Shown: positions 1-64,000 of the stretch, piece after piece
Layout of the letters: every line of letters begins with the position of its first letter
Position numbering within the stretch: the stretch's first letter is position 1
NCBI GenBank assembly: GCA_965249275.1
Contig: CBDFLQ010000007.1
Coordinates: 736,001 to 800,000, forward strand
Reading direction: 5' to 3'
DNA length: 64,000 bases
DNA from: Dehalococcoidia bacterium
Lineage (GTDB): Bacteria; Chloroflexota; Dehalococcoidia; Plut-88900
Notes under the pieces: model-generated
Databases searched by the model: none
What the model saw: the letters and a program-made list of their open reading frames with translations, nothing else
Told to the model about the DNA's origin: nothing
Position numbers and translations under genes: made by a program

Positions 1-164
1 CCGTGGGGCGGCGTGTGGGCCGCCCTTTGGGATGGGCTTGGACGTTGAGTCCTCGGGGCCGGGTGGGCTTCCCTAGTTTTTGGTACCTCCTTAAGGTGGG
101 TGTCGGGTCTAGACTGGCCCCATAATAGAACAAATGTCTTAAGCGGTCAAGGGGGTGATGTCAC
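1..164 (-). repeat. Dispersed element (runs off the window edge) homologous to 16335-16516; carries a minus-strand promoter with a LexA-like box
   Basis: Positions 1-54 match 16335-16388 at 50/54 nt. Minus strand reads TTGACC(150-145)-17 nt-TATTAT(127-122), with GAAC-AAAT-GTCT at 128-139. Confidence 0.7.
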
Positions 165-271
165 CCTCTATGTGAACGGGATAAAAGCATGTACGGCCAT
201 AACCTCGTGATATCATGTCCTAAGTTCCGCACTACATCGTTGCACTCAATTACAAATGGAGGTCTACGCGC

Positions 272-1552
272 ATGGTCTTGGGCTGGCTAACGGTGGAGGA
301 AGCCCTCGAAAAGATTCTTGGTTACGTCGACCTGCTTGAGGTAGAGGAAAAGCCACTTTTGGACTGCCTGGGACAGGTGTTGGTTGAGGACGCGGTCTCC
401 GAGTTCTCCATCCCGCCAAGGGATAACACCGCCATGGACGGTTACGCTGTCCGATGGGATGACATCCAGCGCGCAAGCCCCGAGTCTCCAATCACTCTGA
501 AAGTAATCGAGGAACTGCCCGCTGGCAAGATCGCCGAGAAATCTGTTTCCGAGGGTCTTGCCGTCAGGATCATGACCGGCGCCGCCATGCCTGACGGCGC
601 CGACACCATAGTCCCCTTCGAGGACACTGACGAGGAAGACCAGAAGTCGGCATCCGGGAGGGGAGGCGTAGAGCATATCGATATACGCAAGGCGTGGAGC
701 ATCGGCTCCAACATCCGGCGTGCAGGGGAGGACGTGGTGCCGGGCACAGTGATAGTCAAGGCCGGCGCAACCCTAAGGCCTGCAGAAATAGGGGTTCTCG
801 CCTCGTTGGGCAAGCCCACGGCAAAGGTGTATCGAAAGCCGGTGGTCTCCGTCCTGGCCACGGGAGACGAACTGCTGGAAGTCGGAGAGCCCCTTGTCCC
901 GGGCAAGATCTACAACAGCAACAACTACAGCGTGGCATCTCTGGTGCTGCGCTATGGCGGCGTGCCCAAGGTGCTCGGAATTGCACAGGACAACATGGAG
1001 TCGCTGAAGTCCAAGATAGCCGAGGGCGTGAACGCCGATATGGTGATCACCTCGGCGGGAGTGTCCAAAGGCGACTACGACATCGTAAAGGACGTCCTGG
1101 CACAGGAAGGCGAGATCGCCTTCTGGATGGTGAAGATGAAACCCGCCCGACCCCTGGCCTTTGGCTTGCTAAAGACCCGGGACACGTCGGGGCGGATGCG
1201 GCAGGTGCCTCATCTGGGCCTGCCGGGCAATCCCGTCAGCTCCATGATCGCGTTCGAGCAGTTCGGTAGACCCGCGTTGCTGAAGATGCAGGGCAAGAAG
1301 GACCTCGACAAGCCCACGGTGGACGCTGTCATGGAAGACTCAATCGTAAACACTGACGCACGTCGGATTTTCGCCCGGGCAGTAGTCACCCGGCGGGATG
1401 GGCAATACTACGCCCGGACCACTGGCCCCCAGGGCTCCGGCATCCTGACTTCGATGTCCTTGGCCAACGGCTTGGCCATAGTGCCCGAGGATGTGGAGTC
1501 CGTAGACAAAGGTGACGTAGTTAAAGTGCAGATGCTGGACTGGGGGCTGTAA
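272..1552 (+). CDS. moeA: Molybdopterin molybdotransferase MoeA
   Basis: AMDGYAV, IMTGA..PDGAD, TGDEL, GLPGNPVS and GSGILTS motifs; 426 aa. Confidence 0.95.
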   Translation: MVLGWLTVEEALEKILGYVDLLEVEEKPLLDCLGQVLVEDAVSEFSIPPRDNTAMDGYAVRWDDIQRASPESPITLKVIEELPAGKIAEKSVSEGLAVRIMTGAAMPDGADTIVPFEDTDEEDQKSASGRGGVEHIDIRKAWSIGSNIRRAGEDVVPGTVIVKAGATLRPAEIGVLASLGKPTAKVYRKPVVSVLATGDELLEVGEPLVPGKIYNSNNYSVASLVLRYGGVPKVLGIAQDNMESLKSKIAEGVNADMVITSAGVSKGDYDIVKDVLAQEGEIAFWMVKMKPARPLAFGLLKTRDTSGRMRQVPHLGLPGNPVSSMIAFEQFGRPALLKMQGKKDLDKPTVDAVMEDSIVNTDARRIFARAVVTRRDGQYYARTTGPQGSGILTSMSLANGLAIVPEDVESVDKGDVVKVQMLDWGL

Positions 1553-1564
1553 ATACTCCCGTCG

Positions 1565-1858
1565 TTATCCCACCCGGAACCCATAATAGGTACCCTTGGC
1601 AGGGGACCAGGAGACTTCTACTGCGTCTACCATTGCATCCGGCGGCCCGACGTGAAGTTGGCATAAAAGGACTTCCAAATCAGATCTGGCCCCTTCAGCA
1701 ACGACTTCCACAGATCGACCATCGCCACGATTGTAGGCATATCCGGTCAATCCCAACTCATTAGCCGCCTCTTGAACGAAGTAACGGAAGAACACCCCCT
1801 GCACCCGACCCCTGACAATGGCAGTAAGCCTTGCACTCTCTCCAGGTTTCTCATCCAT
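1565..1858 (-). CDS. acyP: Acylphosphatase
   Basis: VRGRVQGVFFR signature, G..N..DG.SVEVVAEG and GPP.A.V; 97 aa. Confidence 0.92.
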   Translation of the reverse strand: MDEKPGESARLTAIVRGRVQGVFFRYFVQEAANELGLTGYAYNRGDGRSVEVVAEGARSDLEVLLCQLHVGPPDAMVDAVEVSWSPAKGTYYGFRVG

Positions 1859-1991
1859 AGAGATAGTCTAGCTGCCAGCGTGCAGGTGCGTGTAGGGGCC
1901 GGGTCAAGTATGGAACACCGCATCCACAAATCGCCTTGCGTGCCTAAAAAGGCCAAGTCTATAATTGGGCTTGTCGGCGGAGGGGGGACAA

Positions 1992-2579
1992 GTGAAGCGA
2001 CAACGCCTTACGGCTGATCGGTTCGAGCGCCTGGGCACCGACAAGCTGGGCGACGACGTACTTCGGAGAAAGGTCCGATCTCATCATCCGCTTAGGCTAA
2101 GACCTAGGCTGCCAGGGGTGCTGAATTTTTGGAAGGTGGTTTTCACCGAGACCCCCTTGCTACTTTCCTTGTCCGTCGTTGCTTTCCTAGCAGGTTTGGT
2201 GGCTACGCTGATTTACTTCCTGGAGAGAGACAGCAACGCCAACGTAGATGGATTCGTGGACGCACTGTGGTGGGCAATCTTCACTATGCAGACCCACGGC
2301 AACAACTGGAGACCCGACACTTTCTGGGGAAGCGTAGTAGGGGGCGCATGGTCGATCATCGGTACCATAATCTTTTACGGAGCAATCATCGCCAGCGTGA
2401 CGGTATTCTTCATGCGCAGGCGGGAGCGCACGGAAGTTGAACTGATAACCACAATCAAGCGAAACTTGGAAGACCTTGACAAACTAAGTATGGAGGAACT
2501 GGAACTCCTCCGGGAGTCAACCAACAACCTGGTGGGGCTGCACATTGAGCAGTTGAAAATGCGCAACCCGAACAGGTGA
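1992..2579 (+). CDS. Two-TM K+-channel-fold (ion_trans_2) protein with atypical filter
   Basis: TM1, pore helix DALWWAIFTM, loop QTHGNNWRPDT, TM2 ending IIASVT. GTG start follows GGAGG; lies upstream of usp and trkA genes. Confidence 0.75.
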   Translation: MKRQRLTADRFERLGTDKLGDDVLRRKVRSHHPLRLRPRLPGVLNFWKVVFTETPLLLSLSVVAFLAGLVATLIYFLERDSNANVDGFVDALWWAIFTMQTHGNNWRPDTFWGSVVGGAWSIIGTIIFYGAIIASVTVFFMRRRERTEVELITTIKRNLEDLDKLSMEELELLRESTNNLVGLHIEQLKMRNPNR

Positions 2580-2623
2580 TGAGGGCGCCACCTAAGTGGC
2601 TCTGCGAGTTAAAATAGCAAGCA

Positions 2624-3058
2624 ATGATATATAGACGAATCATGGTAGCGGTGGACGGCAATACCGCCGACGAGGAGGCCATTGCACTGGCGTGCAGCTT
2701 CGCACAGGAGAGCAACGGCGCAGTGTTCGTCCTATACGTCATTGAGGTGCCCTGGTCCTATCCCCTGGACGCCGAGATGGGGCTGGAGGTGCGCAAAGCC
2801 GAGGCCGTACTGGACTATATGGAGAGCGTGGCCAAAAGCCAGCACACCTCCGTCCAGACCGAGGTTGTGCAAGCACGAAACGCCGGGCTGGGGGTGGTCA
2901 AGGCCGCCAGCGACAGGCGAATCGACCTCGTCGTGATGAACACCCTATATGAAAGAAAGTATGGCGAGTTCACACTCGGCAGTGCCGCGCCCTACGTGCT
3001 GGAGAACGCCACGTGCCACGTGTGGCTTTACCGTGGCCCTATGAACGGGGCAGGGTAG
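2624..3058 (+). CDS. Universal stress protein
   Basis: YRRIMVAVDG, DLVVM and LGS...YVL.NA.C.V motifs. Confidence 0.9.
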   Translation: MIYRRIMVAVDGNTADEEAIALACSFAQESNGAVFVLYVIEVPWSYPLDAEMGLEVRKAEAVLDYMESVAKSQHTSVQTEVVQARNAGLGVVKAASDRRIDLVVMNTLYERKYGEFTLGSAAPYVLENATCHVWLYRGPMNGAG

Positions 3059-3115
3059 CAGGGCGCCCGGGTCCTGCCTCAGCCCACAAAGTAGGATCGC
3101 AATGAACCTTGGGAA

Positions 3116-3520
3116 TTGGACATGAATGTAGTTATCGTCGGGTGCGGCAGAGTCGGAGGAAGGCTGGGAACGGTCCTGGATGCCGAGGGGCATAAGGTTA
3201 CGGTCATGGATGTTGACGAGGACAGTTTCCGTTTTCTGGGGCCCGGATTTCGCGGTAACGCTTTAATCGGGGACGGGACCGACGACGACGATCTGGCGCG
3301 GGCAGACATTGATGATACGGATGTTTTCGTCGCCGCCACCCGGGAGGACAATTGCAACCTGCTGGCGTCCCAAAAGGCGAAGACTCAATTCAAAGTCCCC
3401 AAGGTGGTGTGCAGGCTGCATGACCCGATCCAGAAAGACCTGTTCCGGGATTTGGGCCTCGAGACTATCAGCCCGACCACGGTGACCGTGGAACTCCTCA
3501 GAGACGCCATAGAGAGGTAG
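3116..3520 (+). CDS. TrkA-N (RCK_N) domain protein
   Basis: VIVGCGRVG, GDGTD and AAT.ED..NL motifs; RCK_N only. Confidence 0.9.
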   Translation: MDMNVVIVGCGRVGGRLGTVLDAEGHKVTVMDVDEDSFRFLGPGFRGNALIGDGTDDDDLARADIDDTDVFVAATREDNCNLLASQKAKTQFKVPKVVCRLHDPIQKDLFRDLGLETISPTTVTVELLRDAIER

Positions 3521-3530
3521 GCCCGTAGAG

Positions 3531-4211
3531 TTGTACATCTTGCTGGTCGGAGGGAGTTCGGTCGCATACCATTTGGCCAAGAACCTGCTCGCACGGTCCC
3601 ATGAGGTGCTGATAATAGAACAGGAACGGGAACGCAGCGCTGAGCTCGGTAGAGATCTGGGGGACGTGGTGTTGCGGGGGGACGGGTGCGAGGCGACTGT
3701 GTTGGAGGCCGCCGGCGCATCTCGTGCAGATACCCTGATCGCCACAACCGGCCAGGACAAGGATAACCTCACGGCTTGTCAGGTTGCCAAGACCAGGTTC
3801 CGGGTATCTCGCACAATTGCGATAGTTAACGACCCGCGTAATGAGTCCCTATTCAAGAAACTGGGCGTGGACGTCACCATCAGCATAACTCGCCTGATAC
3901 TCTCATACATAGAACACCAGCTTCCTGATCAGGCCTCCGTACCGCTGTTGGACTTTGACGCTTCGGGAGCTGCACTTGTGTCTGTAAAGATACCAAGCGA
4001 CCTCGACATCCAAAGTAGACGTATCGGGGATCTCAACCTTCCATCAGGGACGTTCATATCCTTGATCATAAACAAAGAGGGTGTGCCGATGGCGCCGAGT
4101 CCCGATCTGGTGCTCAACGAGCATGACGAGGTTATCGCGGTAACTGCGACGGAAGACGAGGAGATGCTGCGTTCAGCTCTCTTCGGGGATAATTCCTCGG
4201 ATGGCGTATGA
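3531..4211 (+). CDS. TrkA-family RCK_N/RCK_C potassium-uptake regulatory protein
   Basis: GDGCE...LE.AG..RAD..IATTG.DKDNL, plus a C-terminal RCK_C domain. Confidence 0.9.
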   Translation: MYILLVGGSSVAYHLAKNLLARSHEVLIIEQERERSAELGRDLGDVVLRGDGCEATVLEAAGASRADTLIATTGQDKDNLTACQVAKTRFRVSRTIAIVNDPRNESLFKKLGVDVTISITRLILSYIEHQLPDQASVPLLDFDASGAALVSVKIPSDLDIQSRRIGDLNLPSGTFISLIINKEGVPMAPSPDLVLNEHDEVIAVTATEDEEMLRSALFGDNSSDGV

Positions 4212-5035
4212 GTAAGCGTCTGGGTTACCTGGGCCCCCGAGGCACCTTCACCGAGGAGGCTGCCATCCTATATGACCCTCACGCCAACTTTGTGCCACTG
4301 CCATCGATATCAGCCGTGGGATCGGCTGTGGTATCAGGAATGGTCGAAGAAGGAGTGGTTGCCATCGAGAACAGTATCGAGGGCTCGGTGACCGACACAC
4401 TGGACCTGCTCATTCATGGCTCTCAACTGGCCATAAGATATGAGCTAGTTCTTCCCATACGCCACTGTTTGCTGGTGCTTCCCGGCGCCCAGGCCAACGA
4501 CATCAAGGTGGTCTATTCCCATCCGCAAGCGCTCGGTCAGAGCCGGGGATTCCTGGAGAGGTGCTTTCCCAAAGCCCAGATGGAAGCGGCCCTCAGCACT
4601 GCCGCAGGCGTTGAGGAAGTTAAGAAGAGCGACGGATCTGTGGCTGCTGTAGCCACAAGACGAGCGGCAGACATTTACGGCGTCCACGTGCTTGCTTCGG
4701 ACATTCAGGAGACGATGAACAACGAGACGCGGTTCGTGGTGCTGGCGTCGGGAGATAATTCTCCTACCGGGTCGGACCGCACGTCCCTCTGTTTCTCGTT
4801 CGATGAGGACAGGCCGGGGGCCTTGGTGGAGGTGCTGAGTGAGTTCGCCCAAAGGGACATCAATCTAAGCAAGATCCATTCCCGCCCCTCCAAGGATGCG
4901 CTTGGCCGCTACATCTTCCTGGTGGACCTGTACGGACACAGGGAGGACACGCTGGTGTCCGAGGCGTTAGATCGGGTGGAACGGATAACTTCCCGGTTCA
5001 GAGTGTTCGGCTCTTACCCACGTTTCTCTGAATAG
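4208..5035 (+). CDS. pheA: Prephenate dehydratase
   Basis: YLGP.GTF.E.AA, ENSIEGSV, SHPQAL.Q, N.TRF and ACT domain INLSKI.SRP. Confidence 0.95.
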   Translation: MSKRLGYLGPRGTFTEEAAILYDPHANFVPLPSISAVGSAVVSGMVEEGVVAIENSIEGSVTDTLDLLIHGSQLAIRYELVLPIRHCLLVLPGAQANDIKVVYSHPQALGQSRGFLERCFPKAQMEAALSTAAGVEEVKKSDGSVAAVATRRAADIYGVHVLASDIQETMNNETRFVVLASGDNSPTGSDRTSLCFSFDEDRPGALVEVLSEFAQRDINLSKIHSRPSKDALGRYIFLVDLYGHREDTLVSEALDRVERITSRFRVFGSYPRFSE

Positions 5036-5093
5036 GCTCGACTTGCCTGCATGCTAGGCAAGTACCGCTATACACCAAAAGGGAAACTCCGGG

Positions 5094-5351
5094 TCATTCC
5101 TGCTCCTCAGGCACTGCTCCCCTGCGACGTTTCACCATCTCATCCAGCTCGGAAACCTTCTCGGCTGCAGCCTTCTTTCCAACAGTGATGGCCCCGTCGA
5201 TGCGCGCCTTGAGCTCCTTCTGGAAGGTTGGGCCCGAGGCCTCGGGGGCCTGACCGTTTTCTCCCTGGTGTTGGAACTGTGGCGCTGTCGCTAAGACAAT
5301 CGTAGCTCCAGCTGCGCCACCCATTAAGAAACCTATGATGAAAGCAAACAT
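5094..5351 (-). CDS. YtxH-like small membrane protein
   Basis: N-terminal FIIGFLMGGAAGA...LATAP followed by a helical tail; ATG 5351 follows GAGG. Confidence 0.65.
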   Translation of the reverse strand: MFAFIIGFLMGGAAGATIVLATAPQFQHQGENGQAPEASGPTFQKELKARIDGAITVGKKAAAEKVSELDEMVKRRRGAVPEEQE

Positions 5352-5447
5352 GACAATAACCTCTTTTGCTTTAGAGAAAATGCCGGGACGCGGTTCCCTG
5401 TGGACCAATTGAAGGCGGCATAGTTCGCCGTAGTCGGTCCAGCGCTA

Positions 5448-5744
5448 TTACCTGGAAAACTTGCTGAGAAAGGACAACGCCTTTTTGGCGCCTGCAGCCA
5501 TGCCCCACGTCTTGATGAGTGGTTTCACCACCGCATCCGTGATCATGGTGGATGTAGCGGCGACGTTTCCCAAGGTGACCCGGGTATTTTCCAAGTTACC
5601 CTTGGCAGACTCTATCAATCCACCCATCTTGCGGTAGAAGAGGAAGGCAATCAGGATCAAGAGAACGACGAGCAAGGTTCCAATACCAAAAAAGACGATT
5701 AAAACTACGTCCCTGATCGCGCCCAGAACTAGCAGGTCCAGCAA
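5448..5744 (-). CDS. DUF948-like membrane-anchored protein
   Basis: One TM helix plus an amphipathic helix; strong SD AAGGAGG; paired with the YtxH-like gene. Confidence 0.6.
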   Translation of the reverse strand: MLDLLVLGAIRDVVLIVFFGIGTLLVVLLILIAFLFYRKMGGLIESAKGNLENTRVTLGNVAATSTMITDAVVKPLIKTWGMAAGAKKALSFLSKFSR

Positions 5745-6364
5745 CTATGTCCTCCTTAGATGCTCGGCGAGATGGTAGCACACGCCTATAGGCGCCGCAA
5801 TCTGGGCCTTTTGTCATGGAAAAGATTTATTCTCATTGTTGAGCAATGCAGCACACTGATAGACATTTGAGAGCATCAGATGGGAGGTTTTCCGATCCCC
5901 AATAGCATTTGAGGCGCAGGAAGGCTCGACGGTTGCTATGTCTCCTGTCAAAAGCCGGCTGTACCACATAAACCAATCAAGCCGTTAGAAGCAGGCAACC
6001 AAAATGCGCTACTGCCTTTAGTGCCGCCCCAAAACACCGATAGTGTCAAAAGGGCTACTAATGAACCAGCGCATTGAAGTGTGCATATGAATAACGCAAT
6101 TTATCAGGAGATACACCTGACGAGTCGAATGCGCCGAATCAATTGACGTTACGCTATTGGTTTGCAGGGAGCCCGACTACGAGTTAATAGTCCGCCCGGC
6201 AACCAAGTCAGCAAAACAAGGGCTCCGTGGCGTGCCAGGAGATGCGCCCAAGAGTTAGTGCGCAAGGGCACTGCCTGCTAGGCTTCGATTAACCCGCGTT
6301 TATCAACATTTTGACATCGCGGGTGATCGGGCCAGGTGTGTTTACGGTTGCCGAAGGATAGACC

Positions 6365-6574
6365 CTAGCGGACTCTAGGCATGTGACCTACGCCACTGCC
6401 AATGGGCTCGTTGATGAATACGTCGCCGTTGCGGATCTTCAGGTTATATCCACACTTGGGATTGCTGCATACCCATGCTTTATAGCGTATGGGAGCGCCC
6501 TGTCCACCGAAATCCGAAAGCGGCAACAGGTCGCCGCTATTGCATGCTTGACAAGTAGGAAATGATTCAGACAC
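6365..6574 (-). CDS. Small zinc-ribbon protein
   Basis: CQAC...CSNPKC; GTG start after a purine-rich SD. Confidence 0.7.
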   Translation of the reverse strand: MSESFPTCQACNSGDLLPLSDFGGQGAPIRYKAWVCSNPKCGYNLKIRNGDVFINEPIGSGVGHMPRVR

Positions 6575-6787
6575 CTCTCTCCCCCTCCACATTGTTAATT
6601 TTTTTACAAAGTGCTGTGACCCAAATATAACACCTGCCTAGGCAGTTTTCAAGCTAGTTAGGGGATGGGCACATCTCCCTCCCATTCAATACTGGAAGAA
6701 GGAATCGGCAACAGACAGTAGAGCGCTCTTATTCAGTACCGAGGGAATAACAGCCGACCAAGCGTTATGGTTAACCCAAGAGAGGCC

Positions 6788-7366
6788 CTAGGCCCGCGGA
6801 GGAGTGCGTGCGATGGCGTCCCGGACTTCGGGGTAAGCGTGCTTGGTCATACGAGCCGGGAGCTTAGGCTTGGGGCCATCGTCATCTACTTTGAGGCAGA
6901 CCAGGGTCGGGCCCGGTTTCTCCAGAATTTCTGGCAGCGCGAGGGAGAACTCCTCCACCCCGTCGAACTCGAAGACGTTAGGGTAGCCCGCAGCCTTCGC
7001 CAAGCCCGTGAAGGAGAATTTCTCTGCACCCGGAAGGGGCTGCGCCCCGCTCAGGCCATAGACGTTGTTCTGGTATACGAAGTGAATAAAGTTCGGGGGG
7101 GCCATGTTGGCTATCGTAACCAGAGACCCGAGATTCATCAAAAGGCTGCCATCCGAGTCAACTACCTGCACCTTAAGGTCCGGCCTCCCCAACGCCACGC
7201 CGAGACCTATGGAGGACGCCTTGCTCATCGAGTTGATCAGGGGCAGGTGGAACTCCCGCCGGTCTGATATCGAGTCCCAGATAGTGAAAGGTGTCTCCGT
7301 AGTGATCATCACGGAGTCGCCCTGGTGACGGGAAATTATTTTGAGGGCCTCTATGCCGGGGATCAT
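6788..7366 (-). CDS. TPP-dependent decarboxylase beta subunit (sulfopyruvate decarboxylase ComE-like)
   Basis: SIGLGVAL and SDGSLLMNLGSL.T...NN.Y..SG.Q TPP-binding motif. Confidence 0.85.
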   Translation of the reverse strand: MIPGIEALKIISRHQGDSVMITTETPFTIWDSISDRREFHLPLINSMSKASSIGLGVALGRPDLKVQVVDSDGSLLMNLGSLVTIANMAPPNFIHFVYQNNVYGLSGAQPLPGAEKFSFTGLAKAAGYPNVFEFDGVEEFSLALPEILEKPGPTLVCLKVDDDGPKPKLPARMTKHAYPEVRDAIARTPPRA

Positions 7367-7872
7367 CCCTGTTGGTACTCCGCTCCAATGAGCACGGCCA
7401 CGGGCATCGATCTTTCCTGGGTCTCCGCATAGGCCTGGGATATTCGGCTCACGTCTTCGTCCGTCTCGATCAAATGGTAGTCAATACCCCAAGCTCCCAG
7501 TACCGGTTCCAGGTAGGTGGCTGCGGAGTCAACTATGGGACCCTCCCGCTTGAACCCTCGGTAGCCAATGAATATGAGGAGAGGGAGGCCGACGTCCAAG
7601 GCCAGACCACGCACCGCGTCGCCCGACTCGTAGAAGCCGGTGCTCTGGATCATGCACACAGGTTTCTGCCCGCCAAGGATAAGGCCCATAGCAATTGGTA
7701 TCGCCTCGCCCTCTCGACAGACGGGCACTAGCTTGATGTCGGGGTCCGAGGATACGGCATCGTAGAGGAATCGGCTCTCGGTGTCGGGGAGCCAGACTAC
7801 GTGGCTGACACCCAGTTTCTTGAGCTCGCCGAGGATGGCGGCTGGGGTAAGCGTCTTCTCGGTAATAATCAT
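7363..7872 (-). CDS. TPP-dependent decarboxylase alpha subunit (ComD-like)
   Basis: LPD, CREGEA..IA.G and QSTG motifs; 4-bp overlap with the beta subunit. Confidence 0.85.
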   Translation of the reverse strand: MIITEKTLTPAAILGELKKLGVSHVVWLPDTESRFLYDAVSSDPDIKLVPVCREGEAIPIAMGLILGGQKPVCMIQSTGFYESGDAVRGLALDVGLPLLIFIGYRGFKREGPIVDSAATYLEPVLGAWGIDYHLIETDEDVSRISQAYAETQERSMPVAVLIGAEYQQG

Positions 7873-7908
7873 AGCAGCAGAGATGTTAACACACGTAGAA
7901 GTTGGGCC

Positions 7909-8277
7909 CTAGCCCGAGGAAATGATGGCCCGTCTGTGGGAGGCAACCCCGATCTTCTTGTCGCCTTCAGAGGCTTCGATGGAATAGGTAAGCTTATTCT
8001 TATCGACCCCTGTGAGCTCGGCGCGGACAGTGACCTTCCCGCCAATCAACGTGGGTGCGATGTGCCGGAGCCCGTCCACTGCGAAGCCGACGGTAGTGAA
8101 TCCCTTGGGCAGCATGTGGTCAGTGGCCTTGATGCTGGTGTCCTCCATCAAGCCGAGAAGCGCGGGAGTGGAAAGGACATCCGCTCCCTCCTTGCCGGTG
8201 CGGTTGGTAGTCATCTCCTTGTCAACGGTAATGACCTGTTCAGCGCTCAGGCCGGGTTGTAGCATGCTCGTGTCCAT
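7909..8277 (-). CDS. FlK-type (fluoroacetyl-CoA thioesterase-like) hotdog thioesterase
   Basis: VLSTP.L..LME, TVG....RHIAPT and H.RAII motifs. Confidence 0.88.
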   Translation of the reverse strand: MDTSMLQPGLSAEQVITVDKEMTTNRTGKEGADVLSTPALLGLMEDTSIKATDHMLPKGFTTVGFAVDGLRHIAPTLIGGKVTVRAELTGVDKNKLTYSIEASEGDKKIGVASHRRAIISSG

Positions 8278-8345
8278 AGTGTTGCTCAGTCTCCCTGGGG
8301 GTTATTTGGCCCGACGGCTATATTACAACACGCGGGCCTCGTTCC

Positions 8346-8546
8346 CTAACCGCCGCTATCCCACCTACGCCGGTAAAACAGGTATGCGGCAATCAATGAC
8401 ACGGGGATGAGCAAAATGATGGCTCCGAGTCCAAGCACCGCCGGCCATCCATCTATGCCGAACATGGTGTCGAGGCGGTGCAAGATGGCTTCCAGGAGGT
8501 CGGGGTCTATGGCGCCTTCGTGATGTGCCAGAATGATCGAGAGCAT
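8346..8546 (-). CDS. Small membrane protein, hypothetical
   Basis: 66 aa with a C-terminal TM helix and RRR; co-oriented between the MFS and thioesterase genes. Confidence 0.5.
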   Translation of the reverse strand: MLSIILAHHEGAIDPDLLEAILHRLDTMFGIDGWPAVLGLGAIILLIPVSLIAAYLFYRRRWDSGG

Positions 8547-8559
8547 TGAGAGAGGGTTA

Positions 8560-9885
8560 CTACGGAGGGGATAGCGTGGGGCTCGGGGTCTGATATTTAA
8601 TTGAGTATTTCTTTTCCTGGATGGTTAAGGAAGACAGTGCGGCGGGAATCAGCAACAGGCCGACAATGCTGAAGGGAATAAAGTAATTGCCGGTTATATC
8701 GTGCATTACCCCTGCGAACTGGACACTGGCTGCGCTTCCGATCTGATGGGCCAGGAAGGCGATGCTGCTGATAGTGCCCAGCCTCTTGACGCCGTACACG
8801 TCGGCAGTGAGGGAGGTGGTGAGTGGCGCGGTTGCCCACCATGAAAAGCCTGCTATCCCCACAAAACTCCACAAGCCCCAGCCCCCCGGGACCAGCAAGA
8901 GCACGGCGTATCCGAGTCCCCGACCAGCGTATACCAGGCCCAGCAAGTTCTTTCTTCCCATCTTATCGGAGATAAGGCTTATCCCCACCACGCCCACTAT
9001 GTTCAGCCCATTCATAATTCCGAAGGCCAGGGCGGCGGTTGACTCCGTGAAACCCTTGTCCACGGCGTAAGGGACAAAGTGGGTGCCCATGATCGCGGTG
9101 GTAGCGCCGCATACGAAATAGGCGCCGCACATTTGCCAGATAGGAGCGGAGCGGAAGGCGCTGGCCCAGGACTCCGTTTCCAACGGGCCCTTAGCCGGTT
9201 CTGCAGCCGGTTGGCTGCTCTTCCCCACCTCGCGAATTGGGGTGGCCTCACCGTCGGGTAGGAGACCCATCTTTTCGGGGTTCTCCCTGATAATGAGGAA
9301 GGCCGCCGGCAGGGCAAAGACGAGGACCAAGGCGCCCAGCACTGCCCACGCGGTTCTCCAATTAGTTATTTCTATAAGGTATTGAGTGAAGGGCACCAGC
9401 AGCATTCCACCAATGGATGCACCAGCCATGCTAATGCCCAGGACGGTGGCGCGATGCCGACGGAACCACTTGGCCAGCATCGCCCCGGTTATCGGGTCTC
9501 CTACACCGCTGGTGGCAACAGACGTAACTATGCCGAAAAGGGCGATGAGGAACAGGATGTGGAAGGTCTGCATGAGCAGAACAGTGGCCACACCCAGGAC
9601 GAGAAGGCTGGGGATCACGATTTTCCGGGCGCCGTACCGGTCGTAGAGTCTGCCGACGAAGGGCTGGGTAAGGCCGTTGACCAGCAGACCGATTGACGCA
9701 GCGAGCGAGATTTCGCTTCGGGACCAGCCGAAGTCGTCGCTCATGGGTATAACAAAGACAGTGAAACTGCTGCGCCCACCCAGAGCAACGAAGTTGATGA
9801 ACAGGCACAACCCTACAATCAGCCACCCATAGAACAGAGGACTGCGAGAGGACCGGCCTGCCTGGAGGCCAACTGGATCAGCCAT
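8560..9885 (-). CDS. MFS transporter
   Basis: FYGW start, GRLYDRYGAR motif A, WF.R.R, GL.PDG; about 12 TM helices. Confidence 0.92.
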   Translation of the reverse strand: MADPVGLQAGRSSRSPLFYGWLIVGLCLFINFVALGGRSSFTVFVIPMSDDFGWSRSEISLAASIGLLVNGLTQPFVGRLYDRYGARKIVIPSLLVLGVATVLLMQTFHILFLIALFGIVTSVATSGVGDPITGAMLAKWFRRHRATVLGISMAGASIGGMLLVPFTQYLIEITNWRTAWAVLGALVLVFALPAAFLIIRENPEKMGLLPDGEATPIREVGKSSQPAAEPAKGPLETESWASAFRSAPIWQMCGAYFVCGATTAIMGTHFVPYAVDKGFTESTAALAFGIMNGLNIVGVVGISLISDKMGRKNLLGLVYAGRGLGYAVLLLVPGGWGLWSFVGIAGFSWWATAPLTTSLTADVYGVKRLGTISSIAFLAHQIGSAASVQFAGVMHDITGNYFIPFSIVGLLLIPAALSSLTIQEKKYSIKYQTPSPTLSPP

Positions 9886-10043
9886 GATGAGATCCGAGGG
9901 CTGTAGTTCGCGGGGCTAGAGCGTCAGCGTAACACTAATGTGCGAAGGTTGGCAAAGCAGCTTGACACTTGTGCGCCGTGTTAATCTAGCGCTTGGATCA
10001 CCATTCGCCTTTTCTCTACTTATCATGTGACGGAGGCACACCG

Positions 10044-11390
10044 ATGCCAAGTTCAAAAGCGACCTTTCTTACCGAGACCTATTCCGGCTATTTGCACAGA
10101 GACGTACCCACGGAGGATGTGGACCTTACGCACGTCGGGCCCGGGACCCCGACAGGCGAGTATTTGCGGCGGTTCTGGCAACCCGTGGCCCACTCCGACG
10201 AGCTGAGTGACCTGCCTGTCAGAATATGCATTCTCGGGGAGGACCTGGTTGCTTTCCGGGATGAGTCCGGGAGGGCGGGGCTGCTGGAGCTCCACTGCTG
10301 CCATCGAGGCACGTCCCTGGAGTACGGCAAGATCGAAGACGGCGGCATCCGGTGCTGCTACCACGGCTGGCTCTTCGACATCAGCGGCAAGATACTGGAG
10401 ACGCCGGGTGAGCCTGATACCAGCACTCTCAAGGACCGGCTCTACCACGGCGCCTACCCGGTCCACGAGTTCAATGGCCTCGTCTTCGCCTACATGGGCC
10501 CCCCGGACAAAATCTATCCCTTCCCGATGTACGATGCATTCACTGCACCCGGAATGAGCCTCGCCGTCGGGACGAAGAACATCAAGCACTGTAACTGGCT
10601 ACAGGTGATGGACAACGTTGTAGACCCGGTGCACGAGGCATTTCTCCACGCAGGCATAAGCAATGTTCAATTCACGGACTCTGCGGGACAGCCGATCGAG
10701 GCCCTGCTGGATGTGGGTGCGTTTGAGGTGCTGGAGTCGCCGATCGGGTTGATGTGCTGTGTAACCCGGCGGATTGACGGTCACATCTGGTCGCATAACG
10801 TCGAGTACATCGCCCCGAACATCGGCCACATCCCCCTGCCACCCGATTTGCCGCCTCAGTACAACGAGGGGCAGGACCAGGTCTGCTTCTATCCGACCCT
10901 GTTCCGGTGGCGCGTGCCCCAGGACGACACCAATACGCTGGAATTCACCTTCACCCGGACGCCGGAGGGCGAGGAAGACGCCTATACCAACAACCCCGAG
11001 TTCGCAACGATGGCACAACTAGCGGGAACTGCCAGACCCTACGAGGACAGGCAACGCTTCCCCGCCGACTACGACGCGCAGGTCGGGCAGCGGGACATCG
11101 CCGTCCACGACCTGGAGCACCTTGCAACGACAGACCGGGGAGTCATCATGATGCGCCGCATGATCCGAGACGGCATCCAGGCAATGGACTGTGGAGAGGA
11201 CCCGGTCGGCGTCTTCCGTGAGCCGATAACCGACCCCATCCCCACCTACGGCTACGAGACCTCGGCCAAGGTTCCACCTGCCCCAACCCCGGAGGAGGAC
11301 GAGAAACTGGTACGGGACACGGGGCTCCAGTTTGCGAAGGGTTACTTGTCAGAGCCACCGGCACAATCTCCGTATTTGAGGATCAAGTGA
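10044..11390 (+). CDS. Rieske non-heme iron oxygenase alpha subunit (phthalate dioxygenase-like)
   Basis: C.HRG...C.YHGW Rieske site and NW....DN.VDP.H..FLH mononuclear iron site; ATG 10044 follows GGAGG. Confidence 0.92.
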   Translation: MPSSKATFLTETYSGYLHRDVPTEDVDLTHVGPGTPTGEYLRRFWQPVAHSDELSDLPVRICILGEDLVAFRDESGRAGLLELHCCHRGTSLEYGKIEDGGIRCCYHGWLFDISGKILETPGEPDTSTLKDRLYHGAYPVHEFNGLVFAYMGPPDKIYPFPMYDAFTAPGMSLAVGTKNIKHCNWLQVMDNVVDPVHEAFLHAGISNVQFTDSAGQPIEALLDVGAFEVLESPIGLMCCVTRRIDGHIWSHNVEYIAPNIGHIPLPPDLPPQYNEGQDQVCFYPTLFRWRVPQDDTNTLEFTFTRTPEGEEDAYTNNPEFATMAQLAGTARPYEDRQRFPADYDAQVGQRDIAVHDLEHLATTDRGVIMMRRMIRDGIQAMDCGEDPVGVFREPITDPIPTYGYETSAKVPPAPTPEEDEKLVRDTGLQFAKGYLSEPPAQSPYLRIK

Positions 11391-11447
11391 GCGGGCTAGT
11401 TATGAAGGTAGTCGGGAGGAATACTCGAGACCATTCCAGAGGGGCGC

Positions 11448-12668
11448 TTGTCTAGCCACAGGTTCGATATTGCTATCGTGGGGGGAGGGGTGGTTGGGTT
11501 GGCGACTGCCCTGCAGTTGTCACGACGCTTCCCATCGGCGCGGTGTGTAGTCTTGGAGAAGGAGGACGGTCTCGGGAGGCACCAAACCGGGCATAACAAC
11601 TGCGTAATTCACACCGGCATCTACTATCGCACCGGCTCCCTGAAAGCGAGAAACTGCGTGCGCGGCGCCCGGATGCTGAAAGCCTTCTGCGACGAGAACG
11701 GTGTCGAATACGAAGACTGCGGCAAGGTCATCGTGGCTACCAACCCGGAAGAGGTCCCGGCCCTGGAGGAGTTGTACCGCCGTGGAACGGCCAACGGTGT
11801 ATCTGGCCTAGAGGTTATCGGCCCCGAGAGGCTGCGGGAGATCGAGCCCCACACCAACGGGGTGAAGGCGATCCACTCTCCGGAGACGGCAATTGTGGAC
11901 TACAACGCAGTCACGGATGCTTACGCACGGCTGTTCAGGGAGTCGGGTGGGGAGGTGTGGACGGGTGCGCGGGTCAGCGGAATAGGGTCTCGGGTGGAAG
12001 GGCTTGAGATCGACACCGAGCGTGGCTCGGTTTCCACCCGATACCTCGTCAATTGCGCAGGGCTCCATGCAGACCACATCGCAGCGATGGCGGGCGTCAA
12101 GACCAACGTCCGACTCATCCCTTTCCGCGGTGAGTTCTACGCTCTCAAGCCTGCTGCCAAGGGATACGTGCGCAACCTGATCTACCCGGTCCCCGACCCC
12201 CGCTTCCCGTTCCTGGGAGCGACATTCGGGAGGATAAAGGGAGGTGTCATCAGGAGCGGGCCCAACGCCATGGTTGCAGGGTCACGGGAGGGCTACTCCA
12301 TCACCGACTTAGACCCAAAGGAAGCGTGGACTATCCTATCAATGCCGGCGTTCTGGAGGATGGCGATGCGCTACTGGCGGACGGGCCTGCAGGAGATCTA
12401 TTTCTCGCTGAGCAAGAAGGCTTATGTGAAGTCGATGCAGAAGCTAGTGCCAAGCGTTGGTGTGGAGGACCTGGAGAAGTGGGGGAGCGGGGTCCGGGCC
12501 CAGGCAGTGATGCCGGACGGGAACATGGTCGACGACTTCGTGATTAAGGAAACACGGAACGCGGTTCACGTGATCAATGCGCCGTCTCCAGGGGCCACGT
12601 CCTCCCTTTCGATTGGCGAGTACGTCACGGACAGAGCCGCTTCCATTTTTGATCTGCCCACCGCTTGA
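11448..12668 (+). CDS. lhgO: L-2-hydroxyglutarate oxidase-like FAD oxidoreductase (paralog 1)
   Basis: HQTGHNNCVIH.GIYY..GSLKA, IYPVPDP.FPFLG, GVRAQA and NAPSPGAT motifs. Confidence 0.85.
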   Translation: MSSHRFDIAIVGGGVVGLATALQLSRRFPSARCVVLEKEDGLGRHQTGHNNCVIHTGIYYRTGSLKARNCVRGARMLKAFCDENGVEYEDCGKVIVATNPEEVPALEELYRRGTANGVSGLEVIGPERLREIEPHTNGVKAIHSPETAIVDYNAVTDAYARLFRESGGEVWTGARVSGIGSRVEGLEIDTERGSVSTRYLVNCAGLHADHIAAMAGVKTNVRLIPFRGEFYALKPAAKGYVRNLIYPVPDPRFPFLGATFGRIKGGVIRSGPNAMVAGSREGYSITDLDPKEAWTILSMPAFWRMAMRYWRTGLQEIYFSLSKKAYVKSMQKLVPSVGVEDLEKWGSGVRAQAVMPDGNMVDDFVIKETRNAVHVINAPSPGATSSLSIGEYVTDRAASIFDLPTA

Positions 12669-12702
12669 ATGGGATATCAGTCTCCGATTGGGCCTTGCAC
12701 CT

Positions 12703-13464
12703 CTACTTCTTCACCCCCCAGCACCATGCGGCAGGCGTGCCCACACCCCTCACCCCGACTACCCTACCTCCACGAGACTCTACCCACTCCTCAACTTCTT
12801 CGCCGGTGAGAGGAGCGCCATCCCAGGTCTTACCCGCCTCCCGGGTGTCTATCCCGAAGAGGCGCGGGAGCAGAGGAATACGCCACCGATCGAGGATCCC
12901 CCAGATCAGCCGTCCCCTCCACCCGACCTTCCGTCGGGTCTCGCCGTTGTACTGGAATAGGAACCCACCTCCGGGCCTTAGGACTCGGAGCATCTCGGCG
13001 ACGTTGTGGAGGACAATCTCTTCATGCGGCACGTGCTGGAAAACGAGGAAGCTGAAGGCGAAGTGAAGGGCCACGTCCGGGATGGTGGTTAGGTCGAAGC
13101 CGTCAGAGACTTCCCAGGTTACATTGTTCAGCTCGGGGCAAAGGGATTGGCCTTGCTCGACCATCTCGGGGGAGACGTCGGTTGCATAGACGGAGCGGAA
13201 GCGACGGGCGAGCGCCTTGGTCATCCGCCCCACCCCACACCCCAACTCCAGCATTGCCGATTCTCGGGCATCTATTCCAAGATTCTTGAGTATCGGGTCT
13301 ACGAAGAGCTCACAGTCCCTGTCTCCGGAGTTGAAGAACTCGTCGGGGTCCCACTTGTGCCCGACCTTCCAAGTCGAGTAGTAGAAAGCGTCGGCGTGGG
13401 CGCGTTCGTCCCAATCCCGCCTCATTCGCGGGCCCCACGTTTCTCTTATGTTGCGATCATCCAT
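12703..13464 (-). CDS. Class I SAM-dependent methyltransferase
   Basis: LELGCGVGRM, DVS.EM, VFQH and RVLRPGG motifs. The ORF-track extension to 13773 overlaps the divergent gene. Confidence 0.85.
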   Translation of the reverse strand: MDDRNIRETWGPRMRRDWDERAHADAFYYSTWKVGHKWDPDEFFNSGDRDCELFVDPILKNLGIDARESAMLELGCGVGRMTKALARRFRSVYATDVSPEMVEQGQSLCPELNNVTWEVSDGFDLTTIPDVALHFAFSFLVFQHVPHEEIVLHNVAEMLRVLRPGGGFLFQYNGETRRKVGWRGRLIWGILDRWRIPLLPRLFGIDTREAGKTWDGAPLTGEEVEEWVESRGGRVVGVRGVGTPAAWCWGVKK

Positions 13465-13615
13465 CGGAGATGGGCCATAGTAGCGGAAATGCCGGGATGA
13501 TGTGCAAGTCGGGGGAGGGAGGCGGAAAGACGAGGAAGGGAGCCGGGCGGTAGAATGGCCGGTACCGGCTTTGCCAATTGCCGGACTCTCAACACAAGGG
13601 AAAGTGAAAGATCCA

Positions 13616-14473
13616 ATGATTCGACGAGTGGCAATTATCGGCGCGGGTGGGTTCGGGGAGGTTATGTTGGCCGCAATGACCGGGCCCGAGGAACGAGCAC
13701 AGGGAGTCGAGTTGGTCGCCTCCCACAGACGGCCGGAGCGTTGTGCAGAGCTCCGAGAGAAATACGGCATCACCGTCTACTCCGACAACCGGGAGGCATG
13801 CGAAGGAGCCGACGTAATCTACCCGCTTGTCAGGCCCGATCAGATGGGGGTTCTGATGGAGGAGATCGGTCCGGGGATCGGGGACGGGCAGATAGTCGCT
13901 GCGGGCGCTGCATCGCTTCCCCTGTCATTTTACCGCCGGTATCTGTCTTCCAAATGCACCCTCGCCTGGGTCTTTCCGACATCGTATATGTCACTGAGGC
14001 TTGGCTACCTGGCCCTCTGCCCCGAACCGGGTTCGGACCCGGAGCGTATCCGAGACCTGGAATCCTATTGGGGCCGCTTCTGCGAACATGTCATCACCAT
14101 CCGGGAGGAGGCGATGGACACGTTCGTGTTGCTCCACGCGGCGGGTCAAACGTTTATATGGCCGGTGCTCAAGGCCTTCGTAGAGTTCGGGTCGGCCAAC
14201 GGGTTTACCAATGCGGAAGCGCAGGCGATAACGCTAAGCACCCTGGAGTCGATGGCGAGATGCCTGAAGACACAGGACGCCAGCCCCATAGCACTGGAAG
14301 GGATGATGGAAGAATACTCTGTCCCCAGGAGCTTGACGGAATCGGGGATTGCGGTGCTCAGGCGTAACTACGTGGAGTCGATCTACGCCCAAACTTTGGA
14401 GGCGGGGATGACACAGGCGCGGGTCAATCGGGAAGAAGCGACCCGTTCCTACAATCCCCAAAACACTGCCTAA
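13616..14473 (+). CDS. Pyrroline-5-carboxylate reductase-like NAD(P)-binding oxidoreductase (divergent)
   Basis: IIGAGGFG, ADVI...VRP, and a ProC-like C-terminal dimerisation region (SVP.S.T..GI). Confidence 0.7.
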   Translation: MIRRVAIIGAGGFGEVMLAAMTGPEERAQGVELVASHRRPERCAELREKYGITVYSDNREACEGADVIYPLVRPDQMGVLMEEIGPGIGDGQIVAAGAASLPLSFYRRYLSSKCTLAWVFPTSYMSLRLGYLALCPEPGSDPERIRDLESYWGRFCEHVITIREEAMDTFVLLHAAGQTFIWPVLKAFVEFGSANGFTNAEAQAITLSTLESMARCLKTQDASPIALEGMMEEYSVPRSLTESGIAVLRRNYVESIYAQTLEAGMTQARVNREEATRSYNPQNTA

Positions 14474-14507
14474 AGACAGGTGAAAGGACCGGATTGAGGG
14501 TGTTCCA

Positions 14508-15746
14508 ATAAATCCTAGACCGAGGCTGTTTTACGGATGGTGGATCGTCATCGGCTCAATTCCGGTGTCGATCATAACGGGGGCATTCTTCTACGGATTC
14601 TCGGCACTGTTCGACCCGATTATCGAGGAGTTCGGGTGGTCGAGAGCCCTGACCTCCGTGGCCTTTGCGTTGCAGCAAGGGGAGAGCGGGGTAGCTGCGC
14701 CGGTGGTGGGCGTGCTGGTCGACAAGCTGGGCCCGAGGCGGGTCATCATGGTGGGTGGGGTTATCTACGGGGTCGGGTTTCTCCTTCTGGGCTACATAGA
14801 TGGGCTTTGGATGTTCTACATGATGTTCCTGGTCATCTCCGTAGGGTCCAGCGGGTGCAACCCAATCGTTACATACATTGCTGCGGCCCAGTGGTTTCGC
14901 CGAAAGAGAGGCCGGAGCATGGGGATAATCTCGCTGGGCTCGGCGTTCAGCGGGATCATGGTGTACCTGCTCGTGGTGCTTATTTCCCAGTTTGGGTGGC
15001 GGACCACGGTACAGGTGTTGGGTATTGCATCATGGGCGGTCATCCTGCCGCTAGCCCTGGTATTCAGGCATCGGCCTGAGCAATATGGACTCCTGCCCGA
15101 CGGCGACGTGGCAGGGACTGATTCCCCCGTCTACTCCAGACGCACGGAGGTCGACTTTCGTTTCAAGGAGGCTGTATCCACGCGGACATTCTGGTACCTG
15201 GGGGCTGTGTTTACGCTGTGGACGCTGGTCCACGGGGCGGTAATCTCCCAGTTGATCTCTGCACTGAAGCTGGATGGAAACGTATCGTTGACCGTGGCGG
15301 GCGCAGCGGCCGCGGGGGTACCGCTATTCAGCGTGATAGGTCGGCTGGGGATGGGATCGCTGTCAGATTTCGTCGACAAAAAGGCTGTAGTGGTGGTCAG
15401 TCTGGCAATCCAAGCGATGGGGTTGGTGCTGTTAGCCAACCTTGCGACACCTTTGCTTGCTATAGCAGGGTCATTTTTCTATGGGGTGGGGTCGGGTGGG
15501 GTGATTCCCGTGCGGTCGGCGCTGCAGGCCGACCTGTTCGGGGCCCGGAACTTCGGCACGATACAGGGCGGGCTCCGGCTTCTGTCCACGGCGGGAGGGG
15601 TAGCCGGCCCGATCATGGCCGGGGGAATAGCCGACGCGCAGGACTCCTACCGGCTGTTCTACTACATATGCGTTGGGGCACTGGTGGCAACGGCGGTATT
15701 TGTGATGCTGCTGAGACAGCCTCGGGTCCCGGGTAGCCGGGGTTAG
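14508..15746 (+). CDS. MFS transporter (probable ATA/ATT start)
   Basis: In-frame RLFYGWWIV lies upstream of GTG 14565; GVLVDKLGPRR, WFRRKRG and GLLPDG motifs. Confidence 0.88.
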   Translation: MNPRPRLFYGWWIVIGSIPVSIITGAFFYGFSALFDPIIEEFGWSRALTSVAFALQQGESGVAAPVVGVLVDKLGPRRVIMVGGVIYGVGFLLLGYIDGLWMFYMMFLVISVGSSGCNPIVTYIAAAQWFRRKRGRSMGIISLGSAFSGIMVYLLVVLISQFGWRTTVQVLGIASWAVILPLALVFRHRPEQYGLLPDGDVAGTDSPVYSRRTEVDFRFKEAVSTRTFWYLGAVFTLWTLVHGAVISQLISALKLDGNVSLTVAGAAAAGVPLFSVIGRLGMGSLSDFVDKKAVVVVSLAIQAMGLVLLANLATPLLAIAGSFFYGVGSGGVIPVRSALQADLFGARNFGTIQGGLRLLSTAGGVAGPIMAGGIADAQDSYRLFYYICVGALVATAVFVMLLRQPRVPGSRG

Positions 15747-15772
15747 GGGGCAGGGAGGGGAGTCCCCGCCCC

Positions 15773-15799
15773 AGATTCCTCGCGGAGCCTCGGAATGAC
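15773..15799. repeat. REP-like palindrome AGATTCCTCGCGGAGCCTCGGAATGAC
   Basis: Imperfect GATTCC...GGAATGAC hairpin; related copies at 16598 and 16754. Confidence 0.6.
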
Positions 15800-16334
15800 G
15801 AGGGAGCAGGCGGTGGTTATTCAGTTGGGATTCGAGGGTTTGGTTTCTTGGTTTTGGTTGGTGGGGTGGCGATGGAAGACGCTCGCTGGATTAGGCTCCC
15901 TATATTTAGATAATGCGGGCATGGAGGCGTCCCGGGAACGTGGGACGGGGCTCCGCCGCCGCCTAGACCTGGAAGTATGGTCGGACGTACGGGTCCGTCA
16001 TCCGTCATAGGCTCCAATGAGGGTTGGCTGCGCTGTCCGCCGTAGGCGGGTGCAGGAAGGGGAAAGTCCAGGGTCAGTTCCCCTCGCAGGAGTAGTGGAT
16101 ATCCGGTTCGCCGCCTGTATCCAGGAGCCCGGAGTGGCGGACAGTCCAGTTTTATTTGAGGAAGCGGACGGAGAGCCGAGCGGGCCTCGGCTACGGGCCG
16201 CCCCGTTCCGCTCCATGGGACGGGTTGCTCCGTGAGGAGACTTTTAAGTACGGTCCAGGGCGTCTTCCATCGCGGGGATCAGGGTAAGGGATAGCCGGGG
16301 CCCTTGGTAGAGGAGATGGCGGCGTTCGCTTGAG

Positions 16335-16516
16335 CCGCGGGACGGCTTGTGGGCCGCCCTTTGGGATGGGCTTAGACGTTGAGTCCTCCATTACGTGGGT
16401 CGGGGCTGGGTTTCCCCCCTGGGTTTTGTTACCTCCTTGGGTTTGGGGTGGGTGACGGATCAGTCGTGGGTGAATATAGTACATGTGTACTTATTGAGTC
16501 AAGGGGCTGGTGTCAC
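16335..16516 (-). repeat. Second copy of the dispersed element at 1-164
   Basis: 50/54 identity block, shared AAGGAGGTA, and TTGACT..TATATT with GTAC-ATGT-GTAC at 16479-16490. Confidence 0.7.
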
Positions 16517-16535
16517 TTTTTGCCAATAAGGATCA

Positions 16536-16783
16536 CCCTCACCCTAGCCCTCTCCCATCAAAGGGAGAGGGGACAGGACCGGTACAGACCCCGCACCGGA
16601 TTCCCCGCGGGACCTCGGGATGACAGGGGGGCTGCGGTGAAGGTGCAGGGTGAGCGCGATATATTGTCAGAACTGGGCCGCCCCCCGCTCGACCCTTCGA
16701 GGGCCTCCCGCCTGAGGCGGATCTTCGACAGGGTGAGCAGCCACTCTCAGGGATGGGTTCCCGTGTCGGGGCACGGGAATGAT
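16536..16783. repeat. Cluster of REP-like palindromes
   Basis: CCCTCACCCTAGCCCTCTCCC..GGGAGAGGG (16536), GGATTCCCC..GGGATGAC (16598), CCCTTCGA..CAGGGTGAGC (16693), GGTTCCCGTG..CACGGGAATGA (16754). Confidence 0.6.
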
Positions 16784-16832
16784 GGGGGATAGGTATGGCT
16801 CCTCATGGGAAAGGCGGGTAAAGGAAGAGTCG

Positions 16833-17948
16833 TTAGTCAGAAGGGACAGATGGGAAAACCCTATCAAGTCTGTATTTCCCCACGGCCCCCGACTCCTTCC
16901 CCCGCCCCACCTCCTCCGCCACGGTTCGTCCAACTATCGCAGCTAGTGTTATGCCGCTGTGCATGACCGCGGCATAGACGCCCTCCACTCCGGGGACTGG
17001 GCCGATTAGCGGGAGACCGTCGGAGGGCAAGGGCCGTAGGCCGATGCGGAATTCTTCGATTGGGAGGGAACCGAGCCCGGAGATGTCCTGGGCTGCGACG
17101 TCCCGGAGGCCGTAGAGCCATGAGGGCGGCTTCGAAGTATCACTATCCTGGTCGGCCATGATGTCGAAATCGTCGCTACCAATCATGACCCCGCCTCCCT
17201 CAGTGGGTCGGCAGTGGTATTTGCCGGGGTATACGACGCCGTTAAGCAGTGGGGTCGGGGGACGAAACTTGGCTAAGACGCCAACGGAGCGACCTAATGG
17301 AAGCTGGTAGCCCAAGGGGGCCAGAATCCCCACGCTCGACACCCCAGCCGCCACGACGATCTGGTCTCCAGCCACGAACCCTAGGCTGGTATCAACCCCT
17401 GTGGCCCGTCCACCAGAAGTGACTATCTCGATGACGGAGCATGAGTCCATGAGCCGGGCGCCCATATCGACGGCCCTGTCACATAGAGTGCGGGCCAGGG
17501 TCTCGCCTTCTACCCAACGCTCGTTGGGGAGATAGAGGACAGGACCGGAGTGGTCTTTAACTCGGACGTTGGGCTCAATCTTGGAAGCCTGGTCAGAAGA
17601 AAGGACCTCATGGGGATATTCCCACTCCTCAAGCTCCGCGAGGGTGCGATCAAACGCCCGCAGACCACCGGGCATCGACCCAGGCCAGTGGAGCGCTCCC
17701 CGGGACCCGATTCCGCTGTCGGGCCCCAGCTCTTCTTCCAGTTGTTCGTATGCCTCGACACCCAGACGGCTGAAGCGGTGATAATGCTCGGGCCGCTTTA
17801 GTACGGCGTTCACGTAGGCTGTCGAAGTCCCCGAAGTCCCTCCACCCGGCCTGCCACGCTCGATCACGGTGACGCGTGCGCCCGCCGCGCTGAGATAGTA
17901 AGCTATTGAAGCGCCGATCACGCCGGCGCCTATTACTATTGCGTGCAA
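16833..17948 (-). CDS. FAD-dependent oxidoreductase (DAO/glycine oxidase family)
   Basis: IVIGAGVIG.SIAY.L, G.RP.P.DGLP.IG and HSG.TLA motifs; TTG 17948 is the likely start. Confidence 0.88.
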   Translation of the reverse strand: MHAIVIGAGVIGASIAYYLSAAGARVTVIERGRPGGGTSGTSTAYVNAVLKRPEHYHRFSRLGVEAYEQLEEELGPDSGIGSRGALHWPGSMPGGLRAFDRTLAELEEWEYPHEVLSSDQASKIEPNVRVKDHSGPVLYLPNERWVEGETLARTLCDRAVDMGARLMDSCSVIEIVTSGGRATGVDTSLGFVAGDQIVVAAGVSSVGILAPLGYQLPLGRSVGVLAKFRPPTPLLNGVVYPGKYHCRPTEGGGVMIGSDDFDIMADQDSDTSKPPSWLYGLRDVAAQDISGLGSLPIEEFRIGLRPLPSDGLPLIGPVPGVEGVYAAVMHSGITLAAIVGRTVAEEVGRGKESGAVGKYRLDRVFPSVPSD

Positions 17949-18026
17949 AGTTCCACCGGCGGTGATGATACTGAGAGTCGAGTCTATGGGCAACCGAAAC
18001 GAAATCAGGAGCCGAGTCGAATAACT

Positions 18027-18812
18027 ATGAGCAGCGAATCCCTCACTCTACAAGCACTGAATATCGCTCCCGTAAAATCGCTGGGATTGTGCCACCCACA
18101 AACGGTGCACGTTAGTGAGGAAGGAATCATAGAAGACCGGCGGTTCCACGTCATCGACGCGGCTGGACGGCTAATGACTCAGCGTCAGATCAGCAGGATG
18201 GTGCAGGTCAAAGCCGAGTACCAGCTCGACCCTGAGCGGTTGTCCCTGACCTTTCCCGACGGCTCCATCATCGAAGGTAAGCCCGAGCCGGAGGACACGG
18301 TGAAGACGTTCATATTCGGACGCATGGTCGGGGGCCGGGTGGTGGGGGGCGGGTTCGGCGAGGCTCTGTCACACTTTTGCGGCGCCGACCTCCGGCTGAT
18401 AAAGTCCGACAAGCCCGGCCAATGCCAGGACACATACCCGATTTCCATACTGTCTCAGGCATCGCTGGACTTCCTGGGAGGGCAGGAAGGGGTGTCGAAG
18501 CCCATGGACAACCGGAGATTCCGCCCGAACTTCCTCATCGAGAACTCGATGCCCCACGAGGAAGATTTGTGGGTGGGGGAAGAGGTGGCTGTCGGGCCGG
18601 AGGTGCTTGTAAAGGTCGTGGCCAGGGACCCGAGGTGCGCCATAACCACCCATGACCCTGACACGGGGGAGCGTGACATGAACACCCTACGCGTAATCCT
18701 AAGCTACCGCCCCGACCCGCAAGCCGCCTACTTCGGTGTCTACGGTACCGTTTCGAGAACCGGAATGGTCAGTGTCGGGGATGGGGTGGGGGTGGTCAAC
18801 CTTGGCGGCTAA
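18027..18812 (+). CDS. MOSC domain protein (YcbX/mARC-like)
   Basis: PVKS, DRRF, RFRPN, PRC..TT.DP.TG and FG.Y motifs. Confidence 0.92.
   Translation: MSSESLTLQALNIAPVKSLGLCHPQTVHVSEEGIIEDRRFHVIDAAGRLMTQRQISRMVQVKAEYQLDPERLSLTFPDGSIIEGKPEPEDTVKTFIFGRMVGGRVVGGGFGEALSHFCGADLRLIKSDKPGQCQDTYPISILSQASLDFLGGQEGVSKPMDNRRFRPNFLIENSMPHEEDLWVGEEVAVGPEVLVKVVARDPRCAITTHDPDTGERDMNTLRVILSYRPDPQAAYFGVYGTVSRTGMVSVGDGVGVVNLGG
18774..18796 (+). repeat. 23-bp direct repeat, left copy (GTCGGGGATGGGGTGGGGGTGGT)
   Basis: Identical to 19686-19708; the two copies bracket the DUF3800 cassette. Confidence 0.9.
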
Positions 18813-19557
18813 AGCAAGCTAGGCAAGAACAGAGCGAGTCCGTAGTCAAATGGGCTAGCCCGTGCAGCACGCCGGAGTCTCTATCGAATTTATGAGCTAT
18901 TCGTTGAAAGTCTCTTGAGAGTCCGCTGTTGTAGTTCCCATAAATGGCATTAGCGCAGAAATCCGCATACTGCAAGAGCCTGGTATCCCGTGCAGGCGCG
19001 AACAGCGGAATGTCAGCGATATTGTGAAGAGCACCCCATCGAGTTCCTTGCTGTCTCACTCGTTGGGCCAAAAGGGCTATAGTTCGTTGATAGTTCGAAT
19101 CGGCTAAGACAACCAAACCTCTTTGTTGCTCTCGATCATCGAGACTAGCCTGACGGTTTACGCGACCTAGAAACATGTCGAACCTACTACTCAGATCCTC
19201 AAAAGCCAGTTCATACGGATCTTCATTGCGTATTGATGCTAGTCTCTTCTCCACAGCACAGGCAAACAAAACTGCTTTGCGGTTACGGATAATTTCATAT
19301 ACGCGGTCCTTTAGATTACGACGCTGGTCCACAGTCAACTGTTTCCAGGGTTCTGGCAAATGAGCGCGGTTGCCTCCCCTAAGTGCGGAAGCATGGAAGA
19401 AAATAGGATCGCGCTCGCCGGGAAGGAATTCCTTTTGCAAGGAATCCAAGTCTTGGCTGAACCAATGAATTTCTCGCTCGAAAACTGCAAGGCCAGCAAG
19501 AATGAAATAGTTAGCCTCGCCATGATTTCCAGATTCGTCAAGGTAGAGAATGTACAT
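18796..19557 (-). CDS. DUF3800 domain protein (RNase H-like fold predicted)
   Basis: MY.LY.DESG start, FHAS and LQ.ADF.A motifs; more AT-rich than its neighbours. Confidence 0.85.
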   Translation of the reverse strand: MYILYLDESGNHGEANYFILAGLAVFEREIHWFSQDLDSLQKEFLPGERDPIFFHASALRGGNRAHLPEPWKQLTVDQRRNLKDRVYEIIRNRKAVLFACAVEKRLASIRNEDPYELAFEDLSSRFDMFLGRVNRQASLDDREQQRGLVVLADSNYQRTIALLAQRVRQQGTRWGALHNIADIPLFAPARDTRLLQYADFCANAIYGNYNSGLSRDFQRIAHKFDRDSGVLHGLAHLTTDSLCSCLACFSRQG

Positions 19558-19559
19558 AC

Positions 19560-19617
19560 AAAAAGAGAAGTCGGCTGAAGAAAACTTCAACGGGCTTAGC
19601 TAGTAGCCCTGCCGACT
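19560..19617 (-). ncRNA. Candidate three-way-junction RNA upstream of DUF3800
   Basis: P1 AGUCGGC/GCCGACU, P2 GGGCU/AGCCC, P3 UGAAG/CUUCA, then UCUCUUUUU. Begins at the expected start-site distance from the promoter. Confidence 0.7.
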
Positions 19618-19623
19618 AACAGA

Positions 19624-19652
19624 ATCGTATCAATTCTCTAAATAGATGTCAA
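19624..19652 (-). promoter_or_regulatory. sigma70-type promoter
   Basis: TTGACA(19652-19647)-17 nt-TACGAT(19629-19624). Confidence 0.75.
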
Positions 19653-19685
19653 ATCAACATACGAGGCCCTACTCCCCACGCAGGC

Positions 19686-19708
19686 GTCGGGGATGGGGTG
19701 GGGGTGGT
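19686..19708 (+). repeat. 23-bp direct repeat, right copy
   Basis: Identical to 18774-18796; continues GGGGTAG, which reads VGDGVGVVG-stop in the MOSC frame. Confidence 0.9.
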
Positions 19709-19721
19709 GGGGTAGAGAGGC

Positions 19722-20357
19722 CTACTCCTGCCCCGGGACCCAGAGGCCCTGCTTGCGGCGGTCCTGGTCTATGCGCTGCATGACCTGCTGAAACACTTTG
19801 TAGGGCTGGGCGCCCGAGATCAGATGGCGGTCCAGGATGAAGGCGGGTACGCCTGAAATGCCGTAGGCCCGGGCCTGCATCAGTTGGTTTGCCACTGTGG
19901 GCCGGTACTGCTCTCCACCTCCCGACGCCTCGTATTCATCCCAGTCCATGCCGCACTCTTCGAAGATTTCCTTGAGGACATCATCAACACCGATGTTGCG
20001 GCCCTCTTCCCAGAAGGCTTTGAACACTGCCTTGTGGAAGTCGTCGAAGCGGTCCTGTTCCTTGGCAAACTCGCTGGCCTCAAAGGCGGGGATAGTGTAG
20101 GGAGTGACCTGTTGTCGGCGCATCTTGGTAAGGCCCGCCTCCTCGGCGGAGTCCTTCATGTGGCCTCGGAGGTCGGAAGTCTCACCTTCCTTGAAGGGTC
20201 GAGGTGTGCCCTCGGGCGGGGTGCCGGGCACCAGTTCGAAGGCCAGCCACTCGACATCAACGTCGTATTCCTCAGCCAATCTTTCGGTCCGTTCCAGGCC
20301 GATGTAGCACCAGGGTCAGATGTAGTCCGAAAAGATCTGTACTTTAACGGGTTCCAT
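19722..20357 (-). CDS. DsbA/FrnE-family oxidoreductase, selenoprotein (UxxC)
   Basis: ATG 20357 gives MEPVKVQIFSDYI-TGA-PWCYIG in frame with the rest of the protein (GISGVP.F, GAQP). The TGA sits at the first Cys of the family CPWC motif. Confidence 0.85.
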
Positions 20358-20455
20358 GTCTATTCACCTGCCTGTTACCGGGTCAATGATGTCCGAAGGC
20401 CGTCCAGAGACGAGTGTAAGAGTGAGAGAGCGAGGGTGTCAACGACGGACCATGG

Positions 20456-21391
20456 TCAAAGCTTAGGCAGCACGTCCTCGGCTAGGATGTGACTATGCTC
20501 TGTAGGGTCGTATACGGGGTTGAGCATGAGCATGTCCAGGTCCTCCTCTACCACGCTAGCAAGCTCTTCAATCACCTGCTCAACGGGCCCATACACTGCC
20601 ACCCGATCCGCAAGCTCGGAGTTGTGGTAATACTCTCCGAACCACTGGCGCATCTTCCGGCCCACCGACTCCCTGTCTGGTCCAATGCCGATGAATATCC
20701 GCTTCGATATCGGGAAATGGGCTGGGTCCCGACCCTCCTTTTCCAAGAGCCCGCGCACGAAGACGATTTGGTCTTTGAAATCGGCGATAGTAGACGCTCC
20801 CGCACCCATCCATGCATCGGCGTACTTCACGGCTCGTACCAATGCCAGCCTGGCGTGGCCTCCGATCCATATCGGGGCGCGGGGCTGTTGGAGAGGCTTC
20901 GGGGCGATAGTTACCCCGTCCAGGTCCAGGAACCTACCTTTAAAAGTAACCTCCGGCTGGGTCCAGAGTGCCTTGATCACCTCGATTTGTTCCTCGAAGC
21001 GGGTGGCACGGGCCTCGGGGGTGATGCCAAATGCGGGGTAGACCTCGGTATCGCTGCCGATTCCAAGGCCCATGATGAACCGCCCACCGCTGATCTGGTC
21101 AAGGCTCGCGCCGCTCTTTGCGAGATGTACGGGACTGCGGTAGGGGGTCACGATAACCGATATCCCGAGCTTTACTTTGGTCGTGTGCCGGGCGGCGTAG
21201 GCAAGCAGGACGAATGGGTCAAGAGTCTGGATGGTGCCTATGGCCTGGTCGTGGGTCCACACGCTGTCGAAGCCCAGGGACTCGACCAGCCTGAGATTTT
21301 CCCCGATTACGGATATGTCGAAAGGACCATCGGGGAAGGTCTGGGGGACTGCTATTCCGACCTTGGTCCGTTTCCCAATGACTATGCTAAT
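20456..21391 (-). CDS. LLM-class (probably F420-dependent) oxidoreductase
   Basis: GFDSVW, LAK..ASLD..SGGR...GLG and PKP.Q.P.PIWIGG motifs; probable ATT start after GGAG. Confidence 0.9.
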   Translation of the reverse strand: MSIVIGKRTKVGIAVPQTFPDGPFDISVIGENLRLVESLGFDSVWTHDQAIGTIQTLDPFVLLAYAARHTTKVKLGISVIVTPYRSPVHLAKSGASLDQISGGRFIMGLGIGSDTEVYPAFGITPEARATRFEEQIEVIKALWTQPEVTFKGRFLDLDGVTIAPKPLQQPRAPIWIGGHARLALVRAVKYADAWMGAGASTIADFKDQIVFVRGLLEKEGRDPAHFPISKRIFIGIGPDRESVGRKMRQWFGEYYHNSELADRVAVYGPVEQVIEELASVVEEDLDMLMLNPVYDPTEHSHILAEDVLPKL

Positions 21392-21498
21392 GGTGCAACT
21401 CCAAGTGCAGTATGGAGTCATTTTAGCAGGGGGAGCCACGGATGGGGAAAGCGGCCCGCATGTGGACTAGCCCCGATGTTGGAGTTAACCTTACTACC

Positions 21499-22941
21499 AT
21501 GGCCGAGACCTCTGCAGAAAGCCAAGAGCCAGGGCTTCTCCCAGGCCCGGGCCCCTCACTGGCAAAAGGGGCAGGTCCGGGGGCCGAAACAGCAATCAGA
21601 AGACCAAGAATCTTCTATGGCTGGTACATGGTCGTCTGCGGATGGGTCTCACTTACCCTCGGCTACGGTATCCTCTTCTCTGCACCCCTCATTTTCTTCG
21701 AGTCCTGGTCCGACACCTTTGGCTGGGGCCGCGGCACCATCTCCAACGCGTTTTCACTTAGCCTTCTGGCTGTGGCTCTAGCCTCGCCGGGTGCAGGCAA
21801 GATTACCGACAAGTACGGCTCGCAGCCCGTTATGTTGTTCGGGGGAGTAATGTTGGGGGTGGGGGTGTTCCTGCTCCGCTGGATCTCTGAGCCCTGGGAA
21901 CTGTATGCGGCGCTGATGATCGCTGCCCTGGGGTTCGCGTTTTCCGTGGCCGTACCGGTCAACGTACTCATAGCCCGATGGTTCGAGCGTAGGCGTAGTC
22001 TTGCGATAGCGATTACGTATACGGGCATCGGAGCCGGGGGACTGATCACCATTCCTTTGGCCACAGCCTTCATAGAACTGTACGGGTGGCAGACTACCAC
22101 CACCATATTGGCCATTACAGTGTTGGCTCTGCAAATTCCCCTGAGCATATTCGTAGTCCGCAGAGATCCGCAGTCCATGGGTCTGCGCCCCGACGGCGAC
22201 CCGGAAGTTAGTGCCCCGAGCGAAGGAAGACCTTCACGATCGGGTACCCTTTCATCCACCTCGATCCCCGGGGTTACGTTGAGCCAGGCAGCCAAAACGC
22301 TGAAGTTCTGGGTAATCGGTGTGCTGTTCTTCGTGGCGTTATGCAGCTCCTTCGGGACCTTCACCCAGACCCAGCCTTTCCTGGGAGACCTCGGCTATGT
22401 ACCTGAGGTGGCATCGGCTCTTCTTGCGGCCAACGGTGGGATGGTGATCTTCAGCAAGTTCTTGTACGCGTACCTTAGCGACAAGGTCCCCATCAAGGCT
22501 ATCCTGGGCACGGCCACCATCGGAGCTATGATGGCCCCGACTGTGATGTTCAGTGTGGTCTTCCTGGATGCGCCGAGATTCATGGGATTATTGATACCCC
22601 TTATCCTGGCCAGTGCGGGAACGGCGTTCAGCGCCATAGTTCCGATAGTGGCAGCCTCGAATTTCGGAATAAGGAACGTGGGAGCGATATCGGGTGCATT
22701 GGGCAGCTTTGCGCTTTTCGGGATGGCAGCGGGTCCGACCATAATCGGCAATATGTATGAATTGAACGATAGCTATGCTTTGCCTTCCGGGATGTTTATG
22801 GTCTGCATGTTCGGGGCCTTTCTGATGCTCATGAGGGGGCCGGCGCTGGGGGGAGGCAGCGGGCAATTCGCACGCCGATTTTTGCGAAGGCGGGGCTCCG
22901 GTGAGAGGGAACTGGGTGCACAGTCGGGAGACAACGGTTGA
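21499..22941 (+). CDS. MFS transporter
   Basis: IFYGW, GKITDKYG, WF.RRR and GLRPDG motifs. Confidence 0.9.
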   Translation: MAETSAESQEPGLLPGPGPSLAKGAGPGAETAIRRPRIFYGWYMVVCGWVSLTLGYGILFSAPLIFFESWSDTFGWGRGTISNAFSLSLLAVALASPGAGKITDKYGSQPVMLFGGVMLGVGVFLLRWISEPWELYAALMIAALGFAFSVAVPVNVLIARWFERRRSLAIAITYTGIGAGGLITIPLATAFIELYGWQTTTTILAITVLALQIPLSIFVVRRDPQSMGLRPDGDPEVSAPSEGRPSRSGTLSSTSIPGVTLSQAAKTLKFWVIGVLFFVALCSSFGTFTQTQPFLGDLGYVPEVASALLAANGGMVIFSKFLYAYLSDKVPIKAILGTATIGAMMAPTVMFSVVFLDAPRFMGLLIPLILASAGTAFSAIVPIVAASNFGIRNVGAISGALGSFALFGMAAGPTIIGNMYELNDSYALPSGMFMVCMFGAFLMLMRGPALGGGSGQFARRFLRRRGSGERELGAQSGDNG

Positions 22942-24155
22942 GCTTCGACTTTGACGTGGGGGTGATAGGCGGGGGGATACTCGGGCTCTCAGCGGCGCGG
23001 GAGTTGGGGCTCAGGTTCCCGGGTCTCGGCATTGTTGTCATCGAGAAAGAGAAAGAATTAGCCCGGCACCAGACGGGACACAACAGCGGCGTTATCCACT
23101 CCGGCATCTACTATAAGCCCGGCTCATTGAAGGCGCACAACTGCGTTACCGGGGCCCGGATGCTTACCCAGTTCTGCGACGACCACGGCATACCCTACGA
23201 AAAATGCGGCAAGGTAATCGTCGCGGTGAACGATTCGGAGATTCCGGCCCTGGAGGAACTACACCGTCGGGGAACGGCGAACGGAGTCCCGGGCCTTCGA
23301 AGGGTCGGGCCGGCTGAGCTAAAGGAGCTTGAACCCCACGCCCGAGGCGTCGCCGCCCTACACTCCCCCGAGACCGGGATAATCGACTACACCCAGGTGG
23401 CCAAGGCCTACGCCTCAGATTTCAAAGAGTCGGGGGGCCGAGTCTCCTTGGGGACAGCGTTGCTGAGCATCAATCCCTTACCCAGAGGAATGGAACTTAT
23501 CACGTCAGGCGGCAGCCTGCGCGTGAAGCATCTTATCAACTGTGCGGGGCTCTACGCTGACGTCGTCTCCGAAATGACGTCGCCCGACCGCGACGTTCGC
23601 ATAGTCCCCTTTCGCGGGGACTATTACACACTATCACCACGGGCCGAGGGTCTTGTGCGCGGCCTCATCTATCCCGTCCCCGATCCCGCTTTCCCCTTTC
23701 TGGGCGTACACTTCACCAAGACCGTGCGGGGGTACACTGAAGCGGGACCCAATGCAGTTCTAGCTTTCGCCAGAGAGGGATACACTATCGGGAAGGTCAA
23801 CGGAGGTGAGCTTCTGAGGACCCTGTACTTTCCGGGGTTCTGGCTGCTGACTCGGCAATATTGGCGCATGGGAATGCAGGAATTCTTTAGGTCGGTGAGT
23901 AAGCAGGCGTTTCTCAAGGCAGCGCGCAGACTGGTACCCGAAATCCAGAAGGAAGACCTGGTGGAGCGAGGGGCAGGGGTGAGGGCACAGGCGGTCGACC
24001 GTAAGGGCCGGTTGCTGGATGACTTTCTGATAAGCAGCAGTAATAATGCGGTACACGTGAGGAATGCGCCTTCTCCGGGGGCAACGGCATCAATTGCCAT
24101 AGGTCGGCATGTCGTAGACGCAGCAGAGAAGGCCTTCGGATTGGACATGGGCTAG
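22938..24155 (+). CDS. lhgO: L-2-hydroxyglutarate oxidase (paralog 2)
   Basis: HQTGHNSGVIHSGIYYKPGSLKA, YPVPDP.FPFLGVHFT and NAPSPGAT motifs. Confidence 0.9.
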   Translation: MSFDFDVGVIGGGILGLSAARELGLRFPGLGIVVIEKEKELARHQTGHNSGVIHSGIYYKPGSLKAHNCVTGARMLTQFCDDHGIPYEKCGKVIVAVNDSEIPALEELHRRGTANGVPGLRRVGPAELKELEPHARGVAALHSPETGIIDYTQVAKAYASDFKESGGRVSLGTALLSINPLPRGMELITSGGSLRVKHLINCAGLYADVVSEMTSPDRDVRIVPFRGDYYTLSPRAEGLVRGLIYPVPDPAFPFLGVHFTKTVRGYTEAGPNAVLAFAREGYTIGKVNGGELLRTLYFPGFWLLTRQYWRMGMQEFFRSVSKQAFLKAARRLVPEIQKEDLVERGAGVRAQAVDRKGRLLDDFLISSSNNAVHVRNAPSPGATASIAIGRHVVDAAEKAFGLDMG

Positions 24156-24169
24156 AAAGGGATGACAAG

Positions 24170-25117
24170 ATGGCAAACCCTCTATTGGTGGACACGCACC
24201 TGCACATATACAGGTCCCGTGAGTGGGGCATCAGACGCCTGGCCACCTACAGCATTGGCGAATACGGAGAGAAGGAAAACGTAACCTCCCCCTCCTCCAA
24301 CGGCAGCGCTGAGGAGGCTATCCAGGACATAGCCAACGCCGGCTTCTACCGTGCAGTCGTCGCCAACATGTTCGTCGAGGACCAGGCCCGGGACTATGCC
24401 ATATTCAACCTCGACACTAACCTGACCGAGCCCCAGCGCGCCGCAGCCATAACCGAGATCGAGTCATCCTCTCCAGCCATGCTCCGGGAGTTTAACTACT
24501 GGGCCTGCGACCTTGCGGCTGAAAACGAGAGCCTCGTCCCCTTCGTAGCCGTGGACCCCAATGCCCTGCCCGGTGAGGAAGGTGCGGCGCATCTAAGAGA
24601 GTTGGTGGAGGGGCGGGGGGCCAAGGGGGTAAAGGTCCATCCGGCACTTCAAAAGTTCGAGATGACGGACCCGCGAATGTGGCCCATCTACCGAGTTTGC
24701 CAGGAGTTGGGTGTGACTTTTCTCAGCCATTCCGGGCCGTCGTCCGACGGGATGCCCTATGCCGAGCCCCGGTCATTTGCACCAGTGCTGGAAGCATTCC
24801 CGAATCTCAAGTTCATCATCGCCCATATGGGCGGGGCTACGTGGGAACAAGCCCTCGATATCGGCAAGGCCTTTCCCAACGCCTACTTCGACAGCTGCGA
24901 GGTAATAGAGTGGACAGGCGCCCCCAAGGCCCCGACGGACGAGCAACTAGCGCAGCTCATCCGTGACATAGGCCCGAGTCGCATCATGATGGGCTCAGAC
25001 TACCCGTGGTACGGCCTAACCCGCAGCGTGGAGCGGATAATGGAGTTGCCCATCCTCACGGACGGCGAAAAAGAAGCGATACTGGGGGCCAATGCCATTG
25101 AAATACTGGGGCTTTAG
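24170..25117 (+). CDS. Amidohydrolase family (amidohydro_2)
   Basis: DTHLH, GVKVHP, IIAHMGG and GSDYPW motifs. Confidence 0.88.
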   Translation: MANPLLVDTHLHIYRSREWGIRRLATYSIGEYGEKENVTSPSSNGSAEEAIQDIANAGFYRAVVANMFVEDQARDYAIFNLDTNLTEPQRAAAITEIESSSPAMLREFNYWACDLAAENESLVPFVAVDPNALPGEEGAAHLRELVEGRGAKGVKVHPALQKFEMTDPRMWPIYRVCQELGVTFLSHSGPSSDGMPYAEPRSFAPVLEAFPNLKFIIAHMGGATWEQALDIGKAFPNAYFDSCEVIEWTGAPKAPTDEQLAQLIRDIGPSRIMMGSDYPWYGLTRSVERIMELPILTDGEKEAILGANAIEILGL

Positions 25118-25155
25118 GCCTGCCGTTCAATCGGGTTGAAGGAGATTCGGAGAGT

Positions 25156-25806
25156 TTGAACGGGGTAGATAAGAAGTCGGGGCCAGTGGTGCTGGTAATC
25201 GACTACGGGGCGAGCAATCTGAGGAGCGTGCAGAAAGCATTCGCCAAACTGGGCTACGAGGCCCGGGTGTCGGGGGAGGCGGGGGATATCGCTGCAGCGG
25301 ATGCGCTGGTACTGCCCGGTCAGGGAGCGGCAAAGCCTACGATGGAGGGGCTAAGGGAACGAGGACTTATCGAGCCAGTTTTGCACTCAATTTCCGAAGG
25401 CCGACCCTTCTTCGGAGTATGTATGGGGTTGCAGGTCCTGTTCGACTTCTCGGCAGAGGGAGACCAGGAGTGCCTCGGGGTCCTGCCGGGGTCAGTCGAG
25501 CGGCTGCCCAAAGGAGTCAAGCAGCCCCACATGGGTTGGAACAATGTGGAACAGAGCCACTCAAGTCCCCTCTTCAACGGCATTCCGGACCGCTCCTACT
25601 TCTATTTCGTTCACAGCTATCACCCCGTGCCACGGGACCCGGACCTGATGCTGGCCACCACCGACTACGGCCGCACGTTCTGCTGTGCCGCATCCCGGGA
25701 CAACGTGGTAGCAACGCTATTCCACCCGGAGAAGAGCGGTACCCTGGGTCTCAGGATGTACGAAAATTTCATGCAGAACTGGGTTCTGGACCAGACATGG
25801 AAGTAA
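25156..25806 (+). CDS. hisH: Imidazole glycerol phosphate synthase subunit HisH
   Basis: DYG..NL.SV, LPGQG, GVCMGLQ, PHMGWN, YFVHSY and FHPEKSG motifs. Confidence 0.95.
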   Translation: MNGVDKKSGPVVLVIDYGASNLRSVQKAFAKLGYEARVSGEAGDIAAADALVLPGQGAAKPTMEGLRERGLIEPVLHSISEGRPFFGVCMGLQVLFDFSAEGDQECLGVLPGSVERLPKGVKQPHMGWNNVEQSHSSPLFNGIPDRSYFYFVHSYHPVPRDPDLMLATTDYGRTFCCAASRDNVVATLFHPEKSGTLGLRMYENFMQNWVLDQTWK

Positions 25807-26510
25807 TCCCGGCTATCGACCTGAAAGGCGGGCGCTGCGTCCGTCTTCTCCAGGGTGATTTCGATAAGGAGACCGTATTCTCGACGGACCCGGGAGCCGT
25901 GGCTCGGGGTTGGGAGCAGGCCGGCGCGCCGAGAATCCACGTAGTCGATCTGGAGGGGGCTGCCTCAGGCCGACCCGAAAACGCAGAGGCCGTGGCCCGC
26001 ATCCTTGAAAGTGTGGATATCCCCGTCCAGCTCGGCGGTGGGGTCCGAAACATGGAAACGCTGGAAAGCTGGTTGGACAAAGGCGTCCAGAGGGTGGTGT
26101 TAGGCACTGCGGCGGTGGAAGACCCGGACTTCCTGCAAGAGGCGTTGCGAAGATTTGGGGGGAGTGTAGTAGTTGGCATAGACGCAAGGGATGGACGAGT
26201 GGCAGCCTCGGGGTGGAAGAGGACAACGGAGGTCGACGCAATCGAACTGATCGAACGGATGAAGGGATTTGGGGTCCGGCGCATCATCTACACGGACATA
26301 TCACGAGACGGGATGCTATCAGGGCCGAACCTGGAGTCCGTGCGCCAGGTGGTGTCGAAAACTAAGGTGCCGGTTATCGCGTCGGGAGGCGTCTCGACCA
26401 TCGAACATTTGAAGTCACTGAAAGAGCTGGGCGTTGAGGGTGTGATAGTCGGCAGAGCCCTTTACACAGGTGATGTGAATCTGAGAGAAGCTATACAGAC
26501 AGTGGGCTAG
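25797..26510 (+). CDS. hisA: HisA (ProFAR isomerase)
   Basis: VIPAIDLKGGRCVRL.QG, HVVDL, GGGVR, TDISRDG and IASGG motifs; true start 25797. Confidence 0.95.
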   Translation: MEVIPAIDLKGGRCVRLLQGDFDKETVFSTDPGAVARGWEQAGAPRIHVVDLEGAASGRPENAEAVARILESVDIPVQLGGGVRNMETLESWLDKGVQRVVLGTAAVEDPDFLQEALRRFGGSVVVGIDARDGRVAASGWKRTTEVDAIELIERMKGFGVRRIIYTDISRDGMLSGPNLESVRQVVSKTKVPVIASGGVSTIEHLKSLKELGVEGVIVGRALYTGDVNLREAIQTVG

Positions 26511-26525
26511 GCAGGAGTCTTATAC

Positions 26526-26810
26526 ATGACTGCAGAACGAGCCAAATCAACCATATTCATCGACAACGATAGGGTGAGGGTCCTGGAGTGGCGCTTCGCG
26601 CCGGGGGCGGAGGTGGGGCATCACGTCCACGGGCTGGACTACGTTGTGGTCCCGATCATGGACGGGAACCTCAGGGCGGTGACCTCCAAGGGGGAGTCGG
26701 TCAATCAACTCAAGGTCGGCCAGCCTTACTTCAGAAACGCCGGCGTAGAGCACAACGTCATAAATGCGAACGAGGGTGAGTTCGCGTTTATCGAGGTGGA
26801 GATAAAATAG
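26526..26810 (+). CDS. Cupin domain protein
   Basis: H.H..DYVVVP and GVEHNV.N...FIEVE motifs. Confidence 0.85.
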   Translation: MTAERAKSTIFIDNDRVRVLEWRFAPGAEVGHHVHGLDYVVVPIMDGNLRAVTSKGESVNQLKVGQPYFRNAGVEHNVINANEGEFAFIEVEIK

Positions 26811-26830
26811 AGGCCAGCAGGCCTATTCTT

Positions 26831-27142
26831 CTATCGCCAGTTTTCGTCTGAGGGGTAGATGTTGGTGCCGAGGGTGCGGGAGTAGGGCTTGGCAAGCCAG
26901 TTCTTGGTGGTGTCCCGCCACTTGACGAAGTGGGGGGCTTCCCTGTGAGCCGCAATCGCAGCGTCGTCTTTGTAGACTTCATACAGGTGGACTCGGTTGG
27001 GGTCTTCATTGTCCTGGAGGACGTCGAACCGCAGGCAGCCGGGCTCGTCATCATTGGCGCCCTTCGCGTCCAGAAGCAGCTCTTCCATGAATCGTTCCTT
27101 GAACTCGGACTGGATGTCGATGGTAACCAGCAGCGCTATCAT
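26831..27142 (-). CDS. ABM-family putative quinol monooxygenase (LsrG-like)
   Basis: EPGCLRFDVLQD..DP...LYEVY.D..A..AH...PHF. Confidence 0.88.
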   Translation of the reverse strand: MIALLVTIDIQSEFKERFMEELLLDAKGANDDEPGCLRFDVLQDNEDPNRVHLYEVYKDDAAIAAHREAPHFVKWRDTTKNWLAKPYSRTLGTNIYPSDENWR

Positions 27143-27180
27143 AAGTTTCTCCTAAATCTAAGCTGTATTGGAGCCTTGCC

Positions 27181-28221
27181 CTAGAGAGGCAGGGTCACGG
27201 CCTTCCGCATCTGTGCACTTCGGGTGACGGCCTCAGTGAACTCCATGTACTTGACCCCGTCTTCGAACGAGGTCAGTTTGATCTTCTCCTGCCCTCGTAT
27301 GGCGCCGATGAACTCGTCTTCCACCCGCCAGCTCCCGCGCTTTTCCGGGGCTATGGCTATCTCCTTCAACTCGGAATCGCCCTTACGACCTCCCATGAGA
27401 GTCTGCCCTGTCTTGTCGATGAACAGGCTCCCCTCCGAGCCGTTTATCCAGATGCCCGACTCCTGCCCTAGCCCGATAACCGAGCTAATCCTTATCCGGG
27501 CCTGGCCCCCGATGGCCATGCGGCAAAGCACGTCCGCATGATCGGGTACGGTGATGAAGGCTGGGTTGCCGTCTTCGTCATGGCGCACGGGAACGTTCAC
27601 GGAGGTCATCGCGATGACTTCCGAGGCTGGGCCGACCCACCGCAAAAGGGCCTCGTACCAGATACCCATGTGCATTATGTTGAGCCCGCTGAGCCCCATG
27701 TCCTGCCTCCAGGATATGGGAGCTTCCCGTTCCAGGAACTGGTTGCCGTTCACGTTCATGTCGATGGCCACTAAATCCCCGAGATAACCATCTGCCACCA
27801 GGGAACTAATGGTCTCATCAAGAGCAAAGGTGAAGGGAGAGGGAACGATCTGGGTCACGAGTCCGGGGCTGGCGTTGGCAGCATCCAGCATGTCATGGGC
27901 CTCGCCGGCATTCATGGCCATGCGCGCCTCAGTCATAACATGTTTTTCGTTGTCCAAAGAGGCCAAGGTCATTGGACAGTGCAGGTACGGCCAGGTGCCG
28001 ATGCAGACGGCGTCAATATCGTCGTCCGCAACGAGGTCTTGCCAGTTCTCAATGACTTTGGGGATGCCGAACTGGTCGGCTACCCTCTGGCTGGATTCCA
28101 GGGACTGGTTGCAAACACTGACCACCTCGACGCCGTCGATGGCCTGGAAGCCGGGGATGTGTCGGTCCCTCGTGTTCTTCCCTGCCCCGATCAGGCCGAT
28201 TCTTATCGAACTCGCTGCCAT
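27181..28221 (-). CDS. Gfo/Idh/MocA oxidoreductase
   Basis: IGLIGAG, IDAV.IGT...H and KHV.TE motifs. Confidence 0.9.
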   Translation of the reverse strand: MAASSIRIGLIGAGKNTRDRHIPGFQAIDGVEVVSVCNQSLESSQRVADQFGIPKVIENWQDLVADDDIDAVCIGTWPYLHCPMTLASLDNEKHVMTEARMAMNAGEAHDMLDAANASPGLVTQIVPSPFTFALDETISSLVADGYLGDLVAIDMNVNGNQFLEREAPISWRQDMGLSGLNIMHMGIWYEALLRWVGPASEVIAMTSVNVPVRHDEDGNPAFITVPDHADVLCRMAIGGQARIRISSVIGLGQESGIWINGSEGSLFIDKTGQTLMGGRKGDSELKEIAIAPEKRGSWRVEDEFIGAIRGQEKIKLTSFEDGVKYMEFTEAVTRSAQMRKAVTLPL

Positions 28222-28416
28222 AATAGGTTTCCTCCAGGGGACAAATAGACGGGTTTGCCCGCTAGCGCAGGCGGGCCGATTATAGCACGGGCCCTACTCT
28301 GTTTTACCTGTGTAGGTACATGTGTATGAATGGTCTTTGGCATGAGGGATTGTTAGACTGTGAGGACTTCGTGGCCGGCAAACTTTAGGCCGCTGAAGCA
28401 AAGGTGGAAAGCACAC

Positions 28417-28878
28417 ATGAGTTTGCAATTCGCAACGAAGAACGTCGAGGCTCAGCCCATTTTGGGGATACGCACATCGGTGAAGATGGAAGAGATCGGC
28501 CAAGTGTTGGGCTCTCTTTTCGGGGAAGTGTATGGATATATAAAAGAGAAAGGTCAGGAACCGGCCGGCATGCCCCATTCGATCTATTATTCGATGGATG
28601 GCGACAGCATTGACCTCCAATGCGGTATGCCGGTGCAGTCTCCGATAGAGAGAGGGGACCGCATCCAAGCCGGCGAACTTCCAGCGGGTACCGTTGCGAC
28701 AGTCACACATGCGGGCCCCTACGAGGGACTTCCCAAAACATGGCAAGCGCTCGTGGAGTGGATAGGCTCGCAGGGGCTCCAGCCTACGGGTGCACCATGG
28801 GAAGTGTACGTAACCGATCCCGGGGCAGAGCCAGATCAGTCCAAATGGCGAACCGACCTCTACTTTCCAGTGAGCTGA
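28417..28878 (+). CDS. GyrI-like small-molecule-binding protein
   Basis: LPAG.VA...H.GPY..L and PWE.Y..DP...RT...PV motifs. Confidence 0.88.
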   Translation: MSLQFATKNVEAQPILGIRTSVKMEEIGQVLGSLFGEVYGYIKEKGQEPAGMPHSIYYSMDGDSIDLQCGMPVQSPIERGDRIQAGELPAGTVATVTHAGPYEGLPKTWQALVEWIGSQGLQPTGAPWEVYVTDPGAEPDQSKWRTDLYFPVS

Positions 28879-28991
28879 TCAGCGTTAAGCCAAGACTGCC
28901 AGGGGTGAACTCAACTTCTTTTGCTGGTATCCACCCACACCTGATGGCCTCTTCACGCAAGGAATAAGACAACCCGAAGCACCTTATTGCA

Positions 28992-29192
28992 ATGGAAATT
29001 TCCAGGGGAGCAGTAGCTCTCTTTGTCTTACTAGTCGCCTGGGTCCTGTGCGGAATACTCTGGACTATTGGAGTAGCCGTGGTTATCTACGGCGTGCTTT
29101 GGTGGGGAATCGGGTACCTCGGCCTGGGACTGCTCTTAGCAGTGGCTGGTTCGATATGGGCCTACAGGATCAACAGAGGGCCCAGTAAGTAA
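28992..29192 (+). CDS. Small two-TM membrane protein, hypothetical
   Basis: 66-aa ORF, almost entirely hydrophobic. Confidence 0.5.
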   Translation: MEISRGAVALFVLLVAWVLCGILWTIGVAVVIYGVLWWGIGYLGLGLLLAVAGSIWAYRINRGPSK

Positions 29193-29280
29193 GTCTTGCA
29201 AGGGATCGAAGCGTGCCTACATTCCCCATTTTGTTAGAATATACATAAGGCGTCCCATCCATGAATTAGGAGGAATCTCA

Positions 29281-29400
29281 ATGGCTACTACACAATGTGC
29301 GGCTTGCAATAGAAAGTTTGAAGCGCAATTGATGCAGTTGAACAACCAGATGTATTGCGTCGACTGCTTCAACGCGGTTAAGGCCAAGGAGAAATCGTAG
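29281..29400 (+). CDS. 39-aa Cys4 zinc-finger microprotein (absent from the ORF track)
   Basis: AGGAGG-7 nt-ATG; MATTQCAACNRKFEAQLMQLNNQMYCVDCFNAVKAKEKS; followed by hairpins. Confidence 0.75.
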   Translation: MATTQCAACNRKFEAQLMQLNNQMYCVDCFNAVKAKEKS

Positions 29401-29436
29401 TAAAACAATAGAACGGAAACGTTCTACAAGCCCATT

Positions 29437-29482
29437 ATCAGCCGGTGGTTGTCAATGACAACCACCGGCTGATTTGTATTTG
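29437..29482 (+). terminator. Intrinsic terminator (18-bp perfect inverted repeat)
   Basis: ATCAGCCGGTGGTTGTCA-A-TGACAACCACCGGCTGAT followed by TTGTATTT. Confidence 0.75.
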
Positions 29483-29589
29483 CAAATATTAGGTTTTCAT
29501 CCTAGTTTTTGACAGATTATTGACGAATTCTTGAACCGAATCTAAAATTGCCATAGGTATTCTTTCTTTTATCAGTCTCGTAAAGGGGG

Positions 29590-31077
29590 TTGCAGGTGGA
29601 AAAGATAGTAGATGTCCAAATCAACAAGACCAATGCCCTTATCACCCTTGGCTCCATGTACCGGAGCGCTGCGGATGCCATAAAGGAGTACGTCAGCAAC
29701 GCCTTGGACGAATGGGCAATAGCCCGCTCCGAGGGCCGTGGCGAGGAGCAGTGCCGGGTCGTCTTCACACTCGAAAAGAAGGCCATCACCATCGACTACA
29801 ACGCTCCCGGCATGGACGCCGAAGGCTTTGAGAATGCTCTGAGACATGTGGTCGACTCGGCGAAAAGGGGCTCCAGCATCCCGCAAATCGGGCGGCTTGG
29901 CATAGGGCTTTGGGCTTTCAACCAGGTCGGGACCAAGGCAACGTTCCTGAGCAAGCGTTCAGCGGAATCTCCAACCCTCAAGGTCATCCTGTCCCGAGAT
30001 TCAGCCGAGGCTCAAATCGCCGACCCGGGCCCCGGTGAACAACGCTCCAGGCCCGGCATGACAATCGAAATCACCGGCCTTTTCCAAGACCCGACCCGCC
30101 GCTACGGACCACTTTCCCAAGCCCGGCTCAAGCACGTTTTGGCAGACAGGTTTGACGTGTACCTCAGGACCGGGCATCTAACGATCACCATCAAGACGGC
30201 CAAGGGAGACTCAGAGGTGACTCCGGTTCAACTGGACTTACCGGAGATCGGGAATAAGTTCCAGGAGATGCACCTTCCCGGCGAGCCCGACAAGGTCTTC
30301 AGGACCCGCTTCTGGTTCGACCCTTCGGGTCAGGGGCGGGTGGCCATGCGCCACACGGGTGTCGTAATCATCGAAGACATACGGGAACTGTACGAGTATG
30401 AGATGAAAGGCAGCATCCTGGTAAGCGGCCTGATCAAGGGCTTCGTGGACGCCGAGTTCCTGTCTCCCCTCCCCGCTCGGGCCCAGTTCTTCGAAGATGA
30501 TAGCCTGACCAAGTTGTTGGACTCCCTCCAGGGGATCGGCGCCGAGCTGGACAAGGAGATCACGGGATTCCGGGACGAAGCGGACAACGCACGGGTCCAG
30601 GCCCTTTTCGGTCGGGCGACGCGCCTGGCCCGGGAGATCTTTAGCCAGGAAGAGTTCCTGGATCTCGAGCTTATCGATGGCCTGCGCAGAGTCAGCAATC
30701 CGAAGGGAGATGACCACGTAGTGAATGGGGACGCAGCCAAGGAGGCTGAAGCCAACGGAAACGGGACCAATGGTCACAAGGGGCACGGCGGCAACGGGCA
30801 CAGCCGCAGGGCCGCTCGGGCCATAATCCGCCGCTCCGATTTCGGCGGGGACGTTCGACACCGCAGCCGGCTCAACGACGGCGCCATCGAGATCAATATC
30901 AACAACCCCGACTTCCTGGCCCTCTCCCGGGTGCCTCGTTCCCACCAAATAGCCTACGTAGCCATGCTCCTGGGCAAGGAGATAATCGCCTACAACGACT
31001 CCAGCCGCGCCAGTGACGAGGCCCTGGAGAAAATGGCAGCCTACGGGACTCGGGTCCTGTCCAAGGTGTGGAAGTAG
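29590..31077 (+). CDS. GHKL (HATPase_c_3/MORC-like) ATP-binding protein
   Basis: AIKEYVSNALD (N box), PGM, and S.K..IGRLGIG (G2 box). Confidence 0.75.
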   Translation: MQVEKIVDVQINKTNALITLGSMYRSAADAIKEYVSNALDEWAIARSEGRGEEQCRVVFTLEKKAITIDYNAPGMDAEGFENALRHVVDSAKRGSSIPQIGRLGIGLWAFNQVGTKATFLSKRSAESPTLKVILSRDSAEAQIADPGPGEQRSRPGMTIEITGLFQDPTRRYGPLSQARLKHVLADRFDVYLRTGHLTITIKTAKGDSEVTPVQLDLPEIGNKFQEMHLPGEPDKVFRTRFWFDPSGQGRVAMRHTGVVIIEDIRELYEYEMKGSILVSGLIKGFVDAEFLSPLPARAQFFEDDSLTKLLDSLQGIGAELDKEITGFRDEADNARVQALFGRATRLAREIFSQEEFLDLELIDGLRRVSNPKGDDHVVNGDAAKEAEANGNGTNGHKGHGGNGHSRRAARAIIRRSDFGGDVRHRSRLNDGAIEININNPDFLALSRVPRSHQIAYVAMLLGKEIIAYNDSSRASDEALEKMAAYGTRVLSKVWK

Positions 31078-31106
31078 CGCCCTGGACGGGGCTGCCCTAT
31101 CGCCCC

Positions 31107-31153
31107 AAAAAGAAAACATCGCTGCGGTTAGATTAGCCGACCGCAGCGATGTT
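31107..31153. terminator. Terminator between convergent genes
   Basis: AACATCGCTGCGGT/ACCGCAGCGATGTT stem; T-tract on the minus strand. Confidence 0.7.
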
Positions 31154-31167
31154 AGTTTAAGTCCCCT

Positions 31168-31620
31168 TTACTTGCCTTTGGTCTGGGAAAGGCTTGAAGC
31201 CCAGGACTCGACCAGGTCCAGTCTGGACTGGACGAGATCGTGGTCCAGGTCTCGGGCGACGTTGGAATATCCGGCGCGGACGAGCATAGGCACCATGCGG
31301 CTGCGCAGCTTATTGAGGGCCCAGGGTATGGGCGCACCGTCAGCCGTGCAGTCGAGAAAAAGGCGTTCGTCCCGGCCGTCGGGGCCGTAGTGGTAGTGGG
31401 GCGCATCGACGAAACAGTCGAACCTGAGCAACTCGGTGCGCTTGCCTTCCAGGTCGGCGTAGACGTGGATGGCGACGCCCTCGTCCCCTGCAAAGTGCCG
31501 GTAGTCGAGTCCGAAGTCTATGCTCCCCGCGGTGATGGTCTCCATCTCACCGACTACAAATTCCTGGTCCATGTGTTGGTCTGCTACTTCTTGCATCGGC
31601 CCTACCTCCATCGGAATCAT
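31168..31620 (-). CDS. Hypothetical protein (LRFDCF..PHYHY motif)
   Basis: Globular 150-aa ORF filling the gap between convergent genes; function not recognised. Confidence 0.7.
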   Translation of the reverse strand: MIPMEVGPMQEVADQHMDQEFVVGEMETITAGSIDFGLDYRHFAGDEGVAIHVYADLEGKRTELLRFDCFVDAPHYHYGPDGRDERLFLDCTADGAPIPWALNKLRSRMVPMLVRAGYSNVARDLDHDLVQSRLDLVESWASSLSQTKGK

Positions 31621-31692
31621 GATTGCCTGGGACGCCCAGTCAAATGATGCACCAGCATAATTTCTCAGTCAAGGAAAAGAAAGAGGACGGGA

Positions 31693-32667
31693 CTAGAACC
31701 CCTTGCGTTTGTCTATAACTCCCGTGAGCGATCGACCTTCCAGATACCGGGTCAAATTATCGCAAAAGACGTCCACTATGCGTGCAACTCGGACCGGAGA
31801 CCCGCCCGCTGTGTGGGGAGTGACCACCACGTTCTCCATGTTCCACAGAGGATGGTCGTCGGAGAGGGGTTCGCCGGGGGACGTGTCGAGGCCCGCGCCC
31901 CCTATTGCACCATTCTCCAGCGCTTCCAGCAACGACGGCCCATCGACTATGTTGCCCCGGGTCACGTTTATAAGCAGGGCATGATTGCGCATGTGAGAAA
32001 AGGCCTTGGCATTAAACACGCCCCTCGTCTCTTGAGTCAAGGGCAAGCAGATTACCACGATGTCCGACACCTCAAGCAGGTCGTAGAACCGGTCAAGGGG
32101 CCAGACATCCTCCACGAAGGATGGCTTATTCACATTTTCCGAGTCCAGTGCCAAGGTTCGCATCCCGAACCCCTGGGCCCGACGCGCCACCTCGACGCCC
32201 GTGCCTCCAAGCCCAAACACGCCAAGGGTCATGCCCGCCAGTTCCCATGACCGGGCTCGGATTGGCATTCGGACACTCCATGTCTTCTCCCTGAGAGCAG
32301 TGTGTATGCCCCGGGTAAGAGCCAGGATCAGGGCCCAGGCGTGGTCGGCCAGGTGGGTTCCGACGGTCCCCTTGGCGCTGGTAAGGATGATACCGCTCTC
32401 CACGAAATCGTCGAAGAGCACACCGTCGATGCCCGAGCCTATGGACTGGACCCAGCGAAGGTTCTGTGCCTCGGCGAACATGGCCGGGGAGAAGTCTCCG
32501 AAGACGACCTCCGTGTCACGTATCTCGGACTGAGTTTCCTCGGCCGTCTGGGGGACCACTATGTCGACATCTTCCGAAACGGCCTGGATTTTGCTCAAGT
32601 ATTCTTGGGTGAAGCCTTCTGAAACGACGACATTCTCTTCCAGGCGCACGTTGATCATCAATTTCAT
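31693..32667 (-). CDS. D-2-hydroxyacid dehydrogenase family
   Basis: G.GG.G, LPLT..T, IN..RG, AGLD and TPH.AG motifs. Confidence 0.92.
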   Translation of the reverse strand: MKLMINVRLEENVVVSEGFTQEYLSKIQAVSEDVDIVVPQTAEETQSEIRDTEVVFGDFSPAMFAEAQNLRWVQSIGSGIDGVLFDDFVESGIILTSAKGTVGTHLADHAWALILALTRGIHTALREKTWSVRMPIRARSWELAGMTLGVFGLGGTGVEVARRAQGFGMRTLALDSENVNKPSFVEDVWPLDRFYDLLEVSDIVVICLPLTQETRGVFNAKAFSHMRNHALLINVTRGNIVDGPSLLEALENGAIGGAGLDTSPGEPLSDDHPLWNMENVVVTPHTAGGSPVRVARIVDVFCDNLTRYLEGRSLTGVIDKRKGF

Positions 32668-32700
32668 TTTCGTTCCTCTGTAGGCGAGTCGGGAGAAGGG

Positions 32701-33906
32701 TTAGGCGCCAAGGGCCCCGGCCTCTTCAAATACGGTCGCTAAGCGGGAGATGCCCTCCCGAATCGTCTCTTCATCCTGGTGGCCGAAAGCAAGTCTCAGG
32801 AAATTCCTACCCTTCCCCGACGGCGAAAATATGGGGCCCGCTCCAAACCTGATTCCCTGCTCTTTCGCCTTCTCCAATACCGGCATGACGTCGGTCCGTT
32901 CCGGGAAGCGGAGCCAGATGAACATGCCGCCCGGGGGATGAGAGCATTCCACGGCGGGCCCGAAACTTTCGCCGATGGCCGCAAGCATCACGTCTCGCCG
33001 CGACTTGTACAGCTGCGACACTTCATTTACGTGCTTGTCCCGGTGCTCTTCCAGGTAGTGGAGTGCAGCCAGGATAGAGAACTGGCTCGGGGTTGCACCT
33101 TGCTGGAGAGTGCCCACCCTTTCGGTGATCTCCGGCGGCGCTACTATCCAACCCAACCGCATCCCCGGCCCGATTATCTTGGACGAAGACCCGCAGTACA
33201 TCACCGACCCCGTATCGTCCATCGAGTGGATGGCTGGCTTGTTTTCGCCCTCGAACCGCAAGTCCGCGTAACAGTCGTCCTCGAATATGGGGACGCCGTG
33301 TCTCCGTCCAACGTCCAGGATTTGCGCCCGGCGCTCGGCGCCCATGTCCTGGCCTGTCGGGTTCTGGAAGGTAGGAACGGTGTAAATGTACTTGACCCGT
33401 TCACCGGCAGCCTTCAGCTCCACTATCTTCTCTTCCAGCAGATGGGGGTGCATTCCCTCGTCATCTCCACTCACTTCCACAATGTTGGCCTGGAACCGGC
33501 GCATCACCCGGATAGTGCCGTTGTATATGAACTCGTCGGTCAGTACCGTGTCGCCGGGATCGAGGAACAGTTCATTGAGCAGAACCAAGGCCTGCATGGA
33601 ACCCGCAGTCAGAGTGACGTCCTCCGCCTCGACCTTCATCCCCCTGTTCCGCGACAGGTTCTCTGCGACCAACCGACGCATGCCCGGATGCCCCTGTGGA
33701 TGAGGGTAGATGGCCAAGTCTTTCGCCTCCTCATCTAACCCCTTCTGCAAAGCCCGTACTAGATCTTTCGACGGGAACGTCTCTCCATCAGCGAAGGCTA
33801 TGGCGAAGTCATACTTGAAGCGCAGCGCCAGCGGGTTAACGGCATCGGGCTTGGGGGGAGTTGTTGAGGCGAATAGGGATTCGTAGTCGGGATGAGAGGC
33901 GGTCAT
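32701..33906 (-). CDS. PLP-dependent aminotransferase class I/II (LysN-like)
   Basis: YTVPTFQNPTG, EDD.Y and S.SK...PGMRLGW motifs. Confidence 0.92.
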   Translation of the reverse strand: MTASHPDYESLFASTTPPKPDAVNPLALRFKYDFAIAFADGETFPSKDLVRALQKGLDEEAKDLAIYPHPQGHPGMRRLVAENLSRNRGMKVEAEDVTLTAGSMQALVLLNELFLDPGDTVLTDEFIYNGTIRVMRRFQANIVEVSGDDEGMHPHLLEEKIVELKAAGERVKYIYTVPTFQNPTGQDMGAERRAQILDVGRRHGVPIFEDDCYADLRFEGENKPAIHSMDDTGSVMYCGSSSKIIGPGMRLGWIVAPPEITERVGTLQQGATPSQFSILAALHYLEEHRDKHVNEVSQLYKSRRDVMLAAIGESFGPAVECSHPPGGMFIWLRFPERTDVMPVLEKAKEQGIRFGAGPIFSPSGKGRNFLRLAFGHQDEETIREGISRLATVFEEAGALGA

Positions 33907-34057
33907 GTCACACTCCTATACAGACGGGTGCGGATTACATCCTCCCGCCATCTGAAGGCCGGGCCTCGGTTATACTACCATCATTGCCGTTTATCCTCCT
34001 CCCTTCATTTGACAATAAAGACGGCTGACCCTAGACTTTTCATCAAAGGAAATCAAA

Positions 34058-34150
34058 ACAAGGGGAGCTTGGAGAGCCAGGCTGAGAGGGCGGCCCAATA
34101 GATGCCGCCGACCCCTATGACCTGAACTGGGTAATGCCAGCGGAGGGACG
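34058..34150 (+). ncRNA. TPP riboswitch (THI box)
   Basis: GGGG..GGCTGAGA..GACCC..ACCTGAACTGGGTAATGCCAGCGGAGGGA directly upstream of thiG. Confidence 0.95.
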
Positions 34151-34162
34151 GGTATCGGACGC

Positions 34163-34194
34163 AAATGCCGCCTCCAGTAGGCGGCATTTTTGTT
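34163..34194 (+). terminator. Riboswitch expression-platform terminator
   Basis: AAATGCCGCCT-CCAGT-AGGCGGCATTT-TTGTT. Confidence 0.85.
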
Positions 34195-34233
34195 ATAGGG
34201 CCGACTTTCGGCCCATCAGGGGAGGGTGCAGAA

Positions 34234-35013
34234 TTGAAAAGGGACGACACCCTGACAATCGGGGAGCGGACTTTCAAGTCCAGGCTCATCCTGGGCACGG
34301 GGAAGTACCGCAATTATGAGGAGATGAACGCTTCCTTCGAAGCCTCGGGGGCGGAGATGATTACGGTTGCCCTTCGCAGGCTCGACCTGGACGACCCGTC
34401 ACAGAAGACGCTCCTGGACTACATCGACTGGAACAAGTACGTAATATTGCCCAACACCGCCGGGGCCCGGACCGCCGAGGAGGCTATCAGGACTGCTCGC
34501 CTGGCCAGGGCCATGGGCCTCTCCGACCTGGTAAAGCTGGAAGTTATCCCCGACTCCAAATATCTCCTGCCCGACCCAATCGGCACACTTGAAGCCGCCC
34601 GCGTCCTCGTCGATGAAGGTTTTGTGGTCCTGCCGTATATCAACGCCGATCCGGTACTCGCCATGCGTCTTCAGGAATTGGGCACGGCTACGGTGATGCC
34701 GTTGGCCTCACCTATAGGCTCGGGGCAAGGGATGGTCACCTTCGACCAGATAAAGATCATCATCGAGCAGGCGACGGTGCCTGTTGTCGTAGATGCGGGC
34801 ATAGGCGCTCCCTCCGATGCAGCAATTGCAATGGAAATGGGAGCTGATGCGTGCCTTGTGAACACCGCCGTGGCCCAGGCTGGAAACCCGGCCTTGATGG
34901 CCGAGGCGATGGCCCAGGCCGTCCAGGCAGGCCGAAGCGCTTTCCTGGCCGGACGCATGCCCAAGAAAGAATATGCCTCGGCCAGCAGTCCCCTGGAAGG
35001 GGTTATACGCTAA
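34234..35013 (+). CDS. thiG: Thiazole synthase
   Basis: SRL.LGTGKY, LPNTAG, KLEV, MPL.SPIGSG.G, VDAGIG.PSDA and ASSP motifs. Confidence 0.96.
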
Positions 35014-35100
35014 GGCCATTCCCTGCCGAAGGTGCTATCATGGCGCCGACTTTGTTTTAGCGGGTCTCGCCGCCCGAATAGTCCCTACAGGGAGGTCTCC

Positions 35101-36252
35101 GTGGCCAATTCATCCGACGTGCTGATAGCCGGTGGTGGAATAATCGGCTGCTCCATCGCCTATCATCTCGCTCAGCTGGGCATCAAAAGCACAATTATCG
35201 AACGGGAGTCCATAGGGAGCCAGGCCTCGGGGGCCGCAACCGGCCTGCTGGTTGCCCTGAAAGAGGCCGGAGCCCCGGAACCTTTCACCCGTCTCATCGA
35301 GGAGAGCTGCAAGCGCCATAAGGAGATCATCCCCGAGGTAGAAGAGCTTTCCAAGATCGACGCACAGTACGGGGACTTCGCCTGGATGGAAATCGCCTGC
35401 TCGGACAGCGAAGAGTCGGACCTCAAGGAAGCTTTCTCCGAGGTGCTTAACAGTCCCGCAGCGTCCTGGCTCTCGGAGTCGGACTTGAGAGAGCTTGAGT
35501 CCCGCGTAACCCAGGATGCCATCGGCGGCATATACATCGACGGGCAGGCACAGGTGGACGCCTACCGGCTGACCTTCGCCTTCGCCCAGGCCGCCGAGGC
35601 ACTCGGCGTCACTATCCGCTACGGCGAGGTTACGGGGCTCAGGACCGAGGCAGGACGAGTCAAAGGGCTGGACACCTCTCTCGGGCCCATAGACTCGGAC
35701 ACCGTAGTCCTGGCCATCGGCTCCTGGAGCAAGCGCATCGAGGAATGGATCGGCATGGACGTCCCCGTGGAGCCCCTGAAGGGGCAGACCATTCATGTCG
35801 AGATACCGGGCGCCCCACTCCCCTGCATGATCCACCACGTTGACCGGTACGTAGCCCCGAAGCTCGGCGGCACGGTTATCACCGGAACCTACGACGGCTT
35901 TATGGGTTTCGACACCACCATCCACGAGCAGGGCATCGTCAAGATCTCCGAGGGCGTCCTGAGCCTGTGCCCCGGCATCCTGGAGAGCAAGGTGGTAAGC
36001 CACGTGACCGGCCTGCGGCCCGCCTCCGCAGATTGGCTCCCGATCCTCGGGGCCGTGCCCTCCATAGAGGGCGCATACATAGCCACGGGGCACCAGCGTC
36101 TCGGCATCACCCTCAGCGCAATCACCGGCGAGGTAATGTCCCAGCTCATTAACGACGGCAAGCCCCGGCTCGATCTTCATCCCTTCCGGCTGGACAGGTT
36201 CGAAGGCGTCACAATGGAAATGGCCAGGGACCGCTTCGGGGCCGTCCACTGA
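35101..36252 (+). CDS. Glycine oxidase ThiO-like (paralog 1)
   Basis: GGGIIG.SIAY.LA, AS.AA.G, P.KGQ, GLRP and GH.R.GI.L motifs; inside the thi operon. Confidence 0.85.
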   Translation: MANSSDVLIAGGGIIGCSIAYHLAQLGIKSTIIERESIGSQASGAATGLLVALKEAGAPEPFTRLIEESCKRHKEIIPEVEELSKIDAQYGDFAWMEIACSDSEESDLKEAFSEVLNSPAASWLSESDLRELESRVTQDAIGGIYIDGQAQVDAYRLTFAFAQAAEALGVTIRYGEVTGLRTEAGRVKGLDTSLGPIDSDTVVLAIGSWSKRIEEWIGMDVPVEPLKGQTIHVEIPGAPLPCMIHHVDRYVAPKLGGTVITGTYDGFMGFDTTIHEQGIVKISEGVLSLCPGILESKVVSHVTGLRPASADWLPILGAVPSIEGAYIATGHQRLGITLSAITGEVMSQLINDGKPRLDLHPFRLDRFEGVTMEMARDRFGAVH

Positions 36253-36263
36253 TAGCCGGACCT

Positions 36264-36485
36264 ATGGCAACTCTCCTTGTAAACGGAAAACGCCGAGAAG
36301 TGGAGACGCCTGTCGACCTCTTGGGTTATCTGGCGTCACACAAGATTGAGCCGCGCATGATAGTCATCGAATACAACGGTGAAATCATCAAGCGGGACCG
36401 CTGGGAGGGGATTACCCTTCAGGATGGTGACAAGCTGGAAATAGTGCACATGGTGGCCGGGGGCGCCGGCCCGAGGTCCCAATGA
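36264..36485 (+). CDS. thiS: Sulfur carrier ThiS with C-terminal extension
   Basis: VNG, E.NG.I and L.DGD.LEIV..V.GG followed by AGPRSQ. Confidence 0.9.
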   Translation: MATLLVNGKRREVETPVDLLGYLASHKIEPRMIVIEYNGEIIKRDRWEGITLQDGDKLEIVHMVAGGAGPRSQ

Positions 36486-37615
36486 CCAACTCAACAGATG
36501 TAGCCATAATCGGCGGGGGGATTATGGGCGGTTCCATCGCCTACCATCTCGCAAAGCTGGGCGTAAAGTCCACCATATTTGAACGGGAGTCCATAGGGTG
36601 TGAGGCGTCCGGTGTAGCCACGGGCATGATCTCGGCCATGTCCATCGACTCCCCGGGCCCCTACCTTGACCTCGCCCGCGCCTCCTTCGAGAAGTACAAG
36701 ACCCTGATACCCGAGATGGAAGAGGCTTCGGGCGTCCACACTTATTACGGCGAGATCTCCTGGCTGGACCTGGCCTTCACCGAGGAAGACGAGGCAGTGA
36801 ACCGCGCCAACATGGAGTGGAGGCGCAGTCTCATGCCGAAGGTATCGTGGGTGACGGACGACGACCTTTACCGAATCGACCCCCGCATAACACGCGAAGC
36901 CAGGAGTGGGCTCTACCTTGAGGAACTGAACCAGGCCGACGCCTACAGGCTCACACTAGCCTACATCGGCGCTGCCGAATCTCTCGGCGTGGAGGTCCGC
37001 TACACCGACGTTAAGGGGTTGGAGAAGAATGGGGCTCGGGTGACGGGAATCATCACCGACGAGGAGGTTGTGGCCTGTGGGGCGGTAGTGCTGGCGATGG
37101 GCGCATGGACCTCCGAGGCCTCCGAGTGGATCGAGACCCCGGTACCCATCAGGCCTTTCAAGGGCCAGATGGTCGAGCTTCGGGCGCCGGGTCCACCGCT
37201 CGGGGCGAACATACACCACGGCCGCTCTTACGTCACATCCAAGCTCAATGGAACGATTCTGTCTGGCAGCTATGACGGTTTTCGGGGTTACGATAAGTCG
37301 GTGTCTCAAGAAGGGGTGGAACACGTCCTGGAAGGAGCGCTCAAGGTATGTCCGGCCATGGAGGAGGCATCAATCTCCTGGGTGATAACGGGGCTCAGAC
37401 CCGCAACCCCGGACGAAATCCCGATACTGGGCCCGGTCCCCGGTCTTGATGGCGCTTTCATTTCGGCGGGGCACATGCGAAAAGGTATAACCCTGGCGGC
37501 CATGAGCGGTGAAATGATCGCCGACTCAGTAGTCGGGAACGAACCCCGCCTCCCGATAGAGCCGTTCAGCCTGTCCCGCTTCGCTGATTGCCCCGACCCC
37601 TGGGCTAACTCCTAG
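36482..37615 (+). CDS. Glycine oxidase ThiO-like (paralog 2)
   Basis: Same motif set as 35101-36252 (P.KGQ, GLRP..PD..PILG, GH.R.GI.LA). Confidence 0.85.
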   Translation: MTNSTDVAIIGGGIMGGSIAYHLAKLGVKSTIFERESIGCEASGVATGMISAMSIDSPGPYLDLARASFEKYKTLIPEMEEASGVHTYYGEISWLDLAFTEEDEAVNRANMEWRRSLMPKVSWVTDDDLYRIDPRITREARSGLYLEELNQADAYRLTLAYIGAAESLGVEVRYTDVKGLEKNGARVTGIITDEEVVACGAVVLAMGAWTSEASEWIETPVPIRPFKGQMVELRAPGPPLGANIHHGRSYVTSKLNGTILSGSYDGFRGYDKSVSQEGVEHVLEGALKVCPAMEEASISWVITGLRPATPDEIPILGPVPGLDGAFISAGHMRKGITLAAMSGEMIADSVVGNEPRLPIEPFSLSRFADCPDPWANS

Positions 37616-37667
37616 CCCTTCCCAGTCCTGTACAATAGCTCCGAAACCCTTTGGGAGGCGTCCAATC

Positions 37668-38597
37668 ATGCTTGCTGGCAAAAAAACCAAGGTGGGCATC
37701 GCCGTGCCCCAGATGTTCCCATACGGGCCCGTGGACATGGGCTTCGTCGAGGAGCATCTCAGGCTCGTCGAGTCCCTCGGCTACGATAGCGTATGGACCC
37801 AGGACTCGGTTCTCGGGACTATGGACACCCTGGACCCGTTCACACTGCTGGCCTACGCCTCTACAGTCACCGAGAGGGTTGGCCTCGGTATTTCGGTGCT
37901 GGTGCTGCCATTCCAGAATCCCGTCCACCTGGCCAAGATATCGGCCAGCCTGGACCAGTTGTCGGGCGGACGTCTTATGCTGGGAGTTGGAATAGGCAAT
38001 CACGAAAAGAGATACCCTGCCTTCGGGTTCGATGACAAGCATCGCGTCACCCGGTTCGAGCACACCGTGGAGCTGATCAAACGGCTCTGGACCGAGCCTC
38101 AGGTCACCTTCAAAGACCGCTTCTGGGACTTGAAAAACGTGAGTATCAACCCCAAGCCTCTCCAGTCCCCCCGACCCCCCATCTGGTTCGGCGCCCACGC
38201 TGAGCCCGCTCTGGAACGTGCCGTGAGGATCGGCGACGGTTGGATGGGGGCAGGGTCGTCGACCACCAACAGCTTCAAGAGGTCAATAGCACACGTACGA
38301 AACTACATGGATGAGGTGGGTCGGGACCCGGGGACCTTTCCAGTGGGCAAACGTGTGTACATAGCCATCGACAACGACAAAGAGAGGGCTGCAGGAAGGC
38401 TGGAGGAATGGTTCGACGGTTACTACCACGACGCTGCGAGGGCCCGTAAGGTCTCGGTGTTCGGGTCCGAGGAGGAAGTCATCGACGGCCTGGGCCGGGT
38501 CATGGAAGAAGACCCGGACATTATCATGTTCAACCCCGTCTTCGACCTGATAGAGCACGCCGAGAGGCTGGCCAAGAACATCATCCCCAAGCTCTAA
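37668..38597 (+). CDS. LLM-class oxidoreductase (close paralog of 20456-21391)
   Basis: KTKVGIAVPQ.FP.GP and HLAK..ASLDQ.SGGR motifs; C-terminal PKL shared with the paralog. Confidence 0.9.
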   Translation: MLAGKKTKVGIAVPQMFPYGPVDMGFVEEHLRLVESLGYDSVWTQDSVLGTMDTLDPFTLLAYASTVTERVGLGISVLVLPFQNPVHLAKISASLDQLSGGRLMLGVGIGNHEKRYPAFGFDDKHRVTRFEHTVELIKRLWTEPQVTFKDRFWDLKNVSINPKPLQSPRPPIWFGAHAEPALERAVRIGDGWMGAGSSTTNSFKRSIAHVRNYMDEVGRDPGTFPVGKRVYIAIDNDKERAAGRLEEWFDGYYHDAARARKVSVFGSEEEVIDGLGRVMEEDPDIIMFNPVFDLIEHAERLAKNIIPKL

Positions 38598-38602
38598 CAG
38601 CC

Positions 38603-39640
38603 ATGCACATCATCGACTTCCGGAGCGACACCGTAACCCACCCCACCCCCGAGATGTATGACGCCATGCTCAACGCGGAGCTCGGAGATGACGAGTACGG
38701 CGACGACCCGACAGTCAACCGCCTGGAAGCCCTCGCCGCCGAGAAGCTCGGCAAGGAAGCTGCTCTTTTCACCGTCTCGGGCACCATGAGCAATCTCGTG
38801 GCCATCCTCACACATTGCAATAGGGGCGACGAGCTTATCGTTGGCGACCAGTCGCACCTCTTCCTGGAGGAGGGGGGCGGCGCTTCGGGCATCGGAAACG
38901 TCCACATCCAGACGCTCCCCAATGGAGAACGGGGTACCCTCGACCCTGACGAGGTGGAACAAGCCATCCGCCCCGACGATCCCCATGACCCGCCAACCGG
39001 CCTGATTGCCCTGGAGAACACTCATACCTACTGCGGCGGGTCCGTACTGACCCAGGACGAGATCGGGGAAGTGGCATCGGTGGCACGGCGGCATGGGCTC
39101 CCGCTCCACATTGACGGTGCGCGCATATTCAACGCATCGGTCTATCTGGAGACTCCCACCTCGGAGCTGGTGAAGGACGCGGACTCGGTGAGCTTCTGCT
39201 TATCGAAGGGACTGAGCTGCCCCATCGGCTCGATGCTCTGCGGCAGCGCCGAGTTCATCAACCAGGCCCGATACTGGCGGGAGACTCTGGGTGGTGGGAT
39301 GAGGCAGGTGGGAGTTATCGCTGCCGCGGGTGTCGTGGCGCTGGAGAGCATGATCGAACGGCTGGCCGAAGACCATTCCAACGCCCGACGCCTGGCTCGG
39401 GGCCTGAGCCAAATCCCCGGCATTGACATCGACCCGAAGAAATATCCCACCAACCAGGTCTACTTCAAGGTGGTGGATGGGCCTCCGCCCGACATTGCGG
39501 CACGGCTGGAGAGCCTCGGGATCAAGGGGGGCACGGGCGACAGAACGTGGCGGTTCGTGACCCACCACGGGATTGGGCCCGAAGATATAGACCAGGCCCT
39601 GGACATCGTTGAGTCGGTTTTCCGGGAGTACGCTTCCTAG
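38603..39640 (+). CDS. ltaE: Low-specificity L-threonine aldolase
   Basis: DFRSDTVT.P, GDD.YG.DPT, SGTM.N, LENTH, H.DGAR.FNA and CLSKGL motifs. Confidence 0.93.
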   Translation: MHIIDFRSDTVTHPTPEMYDAMLNAELGDDEYGDDPTVNRLEALAAEKLGKEAALFTVSGTMSNLVAILTHCNRGDELIVGDQSHLFLEEGGGASGIGNVHIQTLPNGERGTLDPDEVEQAIRPDDPHDPPTGLIALENTHTYCGGSVLTQDEIGEVASVARRHGLPLHIDGARIFNASVYLETPTSELVKDADSVSFCLSKGLSCPIGSMLCGSAEFINQARYWRETLGGGMRQVGVIAAAGVVALESMIERLAEDHSNARRLARGLSQIPGIDIDPKKYPTNQVYFKVVDGPPPDIAARLESLGIKGGTGDRTWRFVTHHGIGPEDIDQALDIVESVFREYAS

Positions 39641-39999
39641 CCCTGCAGCAGGCACAATTCGTTGCCGTCCGGATCTGCGACTACGGTCCAACCCTCTCCC
39701 TCTTCCAAGAAAGACTCCAGCCGACTGCCTCCCAGAGCCTCGACTCGGGCCAAGGCTGCGGGCGTGTCCTTTACAACAATGTCCATGTGTACGCGAGTCT
39801 TGCTGGACTTCTTTTCGGGGACCGTTTGAAGATAAATTATCAGGCCACCGGGTATGGGTTCGAAGTTGAGGTAATGATCGTTCGATACATTGCGTTTAAC
39901 GCCAAGCAGAGCCGAATAAAAAGCCTCCGCGCGGGCCAGATCGGAAACGTCTATACCAACTTGGGTCAACACTCCCAGCGGCGCATTTTGTTCAGTCAT
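39637..39999 (-). CDS. VOC/glyoxalase family protein
   Basis: IDV.D....AFY..LLG, PE.K..K.RVH.D and DPDGNE.CL motifs. Confidence 0.9.
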   Translation of the reverse strand: MTEQNAPLGVLTQVGIDVSDLARAEAFYSALLGVKRNVSNDHYLNFEPIPGGLIIYLQTVPEKKSSKTRVHMDIVVKDTPAALARVEALGGSRLESFLEEGEGWTVVADPDGNELCLLQG

Positions 40000-40036
40000 T
40001 TATACAACTCCTAATGAATCTGGAATGTCCATAAAC

Positions 40037-40429
40037 TCAGTCTTTCGAGGCTTTGCTATCCAGGTCGAATTTCAACAGGCAGAACTCGTTGCCATCCGGA
40101 TCGGCGAAGACTGCCAGACTGCCCGTCGGTTCCCCGTATTCCTCATTCAGAAGCCTGGCACCCAGGGCCTGGACCCTGGGCACGGCCGCTTTGACGTCGG
40201 GCACCGTCAGGTCGAAGTGGACCCGGGTCTTGGCGGTCTTCTTCTCCGGGACTTGCTGAAGGTAGACGATCATGCCATTGGGAACCGGCGTGAAGGCGAT
40301 GAACTGGTCCCATGCAGCGTATCGCTCAACACCTAGCAAGGCCGAATAGAATGCCTCTGCCCGCTCAAGATCGGAGACATCAATGCCAACATGGGTTAAG
40401 GCAGCTATAGCGCCGGATTGGTCTGTCAT
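40037..40429 (-). CDS. VOC/glyoxalase family protein (tandem paralog)
   Basis: Same motifs as 39637-39999. Confidence 0.9.
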   Translation of the reverse strand: MTDQSGAIAALTHVGIDVSDLERAEAFYSALLGVERYAAWDQFIAFTPVPNGMIVYLQQVPEKKTAKTRVHFDLTVPDVKAAVPRVQALGARLLNEEYGEPTGSLAVFADPDGNEFCLLKFDLDSKASKD

Positions 40430-40483
40430 GGTTATTTCCTTACGTGAAGTCTGAGATCGTACACAATCCAGTAGATATTCTAC

Positions 40484-41914
40484 TTAACACACGGGACTAG
40501 CTACTACCCGCCCGTCAATCCTGCGCGGCAATAGGAGGCCTTTTTCCTTCGTCCCGAAAAGCTTGCCATCCTCAACCACAACCTCCCCTCGAAGGATGGT
40601 CATTACCGGCCACCCACGCACCTCCCATCCCACCCAGATGCTGTAGTCAGCGCCATGCAGGTCTGAAAGCTCAAGTGTCTTGTTGTAGTCGGGATCGATA
40701 ATGGCGATGTCCGCATCACTCCCGGGGCTCAGGGCCCCTTTTCTCGGGTAGAGCCCGAGCAGCCTCGCCGCATTCGCCGACGTTATGTCCACGAATCGCT
40801 CCAGGCTCATGCCCCGCTTCACCACCCCTTCGCTGTAGCCGATGCCCATCCGGGACTCGACACCCTCGCTGCCTCCAGTCGTGTCCTCGATAGTCTGGCC
40901 TCGGAGCTTGTGGGTCTTGCTGGTCCAAAGCTCATCAGTGGCAAGAGTGGACAGCTCGCCGTTAATCAGCCCTTCCCACAAGGCCGTCTGGTCCGCCTCG
41001 GTCTTCAGCGAGGGGTAGGTATGGTATAGGGCGCCGTCGGGCCTTTCGTAGTCCTTGTGGTTGAAGGAAGCGTAGTGGTGCAGGGTCTCGCCGTAGACCG
41101 GCAAACTCTTGGCCCGGGCCTCGGCTATTGCCTCCACTCCTTCCTTGGCGCTTACGTGAACGAGGTATAGGGCACAGTCCATCCACTCGGACAACCTGAT
41201 AACCCTCCTGAAAGATATGTCCTCAGACATGTTGTTGTGGACGTGGTGCATGTACTTGCGGTGCACCTGGCCGAGGTGGGCCTGCTTCTTGTACATGAAC
41301 ATCACTATGTCCTCGTCCTCGGCGTGGACAAGCATCATGCCGCCGCCCCGACCCACGTGGCCCATAATCTCCGCGAGGTGTCCGATGTCGGTCATCTGCT
41401 TGGGGCGGTGGGGGGTGGTGTTGGTGGTCCAGACCTTGAAGCTGGGATACCCCGCATCGATCACCTCCCCAATCTGCTCCATCACGCTGAAAGGCAGGTC
41501 TCCCTTGGTCGAGTAAAGAGAGACGTGATATGAGTAATCGACATGACTGTTGCCCTTGAATATGGCCTCTTTCTTCTCCAGGGTCTCGAACAGGTTCTCC
41601 CCGGGCTCCCAGTATGCGAAATCGACCAGCGTGGTAGTGCCGCCGAACAAACAGGCCCGGCTAACGTCCTCGATGCTGCCGGTGCTGACACCTTCGTGAG
41701 CCAAAGTAGGTACGGTCCAGGAGCAGTGAGCGTGGGGCTCGACACCTCCCGGCACCACGATCTTGCTGCGGGCGTCGATGACTCTTTCCACGTCCGCGGT
41801 CAGGGTGTCGGGTTCCGAGACTGCGACTATGTGCCCATCCTTCACCGCAACGTCCCAGAGGCCAATGCCCGTGGGTGTGACAACCCTTCCGCCCCGTAAC
41901 ACCAAATCAAGCAT
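40484..41914 (-). CDS. Dihydropyrimidinase/hydantoinase-like amidohydrolase
   Basis: PGG.E.H.H, GGTTT, SFK, VHAE, YGET..HY and GLYPRKG...GSDAD motifs. Confidence 0.9.
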   Translation of the reverse strand: MLDLVLRGGRVVTPTGIGLWDVAVKDGHIVAVSEPDTLTADVERVIDARSKIVVPGGVEPHAHCSWTVPTLAHEGVSTGSIEDVSRACLFGGTTTLVDFAYWEPGENLFETLEKKEAIFKGNSHVDYSYHVSLYSTKGDLPFSVMEQIGEVIDAGYPSFKVWTTNTTPHRPKQMTDIGHLAEIMGHVGRGGGMMLVHAEDEDIVMFMYKKQAHLGQVHRKYMHHVHNNMSEDISFRRVIRLSEWMDCALYLVHVSAKEGVEAIAEARAKSLPVYGETLHHYASFNHKDYERPDGALYHTYPSLKTEADQTALWEGLINGELSTLATDELWTSKTHKLRGQTIEDTTGGSEGVESRMGIGYSEGVVKRGMSLERFVDITSANAARLLGLYPRKGALSPGSDADIAIIDPDYNKTLELSDLHGADYSIWVGWEVRGWPVMTILRGEVVVEDGKLFGTKEKGLLLPRRIDGRVVASPVC

Positions 41915-41946
41915 GTCGAGCCTCCTCTCCCAAAACGCTGTACAGC

Positions 41947-43245
41947 CTAATCGTATAGGTGGGCCGGATAGTCCATGCCCACGTGGCCTGCATCTTCTAA
42001 TCTCTTGTATTCCGTCTCCGTCACACCCAACAGCTCCTTGAAAACGTACTCGTTGTGCTCACCGAGCATGGGTGCTGGGAGCCTGATTCCGTTGGGTGTC
42101 TCCGCCATTTTCCACATCATGCCAGTATAGGCATGTCTTCCGGTCGCCGGCTGCTCCAGCTGCTCGAAATAGCCGCGGGCCACCATTTGAGGGTTTTCGT
42201 AAAGCTCCCGCTGATCGTTGACAGCGCCCGCGGGCACACCTTCGGCCTGGAGCAAGCTCATTAGCTCAACGTGGTCCTTGTCAGCCATCCATTCTTCAAG
42301 GTGGCCATCGATCTCCTCCTGGCAGCGGTAGCGCCCAAGAACCGTATCGAACCTCGAGTCCCGGGCCCAGGTGGGGTTGCCCATAGCTTTCTTCAGTGCC
42401 ACCCACTCTTCGTCACTCCCCACCGAGATTACAAGCCAGTTGTCCTCGCCTCTGCACCTGTAACAGCCCTGGGGGGCACGGGAGGGGTGGGAGTTGCCCA
42501 TAGCGCTCTGGGTGCGTCCGTTCACCTGCCAGTCGAGAGTTGACTCCGGGACATAGCTAAGTATTGCCTCGGTAGTTGCCACCTCCACCAGCTGCCCCTG
42601 TCCAGTCCTTTTGCGATGACACAGGGCCATGAGGACGGCAAACGCCCCGGTTACCCCACCAACGGCATCACCCAAAAATGACGTGCCGGCGTCCGTGAAG
42701 GGCCCGTCCCTGTACCCGCGTATCCACGTGTGCCCGGCCGTCGACTCCATCTGCGGACCCAACGCTCTGTACCTGGCATAGGGGCCGGTGAGCCCGTAGG
42801 CCGGAACGCGTACCATTATGATGTCCGGTCTGGCTTGACGCAGCTGATCATAGCTGGCGCCAATCTTGTCGTAGGTCTGGGGGACGTTGTTCTCGATCAC
42901 CACATCCGAAATGGATGCAAGCTGGAGATGGGTGTCCATGATGTCGGGGGCGGGTATATTCGAGGTCATGCTGAGCTTGTTGCGGCCGTGAATCTGGAAA
43001 ACCGCGTTTCGGTTCCAGTGGCGTTCCCCGGGGATTTCGTCGGGGTAGCTGCTTGCCCAATCGTATAGTCCGCGATCCATCGGTAGGATGCCGGTAGCTC
43101 GCGTCCCGTACTGGAATATGGAGATCGGCTCGACGCGAATGACCTCGGCGCCCCAGTCGGCCAGGAGCTGCGTTCCAAAAGGCCCGACCCAGGCGAGGGT
43201 CATATCGATGATCCGCACGCCTTCCAAAGGCAATCGCGCAGACAT
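41947..43245 (-). CDS. Family III CoA-transferase (CaiB/BaiF)
   Basis: PLEG.RI.D, GP...LAD.GAEVI.VE, TG.GQ and AP.LGEHN motifs. Confidence 0.92.
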   Translation of the reverse strand: MSARLPLEGVRIIDMTLAWVGPFGTQLLADWGAEVIRVEPISIFQYGTRATGILPMDRGLYDWASSYPDEIPGERHWNRNAVFQIHGRNKLSMTSNIPAPDIMDTHLQLASISDVVIENNVPQTYDKIGASYDQLRQARPDIIMVRVPAYGLTGPYARYRALGPQMESTAGHTWIRGYRDGPFTDAGTSFLGDAVGGVTGAFAVLMALCHRKRTGQGQLVEVATTEAILSYVPESTLDWQVNGRTQSAMGNSHPSRAPQGCYRCRGEDNWLVISVGSDEEWVALKKAMGNPTWARDSRFDTVLGRYRCQEEIDGHLEEWMADKDHVELMSLLQAEGVPAGAVNDQRELYENPQMVARGYFEQLEQPATGRHAYTGMMWKMAETPNGIRLPAPMLGEHNEYVFKELLGVTETEYKRLEDAGHVGMDYPAHLYD

Positions 43246-44480
43246 TAAACAACCCCCTCCTGTCGCAGCATAGACAGCTCCCGGCGGCTCAATCCAAGAA
43301 TCCCGCAGTAGACATTCCGGTTGTGCTGGCCGATGGCCGGGGCGGGCCTACCAATCTGCCAAGGCGTACGATGCATGATCATGTGACGACTCGGAAAAAC
43401 TCGATATCCATGCGGGGTGTCCTCGACACCAGCCCATACGCCTCTCGCTCGGAACCCCGGGTCGGAGGCCACGCCTGCCGGATCGTAGAGCGGGGCTGAC
43501 AGGGTTCTTTGGGCCTGACTCTGTGCCCAGCTCTCTCCCTGGGTGCGGCCCGCCACCCATTCTGCCACCATCGCATCCAGCTTTCGTATCACGCGTGGGT
43601 TTGCAAGAGCCGTTGTCACGTCGACACCATTCTCTTCGAAGAAGTCCGGTGCGTTAAGAAGCTCAAGGAGCCTTGGGAACCTTCCGGCGGACTGCACGTC
43701 CATATACCCATCTTTACCAGGATAGACCTGGGAGAACCCCTTACTTTCGCCGGCGTACCGAGAGTACCGTCGGCCGGTGTATACGTGACTGAGCAAAAGC
43801 GCCGACTGTCTGTCGATAGTTCCGGCCTGGGTCTCCATAATCGATATGTCCAGGTGATCCCCCGAGCCCCCATGCCCCATCTGCCGGTACAATGCCGTAA
43901 GCGTGGCGATGGCAGCGACTTGGCCGGCGAAATACATCCCCACCCGTCCCCCGTGTTTCACCGGCTCTCGGCGGGCGGCGCCGGTGAAAAGCATGGGCCC
44001 TCCGGTCGCATACTCCACTATCTCCGTGGCCTTGTGATTTTTGTAAGGCCCGTTCTGTCCGAAATTGGAGATGGAAGTGAGGACCACGTTGGGGTTGATC
44101 TGCTTTAGTCGAGAGTAGCCCAGCCCGAAGCCTTTCATTACGCCCGGCCTGAAGCTCTCAACTATCACGTCAGCCCACAGGGCCAGCTCTTCAAAGAGTT
44201 TCACAGCTGCCGACCGTTTAAGGTCAAGCGTGACACCGAGCTTGTTCTGGTTCAGGAACTGGAATAGTGCGCTGGACTCGGCGTTGGGGAGGTCATTGTG
44301 GAACGGGCCGAGCCTACGCCCCGGATCACCGTGACCCGGCCTTTCAACCTTGATGACCTCCGCACCGTAGTCAGCAAGGAGCTTAGTGCAGAACGGCCCT
44401 GCGGCGTAGTGGGTCAGGTCCAGAACCCGTGTCCCGGTAAGGGCTTGTGGAGCAGGGGCGGTTTTAGGACGTTCCAACAT
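43245..44480 (-). CDS. Family III CoA-transferase (CaiB/BaiF)
   Basis: L.G.RVLDL, GPF..KLLAD.GA, N.NK.GVTLDL and S.S.FGQ.GPY motifs. Confidence 0.92.
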   Translation of the reverse strand: MLERPKTAPAPQALTGTRVLDLTHYAAGPFCTKLLADYGAEVIKVERPGHGDPGRRLGPFHNDLPNAESSALFQFLNQNKLGVTLDLKRSAAVKLFEELALWADVIVESFRPGVMKGFGLGYSRLKQINPNVVLTSISNFGQNGPYKNHKATEIVEYATGGPMLFTGAARREPVKHGGRVGMYFAGQVAAIATLTALYRQMGHGGSGDHLDISIMETQAGTIDRQSALLLSHVYTGRRYSRYAGESKGFSQVYPGKDGYMDVQSAGRFPRLLELLNAPDFFEENGVDVTTALANPRVIRKLDAMVAEWVAGRTQGESWAQSQAQRTLSAPLYDPAGVASDPGFRARGVWAGVEDTPHGYRVFPSRHMIMHRTPWQIGRPAPAIGQHNRNVYCGILGLSRRELSMLRQEGVV

Positions 44481-44557
44481 GATAGTTGCGCTAATATAGC
44501 GGGGCGGATGTCTTTGGGCAATAATGTAGCTGCACATCTGCCCCCTGGAGACTACAT

Positions 44558-45490
44558 ATGGCAAAGCCGAAGTTCGGGTTTCACTACAGCCGTATCGAGA
44601 ACGTAATCCCTCCCCCCGACTTTGCGCATCTAGCCGAGGAGATGGAGTTTGACTCGGTGTGGGTGCCGGAGGCCCTGGTGAACGAGGTTCCGGCCGGGGA
44701 CATAATGATGACCATGAGCGCCCTGGTGCATCACAGCAGCAGCATAACCGTCGGGGCTGGGGCGGTGCTGCTGCCGTTGAGAAATCCCGTTGTGCTGGCC
44801 AAGGAGTTTGCTACGCTGGACATACACTCGGAAGGGCGGATCATAATCGGGTTCGGGGTGGGTGGACCTCCCGACTCCCACCCCGACGCCTTCGAAGCCT
44901 GCGGCGTGAGCATGCGGGAGAGGGGCAACCTCACCGACGAGGCGCTGGAAATCATGACCAAGCTCTGGACCGGCGAGGCCGTCGATCACCAAGGGAAATT
45001 TCAGAGCTTTTCCAACATCCGCCTGGAACCGAGGCCATATCAGCGTCCTCACCCACCCCTCTGGGCAGGAGGCGTATCCGAAAGAATGCTGAAGCGGGCG
45101 GCCCGTTACGCGGACGGTTTCTATCCAGTGCGCATCAACGCAGAGGAGTTCGCCGTATCCTGGTCGAAGATAATGCGATACGGAGAGGAACTGGGAAGGG
45201 ATGTTTCAGGAATGTCCCGGGCCATACATCTCTTCTATCGCATAGGGAGTACGCGGGAGGAAGCCCTGGCAGCAGGCGAGACGGAGTTAAACCGTCGGCG
45301 CGGGTTCGAGGTTTCTTTAGTCGACGATGGCAGATATGCCTTCGGGACTGTGGGCGATTGCACAAGGACGGTGGAGAGATTCCTGGATGCAGGTGTAGAC
45401 CACATAGTGTTCAACGCCATGACGCCTGCAGATGAGGTGCCGGAACAGCTAAACCTGCTGGTCGAAGGAGTGATATCCCGGTTCCGCTAG
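44558..45490 (+). CDS. LLM-class oxidoreductase
   Basis: FDSVW, LAKE.ATLD..S.GR and P.P.Q.PHPP.W.GG motifs. Confidence 0.9.
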   Translation: MAKPKFGFHYSRIENVIPPPDFAHLAEEMEFDSVWVPEALVNEVPAGDIMMTMSALVHHSSSITVGAGAVLLPLRNPVVLAKEFATLDIHSEGRIIIGFGVGGPPDSHPDAFEACGVSMRERGNLTDEALEIMTKLWTGEAVDHQGKFQSFSNIRLEPRPYQRPHPPLWAGGVSERMLKRAARYADGFYPVRINAEEFAVSWSKIMRYGEELGRDVSGMSRAIHLFYRIGSTREEALAAGETELNRRRGFEVSLVDDGRYAFGTVGDCTRTVERFLDAGVDHIVFNAMTPADEVPEQLNLLVEGVISRFR

Positions 45491-45497
45491 AGACCAA

Positions 45498-45764
45498 TCA
45501 CTCCGCCGAGATCGCATCCCAGAGCACCCAGCCTTCCTTTTCTTCACCATAGCGGACGTGGGCCCGCTGAGACAGGGAGCCATAGACGTCCTTCTGCTCT
45601 TCGAAGACCGTGACCTGAGTCGGGGCGGTGATCTCATGAAGGACCTGGGAGCCCTCCACCGCGCTCATGGGCTCGCTCCAGACCCGCACCACGCCGTTCC
45701 ATTTCTTTAGTATCGACTTGGTGACGTTGGCGCTGTAAGGCTCTACCTGTTCAACTTTGTTCAT
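45498..45764 (-). CDS. Hypothetical protein, possibly SH3b-like
   Basis: Beta-rich sequence ending VRY...EGWV; overlaps the dnaJ 3' end. Confidence 0.6.
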
Positions 45765-46866
45765 CGACATCTTCTGTGGATCTCCTTCTTAGCTGCCGGT
45801 AATCTTCCAGCAAGCGCCTCTCTTCATCGCTAAGGTCGGTGGGCACTCCCACCCTGATCACCACGTACTCGTCACCGGTGCCCGAGCCCCTGAGATGGGG
45901 CAGCCCGTGCCCCGAAAGCCGAAACGTAGTCCCGTGCTGAGTGCTCTGCGGAAGGGTGACGGTCAGGGGTCCATCGAGGGTGGGAACGTCAACATCACCT
46001 CCGAGGGCTGCCGTCGCAATGTCTACCTCTTGTCTGACGTAGAGGTCCTGTCCACGGCGTTCGAAGCGGGGATCAGGTGCGACGTTGAGCACGACGAAGA
46101 GGTCACCGGGCAGGTCGGGGCCTGCTTCACCCTCGCCCGTCACCCGGAGCGCATGTCCATCCTCCACGCCCGCAGGCACATCCACCTCCAGGTCCACCGT
46201 CTCGACCGTCTTGCCCCGGCCTTCGCAGGTTGCACACGGCTCGGTGATGACCCTTCCGTTGCCCCGGCACGTCCCACAGGTCAATATCTGGCGCACCACC
46301 CCGAATCCCGAGCGCTCCTCCCGGACGGTGCGTCCCGACCCCCGGCACGATTCGCACTCTCCCTCTCCGCCGGCCTCCGCCCCCGAGCCCCGGCACCCGG
46401 CACAGGTCGAGGCCCGGTCCAGGGTAATGGTCTTCTTGAAGCCGCTTGCCACGTCATCCAAGGTTAGTTCAAGGTCATAACGGATGTCGGCGCCCTTGCG
46501 GGTGCGTTGGCGTGTCCTTGTCCGTCCACCGAACATGCCCCCGAAGGAGTCTCCACCGAACCCGAACAGGTCGCCCAGCCCGAACTCGCTGAACAAGTTG
46601 GAGAAGTCGACGCCACGGAAGATGTCTTCCTGGCTGAACCCATCAAGTCCGGCGTGGCCGTATGAGTTGTAGAGCTCGCGCTTCTTGGGGTCGTTGAGGA
46701 CGGCGTAAGCCTCATTGACGTCCTTCATGGTCTCTGCCGCAGAAGCGTCCCCCGGATTCCGGTCCGGGTGATACTTCATGGCGAGGTTGCGATAGGCTTT
46801 TTTTACGGCCTTCGCGTCGGCGTTCCGATCGACCCCCAGGACCTCATAGTAGTCCCGCTTGGCCAT
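45751..46866 (-). CDS. dnaJ: Chaperone DnaJ (class A)
   Basis: [13 protein letters not shown]-rich region, four CxxCxGxG repeats and C-terminal domain. Confidence 0.95.
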
Positions 46867-46870
46867 CGGG

Positions 46871-47029
46871 TTAGCCTCCGGTGTATTTCCAGCTCACCTT
46901 GTCCCAGGTGTACGAGGCCGTATTGCACGCATTGCAGAGGACGGTCGTCACATCACCCTCGACTTGGTGACGTGCGCTGGCCAACTTCTTACACTTATTG
47001 CAATAGACCTTTTTTCTCGTTATGTTCAT
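46871..47029 (-). CDS. 52-aa Cys4 zinc-ribbon protein (absent from the ORF track)
   Basis: [52 protein letters not shown]; its GGAGG tail serves as the dnaJ SD. Confidence 0.72.
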
Positions 47030-47110
47030 GTAATACGCCTTAGCGACCTATTTGACTGTTGTCCTAATCTTCCGATACAGAGCGAATGGCGCGGGGCACG
47101 GCCCCGCACT

Positions 47111-47317
47111 TTACTTTTTGGCTGGCGGGTGCTGCCGGAATGCGGGCTTGGAGGGAATCCTTATGTAGTAGTCCACTTTGGAGGCCGTCGCTGACATCAG
47201 TTTCTGCCCCCCGACGCCACAGGTTGGACACGGGGCCAATTCATCCGCCCTGCTGATGGGCCTCATCAGCTCGAATTCCTTGCCGCAATCGGCGCAGTAG
47301 TATTCGTATATAGCCAT
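47111..47317 (-). CDS. FmdB-family zinc-ribbon protein
   Basis: MAIYEY.C.DCG.EFE...CPTCG. Confidence 0.88.
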   Translation of the reverse strand: MAIYEYYCADCGKEFELMRPISRADELAPCPTCGVGGQKLMSATASKVDYYIRIPSKPAFRQHPPAKK

Positions 47318-47350
47318 GAAAGGTCTCCTGGAACAGGTGAAAGGGTGCTG

Positions 47351-47590
47351 CTACTCGTCCTCTTCGGGCTTCCAGCCCGTCTTTTCGAAGACCTCCTGCA
47401 GCTCCTGGATGCGGCCCTTGACTATATCCTGCACTTTGGACTCTATGTCCGGAGTGATAATCAGGAGCGCTATCTGGTTTTTACGATGCCAGACCTGCAG
47501 GTTTCCAAAGGTCTCCTGTACCCAGTAGCCCTTCTTGACCTGTTCTTCGATCAGGTAATCGGTCGGGGCTATGTCTTCAATATCGGCCAC
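47351..47590 (-). CDS. Hypothetical protein
   Basis: GGAGG SD, 79 aa; first gene of the dnaJ cluster. Confidence 0.65.
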   Translation of the reverse strand: MADIEDIAPTDYLIEEQVKKGYWVQETFGNLQVWHRKNQIALLIITPDIESKVQDIVKGRIQELQEVFEKTGWKPEEDE

Positions 47591-47755
47591 TGTTGCACCT
47601 CCAAAAGGGATCGGGCTGCCAATGGTTCCGCCGCCCGACTTTCGCCGAAGATAGTATACGTTGTCGGGGGAGTAAGTAAAGAATACGACGCTTTAGGCCA
47701 AGGGAACGGCAATTGACGGCTTTGCCAAGTGCTTTCCACTATGAGTCCCGTTAAA

Positions 47756-49063
47756 TCATTCCACGTGGGGATGGTACTCGTTGCCTATGTGGCCCATTTC
47801 CTCCAGCGTATCGTATTCGGAGTCGGTATAGCCCAAAAGGTCTTTGTAAACGTATTCATTGTGCTCACCGAGCCTCGGCGGGGGCGTACGGATAGCGTTT
47901 GGAGTCTCCGAAAGACGACCTATTATGGAGGGGTATTCGTGCTCCCCTGTGCCTGGCATCGAGATACGCTGGAAGAACTCCCGACCCCGGAGCTGCGGGT
48001 CATCATAAACTTCCCGGTGATTCGACACCTGCCCCGCAGGCACTCCCGCCTCCTGAAGCATCGACATCAAATCTCCCTTGTTTCGCTCGCGGGTCCACTC
48101 CGAGATCAGGGCGTCCAGTTCATCCTGGTTCTCATACCGGCTCAGGTAGCTAGCGAATTTCCTGTCGGCGGTCCATGACGGGCTGCCCATAACGCCGCAA
48201 AGCGCATCCCACTGCTCTTCCTTCTCGACAGCAATCACGATCCATTCGTCATCCCCCGAGCACGGATAGCAGCCGTGGGGGACCATAGTACGGTGCCGAT
48301 TCCCCAAGGTACGGTGGACCCGTCCATTCGCCAGCCGGTCTATGTTTACCTCGCTGATGTAGGACGTGAAGTTCTCCACCTGTGCCAGCTCGATCATCTG
48401 GCCCTTGCCGGTGCGCTGCCGATTCCTGAGGGCCATCATCACGGCAAGGGCGCAGTTTATCCCTCCCGCTGCGTCGCTGTAGAAGATGTCGGTCTGAAAA
48501 TCGAGGCTAAGATCAGGGTAGCCCCGCAGGCTGGCATGCCCCGAGACACCATCAATGTGGCTGCCGAGAGTTCGATATGTCCTGTAGGGTCCCTGCAGAC
48601 CAAACCCCGGCATTCGCACCATGATGAATCCAGGGTTGACCTCCCTGGCCCTTTCATAGGAGATGCCGAGCTTGTCGGCGGTGGTCGGCACGTTGTTCTC
48701 TATCAGCACGTCGGCGACGTGGAAAAGCCTCTGGAAGACCTCCTGGCCTCCGGGAGCGCCCAGGTTAACCGTCATGCTCTTCTTGTTGCGGGCATGGACG
48801 TTGAACGAAGGAGTCCTGTTCCAGGGCATGGGGCCCGGGTCCCATTCAGGATAGGCAGTATGCCAATCCGTGTCCGCAGAAATTTCGGCTTTTGATACCC
48901 GGGCCCGTTGACCGCGCGCCATCGGTTGGAAGTGGTCGATAGGCTCCAGGCGTATGACCTCGGCGCCCCAGTCTGCGAGCATCTGAGTGGCGTAGGGGCC
49001 CGCCCAGACAAGCGTTATGTCCAGGACCCGTATCCCATCCAACGGCAGCTTAGAGTTCGTCAT
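47756..49063 (-). CDS. Family III CoA-transferase (CaiB/BaiF)
   Basis: PLDGIRVLD, WAGP...LADWGAEVI and RNKKS motifs; true start 49063. Confidence 0.92.
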   Translation of the reverse strand: MTNSKLPLDGIRVLDITLVWAGPYATQMLADWGAEVIRLEPIDHFQPMARGQRARVSKAEISADTDWHTAYPEWDPGPMPWNRTPSFNVHARNKKSMTVNLGAPGGQEVFQRLFHVADVLIENNVPTTADKLGISYERAREVNPGFIMVRMPGFGLQGPYRTYRTLGSHIDGVSGHASLRGYPDLSLDFQTDIFYSDAAGGINCALAVMMALRNRQRTGKGQMIELAQVENFTSYISEVNIDRLANGRVHRTLGNRHRTMVPHGCYPCSGDDEWIVIAVEKEEQWDALCGVMGSPSWTADRKFASYLSRYENQDELDALISEWTRERNKGDLMSMLQEAGVPAGQVSNHREVYDDPQLRGREFFQRISMPGTGEHEYPSIIGRLSETPNAIRTPPPRLGEHNEYVYKDLLGYTDSEYDTLEEMGHIGNEYHPHVE

Positions 49064-49086
49064 GTACCTATCCGAGTAGAGGCGCC

Positions 49087-50292
49087 CTACACTACGCCTG
49101 CCTGTTTCAACTTGGAAACTTCTTCCCTGGAGAAACCCAGGAGGCCCCCGTAAACCTCCACGTTGTGCTGTCCAAGGGTTGGGGCGGGGCGGCGCATGGA
49201 CCACAGGCCTCCGTACATCTGGAACGACTTTCCGGGAATCCGCACCATGTCTCCGGGGGCCCTTTCGACGGTAGTCCAGTAGGCTCGGGCACGGAAGTTT
49301 GGGTCGGCGGTCAGAAGGGCGGAGTCGTAGACCGGCCCCGAAAGAATTCGGGACTCCTGGGCGGCGGCGAAGGCATCTGTTACGGGGCGTTCCTTCAACC
49401 ACGGGTCGAGCAGCGCATCGAAGAAATCGTGGCTTTCAGGCAATGAACGCGCCTCCATAGTGGCGAAGAGGGGCTCTTCCATTAGCTCGGGCATCCCTAA
49501 CATGTTCAATCCCTTGGGTATCAGATTGGCATCAGTGAACATGTTGAGATAGCCGTCCTGACAGAGGTGGACGGAGCCGCCGCCACTCTCTAAGGTCTCC
49601 CGCCGGGTGACGAAACCTGCGTACTGGTAGGCCAGGAGCATCGCGGAGGTGCGATCTATGCTCCCTGCCTGCACCTCCTGGATCGACTCGTCCACGTGCT
49701 CTCCCACACCTCTTTCGGACGTGCCTCTGAGCGAGATCATCGAGTGCAGAGCGCTCATGATGCCGGCGTGGAACTGAACGACGTGCGCCCCCACCTTCAC
49801 GGGCTCGCGGGACTGGAGGCCCGTCACGTACATCAGCCCCGACATTGCGTAGTACACAGCATCAGAGGCCTCGTATTCGCTGTAGGGGCCGTTCTGCCCG
49901 AAGTTGGATATAGAGGTGAGCACGATGCGAGGGTTGCGCTGTTTCATGGCCTCGTAGGAGAGGCCCATGGACGGCAGGGTCGAGGGCGAGAAGGTCTCGA
50001 CAACGAGATCGGCCCACTCGACCAGCTCCATGAATATCTTGGCCCCGGCGCGGGTCTCGGGGTCCAGGGTCACGCCCCGCTTGTTGTTGTTGAGGTAGCG
50101 GAAGAAGCCGCTCTTCTCTACGCCCGGCAGGTCGTCAATAAAGGGAGTGGAGGCTCGGCCGGGGTCCCCGGTCGGGGGTTCGACCAGAATGACGTCCGCC
50201 CCGAAATCAGCCATGAATTTCGTGCAGACGTGTCCGGGAATACGCCGGCTGATGTCCAGGACTCGTAGGTCTTGAAGCGCCTGATCGTGCAA
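49087..50292 (-). CDS. Family III CoA-transferase (CaiB/BaiF)
   Basis: L..LRVLD, ADFGADV, N.NKRGVTLD and AP.LGQHN motifs. Confidence 0.92.
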   Translation of the reverse strand: MHDQALQDLRVLDISRRIPGHVCTKFMADFGADVILVEPPTGDPGRASTPFIDDLPGVEKSGFFRYLNNNKRGVTLDPETRAGAKIFMELVEWADLVVETFSPSTLPSMGLSYEAMKQRNPRIVLTSISNFGQNGPYSEYEASDAVYYAMSGLMYVTGLQSREPVKVGAHVVQFHAGIMSALHSMISLRGTSERGVGEHVDESIQEVQAGSIDRTSAMLLAYQYAGFVTRRETLESGGGSVHLCQDGYLNMFTDANLIPKGLNMLGMPELMEEPLFATMEARSLPESHDFFDALLDPWLKERPVTDAFAAAQESRILSGPVYDSALLTADPNFRARAYWTTVERAPGDMVRIPGKSFQMYGGLWSMRRPAPTLGQHNVEVYGGLLGFSREEVSKLKQAGVV

Positions 50293-50435
50293 TTCAGTGC
50301 TTCCGTTCGAACCGGGAAAAGATAGTCAAGATTCTATCACCACCGTAAACCTGCCCGATTCCACAGCTAGAGAGCATGGTGAACACGCTGTGCTCACTCA
50401 CAAGTGTGTCAATGAAGGACCGGCTCCCTCAGCCC

Positions 50436-50948
50436 CTATTCCGGTCCGACCTCGTCGGGGATGTACTCATCCTGTACTTCTACGGTGAGCCAGTTTTCGA
50501 AGCAGACGCCGCTGGAAAGGCTGGTCACACCAATCGTGGCCCGGCCCCCGAGTCCCCGCGCCTCACCCAGGACCTCGACGAACAGGTCGGTGGCGCCGCT
50601 GGACACCCTGTTCACGTCCGTGAAGTCGGGCGTACACACGACGAAGTTCAACGACCTCACGATGGCCACTATCTTGTCCAGGTCCCCGACTGCGTACTTG
50701 ATGCCCGCAAAGCAGTGGATCGCCGTGAGCCGTGCCGACTCGTAGCCCTGCTCAATGGTGACGTCCTTGCCCAGGGTCCCGATACCGACTGGCCCGCCGT
50801 CCTTCCAGGGAACGTGGCCGCTGAGGTACAGAACGTTTCCCACCCGGTGGTGGGACTTCATGGTGCCGAAGGTCGCGCCGGGGTAACCTTCCTTCGAGTA
50901 ATCGGGCAGAGTGATGCCCATCTCGGCCAGCTTTGCTTCTACTCTCAT
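50436..50948 (-). CDS. RidA/YjgF family protein
   Basis: E.KL..MG..LP, LYLSG..P, G..G and R.TIGV..L motifs. Confidence 0.88.
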   Translation of the reverse strand: MRVEAKLAEMGITLPDYSKEGYPGATFGTMKSHHRVGNVLYLSGHVPWKDGGPVGIGTLGKDVTIEQGYESARLTAIHCFAGIKYAVGDLDKIVAIVRSLNFVVCTPDFTDVNRVSSGATDLFVEVLGEARGLGGRATIGVTSLSSGVCFENWLTVEVQDEYIPDEVGPE

Positions 50949-50972
50949 GGCTGAGACCTCCGGACCGACAGG

Positions 50973-52139
50973 CTAATCAAATACCCTGATGATGTCGTAG
51001 GACGTGGTGCGCTGGGCGGGGATACGGCCAATGTCCTTAATCAGGCTCTGGAAATCCTCCGGCGACATGTACTGGCCGTAAGGCGCGCCCGCCGACCTGG
51101 ATATCTTCTCATTCATCAGCGTGCCGCCGAAGTCATTGGCCCCTGCGTTTAGGCAGACCTGGGCGAACTTCTGTCCAAGCTTGACCCACGACACCTGGAT
51201 GTTCTTAATCCAGTTGTTGAGCATGATTCGGGACACGGCGTGCATCCTCAGGTCTTCCATGCCTGTGGGCCCGGGTCTCACCCCGCCCTGCAGGTAAAGG
51301 GGCGAGTCCCAGTGAACGAACCCCAAGGGCACGAACTCGGTGATTCCGCCGGTCTCCTTCTGGATGTCCCGGATAAGGGCAATGTGGTTGGCCCAATGTA
51401 CCGGAGCGTCGATGTGGCCATACATGATGGTGGAGGTGGATGGCAACCCGACTTCGTGGGCGGTCTTGATAATCTCCACCCAGTTCTCGGCGCTGAGCTT
51501 GTTCTTGGTCAGGCGCTGCCTTATCTCGGTGTCGAGGATCTCGGCGGCGGTGCCAGGAATGGAACCCAGGCCTACTTCTTTGACCATGAGCAGGAAATCT
51601 CGGATGCTCAGGCCCGTCTTCTTGCTGCCGTACTGCACCTCGAAGGGCGAGAAGGCGTGGACGTGGATGCCCGGGACCCGCTCCTTGATGGCGATCAGCA
51701 TGTCCCGGTACTCGTAGCCGGTCATCTTCGGGTGGAGTCCGCCCTGCATGCAGACCTCCGTAGCTCCCGCCTCCCAGGCCTCCTCGGCCCGGTCGGCGAC
51801 CTGTTCAATGGTCAGGGTCTCAGCCTCTTCGTCACCGAAGTGCTTGGCGAAGGCGCAGAACTTGCAGCCCGTATAGCAGATATTGGTGAAGTTGATGTTG
51901 CGCACCGTAACGAAGGTGACCATGTCGCCGACGGTACGCTTTCGGAGCTCGTTGGCGGCGGCGCAGAGAGCGTGAAGCTCCAGGTCCTTTGCGTCGAAGA
52001 GCTTTATGGCCTCTTCCACCTCGATATCTACGCCGTTTAAGGCCCTGTCCAGGATACGCGCCGTTTCCGGCTCGACGGCCGAAAGAAGCCGGTCAAGGCT
52101 GGATTCAACGACTCCGGGAAATGCAGTATCAATTACCAT
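50973..52139 (-). CDS. cofH: FO synthase subunit CofH
   Basis: NINFTN.C..GC.FCAF, PGTAAEILD, IQ.SWVKLG and ND.GGTLM.E.ISR.AGA motifs. Confidence 0.94.
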   Translation of the reverse strand: MVIDTAFPGVVESSLDRLLSAVEPETARILDRALNGVDIEVEEAIKLFDAKDLELHALCAAANELRKRTVGDMVTFVTVRNINFTNICYTGCKFCAFAKHFGDEEAETLTIEQVADRAEEAWEAGATEVCMQGGLHPKMTGYEYRDMLIAIKERVPGIHVHAFSPFEVQYGSKKTGLSIRDFLLMVKEVGLGSIPGTAAEILDTEIRQRLTKNKLSAENWVEIIKTAHEVGLPSTSTIMYGHIDAPVHWANHIALIRDIQKETGGITEFVPLGFVHWDSPLYLQGGVRPGPTGMEDLRMHAVSRIMLNNWIKNIQVSWVKLGQKFAQVCLNAGANDFGGTLMNEKISRSAGAPYGQYMSPEDFQSLIKDIGRIPAQRTTSYDIIRVFD

Positions 52140-53332
52140 CGGGTCTCCTCATCCTTTACGTAGCCATCCTCATCTATGAAACCGCGCACTGCGGCCTCCA
52201 TGACGGGGTTCAGATATCCGGGTTTGTCCACAATGTATTCGGGGTAGATTGCCAGCCTCTCCTTCAACTCGTAGCCGAGAGACTCGGTGTTTTCCTTAAG
52301 CTCCGTGATCATGGGCCAGGCCTTCTCAGGGTTGATGAAGTCTTTGGTGACGGGGGATACGCCTCCCCAGTCGTTGATCCCGGAAGCCAGGTAGAACTGG
52401 TATGCGTCGGCGGTCAGGTTGGGTGGGGCCTGGATGTTCATTTCGGGGCCCAGGATTAGCCGAGCCAAGGCAATGGTGACGGCCATGTCCACCGCCGAAG
52501 GCTCTCCGTGGGCCCTCATGCGGGTGTCGGGCTTGGCGCGGAAGTTCTGGATTATCACTTCCTGAATGTGGCCGTACTCTTCCTGAAGCTCTTTGATGGC
52601 AAAAAGGGTGTCGACCCGTTCGTCCAAGGTCTCTCCGATGCCGATGAGCATGCCGGTGGTGAACGGGACCAGCATCTCGCCGGCGTAGCGCATTGTCTGG
52701 ATTCGTATTGCCGGGTCCTTGCCCACACTGCCGAAGTGGGCCTGTCCCCTCTCCAAGAGGCGCGGGCTGGAATTCTCCAGCATCAGGCCCATGCTAACCG
52801 TGACCTCGCGAAGCTGGGCCATCTCCTCACGCTCCAGCACCCCGGAGTTGCTGTGGGGAAGGAGGCCCGTCTCCTCGAATACCATGCGGCACATATCGAC
52901 AAGGTAGTCGGTCATGGAGGGGTACCCGAGCTCCTGAAGGTGCGTCCGAGCCATCCTGTGCACGTCTTCCGGCTTCTCACCGAGGCTGAAGAGGGCTTCT
53001 TTGCATCCCGCTTTCCGACCAGCCTTGGCCACGGCGAGCACCTCGCCGGGTGTCATGGTCTTGGCGTCGGGGTGCTTGGGGCCCTTGACGAAGGTGCAGT
53101 AGCCGCAGCGGTCTCGACACAGGTTGGTCAGGGGGATGAAAACCTTGCGGGAGTAGGCAACGCGCCGCCCCTTGGCACTTTCGGTGGTCCGGGCGGCGCA
53201 TGCGAGAAGAGCGGGAATCTCTGCGCCCTCGGCTCGGACCAGCCGGTATGCCTCTTCTCTCGATAGCGGCTTGCCGTCCAGGACTTGCTGCAGGCAACGC
53301 TCGATTTGGATATCGGTGGAAACGTAGACCAC
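52133..53332 (-). CDS. cofG: FO synthase subunit CofG
   Basis: SRKVFIPLT.LCRD.C.YCTF, GCKEALF, QEVIIQNF.AK, IQAPPNL and D.GGVSP.T.D motifs. Confidence 0.94.
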   Translation of the reverse strand: MVYVSTDIQIERCLQQVLDGKPLSREEAYRLVRAEGAEIPALLACAARTTESAKGRRVAYSRKVFIPLTNLCRDRCGYCTFVKGPKHPDAKTMTPGEVLAVAKAGRKAGCKEALFSLGEKPEDVHRMARTHLQELGYPSMTDYLVDMCRMVFEETGLLPHSNSGVLEREEMAQLREVTVSMGLMLENSSPRLLERGQAHFGSVGKDPAIRIQTMRYAGEMLVPFTTGMLIGIGETLDERVDTLFAIKELQEEYGHIQEVIIQNFRAKPDTRMRAHGEPSAVDMAVTIALARLILGPEMNIQAPPNLTADAYQFYLASGINDWGGVSPVTKDFINPEKAWPMITELKENTESLGYELKERLAIYPEYIVDKPGYLNPVMEAAVRGFIDEDGYVKDEETRW

Positions 53333-53855
53333 GTGTGTCTCCGAGAGCGGCAGTTACCGTAGAGTCGTCAAAGTCGAGCGAGGAGTCAAAATAAGCCTGT
53401 CCAACAAGCTATCACGCGGAATGGCCGCGAGTCTATCCACACGCCTATTGAATGTCAAATCCACATGCCCTTCAGTTCCATATGGGTTAGCTAACATATG
53501 ACAATGAACCGAGACGTGGACAATCAATGGAAAACAGCTTTGTGTTTGATTGATTGCGGGGTGTAGGCACGATTTTTGATTGTTTGTTAATGGCGGGACT
53601 AACTCCAATTCTCGCGCCGCGAGCCATCCACGGTCGGTAGAGAAAAGGGGACATTGGGGCACTTGAAGTTTGAGTTACTCAAAAATTGCTCGCAGGCAGA
53701 GATTAGCGAAAAGAGGGGGTGAGGGGAAGGGGGTGATGTCACACCGTGGGAGCGACCTTCTAGAGAATTGGGTCTAGGAAAACGTGCAATCAGATTTGCT
53801 TGCCGCTTAATCCAGGAATCAGGAAATAGTATGAGGGCAAATTAAGAGGGTTAAG

Positions 53856-53884
53856 TTGACATTCCTGCCCATGATCGTTACATT
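53856..53884 (+). promoter_or_regulatory. sigma70-type promoter
   Basis: TTGACA(53856-53861)-17 nt-TACATT(53879-53884). Confidence 0.75.
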
Positions 53885-53890
53885 TGCAGT

Positions 53891-53983
53891 ATTAGAATCC
53901 ATTGGGTTACCTCCCGGTATACGGGACAAATAGGCACCCAATCATTAAAACCCCAGGGACGCCTTCGGCGTCCCTGAATTTTT
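53891..53983 (+). ncRNA. Candidate structured sRNA plus terminator upstream of the NYN gene
   Basis: AUUGGGU/ACCCAAU stem enclosing UCCCG-GUAUA-CGGGA; then CAGGGACGCC-UUC-GGCGUCCCUG-AAUUUUU. Confidence 0.65.
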
Positions 53984-53999
53984 AGGAAACAATCTGACA

Positions 54000-54629
54000 A
54001 TGTCCATCGCCGCGAGAGAGCAGAATCGGATTCGCGTGATCGTGTTTGTCGACTTCTGGAACTTTCAGTTAATGGTCAACGACTTAGAGCGTGGTTTCCC
54101 GGTCGACTGGAAGAAGTTGGGACCCCTAATCGCACGGACTGCCCTGGAGGTCGTAGACGCTGACTCGCAGTTATCCTATCAAGGTATGAACGTATACGCT
54201 TCCTTTGATCCATTCGGTAAAAAGGACGAGGCCTTTCGCAGATGGGCTACGAATAGCCTGGACAAATTTTCCGGTGTACAGGTGACCATGATTCCACGGC
54301 AACGAAAGCGAAAGGGGTCCGTTTGCCCAGCATGTCATGAAGAGTTGTCGACATGTTACAAATGCGGTTCGGACATGAGAGGCACGGAAGAAAAGGGAGT
54401 CGATACACGCATTGTGACCGACATGATTAAGTTGGCTTGGGTTGACAACTATGATGTCGCCGTATTGCTTTCCTCGGACAAAGACTTCGTACCTGTCGTC
54501 GAATTTCTCGGTACACGAGGTATTAAGACCATACATGCAGCCTTTCCGCCTCAGGGTTCAATGCTGACGCAGCATTGCTGGGGCAACATCAGCATACCTA
54601 ACACAATGGAACAATTTAGACGCGCTTAG
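54000..54629 (+). CDS. NYN (PIN-like) domain ribonuclease with Cys4 zinc-ribbon insert
   Basis: VFVDFWN, CPAC..CYKC, EKGVD and LSSDKDF.P motifs. Confidence 0.88.
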   Translation: MSIAAREQNRIRVIVFVDFWNFQLMVNDLERGFPVDWKKLGPLIARTALEVVDADSQLSYQGMNVYASFDPFGKKDEAFRRWATNSLDKFSGVQVTMIPRQRKRKGSVCPACHEELSTCYKCGSDMRGTEEKGVDTRIVTDMIKLAWVDNYDVAVLLSSDKDFVPVVEFLGTRGIKTIHAAFPPQGSMLTQHCWGNISIPNTMEQFRRA

Positions 54630-54682
54630 CCTCACGTTCGAGACTCACTTGCTCCTCCACCCGCAAGAAAATTGGTGAAGGT

Positions 54683-56020
54683 TTATTTGCCAATGCAGAA
54701 GCGGGAGAAGATGGTGTGGAGGAGGTCTTCGGTCACGGTCTCGCCGGTGATTTCTCCGAGGGCGGTCAGGGCGGCGGTGAGGTCTATGGTGACGAAGTCG
54801 TCGGGCAGGCCTTTAGTTAGGGCATTTTCCGCAGAGGCAAGGTGAGTTGCAGCAGATTCCAGGGCCGACTTGTGCCGAGCATTGGACACCAGTACCTCAC
54901 CCGACCCCAAACTCTTGCCGTTGAGCGCCACCTCAACCATCCTCTCCCTCAGCTCATCCAGGCCCTCCCCCGTGATCATGGAGGCCCGTACGGCGCCCGA
55001 TGGAACAACAGAGGGGTCGGCAATGTCCGGGAGGTCTGACTTGTTGGCGACCGTCACTGCTCCTTTGCCCGGGAGCCGACCAATCAGATTGAGGTCCTGG
55101 TCGGTGAGAGGTTGACTGGAGTCAAGGACGAGCAGGACAAGGTCGGCTTGGGCGAGAGCCTTGCGGCTGCGCTCTATGCCGAGATGCTCAACGGGGTCAG
55201 AGGTGTCGGTCAGTCCGGCGGTGTCCACCAGCACAAATGGGATGCCGTCGATATTGGTCACCTCTTCGACCGTGTCCCGGGTTGTACCGGCGATGGGTGT
55301 CACAATGGCCCTCTCTTGGTCGAGTAGGCGGTTGAGGAGGCTCGACTTGCCGACGTTGGGACGCCCCACTATCGCGACCCGGACGCCGTGGCGATAGACA
55401 ATACCCGTATCGGCGGCGCTAAGGAGTTGGCGGACAGCGGAAGCCGCGTCACGGATTGCAGGGAGGGGATCTTCGAGTGGGACATCGTCGTCCGGGAAGT
55501 CGATTCGCGCGGTTAGGTAGGCCAGGACTTCCAAAATGGCGGTGCGGGCTTCCTTGATACGCTGGGAGAGTCCGCCCTGAAGCCCGTTCATAGCAACTCT
55601 CAAGCTAGCGTCGGTCTTGGCTTCTATGACATCCAGGACGGCTTCGGCCTGGGTGAGATCTATGCGTCCGTTGAGGAAGGCGCGCAGGGTGAACTCGCCG
55701 GGACCCGCGGCACGGGCCCCGCAACGGAGAAGGGCTTCGAGAACGGCCTGCAGGGGTACGAGGCCGCCGTGCCCGTATATCTCGACGGTGTCCTCGCAGG
55801 TGTAGCTGTTGGGGGCCAGCATGCAGGTAGCCATCACCTCATCGAGGATCGACCCGTCGTCAGGGTCGACTATCCGGCCACGGCTCATATAGCGGTGGGA
55901 TAGTCGGCCGCTAAACACCTTCCCGGCAAGGGCAAGGGAATCGGGGCCGGAGAGCCGCACAACACCGATGGCCCCCTCACCTATGGGTGTGGCAATTGCG
56001 GCTATGGTATCGTCGTACAC
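54683..56020 (-). CDS. mnmE: tRNA modification GTPase MnmE
   Basis: DTIAAIATP, GEFT.RAFLNG, GRPNVGKSS, GTTRD, DTAG, NKSD and FCIGK motifs. Confidence 0.97.
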   Translation of the reverse strand: MYDDTIAAIATPIGEGAIGVVRLSGPDSLALAGKVFSGRLSHRYMSRGRIVDPDDGSILDEVMATCMLAPNSYTCEDTVEIYGHGGLVPLQAVLEALLRCGARAAGPGEFTLRAFLNGRIDLTQAEAVLDVIEAKTDASLRVAMNGLQGGLSQRIKEARTAILEVLAYLTARIDFPDDDVPLEDPLPAIRDAASAVRQLLSAADTGIVYRHGVRVAIVGRPNVGKSSLLNRLLDQERAIVTPIAGTTRDTVEEVTNIDGIPFVLVDTAGLTDTSDPVEHLGIERSRKALAQADLVLLVLDSSQPLTDQDLNLIGRLPGKGAVTVANKSDLPDIADPSVVPSGAVRASMITGEGLDELRERMVEVALNGKSLGSGEVLVSNARHKSALESAATHLASAENALTKGLPDDFVTIDLTAALTALGEITGETVTEDLLHTIFSRFCIGK

Positions 56021-56118
56021 AGCGTCGGGCCTCCCTCGCAGCAATTATATGCCAAGGGAGAAAACTCCAATGATGCAGGGGTGTCGGCTATACTGGGCCG
56101 GACTTCGGGAGGTCAAGA

Positions 56119-56802
56119 TTGCACAGACTCATCTTGTTCGACGTAGACCAGACTCTCATTAGTACCAGGGGCGGTGACCGAAAGGCACTCAACGATACAT
56201 TCCAGGAGCTGCATGGCATTGACGACGCCTTCGAAGGAATGAGTTTCGGGGGGCGGATGGACCTATCAATAATGGGCCAGGTCTATTCGCATTGGGGAGT
56301 CGCCGAAGTGGATCGGAGTCTCGGCGATTTCAAGGCACGGTATTTCGAGCTTCTGGAGCTGGTGCTGAAGGACTGGGAAATGGGTATCGTGTACCCGGGT
56401 ATACCTGAGTTGCTTAGAGCCCTGGACTCGAGAGCTGGGGTGCAGATAGGTCTGGCTACCGGGAACTTCCGGGAGTCGGCATTCATCAAGCTGCGGAAAT
56501 ATGGGCTTTACACCTTCTTTAAGGAAGGCGGCTTTGGGGGAGACCATCCGAACCGCCCCGAGGTCGTAGCCGACGCCATAGTCAAATGTCAGACACTCTC
56601 AGGGAAAGTCTACGAACGTGAGGATATTTTCGTCATCGGAGACTCGATTTCCGACGTGGAGGCGGGTCGGGCCAACGGCATAAACTCGGTAGCGGTGGCG
56701 ACGGGTCACTACGACACCACGAAGTTGAAGTCATTAGGCCCGACCTTCGTCTTCGAAGACCTGTCGGATACGGAGAAGGTGTTGGGCGCGTTGCTAGGCT
56801 AG
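56119..56802 (+). CDS. HAD-family hydrolase
   Basis: LFDVD.TL, LATGN and IGDS..D motifs. Confidence 0.9.
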   Translation: MHRLILFDVDQTLISTRGGDRKALNDTFQELHGIDDAFEGMSFGGRMDLSIMGQVYSHWGVAEVDRSLGDFKARYFELLELVLKDWEMGIVYPGIPELLRALDSRAGVQIGLATGNFRESAFIKLRKYGLYTFFKEGGFGGDHPNRPEVVADAIVKCQTLSGKVYEREDIFVIGDSISDVEAGRANGINSVAVATGHYDTTKLKSLGPTFVFEDLSDTEKVLGALLG

Positions 56803-56813
56803 GTGAGTGCGGA

Positions 56814-57527
56814 ATGTCCAGCTTTCAAAGACTTGTCCTCTTCGACGTAGATCTAACCCTGATCACCTCCACCGCGTGCAACCTACTCGCACTGAATAGC
56901 GCCTTTGAGCAAGTCCACGGAATACCCGATGCCTTTAATGACGTGCTGTTTGGCGGCGGACTGGACTTGCGGCTTATAACTGAGATGTATAGGAAATGGG
57001 GGCTGACAAAGGGCAACCTAGATGAACTCCCAGACCTATCGGAATTCAAGGCTGTCTACTTCGATCACCTTGAAAGGGGATTAGAGACCTGGACGGACGG
57101 CTACATATGTCCGGGGGCGAGGGAGGTACTGGAGGCGCTGGCACGGGAGCCGGGGGTGCAGCTGGGTTTGGAGACGGGCAATTTCAGGGAGGCCGCCTTC
57201 ATCAAGCTGCGTAGATTTGGGCTGGACAATTTTTTCGAAGTGGGAGGATTCGGGGGAGACTGGATGACCCGTACGGAAGTGGTGGCCGACGCTATAGCCA
57301 AGTGCCAGGCTATCTCGGGTAGGGTCTACGACCCAGGAGAAATATTTCTTATCGGCGACTCACCTTCGGACGTGGAGGCGGGGAAGGCAAACGAGATCAA
57401 CACAGTGGCGGTGGCGACGGGTCGTTGTGACACGGAGACACTACGGGCGCTGGGGCCGACGTTCGTCTTCGAAGACCTGTCGGATACGAAGAAGGTGTTG
57501 GACGCGCTCCTGGGAAGGGCGGGCTAG
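56814..57527 (+). CDS. HAD-family hydrolase (tandem paralog)
   Basis: Same motifs; 3' end nearly identical at DNA level to the preceding gene. Confidence 0.9.
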   Translation: MSSFQRLVLFDVDLTLITSTACNLLALNSAFEQVHGIPDAFNDVLFGGGLDLRLITEMYRKWGLTKGNLDELPDLSEFKAVYFDHLERGLETWTDGYICPGAREVLEALAREPGVQLGLETGNFREAAFIKLRRFGLDNFFEVGGFGGDWMTRTEVVADAIAKCQAISGRVYDPGEIFLIGDSPSDVEAGKANEINTVAVATGRCDTETLRALGPTFVFEDLSDTKKVLDALLGRAG

Positions 57528-58990
57528 CCCGAGCTAAGCGATCTCTGGAACATGTGGTACTGCACGAACTTGGCCAGGGACCGGCAGGCCCTGCGCAGCG
57601 ATGTGTAGGCAAGGAGGCCCGCTTCGGAGAACTCCTGCTGGAGCTTCTGATAGTCCATCTTGATGCGGGGGTCCCGGATGCGGACCGGCAGCAGGATGAC
57701 GACAGGCTTGCCGTTGGAATGGTCCCTGGCGATCTCTGCAAAGTCCGCGGCAACGGCCTTTTCGGGCTCGGACGTAACGTCGGTGTATTCGTTGAGGCTA
57801 GGGATCATTAGCAGCATGTCGATGGACGGGTCTGCAGTGACGAGGCGCGCGGCCTGTTGCTGCTTGTCCCGGACATTGGCCATGAAGGAGAGGTCGACCG
57901 GGTTTCGGACGCTGTTTCCAGCGTCGGGGATGAACTCCCGGAGACGGGCGCTGGTCTCGGAGGACAGCTCAGCCATGTCCAGGCCTTCTTCAGAGCAGAT
58001 GTCCGAGGCAGCGACACTGTTGCCCCCACCGCTGCCGATCATGGCGAGTCGGTTGCTTCGAGGAGCTGGTAGCAGGTTGAAGGCCTGCATGACGTCTACG
58101 ACTTCTTCGACTGAACCGGCGCGGACGGCGCCCGTTTGTCGGAAGAAGGCATCCCATATCGCGCCCTGGCCGGCTAGGGAGCCGGTGTGGGAGGCAGCAG
58201 CTCGTGAGCCTGATTCGCTGAGGCCGCCCTTCCAGATGATTACGGGTTTACGTGGGTTTATCTCCTGCACCAGCTTCAAGAGCTTCGGGCCGTTCTTGAC
58301 ACCCTCAATGTACATGCCGATGGTATTGGTGCTCTCGTCCTGGCCCAGGAACTCAAGGTAGTCCGCGCTTTCGAGGACCAGTGCATTGCCAAAGCTGATT
58401 ACCTTGCTGACTCCTATCCCAACATCCGCGGCTCGGAATATGAAGTCCATGGCATGCCCGCCGCTCTGGGCGACAAAGGCGGCGCTACCGGACCTGTTGG
58501 TAATGTCGCCGATGGTGGAGAACTGGGCCGCCGGAGAGTGTACGCCGAGGCAGTTGGGCCCAACGACGCGGATGTGATTTCGGGTGGCTACCTCCCTGAC
58601 GACCTTTTCCATCTCGACGCCTTCGGCCGTGGAGGTCTCCGAGAAGCCGGAGGTGAAGACGTGGACATTGAGCGCGCCAACAGAGGCGCAGTCTTCCAGC
58701 ACCGTTGCCAGGAACCGGGCAGGTACGGAGACGGTCACCATTTCGGGGACCTCAGGGAGGGCGGAAACAGAGGGGTAAGACTTGAGGCCGAGAATTTCGT
58801 CGGCTTTGGGATTGACGGGATAAATCTTGCCGGGATAGCCGAGCTTGAGGAGATAGGGGATGAACTGGCCCGAGGGGTTACTCCAGCCGGGACCTTTCGC
58901 CGAGGTGATTCGGGAGGCGCCCACTAAAGCTACGGATTTGGGATTGAACGCCTTGGCGAAGTCGGGGCCGAGGGGGGTTATGGATTGAAT
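57524..58990 (-). CDS. CoA-binding protein (ADP-forming acyl-CoA synthetase alpha-like); probable ATT start
   Basis: In-frame FNPKSVALVGAS upstream of GTG 58924; YPVNP, GPNCLG, QSGG and AA.SHTGSLAG motifs. Confidence 0.9.
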   Translation of the reverse strand: MQSITPLGPDFAKAFNPKSVALVGASRITSAKGPGWSNPSGQFIPYLLKLGYPGKIYPVNPKADEILGLKSYPSVSALPEVPEMVTVSVPARFLATVLEDCASVGALNVHVFTSGFSETSTAEGVEMEKVVREVATRNHIRVVGPNCLGVHSPAAQFSTIGDITNRSGSAAFVAQSGGHAMDFIFRAADVGIGVSKVISFGNALVLESADYLEFLGQDESTNTIGMYIEGVKNGPKLLKLVQEINPRKPVIIWKGGLSESGSRAAASHTGSLAGQGAIWDAFFRQTGAVRAGSVEEVVDVMQAFNLLPAPRSNRLAMIGSGGGNSVAASDICSEEGLDMAELSSETSARLREFIPDAGNSVRNPVDLSFMANVRDKQQQAARLVTADPSIDMLLMIPSLNEYTDVTSEPEKAVAADFAEIARDHSNGKPVVILLPVRIRDPRIKMDYQKLQQEFSEAGLLAYTSLRRACRSLAKFVQYHMFQRSLSSG

Positions 58991-59104
58991 GAGTCTTTGT
59001 CCTTATAAAGGTTGCGGTATCGGCTGAGAGGCCCAGGGCTAAAGCTCCGGAACGCCGGTATTATAGCCGTCTGTGGGAGGAGCCTCAAGATGGGGCTGGG
59101 AGCA

Positions 59105-59734
59105 TCACCAATTCGCCGGTTTCGTGATGACGCCAACAGGGTCGGTTAGACTGTCAGGAAACTGGCTGATCCTCAGATGGCTCTTCCAGAGACGCTTGAC
59201 GTAGGTCGCTGCTTTGGCCAGGTCCATGGGGCTGGTGTTCCTGGCATCCGGGTTCACGAGGGTGACTCGAAGGTCCAGGTCGTCCCTGACGGACCTCATC
59301 GCACCGGCGAAATCAGCGTCATTGGAGACGACGACCGCCTGCTCATATTCCCCTTTGAAGCCATCGATCAAGAGTCGAGTCGCCAGATTTACGTCCGATC
59401 CCTTCTCTTCCGAGTCCTTAACCAAAACATGAGCGGGCAGGCCCGGTACGGGCTCGGCAAGAGGACGACGCTTTACTCCAGAGCGGAAGACGCCGTAGTA
59501 GAACTCAAAGTCCGGGAGGGTTGCCAGTGCTCTCAGGTACGCCTGCTGTCTTTGGGGTTGGGCAAGATTGCTGGGACGTGCATCTAATCGGGCGGTGAAG
59601 TAGCAAATCTTGTGGATGGTGTCCAGGGGAAAGAGGGTCTCGGCCATCTTCCGTAGGTCTAGCCATCTGAATGGGGTGTCTTTAAGGGCTCGGTAGTAGA
59701 GATTGAAGCCATCAATGTACAGATTGGTTATCAA
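59105..59734 (-). CDS. NYN (PIN-like) domain ribonuclease
   Basis: YIDGFNLYY, YFTA, EEKGSDVNLA and SND.DF motifs; start is TTG 59734 or 59755. Confidence 0.9.
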   Translation of the reverse strand: MITNLYIDGFNLYYRALKDTPFRWLDLRKMAETLFPLDTIHKICYFTARLDARPSNLAQPQRQQAYLRALATLPDFEFYYGVFRSGVKRRPLAEPVPGLPAHVLVKDSEEKGSDVNLATRLLIDGFKGEYEQAVVVSNDADFAGAMRSVRDDLDLRVTLVNPDARNTSPMDLAKAATYVKRLWKSHLRISQFPDSLTDPVGVITKPANW

Positions 59735-59756
59735 TCTCCGGTTCCTAATTCTCAAT

Positions 59757-59818
59757 CAAAGACAGAGACCGCCCTTTGAGGCGGTCTCGACCCTACCGCC
59801 GAGGCGATAGGGGTGGTA
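59757..59818 (-). ncRNA. Candidate two-hairpin sRNA upstream of the NYN gene (copy A)
   Basis: CCCUAUCGC-CUCG-GCGGUAGGG, then GAGACCGCC-UCAAAG-GGCGGUCUC-UGUCUUU. Confidence 0.65.
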
Positions 59819-59823
59819 AAGGC

Positions 59824-59852
59824 AGAATAACTACCAGACACGCATCTGTCAA
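59824..59852 (-). promoter_or_regulatory. sigma70-type promoter
   Basis: TTGACA(59852-59847)-17 nt-TATTCT(59829-59824). Copy B has GCGACA-17 nt-TATTCT. Confidence 0.75.
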
Positions 59853-60185
59853 TGCACTGTGCCAGTTCATCCGCGCACACAACGAAAAGGGTGTTTCGTC
59901 GGTATTCCCGCGACGATGGATACAAAGACAGAGACCGCCCTTTGAGGCGGTCTCGACTCTACCGTCGAATCGATAGGGGTGGTAAGGACAGAATAACTAG
60001 CAGACACGAATTTGTCGCTGCTTTTACCACTTCATCTGCGCACACAACGGAAAGGGAGTTTCGTTGGTATTCCACGTGACGATAGGCTGGGTTGGGGCAC
60101 TGGTAGCTTCCTGAACGCTAAGGTATACTCGCGGGCGCATGGCCCCGCCGCCACACTATCCTGAGCGAGGGCCAAGGAGACCTCT

Positions 60186-60737
60186 ATATTAGACGACAGT
60201 TACAGAAACCATCTTAGGCCGAGAGTGGCCATTTTCATCGACGGAAGCAATCTTTATCATGCCATGGAAGAGTCCTGCAGACGAACGGACCTGAACTTCC
60301 CGAGGTTCGTGCAGAAATTGCTGCGGGGACGCCATCTGCTGAGGACCTATTACTACAATGTCCTCCAGGACAGCAGACGCAAGCCGCAGGGATTCGGGCA
60401 GCAGCAGAAGTTCCTCTCGGTGCTCCACAACACACCTTACCTGGAAGTGAAACTGGGCCGCTCCGCGATCAGGAAAGGCGTGGCGGTGGAAAAGGGCGTG
60501 GATATAATGCTGGCCACAGACATGCTCCAGTTAGCATGGAAAGACCTGTATGACACCGCAGTCCTGGTGAGCGGGGACGCCGACTTCGCCTACGCGGTAA
60601 AGACAGTCAAGGACATGGGCAAGTTCGTGGAAGTGGCCTGCTTCGAAGTCAATCAATCGAAAGATCTGGTAGAAATATCAGATTCTATAATTGAGCTTTC
60701 ACCGGAATTCTTCGAAGGGGTCTGGGCTAACAACTAA
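60186..60737 (+). CDS. NYN/LabA-DUF88 domain protein; probable ATA start
   Basis: AIFIDGSN, YYY, EKGVDI.LA.D, VSGD.DF and GK.VE motifs; AAGGAGA lies upstream of ATA 60186. Confidence 0.88.
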   Translation: MLDDSYRNHLRPRVAIFIDGSNLYHAMEESCRRTDLNFPRFVQKLLRGRHLLRTYYYNVLQDSRRKPQGFGQQQKFLSVLHNTPYLEVKLGRSAIRKGVAVEKGVDIMLATDMLQLAWKDLYDTAVLVSGDADFAYAVKTVKDMGKFVEVACFEVNQSKDLVEISDSIIELSPEFFEGVWANN

Positions 60738-60829
60738 AGTCCTGAACCCGGTTTTCTTCATACTCATGCGGAGAACGACACTGTTGCAAACCCGGCCCCC
60801 GGGCCACCCCGACATTGGGAGAGTCCCCA

Positions 60830-61150
60830 ATGTATCTTGACGGGCTCGAAATAGCGGGCTTGGGCGCGGGAATGGTCTTCCTGGCCCTAGTCGTAATGTT
60901 CGGGGCGACGTTGGGCCTGCGTATGACCATCGACAAGCTGGGAGCGGTCCGAATCGGGAAATCGCGTGCCGCTGCGGCCCCAACTGTCACCCCAACTATA
61001 GAGTCACCGCCTGTCTCCCCCTCCGCCATGCCTGAAGAGGCCCCTTCGGCAGAGCGCGTCCCCCGAGACAAGGCAGCGCGGGCCGCGGCCATTGCGGTCG
61101 CTCTTTACCTAACCGAGGAGGAAGAGGCCGAAGGCCGGCGCGGCCGGTAG
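60830..61150 (+). CDS. OadG-family (gamma/delta) subunit of a Na+-translocating decarboxylase
   Basis: G.GMVF..L TM helix, Ala/Pro linker and AAAIAVAL motif; directly upstream of the beta subunit. Confidence 0.8.
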   Translation: MYLDGLEIAGLGAGMVFLALVVMFGATLGLRMTIDKLGAVRIGKSRAAAAPTVTPTIESPPVSPSAMPEEAPSAERVPRDKAARAAAIAVALYLTEEEEAEGRRGR

Positions 61151-61165
61151 AGCCACACGCCAAAG

Positions 61166-62305
61166 ATGCTTGTAGAGGAGCTTTTCGAAGGATTCCTAGG
61201 CCTCGAGTGGCGGGACGTCGTAATGATGCTCGTCGGGGGAGTCCTGATCTACCTCGCTATCAAGCACAAGTTCGAGCCCCTGCTTCTGCTGCCTATCGGC
61301 CTGGGGGCAATGGTGACGAATCTTCCCCTTGGCGGCGTGACGGGAGAGCACGGGGTGTTCGGGGTGCTGAAGAGCGCCGGTCTGGACAACGAGCTCTTCC
61401 CGCTGTTGATGTTCCTGGGGCTCGGGGCCCTGACGGACTTCACACCATTGCTGCAGCGTCCTTCTACGATGCTGCTTGGCGCGGCGGCCCAGGCCGGCAT
61501 CTTCGTTAGCCTGATGGCGGCCATAGCCCTGGACTTCTCGTTGAGGGAGGCCGGTTCTATCGCCATCATAGGATCGGCGGACGGGCCTACTACCATCTTC
61601 GTAGCCAGCCAACTCTGCCCGGACACCGAGACCTGTCAGAACGACGTGCTCGGCCCGGTAGTTGTGGCCGCCTACTCCTACATGGCAATGGTGCCCTTGA
61701 TCCAACCCCCGATAATGAAACTGCTGACTACCAAGGCAGAGCGCAGCATCCCCATGGAGTACACCGACAGAGAGGTGCCAAAACTCCTGCGAGTCATGTT
61801 CCCAATCATGGTGCTGTTAATCGGAGGGCTGCTGGCCCCCAAGGCAATACCGTTGCTTGGGATGTTCATGTTCGGGAACCTGATGAGGGAATCAAGGGTG
61901 GTGGACAGGCTGTCGAACACGGCCCAGAACTCGCTTATAAACATAGTGACTATCTTCCTGGGCCTCGTCATCGGCTCGACGATGACGGGAGAGAGTTTCC
62001 TAGACCTGGAGACGCTTAAGATACTGGGCCTCGGGCTGGGGGCTTTCATAATCGGTACGGCATCGGGGGTGATGTTCGGGAAAGCGATGAAGGTGCTGTC
62101 AGGTGGGAAGATCAATCCCTTGATAGGAGCCGCGGGTGTGTCGGCGGTGCCGATGGCTGCTCGGGTCGTTCAGCGGGTCGGGCAGAGCGAACGCTCGGAC
62201 AATTTCCTTCTCATGCATGCGATGGGCCCGAATGTAGCAGGGGTCATCGGCTCGGCGCTGGCCGGAGGGGTAATTCTCGCCCGGGTCCCGGCCCTCGCGG
62301 GCTAA
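61166..62305 (+). CDS. oadB: Na+-translocating decarboxylase beta subunit
   Basis: EPLLLLPIG, GA.TDF, IIG.ADGPT, AYSYMA.VP, GVSAVPMAARV and HAMGPNVAG.IG motifs. Confidence 0.93.
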   Translation: MLVEELFEGFLGLEWRDVVMMLVGGVLIYLAIKHKFEPLLLLPIGLGAMVTNLPLGGVTGEHGVFGVLKSAGLDNELFPLLMFLGLGALTDFTPLLQRPSTMLLGAAAQAGIFVSLMAAIALDFSLREAGSIAIIGSADGPTTIFVASQLCPDTETCQNDVLGPVVVAAYSYMAMVPLIQPPIMKLLTTKAERSIPMEYTDREVPKLLRVMFPIMVLLIGGLLAPKAIPLLGMFMFGNLMRESRVVDRLSNTAQNSLINIVTIFLGLVIGSTMTGESFLDLETLKILGLGLGAFIIGTASGVMFGKAMKVLSGGKINPLIGAAGVSAVPMAARVVQRVGQSERSDNFLLMHAMGPNVAGVIGSALAGGVILARVPALAG

Positions 62306-62342
62306 CCACTCACAATCCCGGCCCGGGCATCGGAGGTGAAAC

Positions 62343-63944
62343 ATGGCCTCGGAACATCTGATTCCAGATCTAATCGGCTATAACGGCAACGTCATAACCG
62401 TAGACCCCTACAAGCCTCGGGCCCAGGCCTTCGCCGTAAGGGAAGGCGCTTTCGTGGCGGTGGGAGACAATGATGAGATTAAGGATATGGCGGGGCCCCA
62501 CACCCGAAGGATGGACTTCGCGGGGAGCACGGTAGTACCCGGCTTCATCGACGCCCACATTCACGTCCTTAGCAGCGGGATTCGCCATGCCTTGATGGCC
62601 GACTGCGCCCTCCCTTCCATTGGCGAGATCCAGGAGGCCATACGCTTCAAGGCGGCGGACACGGCTGCCGGAGACTGGGTGCAGGGTTTCAAGTTCGACG
62701 ATACGAAAACGGTGGAGAACCGATTCCTCAATCGCCGAGACCTGGACGACGCCACCGGCCAGCACCCGATACTCGTGGCCCATCGGGCGGGGCACGTCTA
62801 CTACACAAACAGCATGGGGTTGAAAGCCCTCGGCATTGACAAGAACTCGCTGGACCCGCCGGGTGGACGCTACGGCCGAGACGAAGCAACTGGCGAGCTG
62901 GACGGCGTGTTGTACGAGACGGCAGCCGACCCTATCAGGTTCGAGTTGCTGTCGAAAGTCACGCCCGACGTGCGCCGAGAAGGCCTCAAGACTATTTGCA
63001 ATATGTTTGCCGCCGCCGGCCTGACCTCGGTGCACGATGCCCTGGTCACCAGCGATGACGTAGCCATCTACCAGGAAGCGTGGGAGCGGGGTGAGTTGCC
63101 ACTGAGGGTGTACATGCTGGTGCATTACAGGTATTTCGGAGGTTTCAAGGCGTCGGGGTTGAAGACGGGCTTCGGGGACGACCGGCTTCGTTTGGGCGGG
63201 ATCAAGATGGTCAGCGACGGAGCGATAGCCTCCCGCACAGCCTACCTGTCCCGACCCTACGAAGGAAGCGACAGCGATTGCGGAATCCGGGCGATTGCGC
63301 CGGATGAGCTGGAGGAGATGGTAAGAGAGGTCCACGACGCGGGCTACCAGGTCTGCGTACACGCGAACGGGGACGCTACCATAGACATGGTGCTGACCGC
63401 CTACGAGAAGGCGCAAAAGGCCAATCCTCGGCAGGACACTCGCCACAGGTTGGAGCATTGCACGCTGGTGAATCCGTCGTTGCTCAACAGGATGAAGGCG
63501 CTAGGAGCAGTGGCTACTCCCTTCTGCACTTATGTCTACTACCACGGCGAGAAGATGACATACTACGGGGAAGAGCGTGTGAAGTGGATGTTCGCACAGC
63601 GGTCGTTCCTGGACTATGGCGTCGTGGCGACGGGAGCTACGGACTACCCGCCAGGCCCCTACGAGCCGCTGCTCGGGATCCAGAGCTGTGTGACAAGGAC
63701 CGACATCAACGGCAACGTCTGGGGTGCGAACCAGCGCATATCAGTGGAAGAGGCGTTGAAGATATACACACTGCACAGCGCCTACGCCTCCTTCGAAGAG
63801 AACCTGAAGGGCTCCATCACCGCAGAGAAACTCGCCGACTTCACAGTCCTTGGCCGGGACCCGACCACCGTTGACCCACACACCATCAAGGACATCCCCA
63901 TCGAAATGACGGTGGTGGGTGGCGAACCGATCTACGAGGCGTAG
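62343..63944 (+). CDS. Amidohydrolase family 3 (YtcJ-like)
   Basis: PGF.D.H.H, K..SDG, HA.GD, R.EH, TD.P and G.I..K.ADF motifs. Confidence 0.92.
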   Translation: MASEHLIPDLIGYNGNVITVDPYKPRAQAFAVREGAFVAVGDNDEIKDMAGPHTRRMDFAGSTVVPGFIDAHIHVLSSGIRHALMADCALPSIGEIQEAIRFKAADTAAGDWVQGFKFDDTKTVENRFLNRRDLDDATGQHPILVAHRAGHVYYTNSMGLKALGIDKNSLDPPGGRYGRDEATGELDGVLYETAADPIRFELLSKVTPDVRREGLKTICNMFAAAGLTSVHDALVTSDDVAIYQEAWERGELPLRVYMLVHYRYFGGFKASGLKTGFGDDRLRLGGIKMVSDGAIASRTAYLSRPYEGSDSDCGIRAIAPDELEEMVREVHDAGYQVCVHANGDATIDMVLTAYEKAQKANPRQDTRHRLEHCTLVNPSLLNRMKALGAVATPFCTYVYYHGEKMTYYGEERVKWMFAQRSFLDYGVVATGATDYPPGPYEPLLGIQSCVTRTDINGNVWGANQRISVEEALKIYTLHSAYASFEENLKGSITAEKLADFTVLGRDPTTVDPHTIKDIPIEMTVVGGEPIYEA

Positions 63945-63953
63945 GTGGCTGTT

Positions 63954-64000
63954 ATGCCATCCCCAGCCCTGACGCCCGACAAACTGATCGTCAACGCCAA
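63954..64000 (+). CDS. 5' end of a further gene, probably another YtcJ-like amidohydrolase (truncated by the window edge)
   Basis: MPSPALTPDKLIVNA resembles the PDLIGYNG start of the preceding gene. Confidence 0.5.
   Translation, partial: MPSPALTPDKLIVNA

Follow-up and report, generated by a model that had tools for sequence, protein, structure and literature searches.

A conserved small structured RNA linked to an NYN nuclease gene with a zinc-ribbon-like insert: a candidate variant on the RNA-antitoxin theme

A small structured RNA and the gene of a predicted NYN nuclease form a conserved pair in bacteria, a conclusion that is well supported by the comparison of homologous loci, and we infer a function for the pair that would make it a new variant on the RNA-antitoxin theme. 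The pair was found in a stretch of 64,000 nucleotides from a Dehalococcoidia bacterium (GCA_965249275.1, CBDFLQ010000007.1:736001-800000), which we call the window and from whose first letter all coordinates are counted. An initial annotation of this DNA had proposed a toxin gene that was acquired at the 3' end of mnmE, is expressed by terminator read-through and is held in check by the RNA encoded before it.

Organization of the module

The module begins with a sigma-70-type promoter on the plus strand (53856-53884), with TTGACA at 53856-53861, a spacer of 17 nt and TACATT at 53879-53884 (10/12). TTGACA-17-TACATT is the only promoter-like site that the promoter scan found on this strand between 53300 and 54800, a region in which both strands together hold three such sites, the mean for shuffled sequences being 1.2. 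The promoter precedes a small structured RNA of ~93-95 nt on the same strand (53890-53984), which scores 94.2 bits with our covariance model of the RNA, R1, and whose ends we placed from the promoter and the U-run. The RNA starts with a single-stranded motif (53891-53900, AUUAGAAUCC in the window), followed by hairpin 1 (53901-53942), the linker AUCAUUAAAACCC (53943-53953) with a second ACCC at 53950-53953, and hairpin 2 (53954-53984). Hairpin 1 is made of a helix P1 of 7 bp (AUUGGGU/ACCCAAU), the inner helices P2a and P2b (CCU/AGG and CCCG/CGGG) and an A-rich 3' bulge (ACAAAU). Hairpin 2 resembles an intrinsic terminator, and the terminator scan gave it a stem CAGGGACGCC/GGCGUCCCUG of 10 pairs, 8 of them G-C, with a loop of 3 (53954-53976), and then the U-run AAUUUUUA (53977-53984). 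The same scan scored hairpin 2 as a terminator on the minus strand too. The predicted fold of 53880-54010 has an energy of -43.7 kcal/mol (z = -4.33), and none of 200 shuffled sequences folds as well.

The NYN gene, with a predicted LabA-like product of PIN-like fold (Pfam PF01936) and 209 aa, follows on the plus strand (54000-54629, stop included), and only AGGA at 53984-53987 resembles a Shine-Dalgarno element before it. The promoter, the bulged hairpin at 53901-53942, the terminator at 53954-53976 and the start codon ATG at 54000 are all present as the initial annotation had described them. It had also made expression of the gene depend on read-through, and the promoter scan saw no promoter between the terminator and ATG 54000. 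On the minus strand, cofG (52133-53332) lies upstream of the module and mnmE (54683-56044) is convergent with the NYN gene.

The NYN protein

The protein matches PF01936 over residues 12-184 with 55.1 bits, the cut-off being 24.2. We found that D18, N21, E131, D160 and D162 are invariant in 61/61 aligned homologs and that D135 is at least 90% conserved. Equally invariant (61/61) are the four cysteines C109, C112, C119 and C122 (CPAC..CYKC) of a zinc-ribbon-like insert (54324-54365, plus strand), which is preceded by the basic run RQRKRK. Both the intact acidic NYN residues and the CPAC..CYKC insert had been noted from the single sequence, and the 61-homolog alignment bears them out. The zinc-ribbon models of Pfam match the protein below their cut-offs only.

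In the structure predicted by AlphaFold2 (pLDDT 90.5, pTM 0.84) the four-cysteine insert sits between a strand (93-99) and a helix (134-147). The top solved folds found with Foldseek are the LabA-like 2qip (E 6e-8) and the NYN domain of MARF1 (5yaa/6fdl, E 5e-5), and weaker matches are Sir2 structures, which have only a Rossmann-plus-zinc-ribbon layout in common with the model. By this modeling the protein is of PIN-like fold and nearest to solved NYN structures, and a ribonuclease activity is predicted. A sequence-profile search of the Protein Data Bank with E up to 0.01 found no solved structure, and NCBIfam gave no family matches.

PADLOC gave a partial match of the protein to HEC-09 (PDLC04163, 3.4e-13), in which residues 114-186 align with positions 86-159 of the 203-position profile. 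The toxin families ToxN/AbiQ, CptN and TenpN were not matched in Pfam and PADLOC, where NYN and HEC-09 were the only hits. Related proteins are numerous, since a word-index search gave at least 948 of them at E up to 0.001 among 1009 candidates, and the best 120 of these at least 948 proteins are 55-92% identical to the window protein.

Conservation of the RNA structure

The leader of the NYN gene is, judging from the covariation among its homologs, a conserved structured RNA new to Rfam 15. Searching Rfam 15 at E up to 1 with 53000-55000 of the window and with five homolog loci gave no relevant match, RF03085 included. These scans returned two microRNA models only, both far below gathering scores. 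Scanning a single genome for each species, we confirmed 207 loci and kept the best 80 for the RNA work.

The upstream regions of the homologs share a hairpin CAGGGACGC-loop-GCGUCCCUG with a U-run, and the 95 nt before this hairpin are alignable throughout. The consensus runs from the promoter through the 5' single strand cAUUAgAACCC, hairpin 1, the linker AUnAnnACCC, hairpin 2 and the U-run to the start codon. Its hairpin 1 consists of P1 (7 bp), a short inner helix, the A-rich 3' bulge and a distal CCC/GGG helix. The gap from the terminator to the start codon is usually 13-30 nt in the homolog loci and holds a Shine-Dalgarno-like element.

We obtained the structure in two ways. RNAalifold on a MAFFT alignment of 67 sequences, which is independent of R1, predicted P1 and hairpin 2 with compensatory changes in 11/15 pairs, and single-sequence folds have the same architecture across the 67 sequences. 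In the alignment of 80 sequences, which was fitted to R1 and so leans towards the structure of the model, 90.3% of the cells are paired, as against 26-48% (max 47.7%) in slid controls, and 16/22 pairs change on both sides. Covariation across homolog leaders had been named in the initial annotation as a check of its reading, and these compensatory changes provide it. None of 500 shuffles reached the covariation score of the 80-sequence alignment. All 7 pairs of P1 have changes on both sides, while hairpin 2 has 5/9 compensatory pairs and a GGG/CCC that is invariant in 80/80 sequences. The inner helices are merely 74-78% paired because their register varies. The ACCC motif is at least 90% conserved in both alignments (67 and 80 sequences), and the linker is made up of conserved columns in both as well. 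Frequent G-U pairs, which would be A-C mismatches on the other strand, argue that the conserved element is an RNA of this strand and not a DNA palindrome.

The signals around the RNA are kept too. A promoter with at least 8/12 lies at the same place in 57/80 loci, its -10 ending 11-14 nt before ACCC, and T makes up 5 or more of the 9 nt that follow hairpin 2 in 68/80 loci. The initial annotation had suggested an alternative pairing of GGGUU (53904-53908) with AACCC (53949-53953). This pairing exists in the window but is not conserved among the homologs, because the P1 positions covary with the 3' arm of P1 and ACCC is nearly invariant. We saw no tandem repeats in the RNA, which is a single copy with just two loosely similar ACCC-plus-hairpin elements.

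Linkage of the RNA to the gene

The RNA is strictly linked to the gene. Where the initial annotation expected the RNA to accompany its homologs, we found with R1 that it adjoins the gene in 80/80 loci (the best 80 of the 207). It scores 49.6-112 bits in 79 of the 80 loci and 33.6 bits in L087; 78 loci and the window are found at E up to 1e-8, and L058 scores 95.1 bits. R1 also matches in G036 with 26 bits. The RNA stands beside the gene on 5/5 plasmids, on 6/7 viral contigs that encode a relative of the NYN protein, and in 3/3 metagenome loci. No intact four-cysteine gene without the RNA was seen among the loci read. The window's own genome has one copy of the RNA by the R1 search, and 0/150 other genomes of the class have it in a search with stricter filters.

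The hosts of the best 80 of the 207 loci include Dehalococcoidia, Chloroflexota, Latescibacterota, Alpha- and Gammaproteobacteria, Spirochaetia, Binatia, Vicinamibacterales, Longimicrobiales and Rhodothermales, and a few of them are cultured strains, e.g. Labrys okinawensis. The five plasmids are small (6.3-12.4 kb), and that of Novacetimonas hansenii has 6.3 kb and five annotated genes. A tblastn search of GenBank phage records at E up to 1e-10 gave no match to the NYN protein.

Divergent loci, minimal variants and orphan RNAs

In four loci from three lineages (L100, L101, L109 and L110) the RNA is on the strand opposite to the gene, and therefore it is not a co-transcribed leader there and would be more than a leader. 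Each divergent copy comes with either a -10 of its own or a complete promoter, and the terminator scores on the strand of the RNA alone. The Cobetia and Aeromonas plasmids have the RNA immediately ahead of the start codon but in reverse orientation (32.3 and 30.5 bits), with a TATAAT box or similar and a U-run on the strand of the RNA, and the proteins are 35-36% identical to the window's with the four cysteines kept. The metagenome locus L109 has the same arrangement as Aeromonas. Since the RNA abuts the start codon in L100, L101 and L109, antisense control of the 5' region of the NYN gene is possible there. In L110 a full-length RNA (59.6 bits) is encoded opposite to the gene, with TTGACA-18-TAGCAT and a terminator that scores on the strand of the RNA only. 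About 80 nt separate this promoter from the start of an NYN gene with 207 aa and four cysteines, no NYN gene is found downstream of the divergent RNA, and there is room for a separate promoter. The dependence of NYN expression on read-through, as first proposed, is hence not universal, the RNA being divergent from the gene in these four loci. We looked for further divergent loci; a plasmid search with the L110 protein returned the same five records, and an alignment of the Cobetia/Aeromonas type found one locus in the viral contigs, which was already known.

The RNA also varies in size. Minimal forms of ~75 nt have no inner helix. Among the distant co-directional variants, the plasmid forms and L106 are likewise without it, and the terminator stem of L107 is unrelated. 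This variation suggests that the common core is the 5' ACCC-type motif with hairpin 1. L108 encodes a protein of 30% identity with one CxxC only and has no R1 match. The upstream region of L108 looks structured in a different way by eye.

We found the RNA intact after loss of the gene in three cases. In the congener G003 the RNA (96 bits) remains where the gene is mostly deleted, and in L025 a second copy of the RNA (96.9 bits) has no intact NYN gene after it. The third case is a full RNA (74.7 bits) on the viral contigs L118, L122 and L124, which are identical in sequence; it is followed by ~22 first codons of the gene, foreign ORFs and a remnant of the last 35 codons. These contigs came from a hairpin-pattern scan of the viral contigs that gave 13 loci, i.e. 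three known ones and these three identical ones with the full RNA and a disrupted gene. The other seven have a hairpin match only, with ~18-23 bits, and were taken as unrelated G+C-rich hairpins. Three gene losses and zero RNA losses fit toxin-antitoxin logic, weakly because the gene is a ~6.6 times larger target. The orphan RNAs are uninformative on whether the RNA is an obligate part of a ribonucleoprotein.

Genomic context and mobility

The gene is accessory, as had been supposed. It occurs in 2/41 genomes of a search of relatives that counts in the window's own genome, is found neither in 8/8 congeners nor in 39/40 relatives, and lies within an indel. Relative to the congener G002, which has 87 nt here, the indel with the module spans 53744-54683. 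The genes cofG and mnmE are adjacent in G002, G005 and G001, with 87, 21 and 15 nt in place of ~940-1200 nt of the window, and the 21 and 15 nt of G005 and G001 replace a stretch slightly larger than 53744-54683. G004, G006, G007 and G008 are uninformative because their cofG and mnmE flanks are far apart. In G003 the promoter and the RNA are kept (96.2 bits) and the sequence from about 54003/54019 to 54601 is missing, so that all that is left of the gene is a few codons at either end, and a search at E up to 1e-30 found the NYN protein nowhere else in this genome. By comparison with these genomes the module is an indel within the genus, which may reflect either an insertion or a loss.

At 69 loci we took the closest flanking ORF of 100 aa or more in both directions, which gave 131 ORFs, of which 129 were scanned after removal of two duplicates. 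No Pfam hit at E up to 1e-5 was obtained for 72/129 ORFs, and among the 57 with a hit no family occurs more than three times. Fifteen of these 57, from 14 loci, are of mobile or defence type, i.e. integrase, Arm-type DNA-binding, DDE transposase, terminase, portal, HNH, Uma2, PIN, PLD/DpnI, RES, and restriction or methylase proteins. Housekeeping genes are common among the neighbours of the module. As no flanking family occurs more than those three times, the module would have no protein partner, and its surroundings are often of mobile or defence type. Judged by these contexts, the module is autonomous and mobile. The 3' end of mnmE, which the initial annotation had taken for an integration site, we rejected as such, since 0/129 flanking ORFs are MnmE; no integrase is seen at the site in the window either. 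The position of the module next to mnmE appears incidental across the loci surveyed.

A second RNA-NYN module in the window

Five PF01936 matches are encoded in the genome and three of them in the window. A second module lies 5 kb from the first on the minus strand (59757-59852), with a promoter at 59852-59824 and a putative two-hairpin RNA of ~60 nt, made of hairpin A (59812-59791), hairpin B (59788-59765) and then UGUCUUUG. It precedes NYN gene 2 (59755-59105, minus strand), which matches HEC-09 over the full length (8.1e-35), and NYN gene 3 (60225-60737, plus strand) lies on its other side. Between the two genes we found two tandem units of 166 nt that are 86-89% identical, the second copy being at 59923-60083. 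Read on the minus strand, the unit contains a promoter, ACCACCCC, hairpin A, UC, hairpin B and UGUCUUUG, and the first copy has the promoter TTGACA-17-TATTCT and stops 1 nt short of the gene 2 start. Tandem Repeats Finder gave nothing in 59600-60400, and the 166-nt repeat came from a separate repeat search; the unit was not found elsewhere in the genome.

Relatives of gene 2 occur in 71/401 genomes sampled from the phylum, a tally that two unpublished genomes, G365 and G190, enter without being used for any other result. A genome may carry several of these relatives, and stop codons interrupt some of them. The two-hairpin element precedes the gene 2 homologs in 28/28 loci read, 5/14 of its predicted pairs are compensatory, and an Rfam search with it gave no match. 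By sequence, the RNAs of the two modules are unrelated, so that one window shows two RNA families beside NYN genes.

Comparison with known systems

The type III systems ToxIN, CptIN and TenpIN consist of an RNA gene, a terminator that sets the ratio of RNA to protein, and an endoribonuclease gene. They are found on plasmids and chromosomes and have a role in phage defence. The classical antitoxins are tandem repeats that are processed by the toxin, and the toxins have the ToxN fold. Our module resembles these systems in that the RNA gene adjoins the nuclease gene with a terminator between them, and differs in its single structured RNA without a tandem repeat and in the PIN-like NYN fold. With no tandem repeats, an NYN fold and no Rfam match, it belongs to none of the known type III families.

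By analogy, the closest counterpart of the module is AbiF-RCd22 of the Clostridioides difficile phage phi027 (abiF RNA motif, RF03085). Its description (PMC12373285) gives the RNA gene a SigA-type promoter and the RCd22 RNA 98-132 nt, two motif copies and a Rho-independent terminator. There the abiF toxin gene has no promoter of its own and is reached by read-through transcripts, deletion of RCd22 raises the toxin mRNA 17-fold, and RCd22, supplied in cis or in trans, binds the toxin directly and neutralises it (PMC12373285). Both systems have the order of promoter, RNA, terminator and gene, no promoter before the gene, and two related RNA elements. In contrast, the AbiF toxin is Abi_2/HEPN-like and ours is an NYN protein, and the RNAs are unrelated, with no RF03085 match at E up to 1. 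A neutralisation of the NYN protein by its RNA would be expected here by analogy with RCd22.

The protein shares its fold and conserved acidic residues with LabA-like NYN proteins (NYN.COG1432, 2qip) and the NYN domain of MARF1, and differs from them in the four-cysteine insert and the private small RNA. It is also without the OST-HTH domain that is common in its relatives. The PIN classification lists the LabA-like group as 'function unknown' (PMC5499597). HEC-09 is an NYN defence candidate for which the accessible part of the preprint reports no protection against the phages tested and mentions no RNA partner (bioRxiv 10.1101/2024.01.29.577857). Our protein is, like HEC-09, a stand-alone NYN protein in defence contexts, but it matches HEC-09 over residues 114-186 only, whereas the match of NYN gene 2 is full length.

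In our search of the literature, NYN proteins were nowhere described with an RNA partner. 'NYN domain' and 'type III toxin-antitoxin' occur together in no paper found. The word NYN is absent from the highest-ranking papers on candidate structured RNAs, whose supplements could contain the motif under a different name, and occurs once in a CRISPR paper of the same search. By this search, the control of a nuclease by its own RNA, which is our most likely reading of the module, has not been described for the NYN family.

Interpretation of the module

We put at an even chance the reading that the module is a type III-like toxin-antitoxin or abortive-infection pair, with a presumed toxicity of the protein and a presumed binding of the RNA to it. 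In such a pair the strong promoter would produce the RNA and most transcripts would end at hairpin 2. The NYN message would be present on read-through transcripts only, so that the RNA would be in large excess over the protein. Binding of the RNA would keep the nuclease inactive, the probable contacts being the ACCC-plus-hairpin elements of the RNA and the basic zinc-ribbon insert of the protein. Events such as phage attack, shut-off of transcription or loss of a plasmid could lower the supply of the RNA, and the nuclease thus freed would cut cellular or invader RNA. We infer the binding, the inhibition, the toxicity and the instability of the RNA in this scheme.

An alternative hypothesis could be that the RNA and the nuclease form an obligate ribonucleoprotein, in which the RNA is a cofactor, scaffold or specificity element like RNase P RNA or the omega RNAs of IscB/TnpB. 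A cofactor that the enzyme requires would explain the strict linkage just as well, and the linkage is kept in either orientation, the layout favours an excess of RNA, the unpaired ACCC motifs are invariant and the stem GGG/CCC is conserved, and the insert is basic and zinc-ribbon-like. However, the RNA has no variable guide-like segment, its positions being either covarying and paired or nearly invariant and its loops short, and minimal forms of ~75 nt manage without the inner helix, so we regard this hypothesis as rather unlikely. Alternatively, the RNA could be no more than a cis-acting autoregulatory leader, in which the NYN nuclease binds or cuts the hairpins of its own message or the terminator throttles expression, with the rne and rnc leaders as precedents. 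Such a leader would be expected to look as it does in the window and in 80/80 genome loci (best 80 of 207), where the RNA is co-directional and directly upstream, as it is on 3/5 plasmids, in 6/7 viral loci and in 1/3 metagenome loci; the usual 13-30 nt from terminator to start codon and the lack of a visible internal promoter agree with it. We nevertheless consider it distinctly unlikely, since in four loci the RNA is encoded divergently and has a promoter and a terminator to itself, the RNA is intact after gene loss in three cases, and its sequence is kept across phyla far beyond the need of a plain terminator.

A riboswitch, or another attenuator that senses a ligand or signal and controls read-through into the NYN gene, could explain the conserved unpaired ACCC, the A-rich bulge and the terminator right before the gene. 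It is nonetheless very improbable, as no antiterminator pairing is conserved, the bulge and the inner helix are missing from the minimal variants, divergent loci exist and the nuclease is the only associated gene. The divergent loci weaken the pure leader and the riboswitch readings alike. We give almost no credence to the view that the palindromes act as DNA, i.e. as a recombination or transposition site or a protein operator, even though the module is mobile and palindromic arms would covary symmetrically too. Against it are the G-U pairs on one strand only, the strand-specific U-run and fixed-distance promoter, and the absence of a conserved recombinase beside the module, and the highly variable P1 sequences fit a helix and not a protein site.

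Implications

We speculate, with somewhat less than even confidence, that LabA-like NYN nucleases are generally the protein halves of RNA-protein modules, with one private RNA per subfamily, as the two unrelated RNA families of this window illustrate, and that these modules make up new families of type III-like toxin or defence systems with RNA antitoxins and PIN-like toxins, carried by plasmids, prophages and islands in many phyla. At least one structured RNA family, and probably two, would be added to those that Rfam covers. The present work suggests that NYN defence candidates are better judged together with the RNA upstream. The module is smaller than 1 kb, and an acetic-acid bacterium that can be cultured carries it on a plasmid of 6.3 kb, so a clear experiment is possible. 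AbiF-RCd22 is the only case of a non-repeat RNA antitoxin that we found in the literature consulted. If the toxin-antitoxin reading is true, RNA-antitoxin systems would be extended to PIN-like NYN toxins and non-repeat RNAs, and a widespread group of nucleases of no known role would have its first functional handle.

Termination and possible antisense transcription at the first module

The terminator hairpin of the first module, which joins a ~95-nt structured RNA (53890..53984, plus strand) to a four-cysteine NYN gene (54000..54629, plus strand), also scores as a terminator when it is read on the minus strand (53952-53978). A terminator scan around this module found no other terminator 3' of the convergent mnmE (54683-56044, minus strand), and hence mnmE transcripts may run antisense through the NYN gene as far as the 53952-53978 hairpin. 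In the spacer between cofG and the NYN gene, ~100 nt (53479-53589) have many matches elsewhere in the genome and in congeners at 72-88% identity, and this stretch appears from its sequence to be a member of a dispersed short repeat family. Elsewhere in the window, a TPP riboswitch lies at 34051-34165 on the plus strand (60.6 bits versus a gathering score of 54.3).

The module and a distant relative at other loci

The RNA-NYN module in an Erythrobacter record (L054:2839-3627) has a terminase large-subunit gene on one side and a portal gene on the other. The viral-contig locus L108 (2380-2500) has a distant NYN relative, 30% identical and with a single CxxC. R1, the covariance model of the first module's RNA, gives no match there; judged by eye alone, a long closing helix enclosing an ACACCC segment comes after a -10-like box, and this arrangement may represent a third RNA type.

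Further NYN genes in the window

A second, HEC-09-like NYN gene lies with its upstream RNA units at 59105-60083 on the minus strand. Upstream of it come a promoter and then a conserved RNA of ~60 nt that has two hairpins and a U-run; this arrangement is present as two tandem 166-nt units. This RNA was found 5' of the gene in all 28 of the 28 homologs examined, has no Rfam family, and is unrelated in sequence to the ~95-nt RNA of the first module. The third NYN gene (60225-60737, plus strand; 170 aa), oriented divergently to the second, gives the best match to PF01936 in the whole genome; inspection by eye revealed no obvious hairpin-plus-U-run leader upstream of it.

In the phylum genome sample, the HEC-09-like NYN family occurs in multiple copies, a single genome giving as many as six matches, and copies with internal stop codons or reduced to fragments are common. 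Such a pattern would be expected if the gene were selfish or of the toxin type.

Follow-up and report, generated by a model that had tools for sequence, protein, structure and literature searches.

Organization of the locus

The window, that is the whole stretch of 64,000 nucleotides analysed here, contains on its minus strand a gene encoding an NYN ribonuclease that is preceded by two tandem units of about 166 bp (59757-59922 and 59923-60088). In each unit, a sigma-70-type promoter precedes an RNA of 61 nt with two hairpins, the second of which is a terminator. The features of the locus are the following:

59105..59734, minus strand: NYN ribonuclease gene of the HEC-09 family, candidate toxin (209 amino acids, TTG start at 59734)
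59735..59756, minus strand: gap of 22 nt separating the tail of the terminator from the NYN start (with a Shine-Dalgarno-like AGGA/GGAG)
59757..60088, minus strand: whole tandem duplication, two units of about 166 bp, each comprising an upstream region, a promoter, the RNA and its terminator
59757..59817, minus strand: small RNA, proximal copy A (61 nt; covariance model R1, 81.9 bits, E 1.3e-25)
59824..59852, minus strand: promoter of copy A (-35 TTGACA at 59852-59847, 17-nt spacer, -10 TATTCT at 59829-59824)
59923..59983, minus strand: small RNA, distal copy B (61 nt; covariance model R1, 78.8 bits, E 1.5e-24)
59990..60018, minus strand: promoter of copy B (weaker -35 GCGACA at 60018-60013, -10 TATTCT at 59995-59990)
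60225..60737, plus strand: LabA-type NYN gene, divergent (PF01936, E 1.5e-25)

The neighbouring genes in the window are a CoA ligase-like gene, the LabA-type gene and the gene of the oxaloacetate decarboxylase beta. The NYN gene therefore sits between metabolic genes and is not embedded in an Hma system or in another defence system. A preliminary description, made from the sequence, had already read the succession of promoter, RNA of about 60 nt, terminator and NYN gene in the sense of the minus strand, with a LabA-type NYN gene lying divergently beside it, and this anatomy was correctly read.

In copy A, hairpin 1 extends from 59812 to 59791, hairpin 2 (the terminator) from 59788 to 59765 and the U-rich tail from 59764 to 59757. 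In copy B, hairpin 1 is located at 59978-59957 and the terminator hairpin at 59954-59931. Between the -10 box of copy A and the conserved RNA lie 6 nt; the 5' start of this RNA is predicted and was placed by promoter geometry. As announced in the preliminary description, the proximal copy has a perfect -35 box and a hairpin 1 of nine pairs including one G-U, with a CUCG loop, and the distal copy combines the -35 GCGACA with a UUCG loop and two stem mismatches. The latter are an A.A closing pair and a C.A pair. The closing pair is commonly unpaired in the family (67 of 106 sequences), and the C.A mismatch is found in one sequence of 106.

A scan of the locus detected three promoter-like sites (0.7 +/- 1.0 in shuffled sequences) and three terminator-like sites (1.2 +/- 1.1 in shuffled sequences). 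The two terminator-like hairpins at 59788-59765 and 59954-59931 have ten pairs each; with its interrupted U-tail, hairpin 2 looks like a leaky intrinsic terminator. The 22-nt gap before the NYN gene is too short to contain a promoter of its own, and the sole promoter is the one upstream of the RNA, so that the NYN gene is promoterless in the window. The longest open reading frame of this gene begins at 59755; a TTG start equivalent to that at 59734 is present in 76 of 80 homologous loci. In these 80 loci the gap between the RNA module and the NYN start is of 9 to 21 nt (14-15 nt in 61 of them), and a Shine-Dalgarno-like motif precedes the gene in 62. All 80 share with the window the position of the terminator before the NYN start and of the sole promoter before the RNA.

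The tandem duplication

The preliminary description had reported two copies with a period of 166 bp, which the repeat comparison bears out. A direct repeat of 99 nt (59757-59855 and 59923-60021, 89% identity) has a spacing of 166, and a second pair of 47 nt (59862-59908 and 60027-60073, 89% identity) has a spacing of 165. The mean column identity is 90% in the whole-unit alignment of the two copies. A global pairwise alignment of the two units gives 86% identity, the promoter parts being less alike (82%) than the RNA parts (94%). The 35 nt of the terminator hairpin and T-rich tail show no difference between copies A and B, in agreement with the earlier reading. Assembled contigs also bear out the duplication: two DNA-type runs, which belong to two studies, each contain a 165-nt contig (59788-59952, one difference) that crosses the junction of the copies; one of these runs may be the window's own source sample.

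No further copy of the unit was found elsewhere in the window's own genome. At the syntenic site, the number of units varies among sister genomes, with three tandem units in G003 and a single one in each of G005 and G002. The -35 box is TTGACA in the proximal copies of the window genome and of G003, and TCGACA in the distal and solitary units of the sister genomes.

Two origins had been proposed for the duplication, an amplification of RNA dosage or the scar of an earlier toxin cassette. In the window, the tail of copy B runs directly into the 5' end of unit A and no remnant of an NYN start lies between them. The scar reading is rejected here because no gene remnant separates the copies; the duplication of the window is a direct tandem copy, and a tandem duplication without such a remnant fits the dosage proposal. 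The history of a deleted cassette is real at some other loci: among 17 homologous loci with two upstream modules, four display a remnant of an NYN start after the distal copy.

A conserved family of small RNAs

The RNA belongs to a conserved family that is absent from Rfam 15. A scan of positions 58900-60400 recovered no Rfam family, the sole match being irrelevant (E 1.9), and the only family above the gathering score in six related loci was RNAI, which matched at plasmid origins and not at the module. Sequence conservation begins at the predicted transcription start, behind conserved -35 and -10 boxes separated by a spacer whose sequence is free to vary. From 101 modules of the family, we observe that the -35 box has at most two mismatches to TTGACA in 91, that the spacer is of 17 nt in 70 and that 6 nt separate the -10 box from the RNA in 76.

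In the alignment of the RNA family, 92.3% of the cells are paired. Twelve of the 19 pairs are changed on both sides, compared with 4.5 in shuffled alignments, and none of 500 shuffles reached the observed value. With the addition of distant members, 15 of the 19 pairs are changed on both sides (7.0 in shuffles). The G-U pairs are compatible only with the strand in the sense of the NYN gene, as the other strand would give A.C mismatches. This strand bias and the fixed distance to the promoter indicate that the element is a transcribed RNA.

Hairpin 1 is C-rich with a UUCG-type loop, and its sequence is kept across phyla, far beyond the needs of a plain terminator. The variation of the RNA is limited to the loops and to the top of hairpin 1, and there is no variable guide-like segment. 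The predicted folds contain no alternative anti-terminator pairing. NYN paralogues sharing 41-52% identity each have their own RNA variant bearing compensatory changes.

Contigs over the module were found in two metatranscriptome runs. They carry 4-5 differences and thus originate from relatives, and since they extend more than 400 nt beyond the module they give no evidence on a discrete RNA or on its ends. In the viral contigs of IMG/VR, the exact 17-nt core of the RNA has one match, which is located in a coding region and is not recognised by the RNA model; this match was considered a chance occurrence.

The NYN protein

The 209-aa protein matches PF01936 with 32.8 bits (gathering cut-off of 24.2) and the PADLOC profile HEC-09 (PDLC04163) with an E-value of 9.7e-35, residues 5-209 being aligned on positions 6-202 of the 203 of the profile. 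PADLOC gives HEC-09 only for the 209-aa protein. All 17 sequences compared share the residues D8, E110, K111, D114, D139 and D141. An AlphaFold2 model was obtained with a pLDDT of 90.7, and its best Foldseek matches are a LabA-like protein (2qip) and the NYN domains of MARF1, the fold being in agreement with 2qip, 5yaa and 6fdl. Profile score, conserved acidic active-site residues and fold thus all designate an NYN domain. From the invariant catalytic acidic residues and the modelled fold, the nuclease looks active. Searches with the protein sequence returned no match in the PDB and no family in NCBIfam.

HEC-09 (Hma-embedded candidate 09) was described as a single protein gene, embedded in defence systems and a candidate for defence (bioRxiv 10.1101/2024.01.29.577857). 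Payne et al. observed no protection by HEC-09 against any of their test phages (bioRxiv 10.1101/2024.01.29.577857). The passages of this preprint that are relevant to HEC-09 do not report toxicity, and the terms "non-coding" and "ncRNA" do not occur in its main text (bioRxiv 10.1101/2024.01.29.577857). The protein of the window corresponds to HEC-09 by its full-length profile match and by the MARF1-like NYN fold with conserved aspartates given in those passages. It differs from the lone protein gene depicted there by the RNA module next to its gene and by its position outside any Hma system.

Linkage of the RNA and the NYN gene across genomes

The RNA module lies upstream of the NYN start, close to it and in the same orientation, in all 80 homologous NYN loci. 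In 61 related genomes, 19 of the 20 NYN homologues with an E-value of at most 1e-20 have the RNA within 300 nt, and 21 of the 29 strong matches of the RNA model adjoin an NYN homologue. The RNA model found no RNA near the NYN homologue of G033 (34% identity), nor near the NYN gene in two of 15 plasmid or phage loci (L147 and L149). A co-oriented upstream layout was recognised by eye in plasmids of Xanthomonas, Klebsiella, Aeromonas, Pseudomonas and Granulicella.

The NYN family is represented by 2,353 clusters (E-value of at most 1e-10) among 1.84 billion cluster representatives, and is found on 429 plasmid records, including plasmids of 3.4-4.6 kb; many come from clinical Klebsiella and E. 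coli. Several copies of the module can be present in one genome, with 76-81% identity between copies in Acidimicrobiia. We designate this multi-copy and plasmid-borne occurrence as apparent selfish or mobile behaviour. Some copies are near serine-recombinase genes, and no transposase is consistently linked. Some relatives adjoin HsdR/restriction, DUF3800 or HEPN genes.

Variant arrangements and loss of the protein gene

In four loci from three lineages (L145, L146, L158 and L159), the RNA gene is on the strand opposite to the NYN gene, so that the RNA is not always co-oriented with the gene and 5' of it; outside the lineage of the window, both convergent and divergent arrangements occur. Convergent RNA genes, each with a TTGACA/-10 promoter of its own, are found in a Mycobacterium prophage and on a Paenarthrobacter plasmid. 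In a subfamily of 38-40% identity, two opposite-strand RNA copies flank the NYN gene. The convergent copies only abut the NYN stop codon, with 3 nt shared in L146 and a gap of 17 nt in L145. On E. coli plasmids of 4.6 kb, hairpin 1 is repeated four or five times in tandem (period of 29-33 nt) before one terminator and the NYN gene.

The NYN gene has been deleted with retention of the RNA gene and its promoter at two separate sites, on one hand in G005 and G002 and on the other hand in G007 and G008. These losses are internal deletions that leave parts of the gene, not clean excisions. Of three further NYN homologues, two have one internal TAG and one has three TGA, and all retain the RNA. The survival of the RNA after decay of the protein gene is the pattern that would be expected of an antitoxin.

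Comparison with known systems

In the type III loci ToxIN, CptIN and TenpIN, repeats are followed by a Rho-independent terminator and then by the toxin gene, as described in PMC5086642. The window displays the same succession of promoter, RNA, Rho-independent terminator and promoterless ribonuclease gene (PMC5086642). As in type III systems, the RNA units are in tandem: the arrays of the E. coli plasmids have 4-5 short repeats, those of the genus of the window 2-3 long units. Another common point is that plasmids, prophages and chromosomes all harbour such loci. The toxins are however ToxN, CptN or TenpN (AbiQ-like) in the classical families, whereas the protein has an NYN (PIN-like) fold here. 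The short classical repeats are contained in one transcript that is cut by the toxin, while the units of the window have 166 bp; since copies A and B are each equipped with a promoter and a terminator, no processing by a toxin would be needed. A promoter for each RNA copy distinguishes the window from all three classical families, and the position of the RNA gene on the opposite strand is a further difference in some lineages of the NYN module. The ToxI repeats are described as pseudoknots, whereas a plain hairpin followed by a terminator, with no sign of a pseudoknot, is seen here. The analogy with type III antitoxins drawn in the preliminary description thus receives strong comparative support from linkage, covariation, opposite-strand genes and the hairpin arrays of E. 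coli; it does not extend to the type of protein, which is not of the ToxN type, nor to the promoter carried by each copy.

In the AvcID system, a single small RNA in excess, AvcI, directly inhibits a deaminase, which becomes active once transcription has ceased and the labile RNA has decayed (PMC10511110). The similarity lies in the pairing of a non-repetitive small RNA with a non-ToxN protein, here an NYN protein for which inhibition is proposed. The AvcD toxin is a deoxycytidylate deaminase and AvcI has about 170-300 nt, compared with 61 nt here; the interval between avcI and avcD has no predicted terminator (PMC10511110), whereas the present RNA ends in one.

Function of the RNA-NYN pair

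We consider that the RNA and the NYN gene probably constitute an undescribed RNA-antitoxin/protein-toxin module, trans-acting and type III-like, with a probability of roughly 55%. The anatomy of the unit, its conservation and covariation, the linkage in several orientations and the survival of the RNA after loss of the NYN gene are documented at the level of sequence; from there we infer transcription, binding, inhibition and toxicity. A constitutive sigma-70-type promoter would fire the 61-nt two-hairpin RNA, and the NYN protein would come solely from those transcripts, a minority, that pass the leaky terminator. Because the NYN gene is promoterless, has a weak TTG start and is preceded by a terminator, the protein is expected to be scarce and the RNA in large excess. 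The RNA would bind the protein via hairpin 1 and keep it inactive, like a type III antitoxin. If transcription stopped, for example during phage attack or upon loss of the element, the RNA would decay and the nuclease would be freed. The RNA dose may have been raised by the duplication in the window, by three copies in the sister genome and by 4-5 hairpins on the E. coli plasmids.

The hairpins could act only in cis, as the 5' UTR of an NYN gene that is throttled by the terminator and whose product may cut or bind its own leader, with no relation to toxin-antitoxin systems. Autoregulatory 5' leaders are known for the ribonuclease genes rne (RNase E) and rnc (RNase III), and these leaders and terminator attenuators have in common with the NYN locus a structured RNA and a terminator placed directly in front of a ribonuclease gene expressed by read-through. 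The upstream, co-oriented module at 9-21 nt from the start in all 80 close loci, the promoterless gene and the similar layout of the Xanthomonas, Klebsiella, Aeromonas, Pseudomonas and Granulicella plasmids are in line with such a leader. In contrast to these leaders, however, the NYN-linked RNA can be encoded on the other strand, is retained where the NYN gene has been lost and occurs in multiplied form. A purely cis-acting leader fits poorly with the opposite-strand RNA genes with their own promoters (four loci in three lineages), with the RNA and intact promoter retained at two sites of NYN deletion and with the 4-5-fold arrays of hairpin 1; the absence of anti-terminator pairing in the folds and the conservation of hairpin 1 across phyla beyond the needs of a terminator also argue against it. 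We regard this explanation as unlikely; an RNA antitoxin of type III-like kind that acts in trans fits best. A base-pairing of the small RNA with the NYN mRNA around the ribosome-binding site, as in type I systems, is the least probable mechanism of all. The predicted duplex is stronger than with shuffled RNA in the window alone (z -2.4; 3 of 200 shuffles as good); four other lineages show no such signal (z from -1.3 to +0.4) and the convergent copies, which abut the stop codon, do not cover the coding region. Pairing with the NYN translation start was rejected on this lack of a consistent signal across lineages.

Tight linkage and the co-variation of RNA and protein subfamilies would apply equally to a non-toxic ribonucleoprotein, where the RNA is a cofactor, a scaffold or a natural substrate of the NYN protein and, for example, activates or targets the nuclease in a defence or RNA-processing complex. 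The embedding of HEC-09 in defence systems, according to its description, and the restriction, DUF3800 or HEPN genes beside some copies are compatible with this role. It is nevertheless somewhat less likely still than the cis-acting leader, as the RNA has no variable guide-like segment, RNA genes have persisted at several sites where the protein gene was lost, a pattern that a cofactor would not be expected to show, and the weak start codons and the terminator before the gene suggest that the protein is kept scarce. There is also a slight chance that the hairpins act at the DNA level, as signals by which a mobile cassette recombines or transposes, with the tandem copies as by-products of insertion. 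The cassette is multi-copy and horizontally spread, its copy number at one site varies between sister genomes and serine-recombinase genes are near some copies; against these points, the frequent G-U pairs and the fixed promoter distance indicate a transcribed RNA, no transposase is consistently linked, the NYN losses are internal deletions that keep gene parts, and the genome of the window has no further copy of the unit.

To return to the toxin-antitoxin reading, a broader proposal can be made tentatively, at slightly less than even odds. HEC-09-type NYN nucleases would not be single-gene systems; with the hairpin RNA, they would form a fourth and very widespread type III-like toxin-antitoxin or defence family, ranging from the chromosomes of Dehalococcoidia and Acidimicrobiia to small plasmids of E. 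coli and Klebsiella, plasmids of Leptospira and a mycobacterial prophage. The RNA copy number (1-3 promoter-bearing units or 4-5 hairpin repeats) would serve as an evolvable dial of antitoxin dose, and the RNA variants would insulate paralogous pairs within a genome. No paper describing an RNA antitoxin for an NYN protein was found in our literature searches, and in the passages concerned of its one published study HEC-09 appears as a lone candidate defence gene without activity. If the module is real, an unrecognised RNA partner would alter how such genes should be cloned, tested and annotated, and a PIN-like nuclease would join AvcD and the ToxN-type families, which so far make up the class of proteins with RNA antitoxins. 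Loci with one, two and three RNA copies form a natural series that, together with the RNA genes devoid of protein, offers material on the evolution of antitoxin dose.

The LabA-type neighbour

The LabA-type gene was rejected as the partner of the RNA because the RNA model has no match in genomes outside the genus (e.g. G025, G031, G036, G022, G044 and G046) that contain only weak NYN-domain matches (E-values from 1e-6 to 1e-12, 29-42% identity, not classified as LabA-type). The gene is present in all four syntenic genomes, with or without the 209-aa NYN gene, and is probably a syntenic bystander rather than a part of the module.

Organization of the duplicated units

The window contains an RNA-protein gene pair, both real and widespread, composed of the gene of a predicted 209-aa NYN ribonuclease (59105-59734, minus strand) and of small RNA units located upstream. 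Repeat finding detected direct repeats of 99 nt (89% identity, spacing 166) and 47 nt (89% identity, spacing 165), in agreement with the two minus-strand copies of about 166-bp period reported in the preliminary description. The features are the following:

59922-59757, minus strand: unit A (proximal), about 166 bp, head-to-tail with unit B
60088-59923, minus strand: unit B (distal), about 166 bp, head-to-tail with unit A
59852-59824, minus strand: promoter of copy A (TTGACA, 17 nt, TATTCT), from the consensus scan
59788-59765, minus strand: 10-pair terminator-like hairpin of copy A, from the consensus scan
59954-59931, minus strand: 10-pair terminator-like hairpin of copy B, from the consensus scan
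60225-60737: LabA-type gene, divergent from the NYN gene

The mean column identity of the whole aligned units is 90%. Units A and B differ by 14%, the RNA part being closer (94% identical) than the promoter part (82%), which fits selection or gene conversion on both RNA copies. The details described earlier are all found: the 35-nt stretch made of the second hairpin and the T-rich tail is identical in both units, the proximal copy displays a perfect -35 box and a CUCG loop, the distal copy displays GCGACA, a UUCG loop and two mismatches, and the LabA-type gene lies divergently beside the array. Compared with shuffled sequence, the folding of unit A gives a z of -4.45 and that of unit B a weaker -2.9. 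No further copy of the 166-bp unit was found in the window's own genome.

Support for the duplication was sought in sequencing runs. Two DNA-type runs from two studies, one of them possibly the source sample of the window, each contain a 165-nt contig that spans the A/B junction and carries a single difference. Given these contigs and the 14% divergence between the copies, the duplication is genuine and no assembly artefact.

Each unit contains a further small hairpin with a T-rich run behind it (59880-59901 and 60045-60066, minus strand), located some 30 nt ahead of the -35 box. It is kept by all units of the genus and could insulate the promoter against upstream transcription. The RNA module (59748-59835) reaches a summed contig depth of 10-100x that of its flanks in two metagenome-type runs; this excess fits many related copies in the community and is no measure of expression.

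Conservation of the promoter and of the RNA structure

We fetched 80 loci encoding homologues 76-85% identical to the 209-aa NYN protein. In all 80, the NYN gene is directly preceded by the final 61 nt of the unit, whose first 105 nt or so are not conserved outside the genus, with the exception of two short boxes. Among 101 modules, a -10 box of the form TAnnnT is present in 98, a -35 box with at most two mismatches from TTGACA in 91 (perfect in 49), a 17-nt spacer in 70 and a TGn extension in 66; the distance from the end of the -10 box to the first conserved base is 6 nt in 76. Sequence conservation thus begins exactly at the predicted transcription start, a hallmark of RNA genes driven by a promoter of their own.

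In an alignment of 107 modules, 92.3% of the cells of the two-hairpin structure are paired, against only 35-50% in slid registers. Changes on both sides affect 12 of 19 pairs versus 4.5 in shuffles, and none of 500 shuffles was as high. At one pair of hairpin 2, C-G (75 sequences) alternates with U-G (26) and U-A (5); because U-G would become a mismatch if the opposite strand were read, the transcribed strand is that of the NYN gene. From this alignment we built the covariance model R1. R1 was then used to re-align 62 matches, some of them distant; changes on both sides here affect 15 of 19 pairs versus 7.0 in shuffles, a value biased towards the structure as the alignment is fitted to the model. 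No family of Rfam 15 corresponds to this RNA.

Linkage to the NYN gene

The terminator tail is separated from the NYN start by 9-21 nt (14-15 nt in 61 of the 80 loci), a gap containing a Shine-Dalgarno-like motif in 62 loci, and the start codon is TTG in 76. So short a gap leaves no space for a promoter of the NYN gene's own, and its expression requires read-through of the terminator. A search of 61 related genomes with R1 gave 29 matches with E <= 1e-8; 21 are in arrays adjoining a NYN homologue and eight are orphans. At least one RNA copy was found within 300 nt of 19 of the 20 NYN homologues with E <= 1e-20, 17 by the default search and two, from a 38-40% identical subfamily, with filters off; the sole exception is a 34% identical gene in genome G033, where R1 found no RNA within this distance.

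NYN paralogues of 41-52% identity, including a second copy in the window's own genome (contig C5), carry clearly related RNAs with compensatory changes in hairpin 1 and a different terminator stem; these differences indicate that each NYN protein clade has its own RNA variant. In the 46-52% identical paralogues (loci L033, L013, L034 and L014; own genome C5 50313-51013), no in-frame ATG, GTG or TTG lies between the terminator and the conserved N-terminus, and an ATC codon about 8 nt past a GGGAAG-type motif seems to serve as the translation start. Locus L139 (G059 C1 2047500-2053000) contains two NYN genes (48% and 43% identical to that of the window) and four RNA copies within 3 kb; two are just downstream of the first NYN gene, which has none upstream. 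Acidimicrobiia MAGs (L071, L072, L087, L101, L129, L131, L133) possess the same RNA with a 76-81% identical NYN gene, which points to recent transfer between phyla. A weak R1 match (18.2 bits, E 9e-4) also occurs at 568-669 of the window (minus strand), far from any NYN gene.

Cis- or trans-acting RNA

Two loci with NYN proteins 40-41% identical, a Mycobacterium prophage and a Paenarthrobacter plasmid, have the RNA gene downstream, on the opposite strand and convergent on the NYN stop codon (R1 E 1.2e-16 and 1.3e-10, respectively), each with its own TTGACA/-10 promoter at the usual distance. In the 38-40% identical subfamily (genomes G002 and G003), two opposite-strand RNA copies flank the NYN gene. 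At the site syntenic with the window, G005 and G002 have kept one full unit, with scores (83.5 and 81 bits) that match those of intact loci. The NYN gene has undergone an internal deletion, corresponding to 59702-59116 of the window, and is reduced to roughly the first 54 nt downstream of the RNA plus the final 11 nt of its ORF. At the paralogue's site in G007 and G008, the promoter and the RNA are kept and the NYN gene is gone from the start codon onward. Repeat number, which the preliminary description had proposed to compare, also varies: two upstream modules are present in 17 of the 80 loci, and the syntenic site has three units in G003 and two in the window. On 4.6-kb E. coli plasmids, hairpin 1 alone is repeated four or five times in tandem (period 29-33 nt), followed by one terminator and then the NYN gene; this is the layout by which type III toxin-antitoxin loci have been defined in print (repeats, terminator, toxin gene; PMC5086642). 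Hairpins 1 and 2 fold independently, and no alternative anti-terminator pairing appeared in the folds.

The opposite-strand genes, the RNA outliving the NYN gene, its multiplication and the lack of a competing structure all speak for action in trans, and a purely cis-acting leader is unlikely. Explanations at the DNA level or by antisense are, even taken together, very improbable; when tested for antisense pairing at the NYN translation start, the RNA showed no consistent signal. An RNA and a NYN protein associated in a non-toxic ribonucleoprotein appear rather improbable. We favour, with a probability of about 0.55, an RNA that binds and inhibits a toxic nuclease, freed on loss of transcription; binding, inhibition and toxicity are what we infer. 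A constitutive promoter would supply the 61-nt RNA in excess, the interrupted U-tail would let a fraction of transcripts read on into the NYN gene, and the weak start codon would keep the protein scarce. The RNA would silence the nuclease until transcription is lost, by the same route as ToxIN and AvcID, which are activated by loss of transcription (PMC10511110), and additional RNA copies would give a larger safety margin. From sequence comparison, the pair is provisionally best filed as a variant of RNA-antitoxin (type III-like) systems. No published description of a NYN/small-RNA pair was found in the literature.

In genome G004, the locus syntenic with window 59105-60088 (L044 1501-2213) lacks the 209-aa NYN gene. 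An opposite-strand ORF of 130 aa (1651-2043), which has no Pfam match, sits here between two RNA modules (71.8 and 56.4 bits), an arrangement that could result from cassette exchange between RNA copies.

History of the duplication

The 5' end of unit A comes immediately after copy B, which indicates that the promoter-RNA unit was duplicated in tandem as a whole; on the same ground, the lost-cassette scar that the preliminary description also proposed is rejected for the window. The observation made there is confirmed and its interpretation partly supported. Scars of lost NYN genes do occur at other loci: among the 17 two-module loci, four have a NYN start after the distal copy, ten run straight into the next promoter and three are arranged otherwise. 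The perfect TTGACA is common to the proximal copies of the window's genome and G003, distal and solitary copies having TCGACA or GCGACA. Of the three copies in G003, two share 95% identity. The array is thus old and still changing.

The NYN protein and its distribution

The 209-aa protein passes Pfam NYN and gives a full-length match to the HEC-09 profile of PADLOC (E 9.7e-35). Across 17 sequences, with identities as low as 32%, the acidic residues D8, E110, D114, D139 and D141 are invariant. AlphaFold2 produced a confident model (pLDDT 90.7), with the LabA-like protein 2qip and MARF1 NYN domains as closest structures. Payne et al. (bioRxiv 10.1101/2024.01.29.577857) describe HEC-09 as a NYN protein similar to MARF1, embedded in Hma defence systems and without protection against the tested phages; the terms "non-coding" and "ncRNA" are absent from the main text of that article.

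The family is large: a set of 1.84 billion representatives contains 2,353 of its clusters at E <= 1e-10. It is also common on plasmids, with 429 records (Klebsiella 207, Xanthomonas 55, Escherichia 38), including plasmids of 3.4-4.6 kb, and the 4.6-kb-plasmid cassette is present in 10 of 5,426 complete E. coli genomes. Among 15 fetched plasmid and phage loci (L142-L156), an R1 match with E <= 1e-4 adjoins the NYN gene in six. Four more (Xanthomonas, Klebsiella, Pseudomonas, Granulicella) have weak matches at the same place (E 0.001-0.05), where promoter, hairpin, terminator and ribosome-binding site were recognized by eye in the same order. Aeromonas L150 and E. coli L154 display only weak opposite-strand matches downstream of the gene (E about 0.001-0.002) and, by eye, a terminator immediately ahead of the ribosome-binding site. 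Klebsiella L151 has only a weak match to the terminator half (positions 32-55) just upstream of the gene, and two of the 15 loci have no R1 match near the NYN gene. On one of these two, the Thiothrix unzii plasmid (L149 242-604), an overlapping 120-aa helix-turn-helix gene (HTH_5, E 1e-4) precedes the NYN gene with no RNA module, and may encode a protein partner replacing the RNA. Some Klebsiella and Xanthomonas records (H53, H61, H70, H77) label the NYN protein "6-hydroxy-3-succinoylpyridine 3-monooxygenase HspA", which looks like a propagated misannotation.
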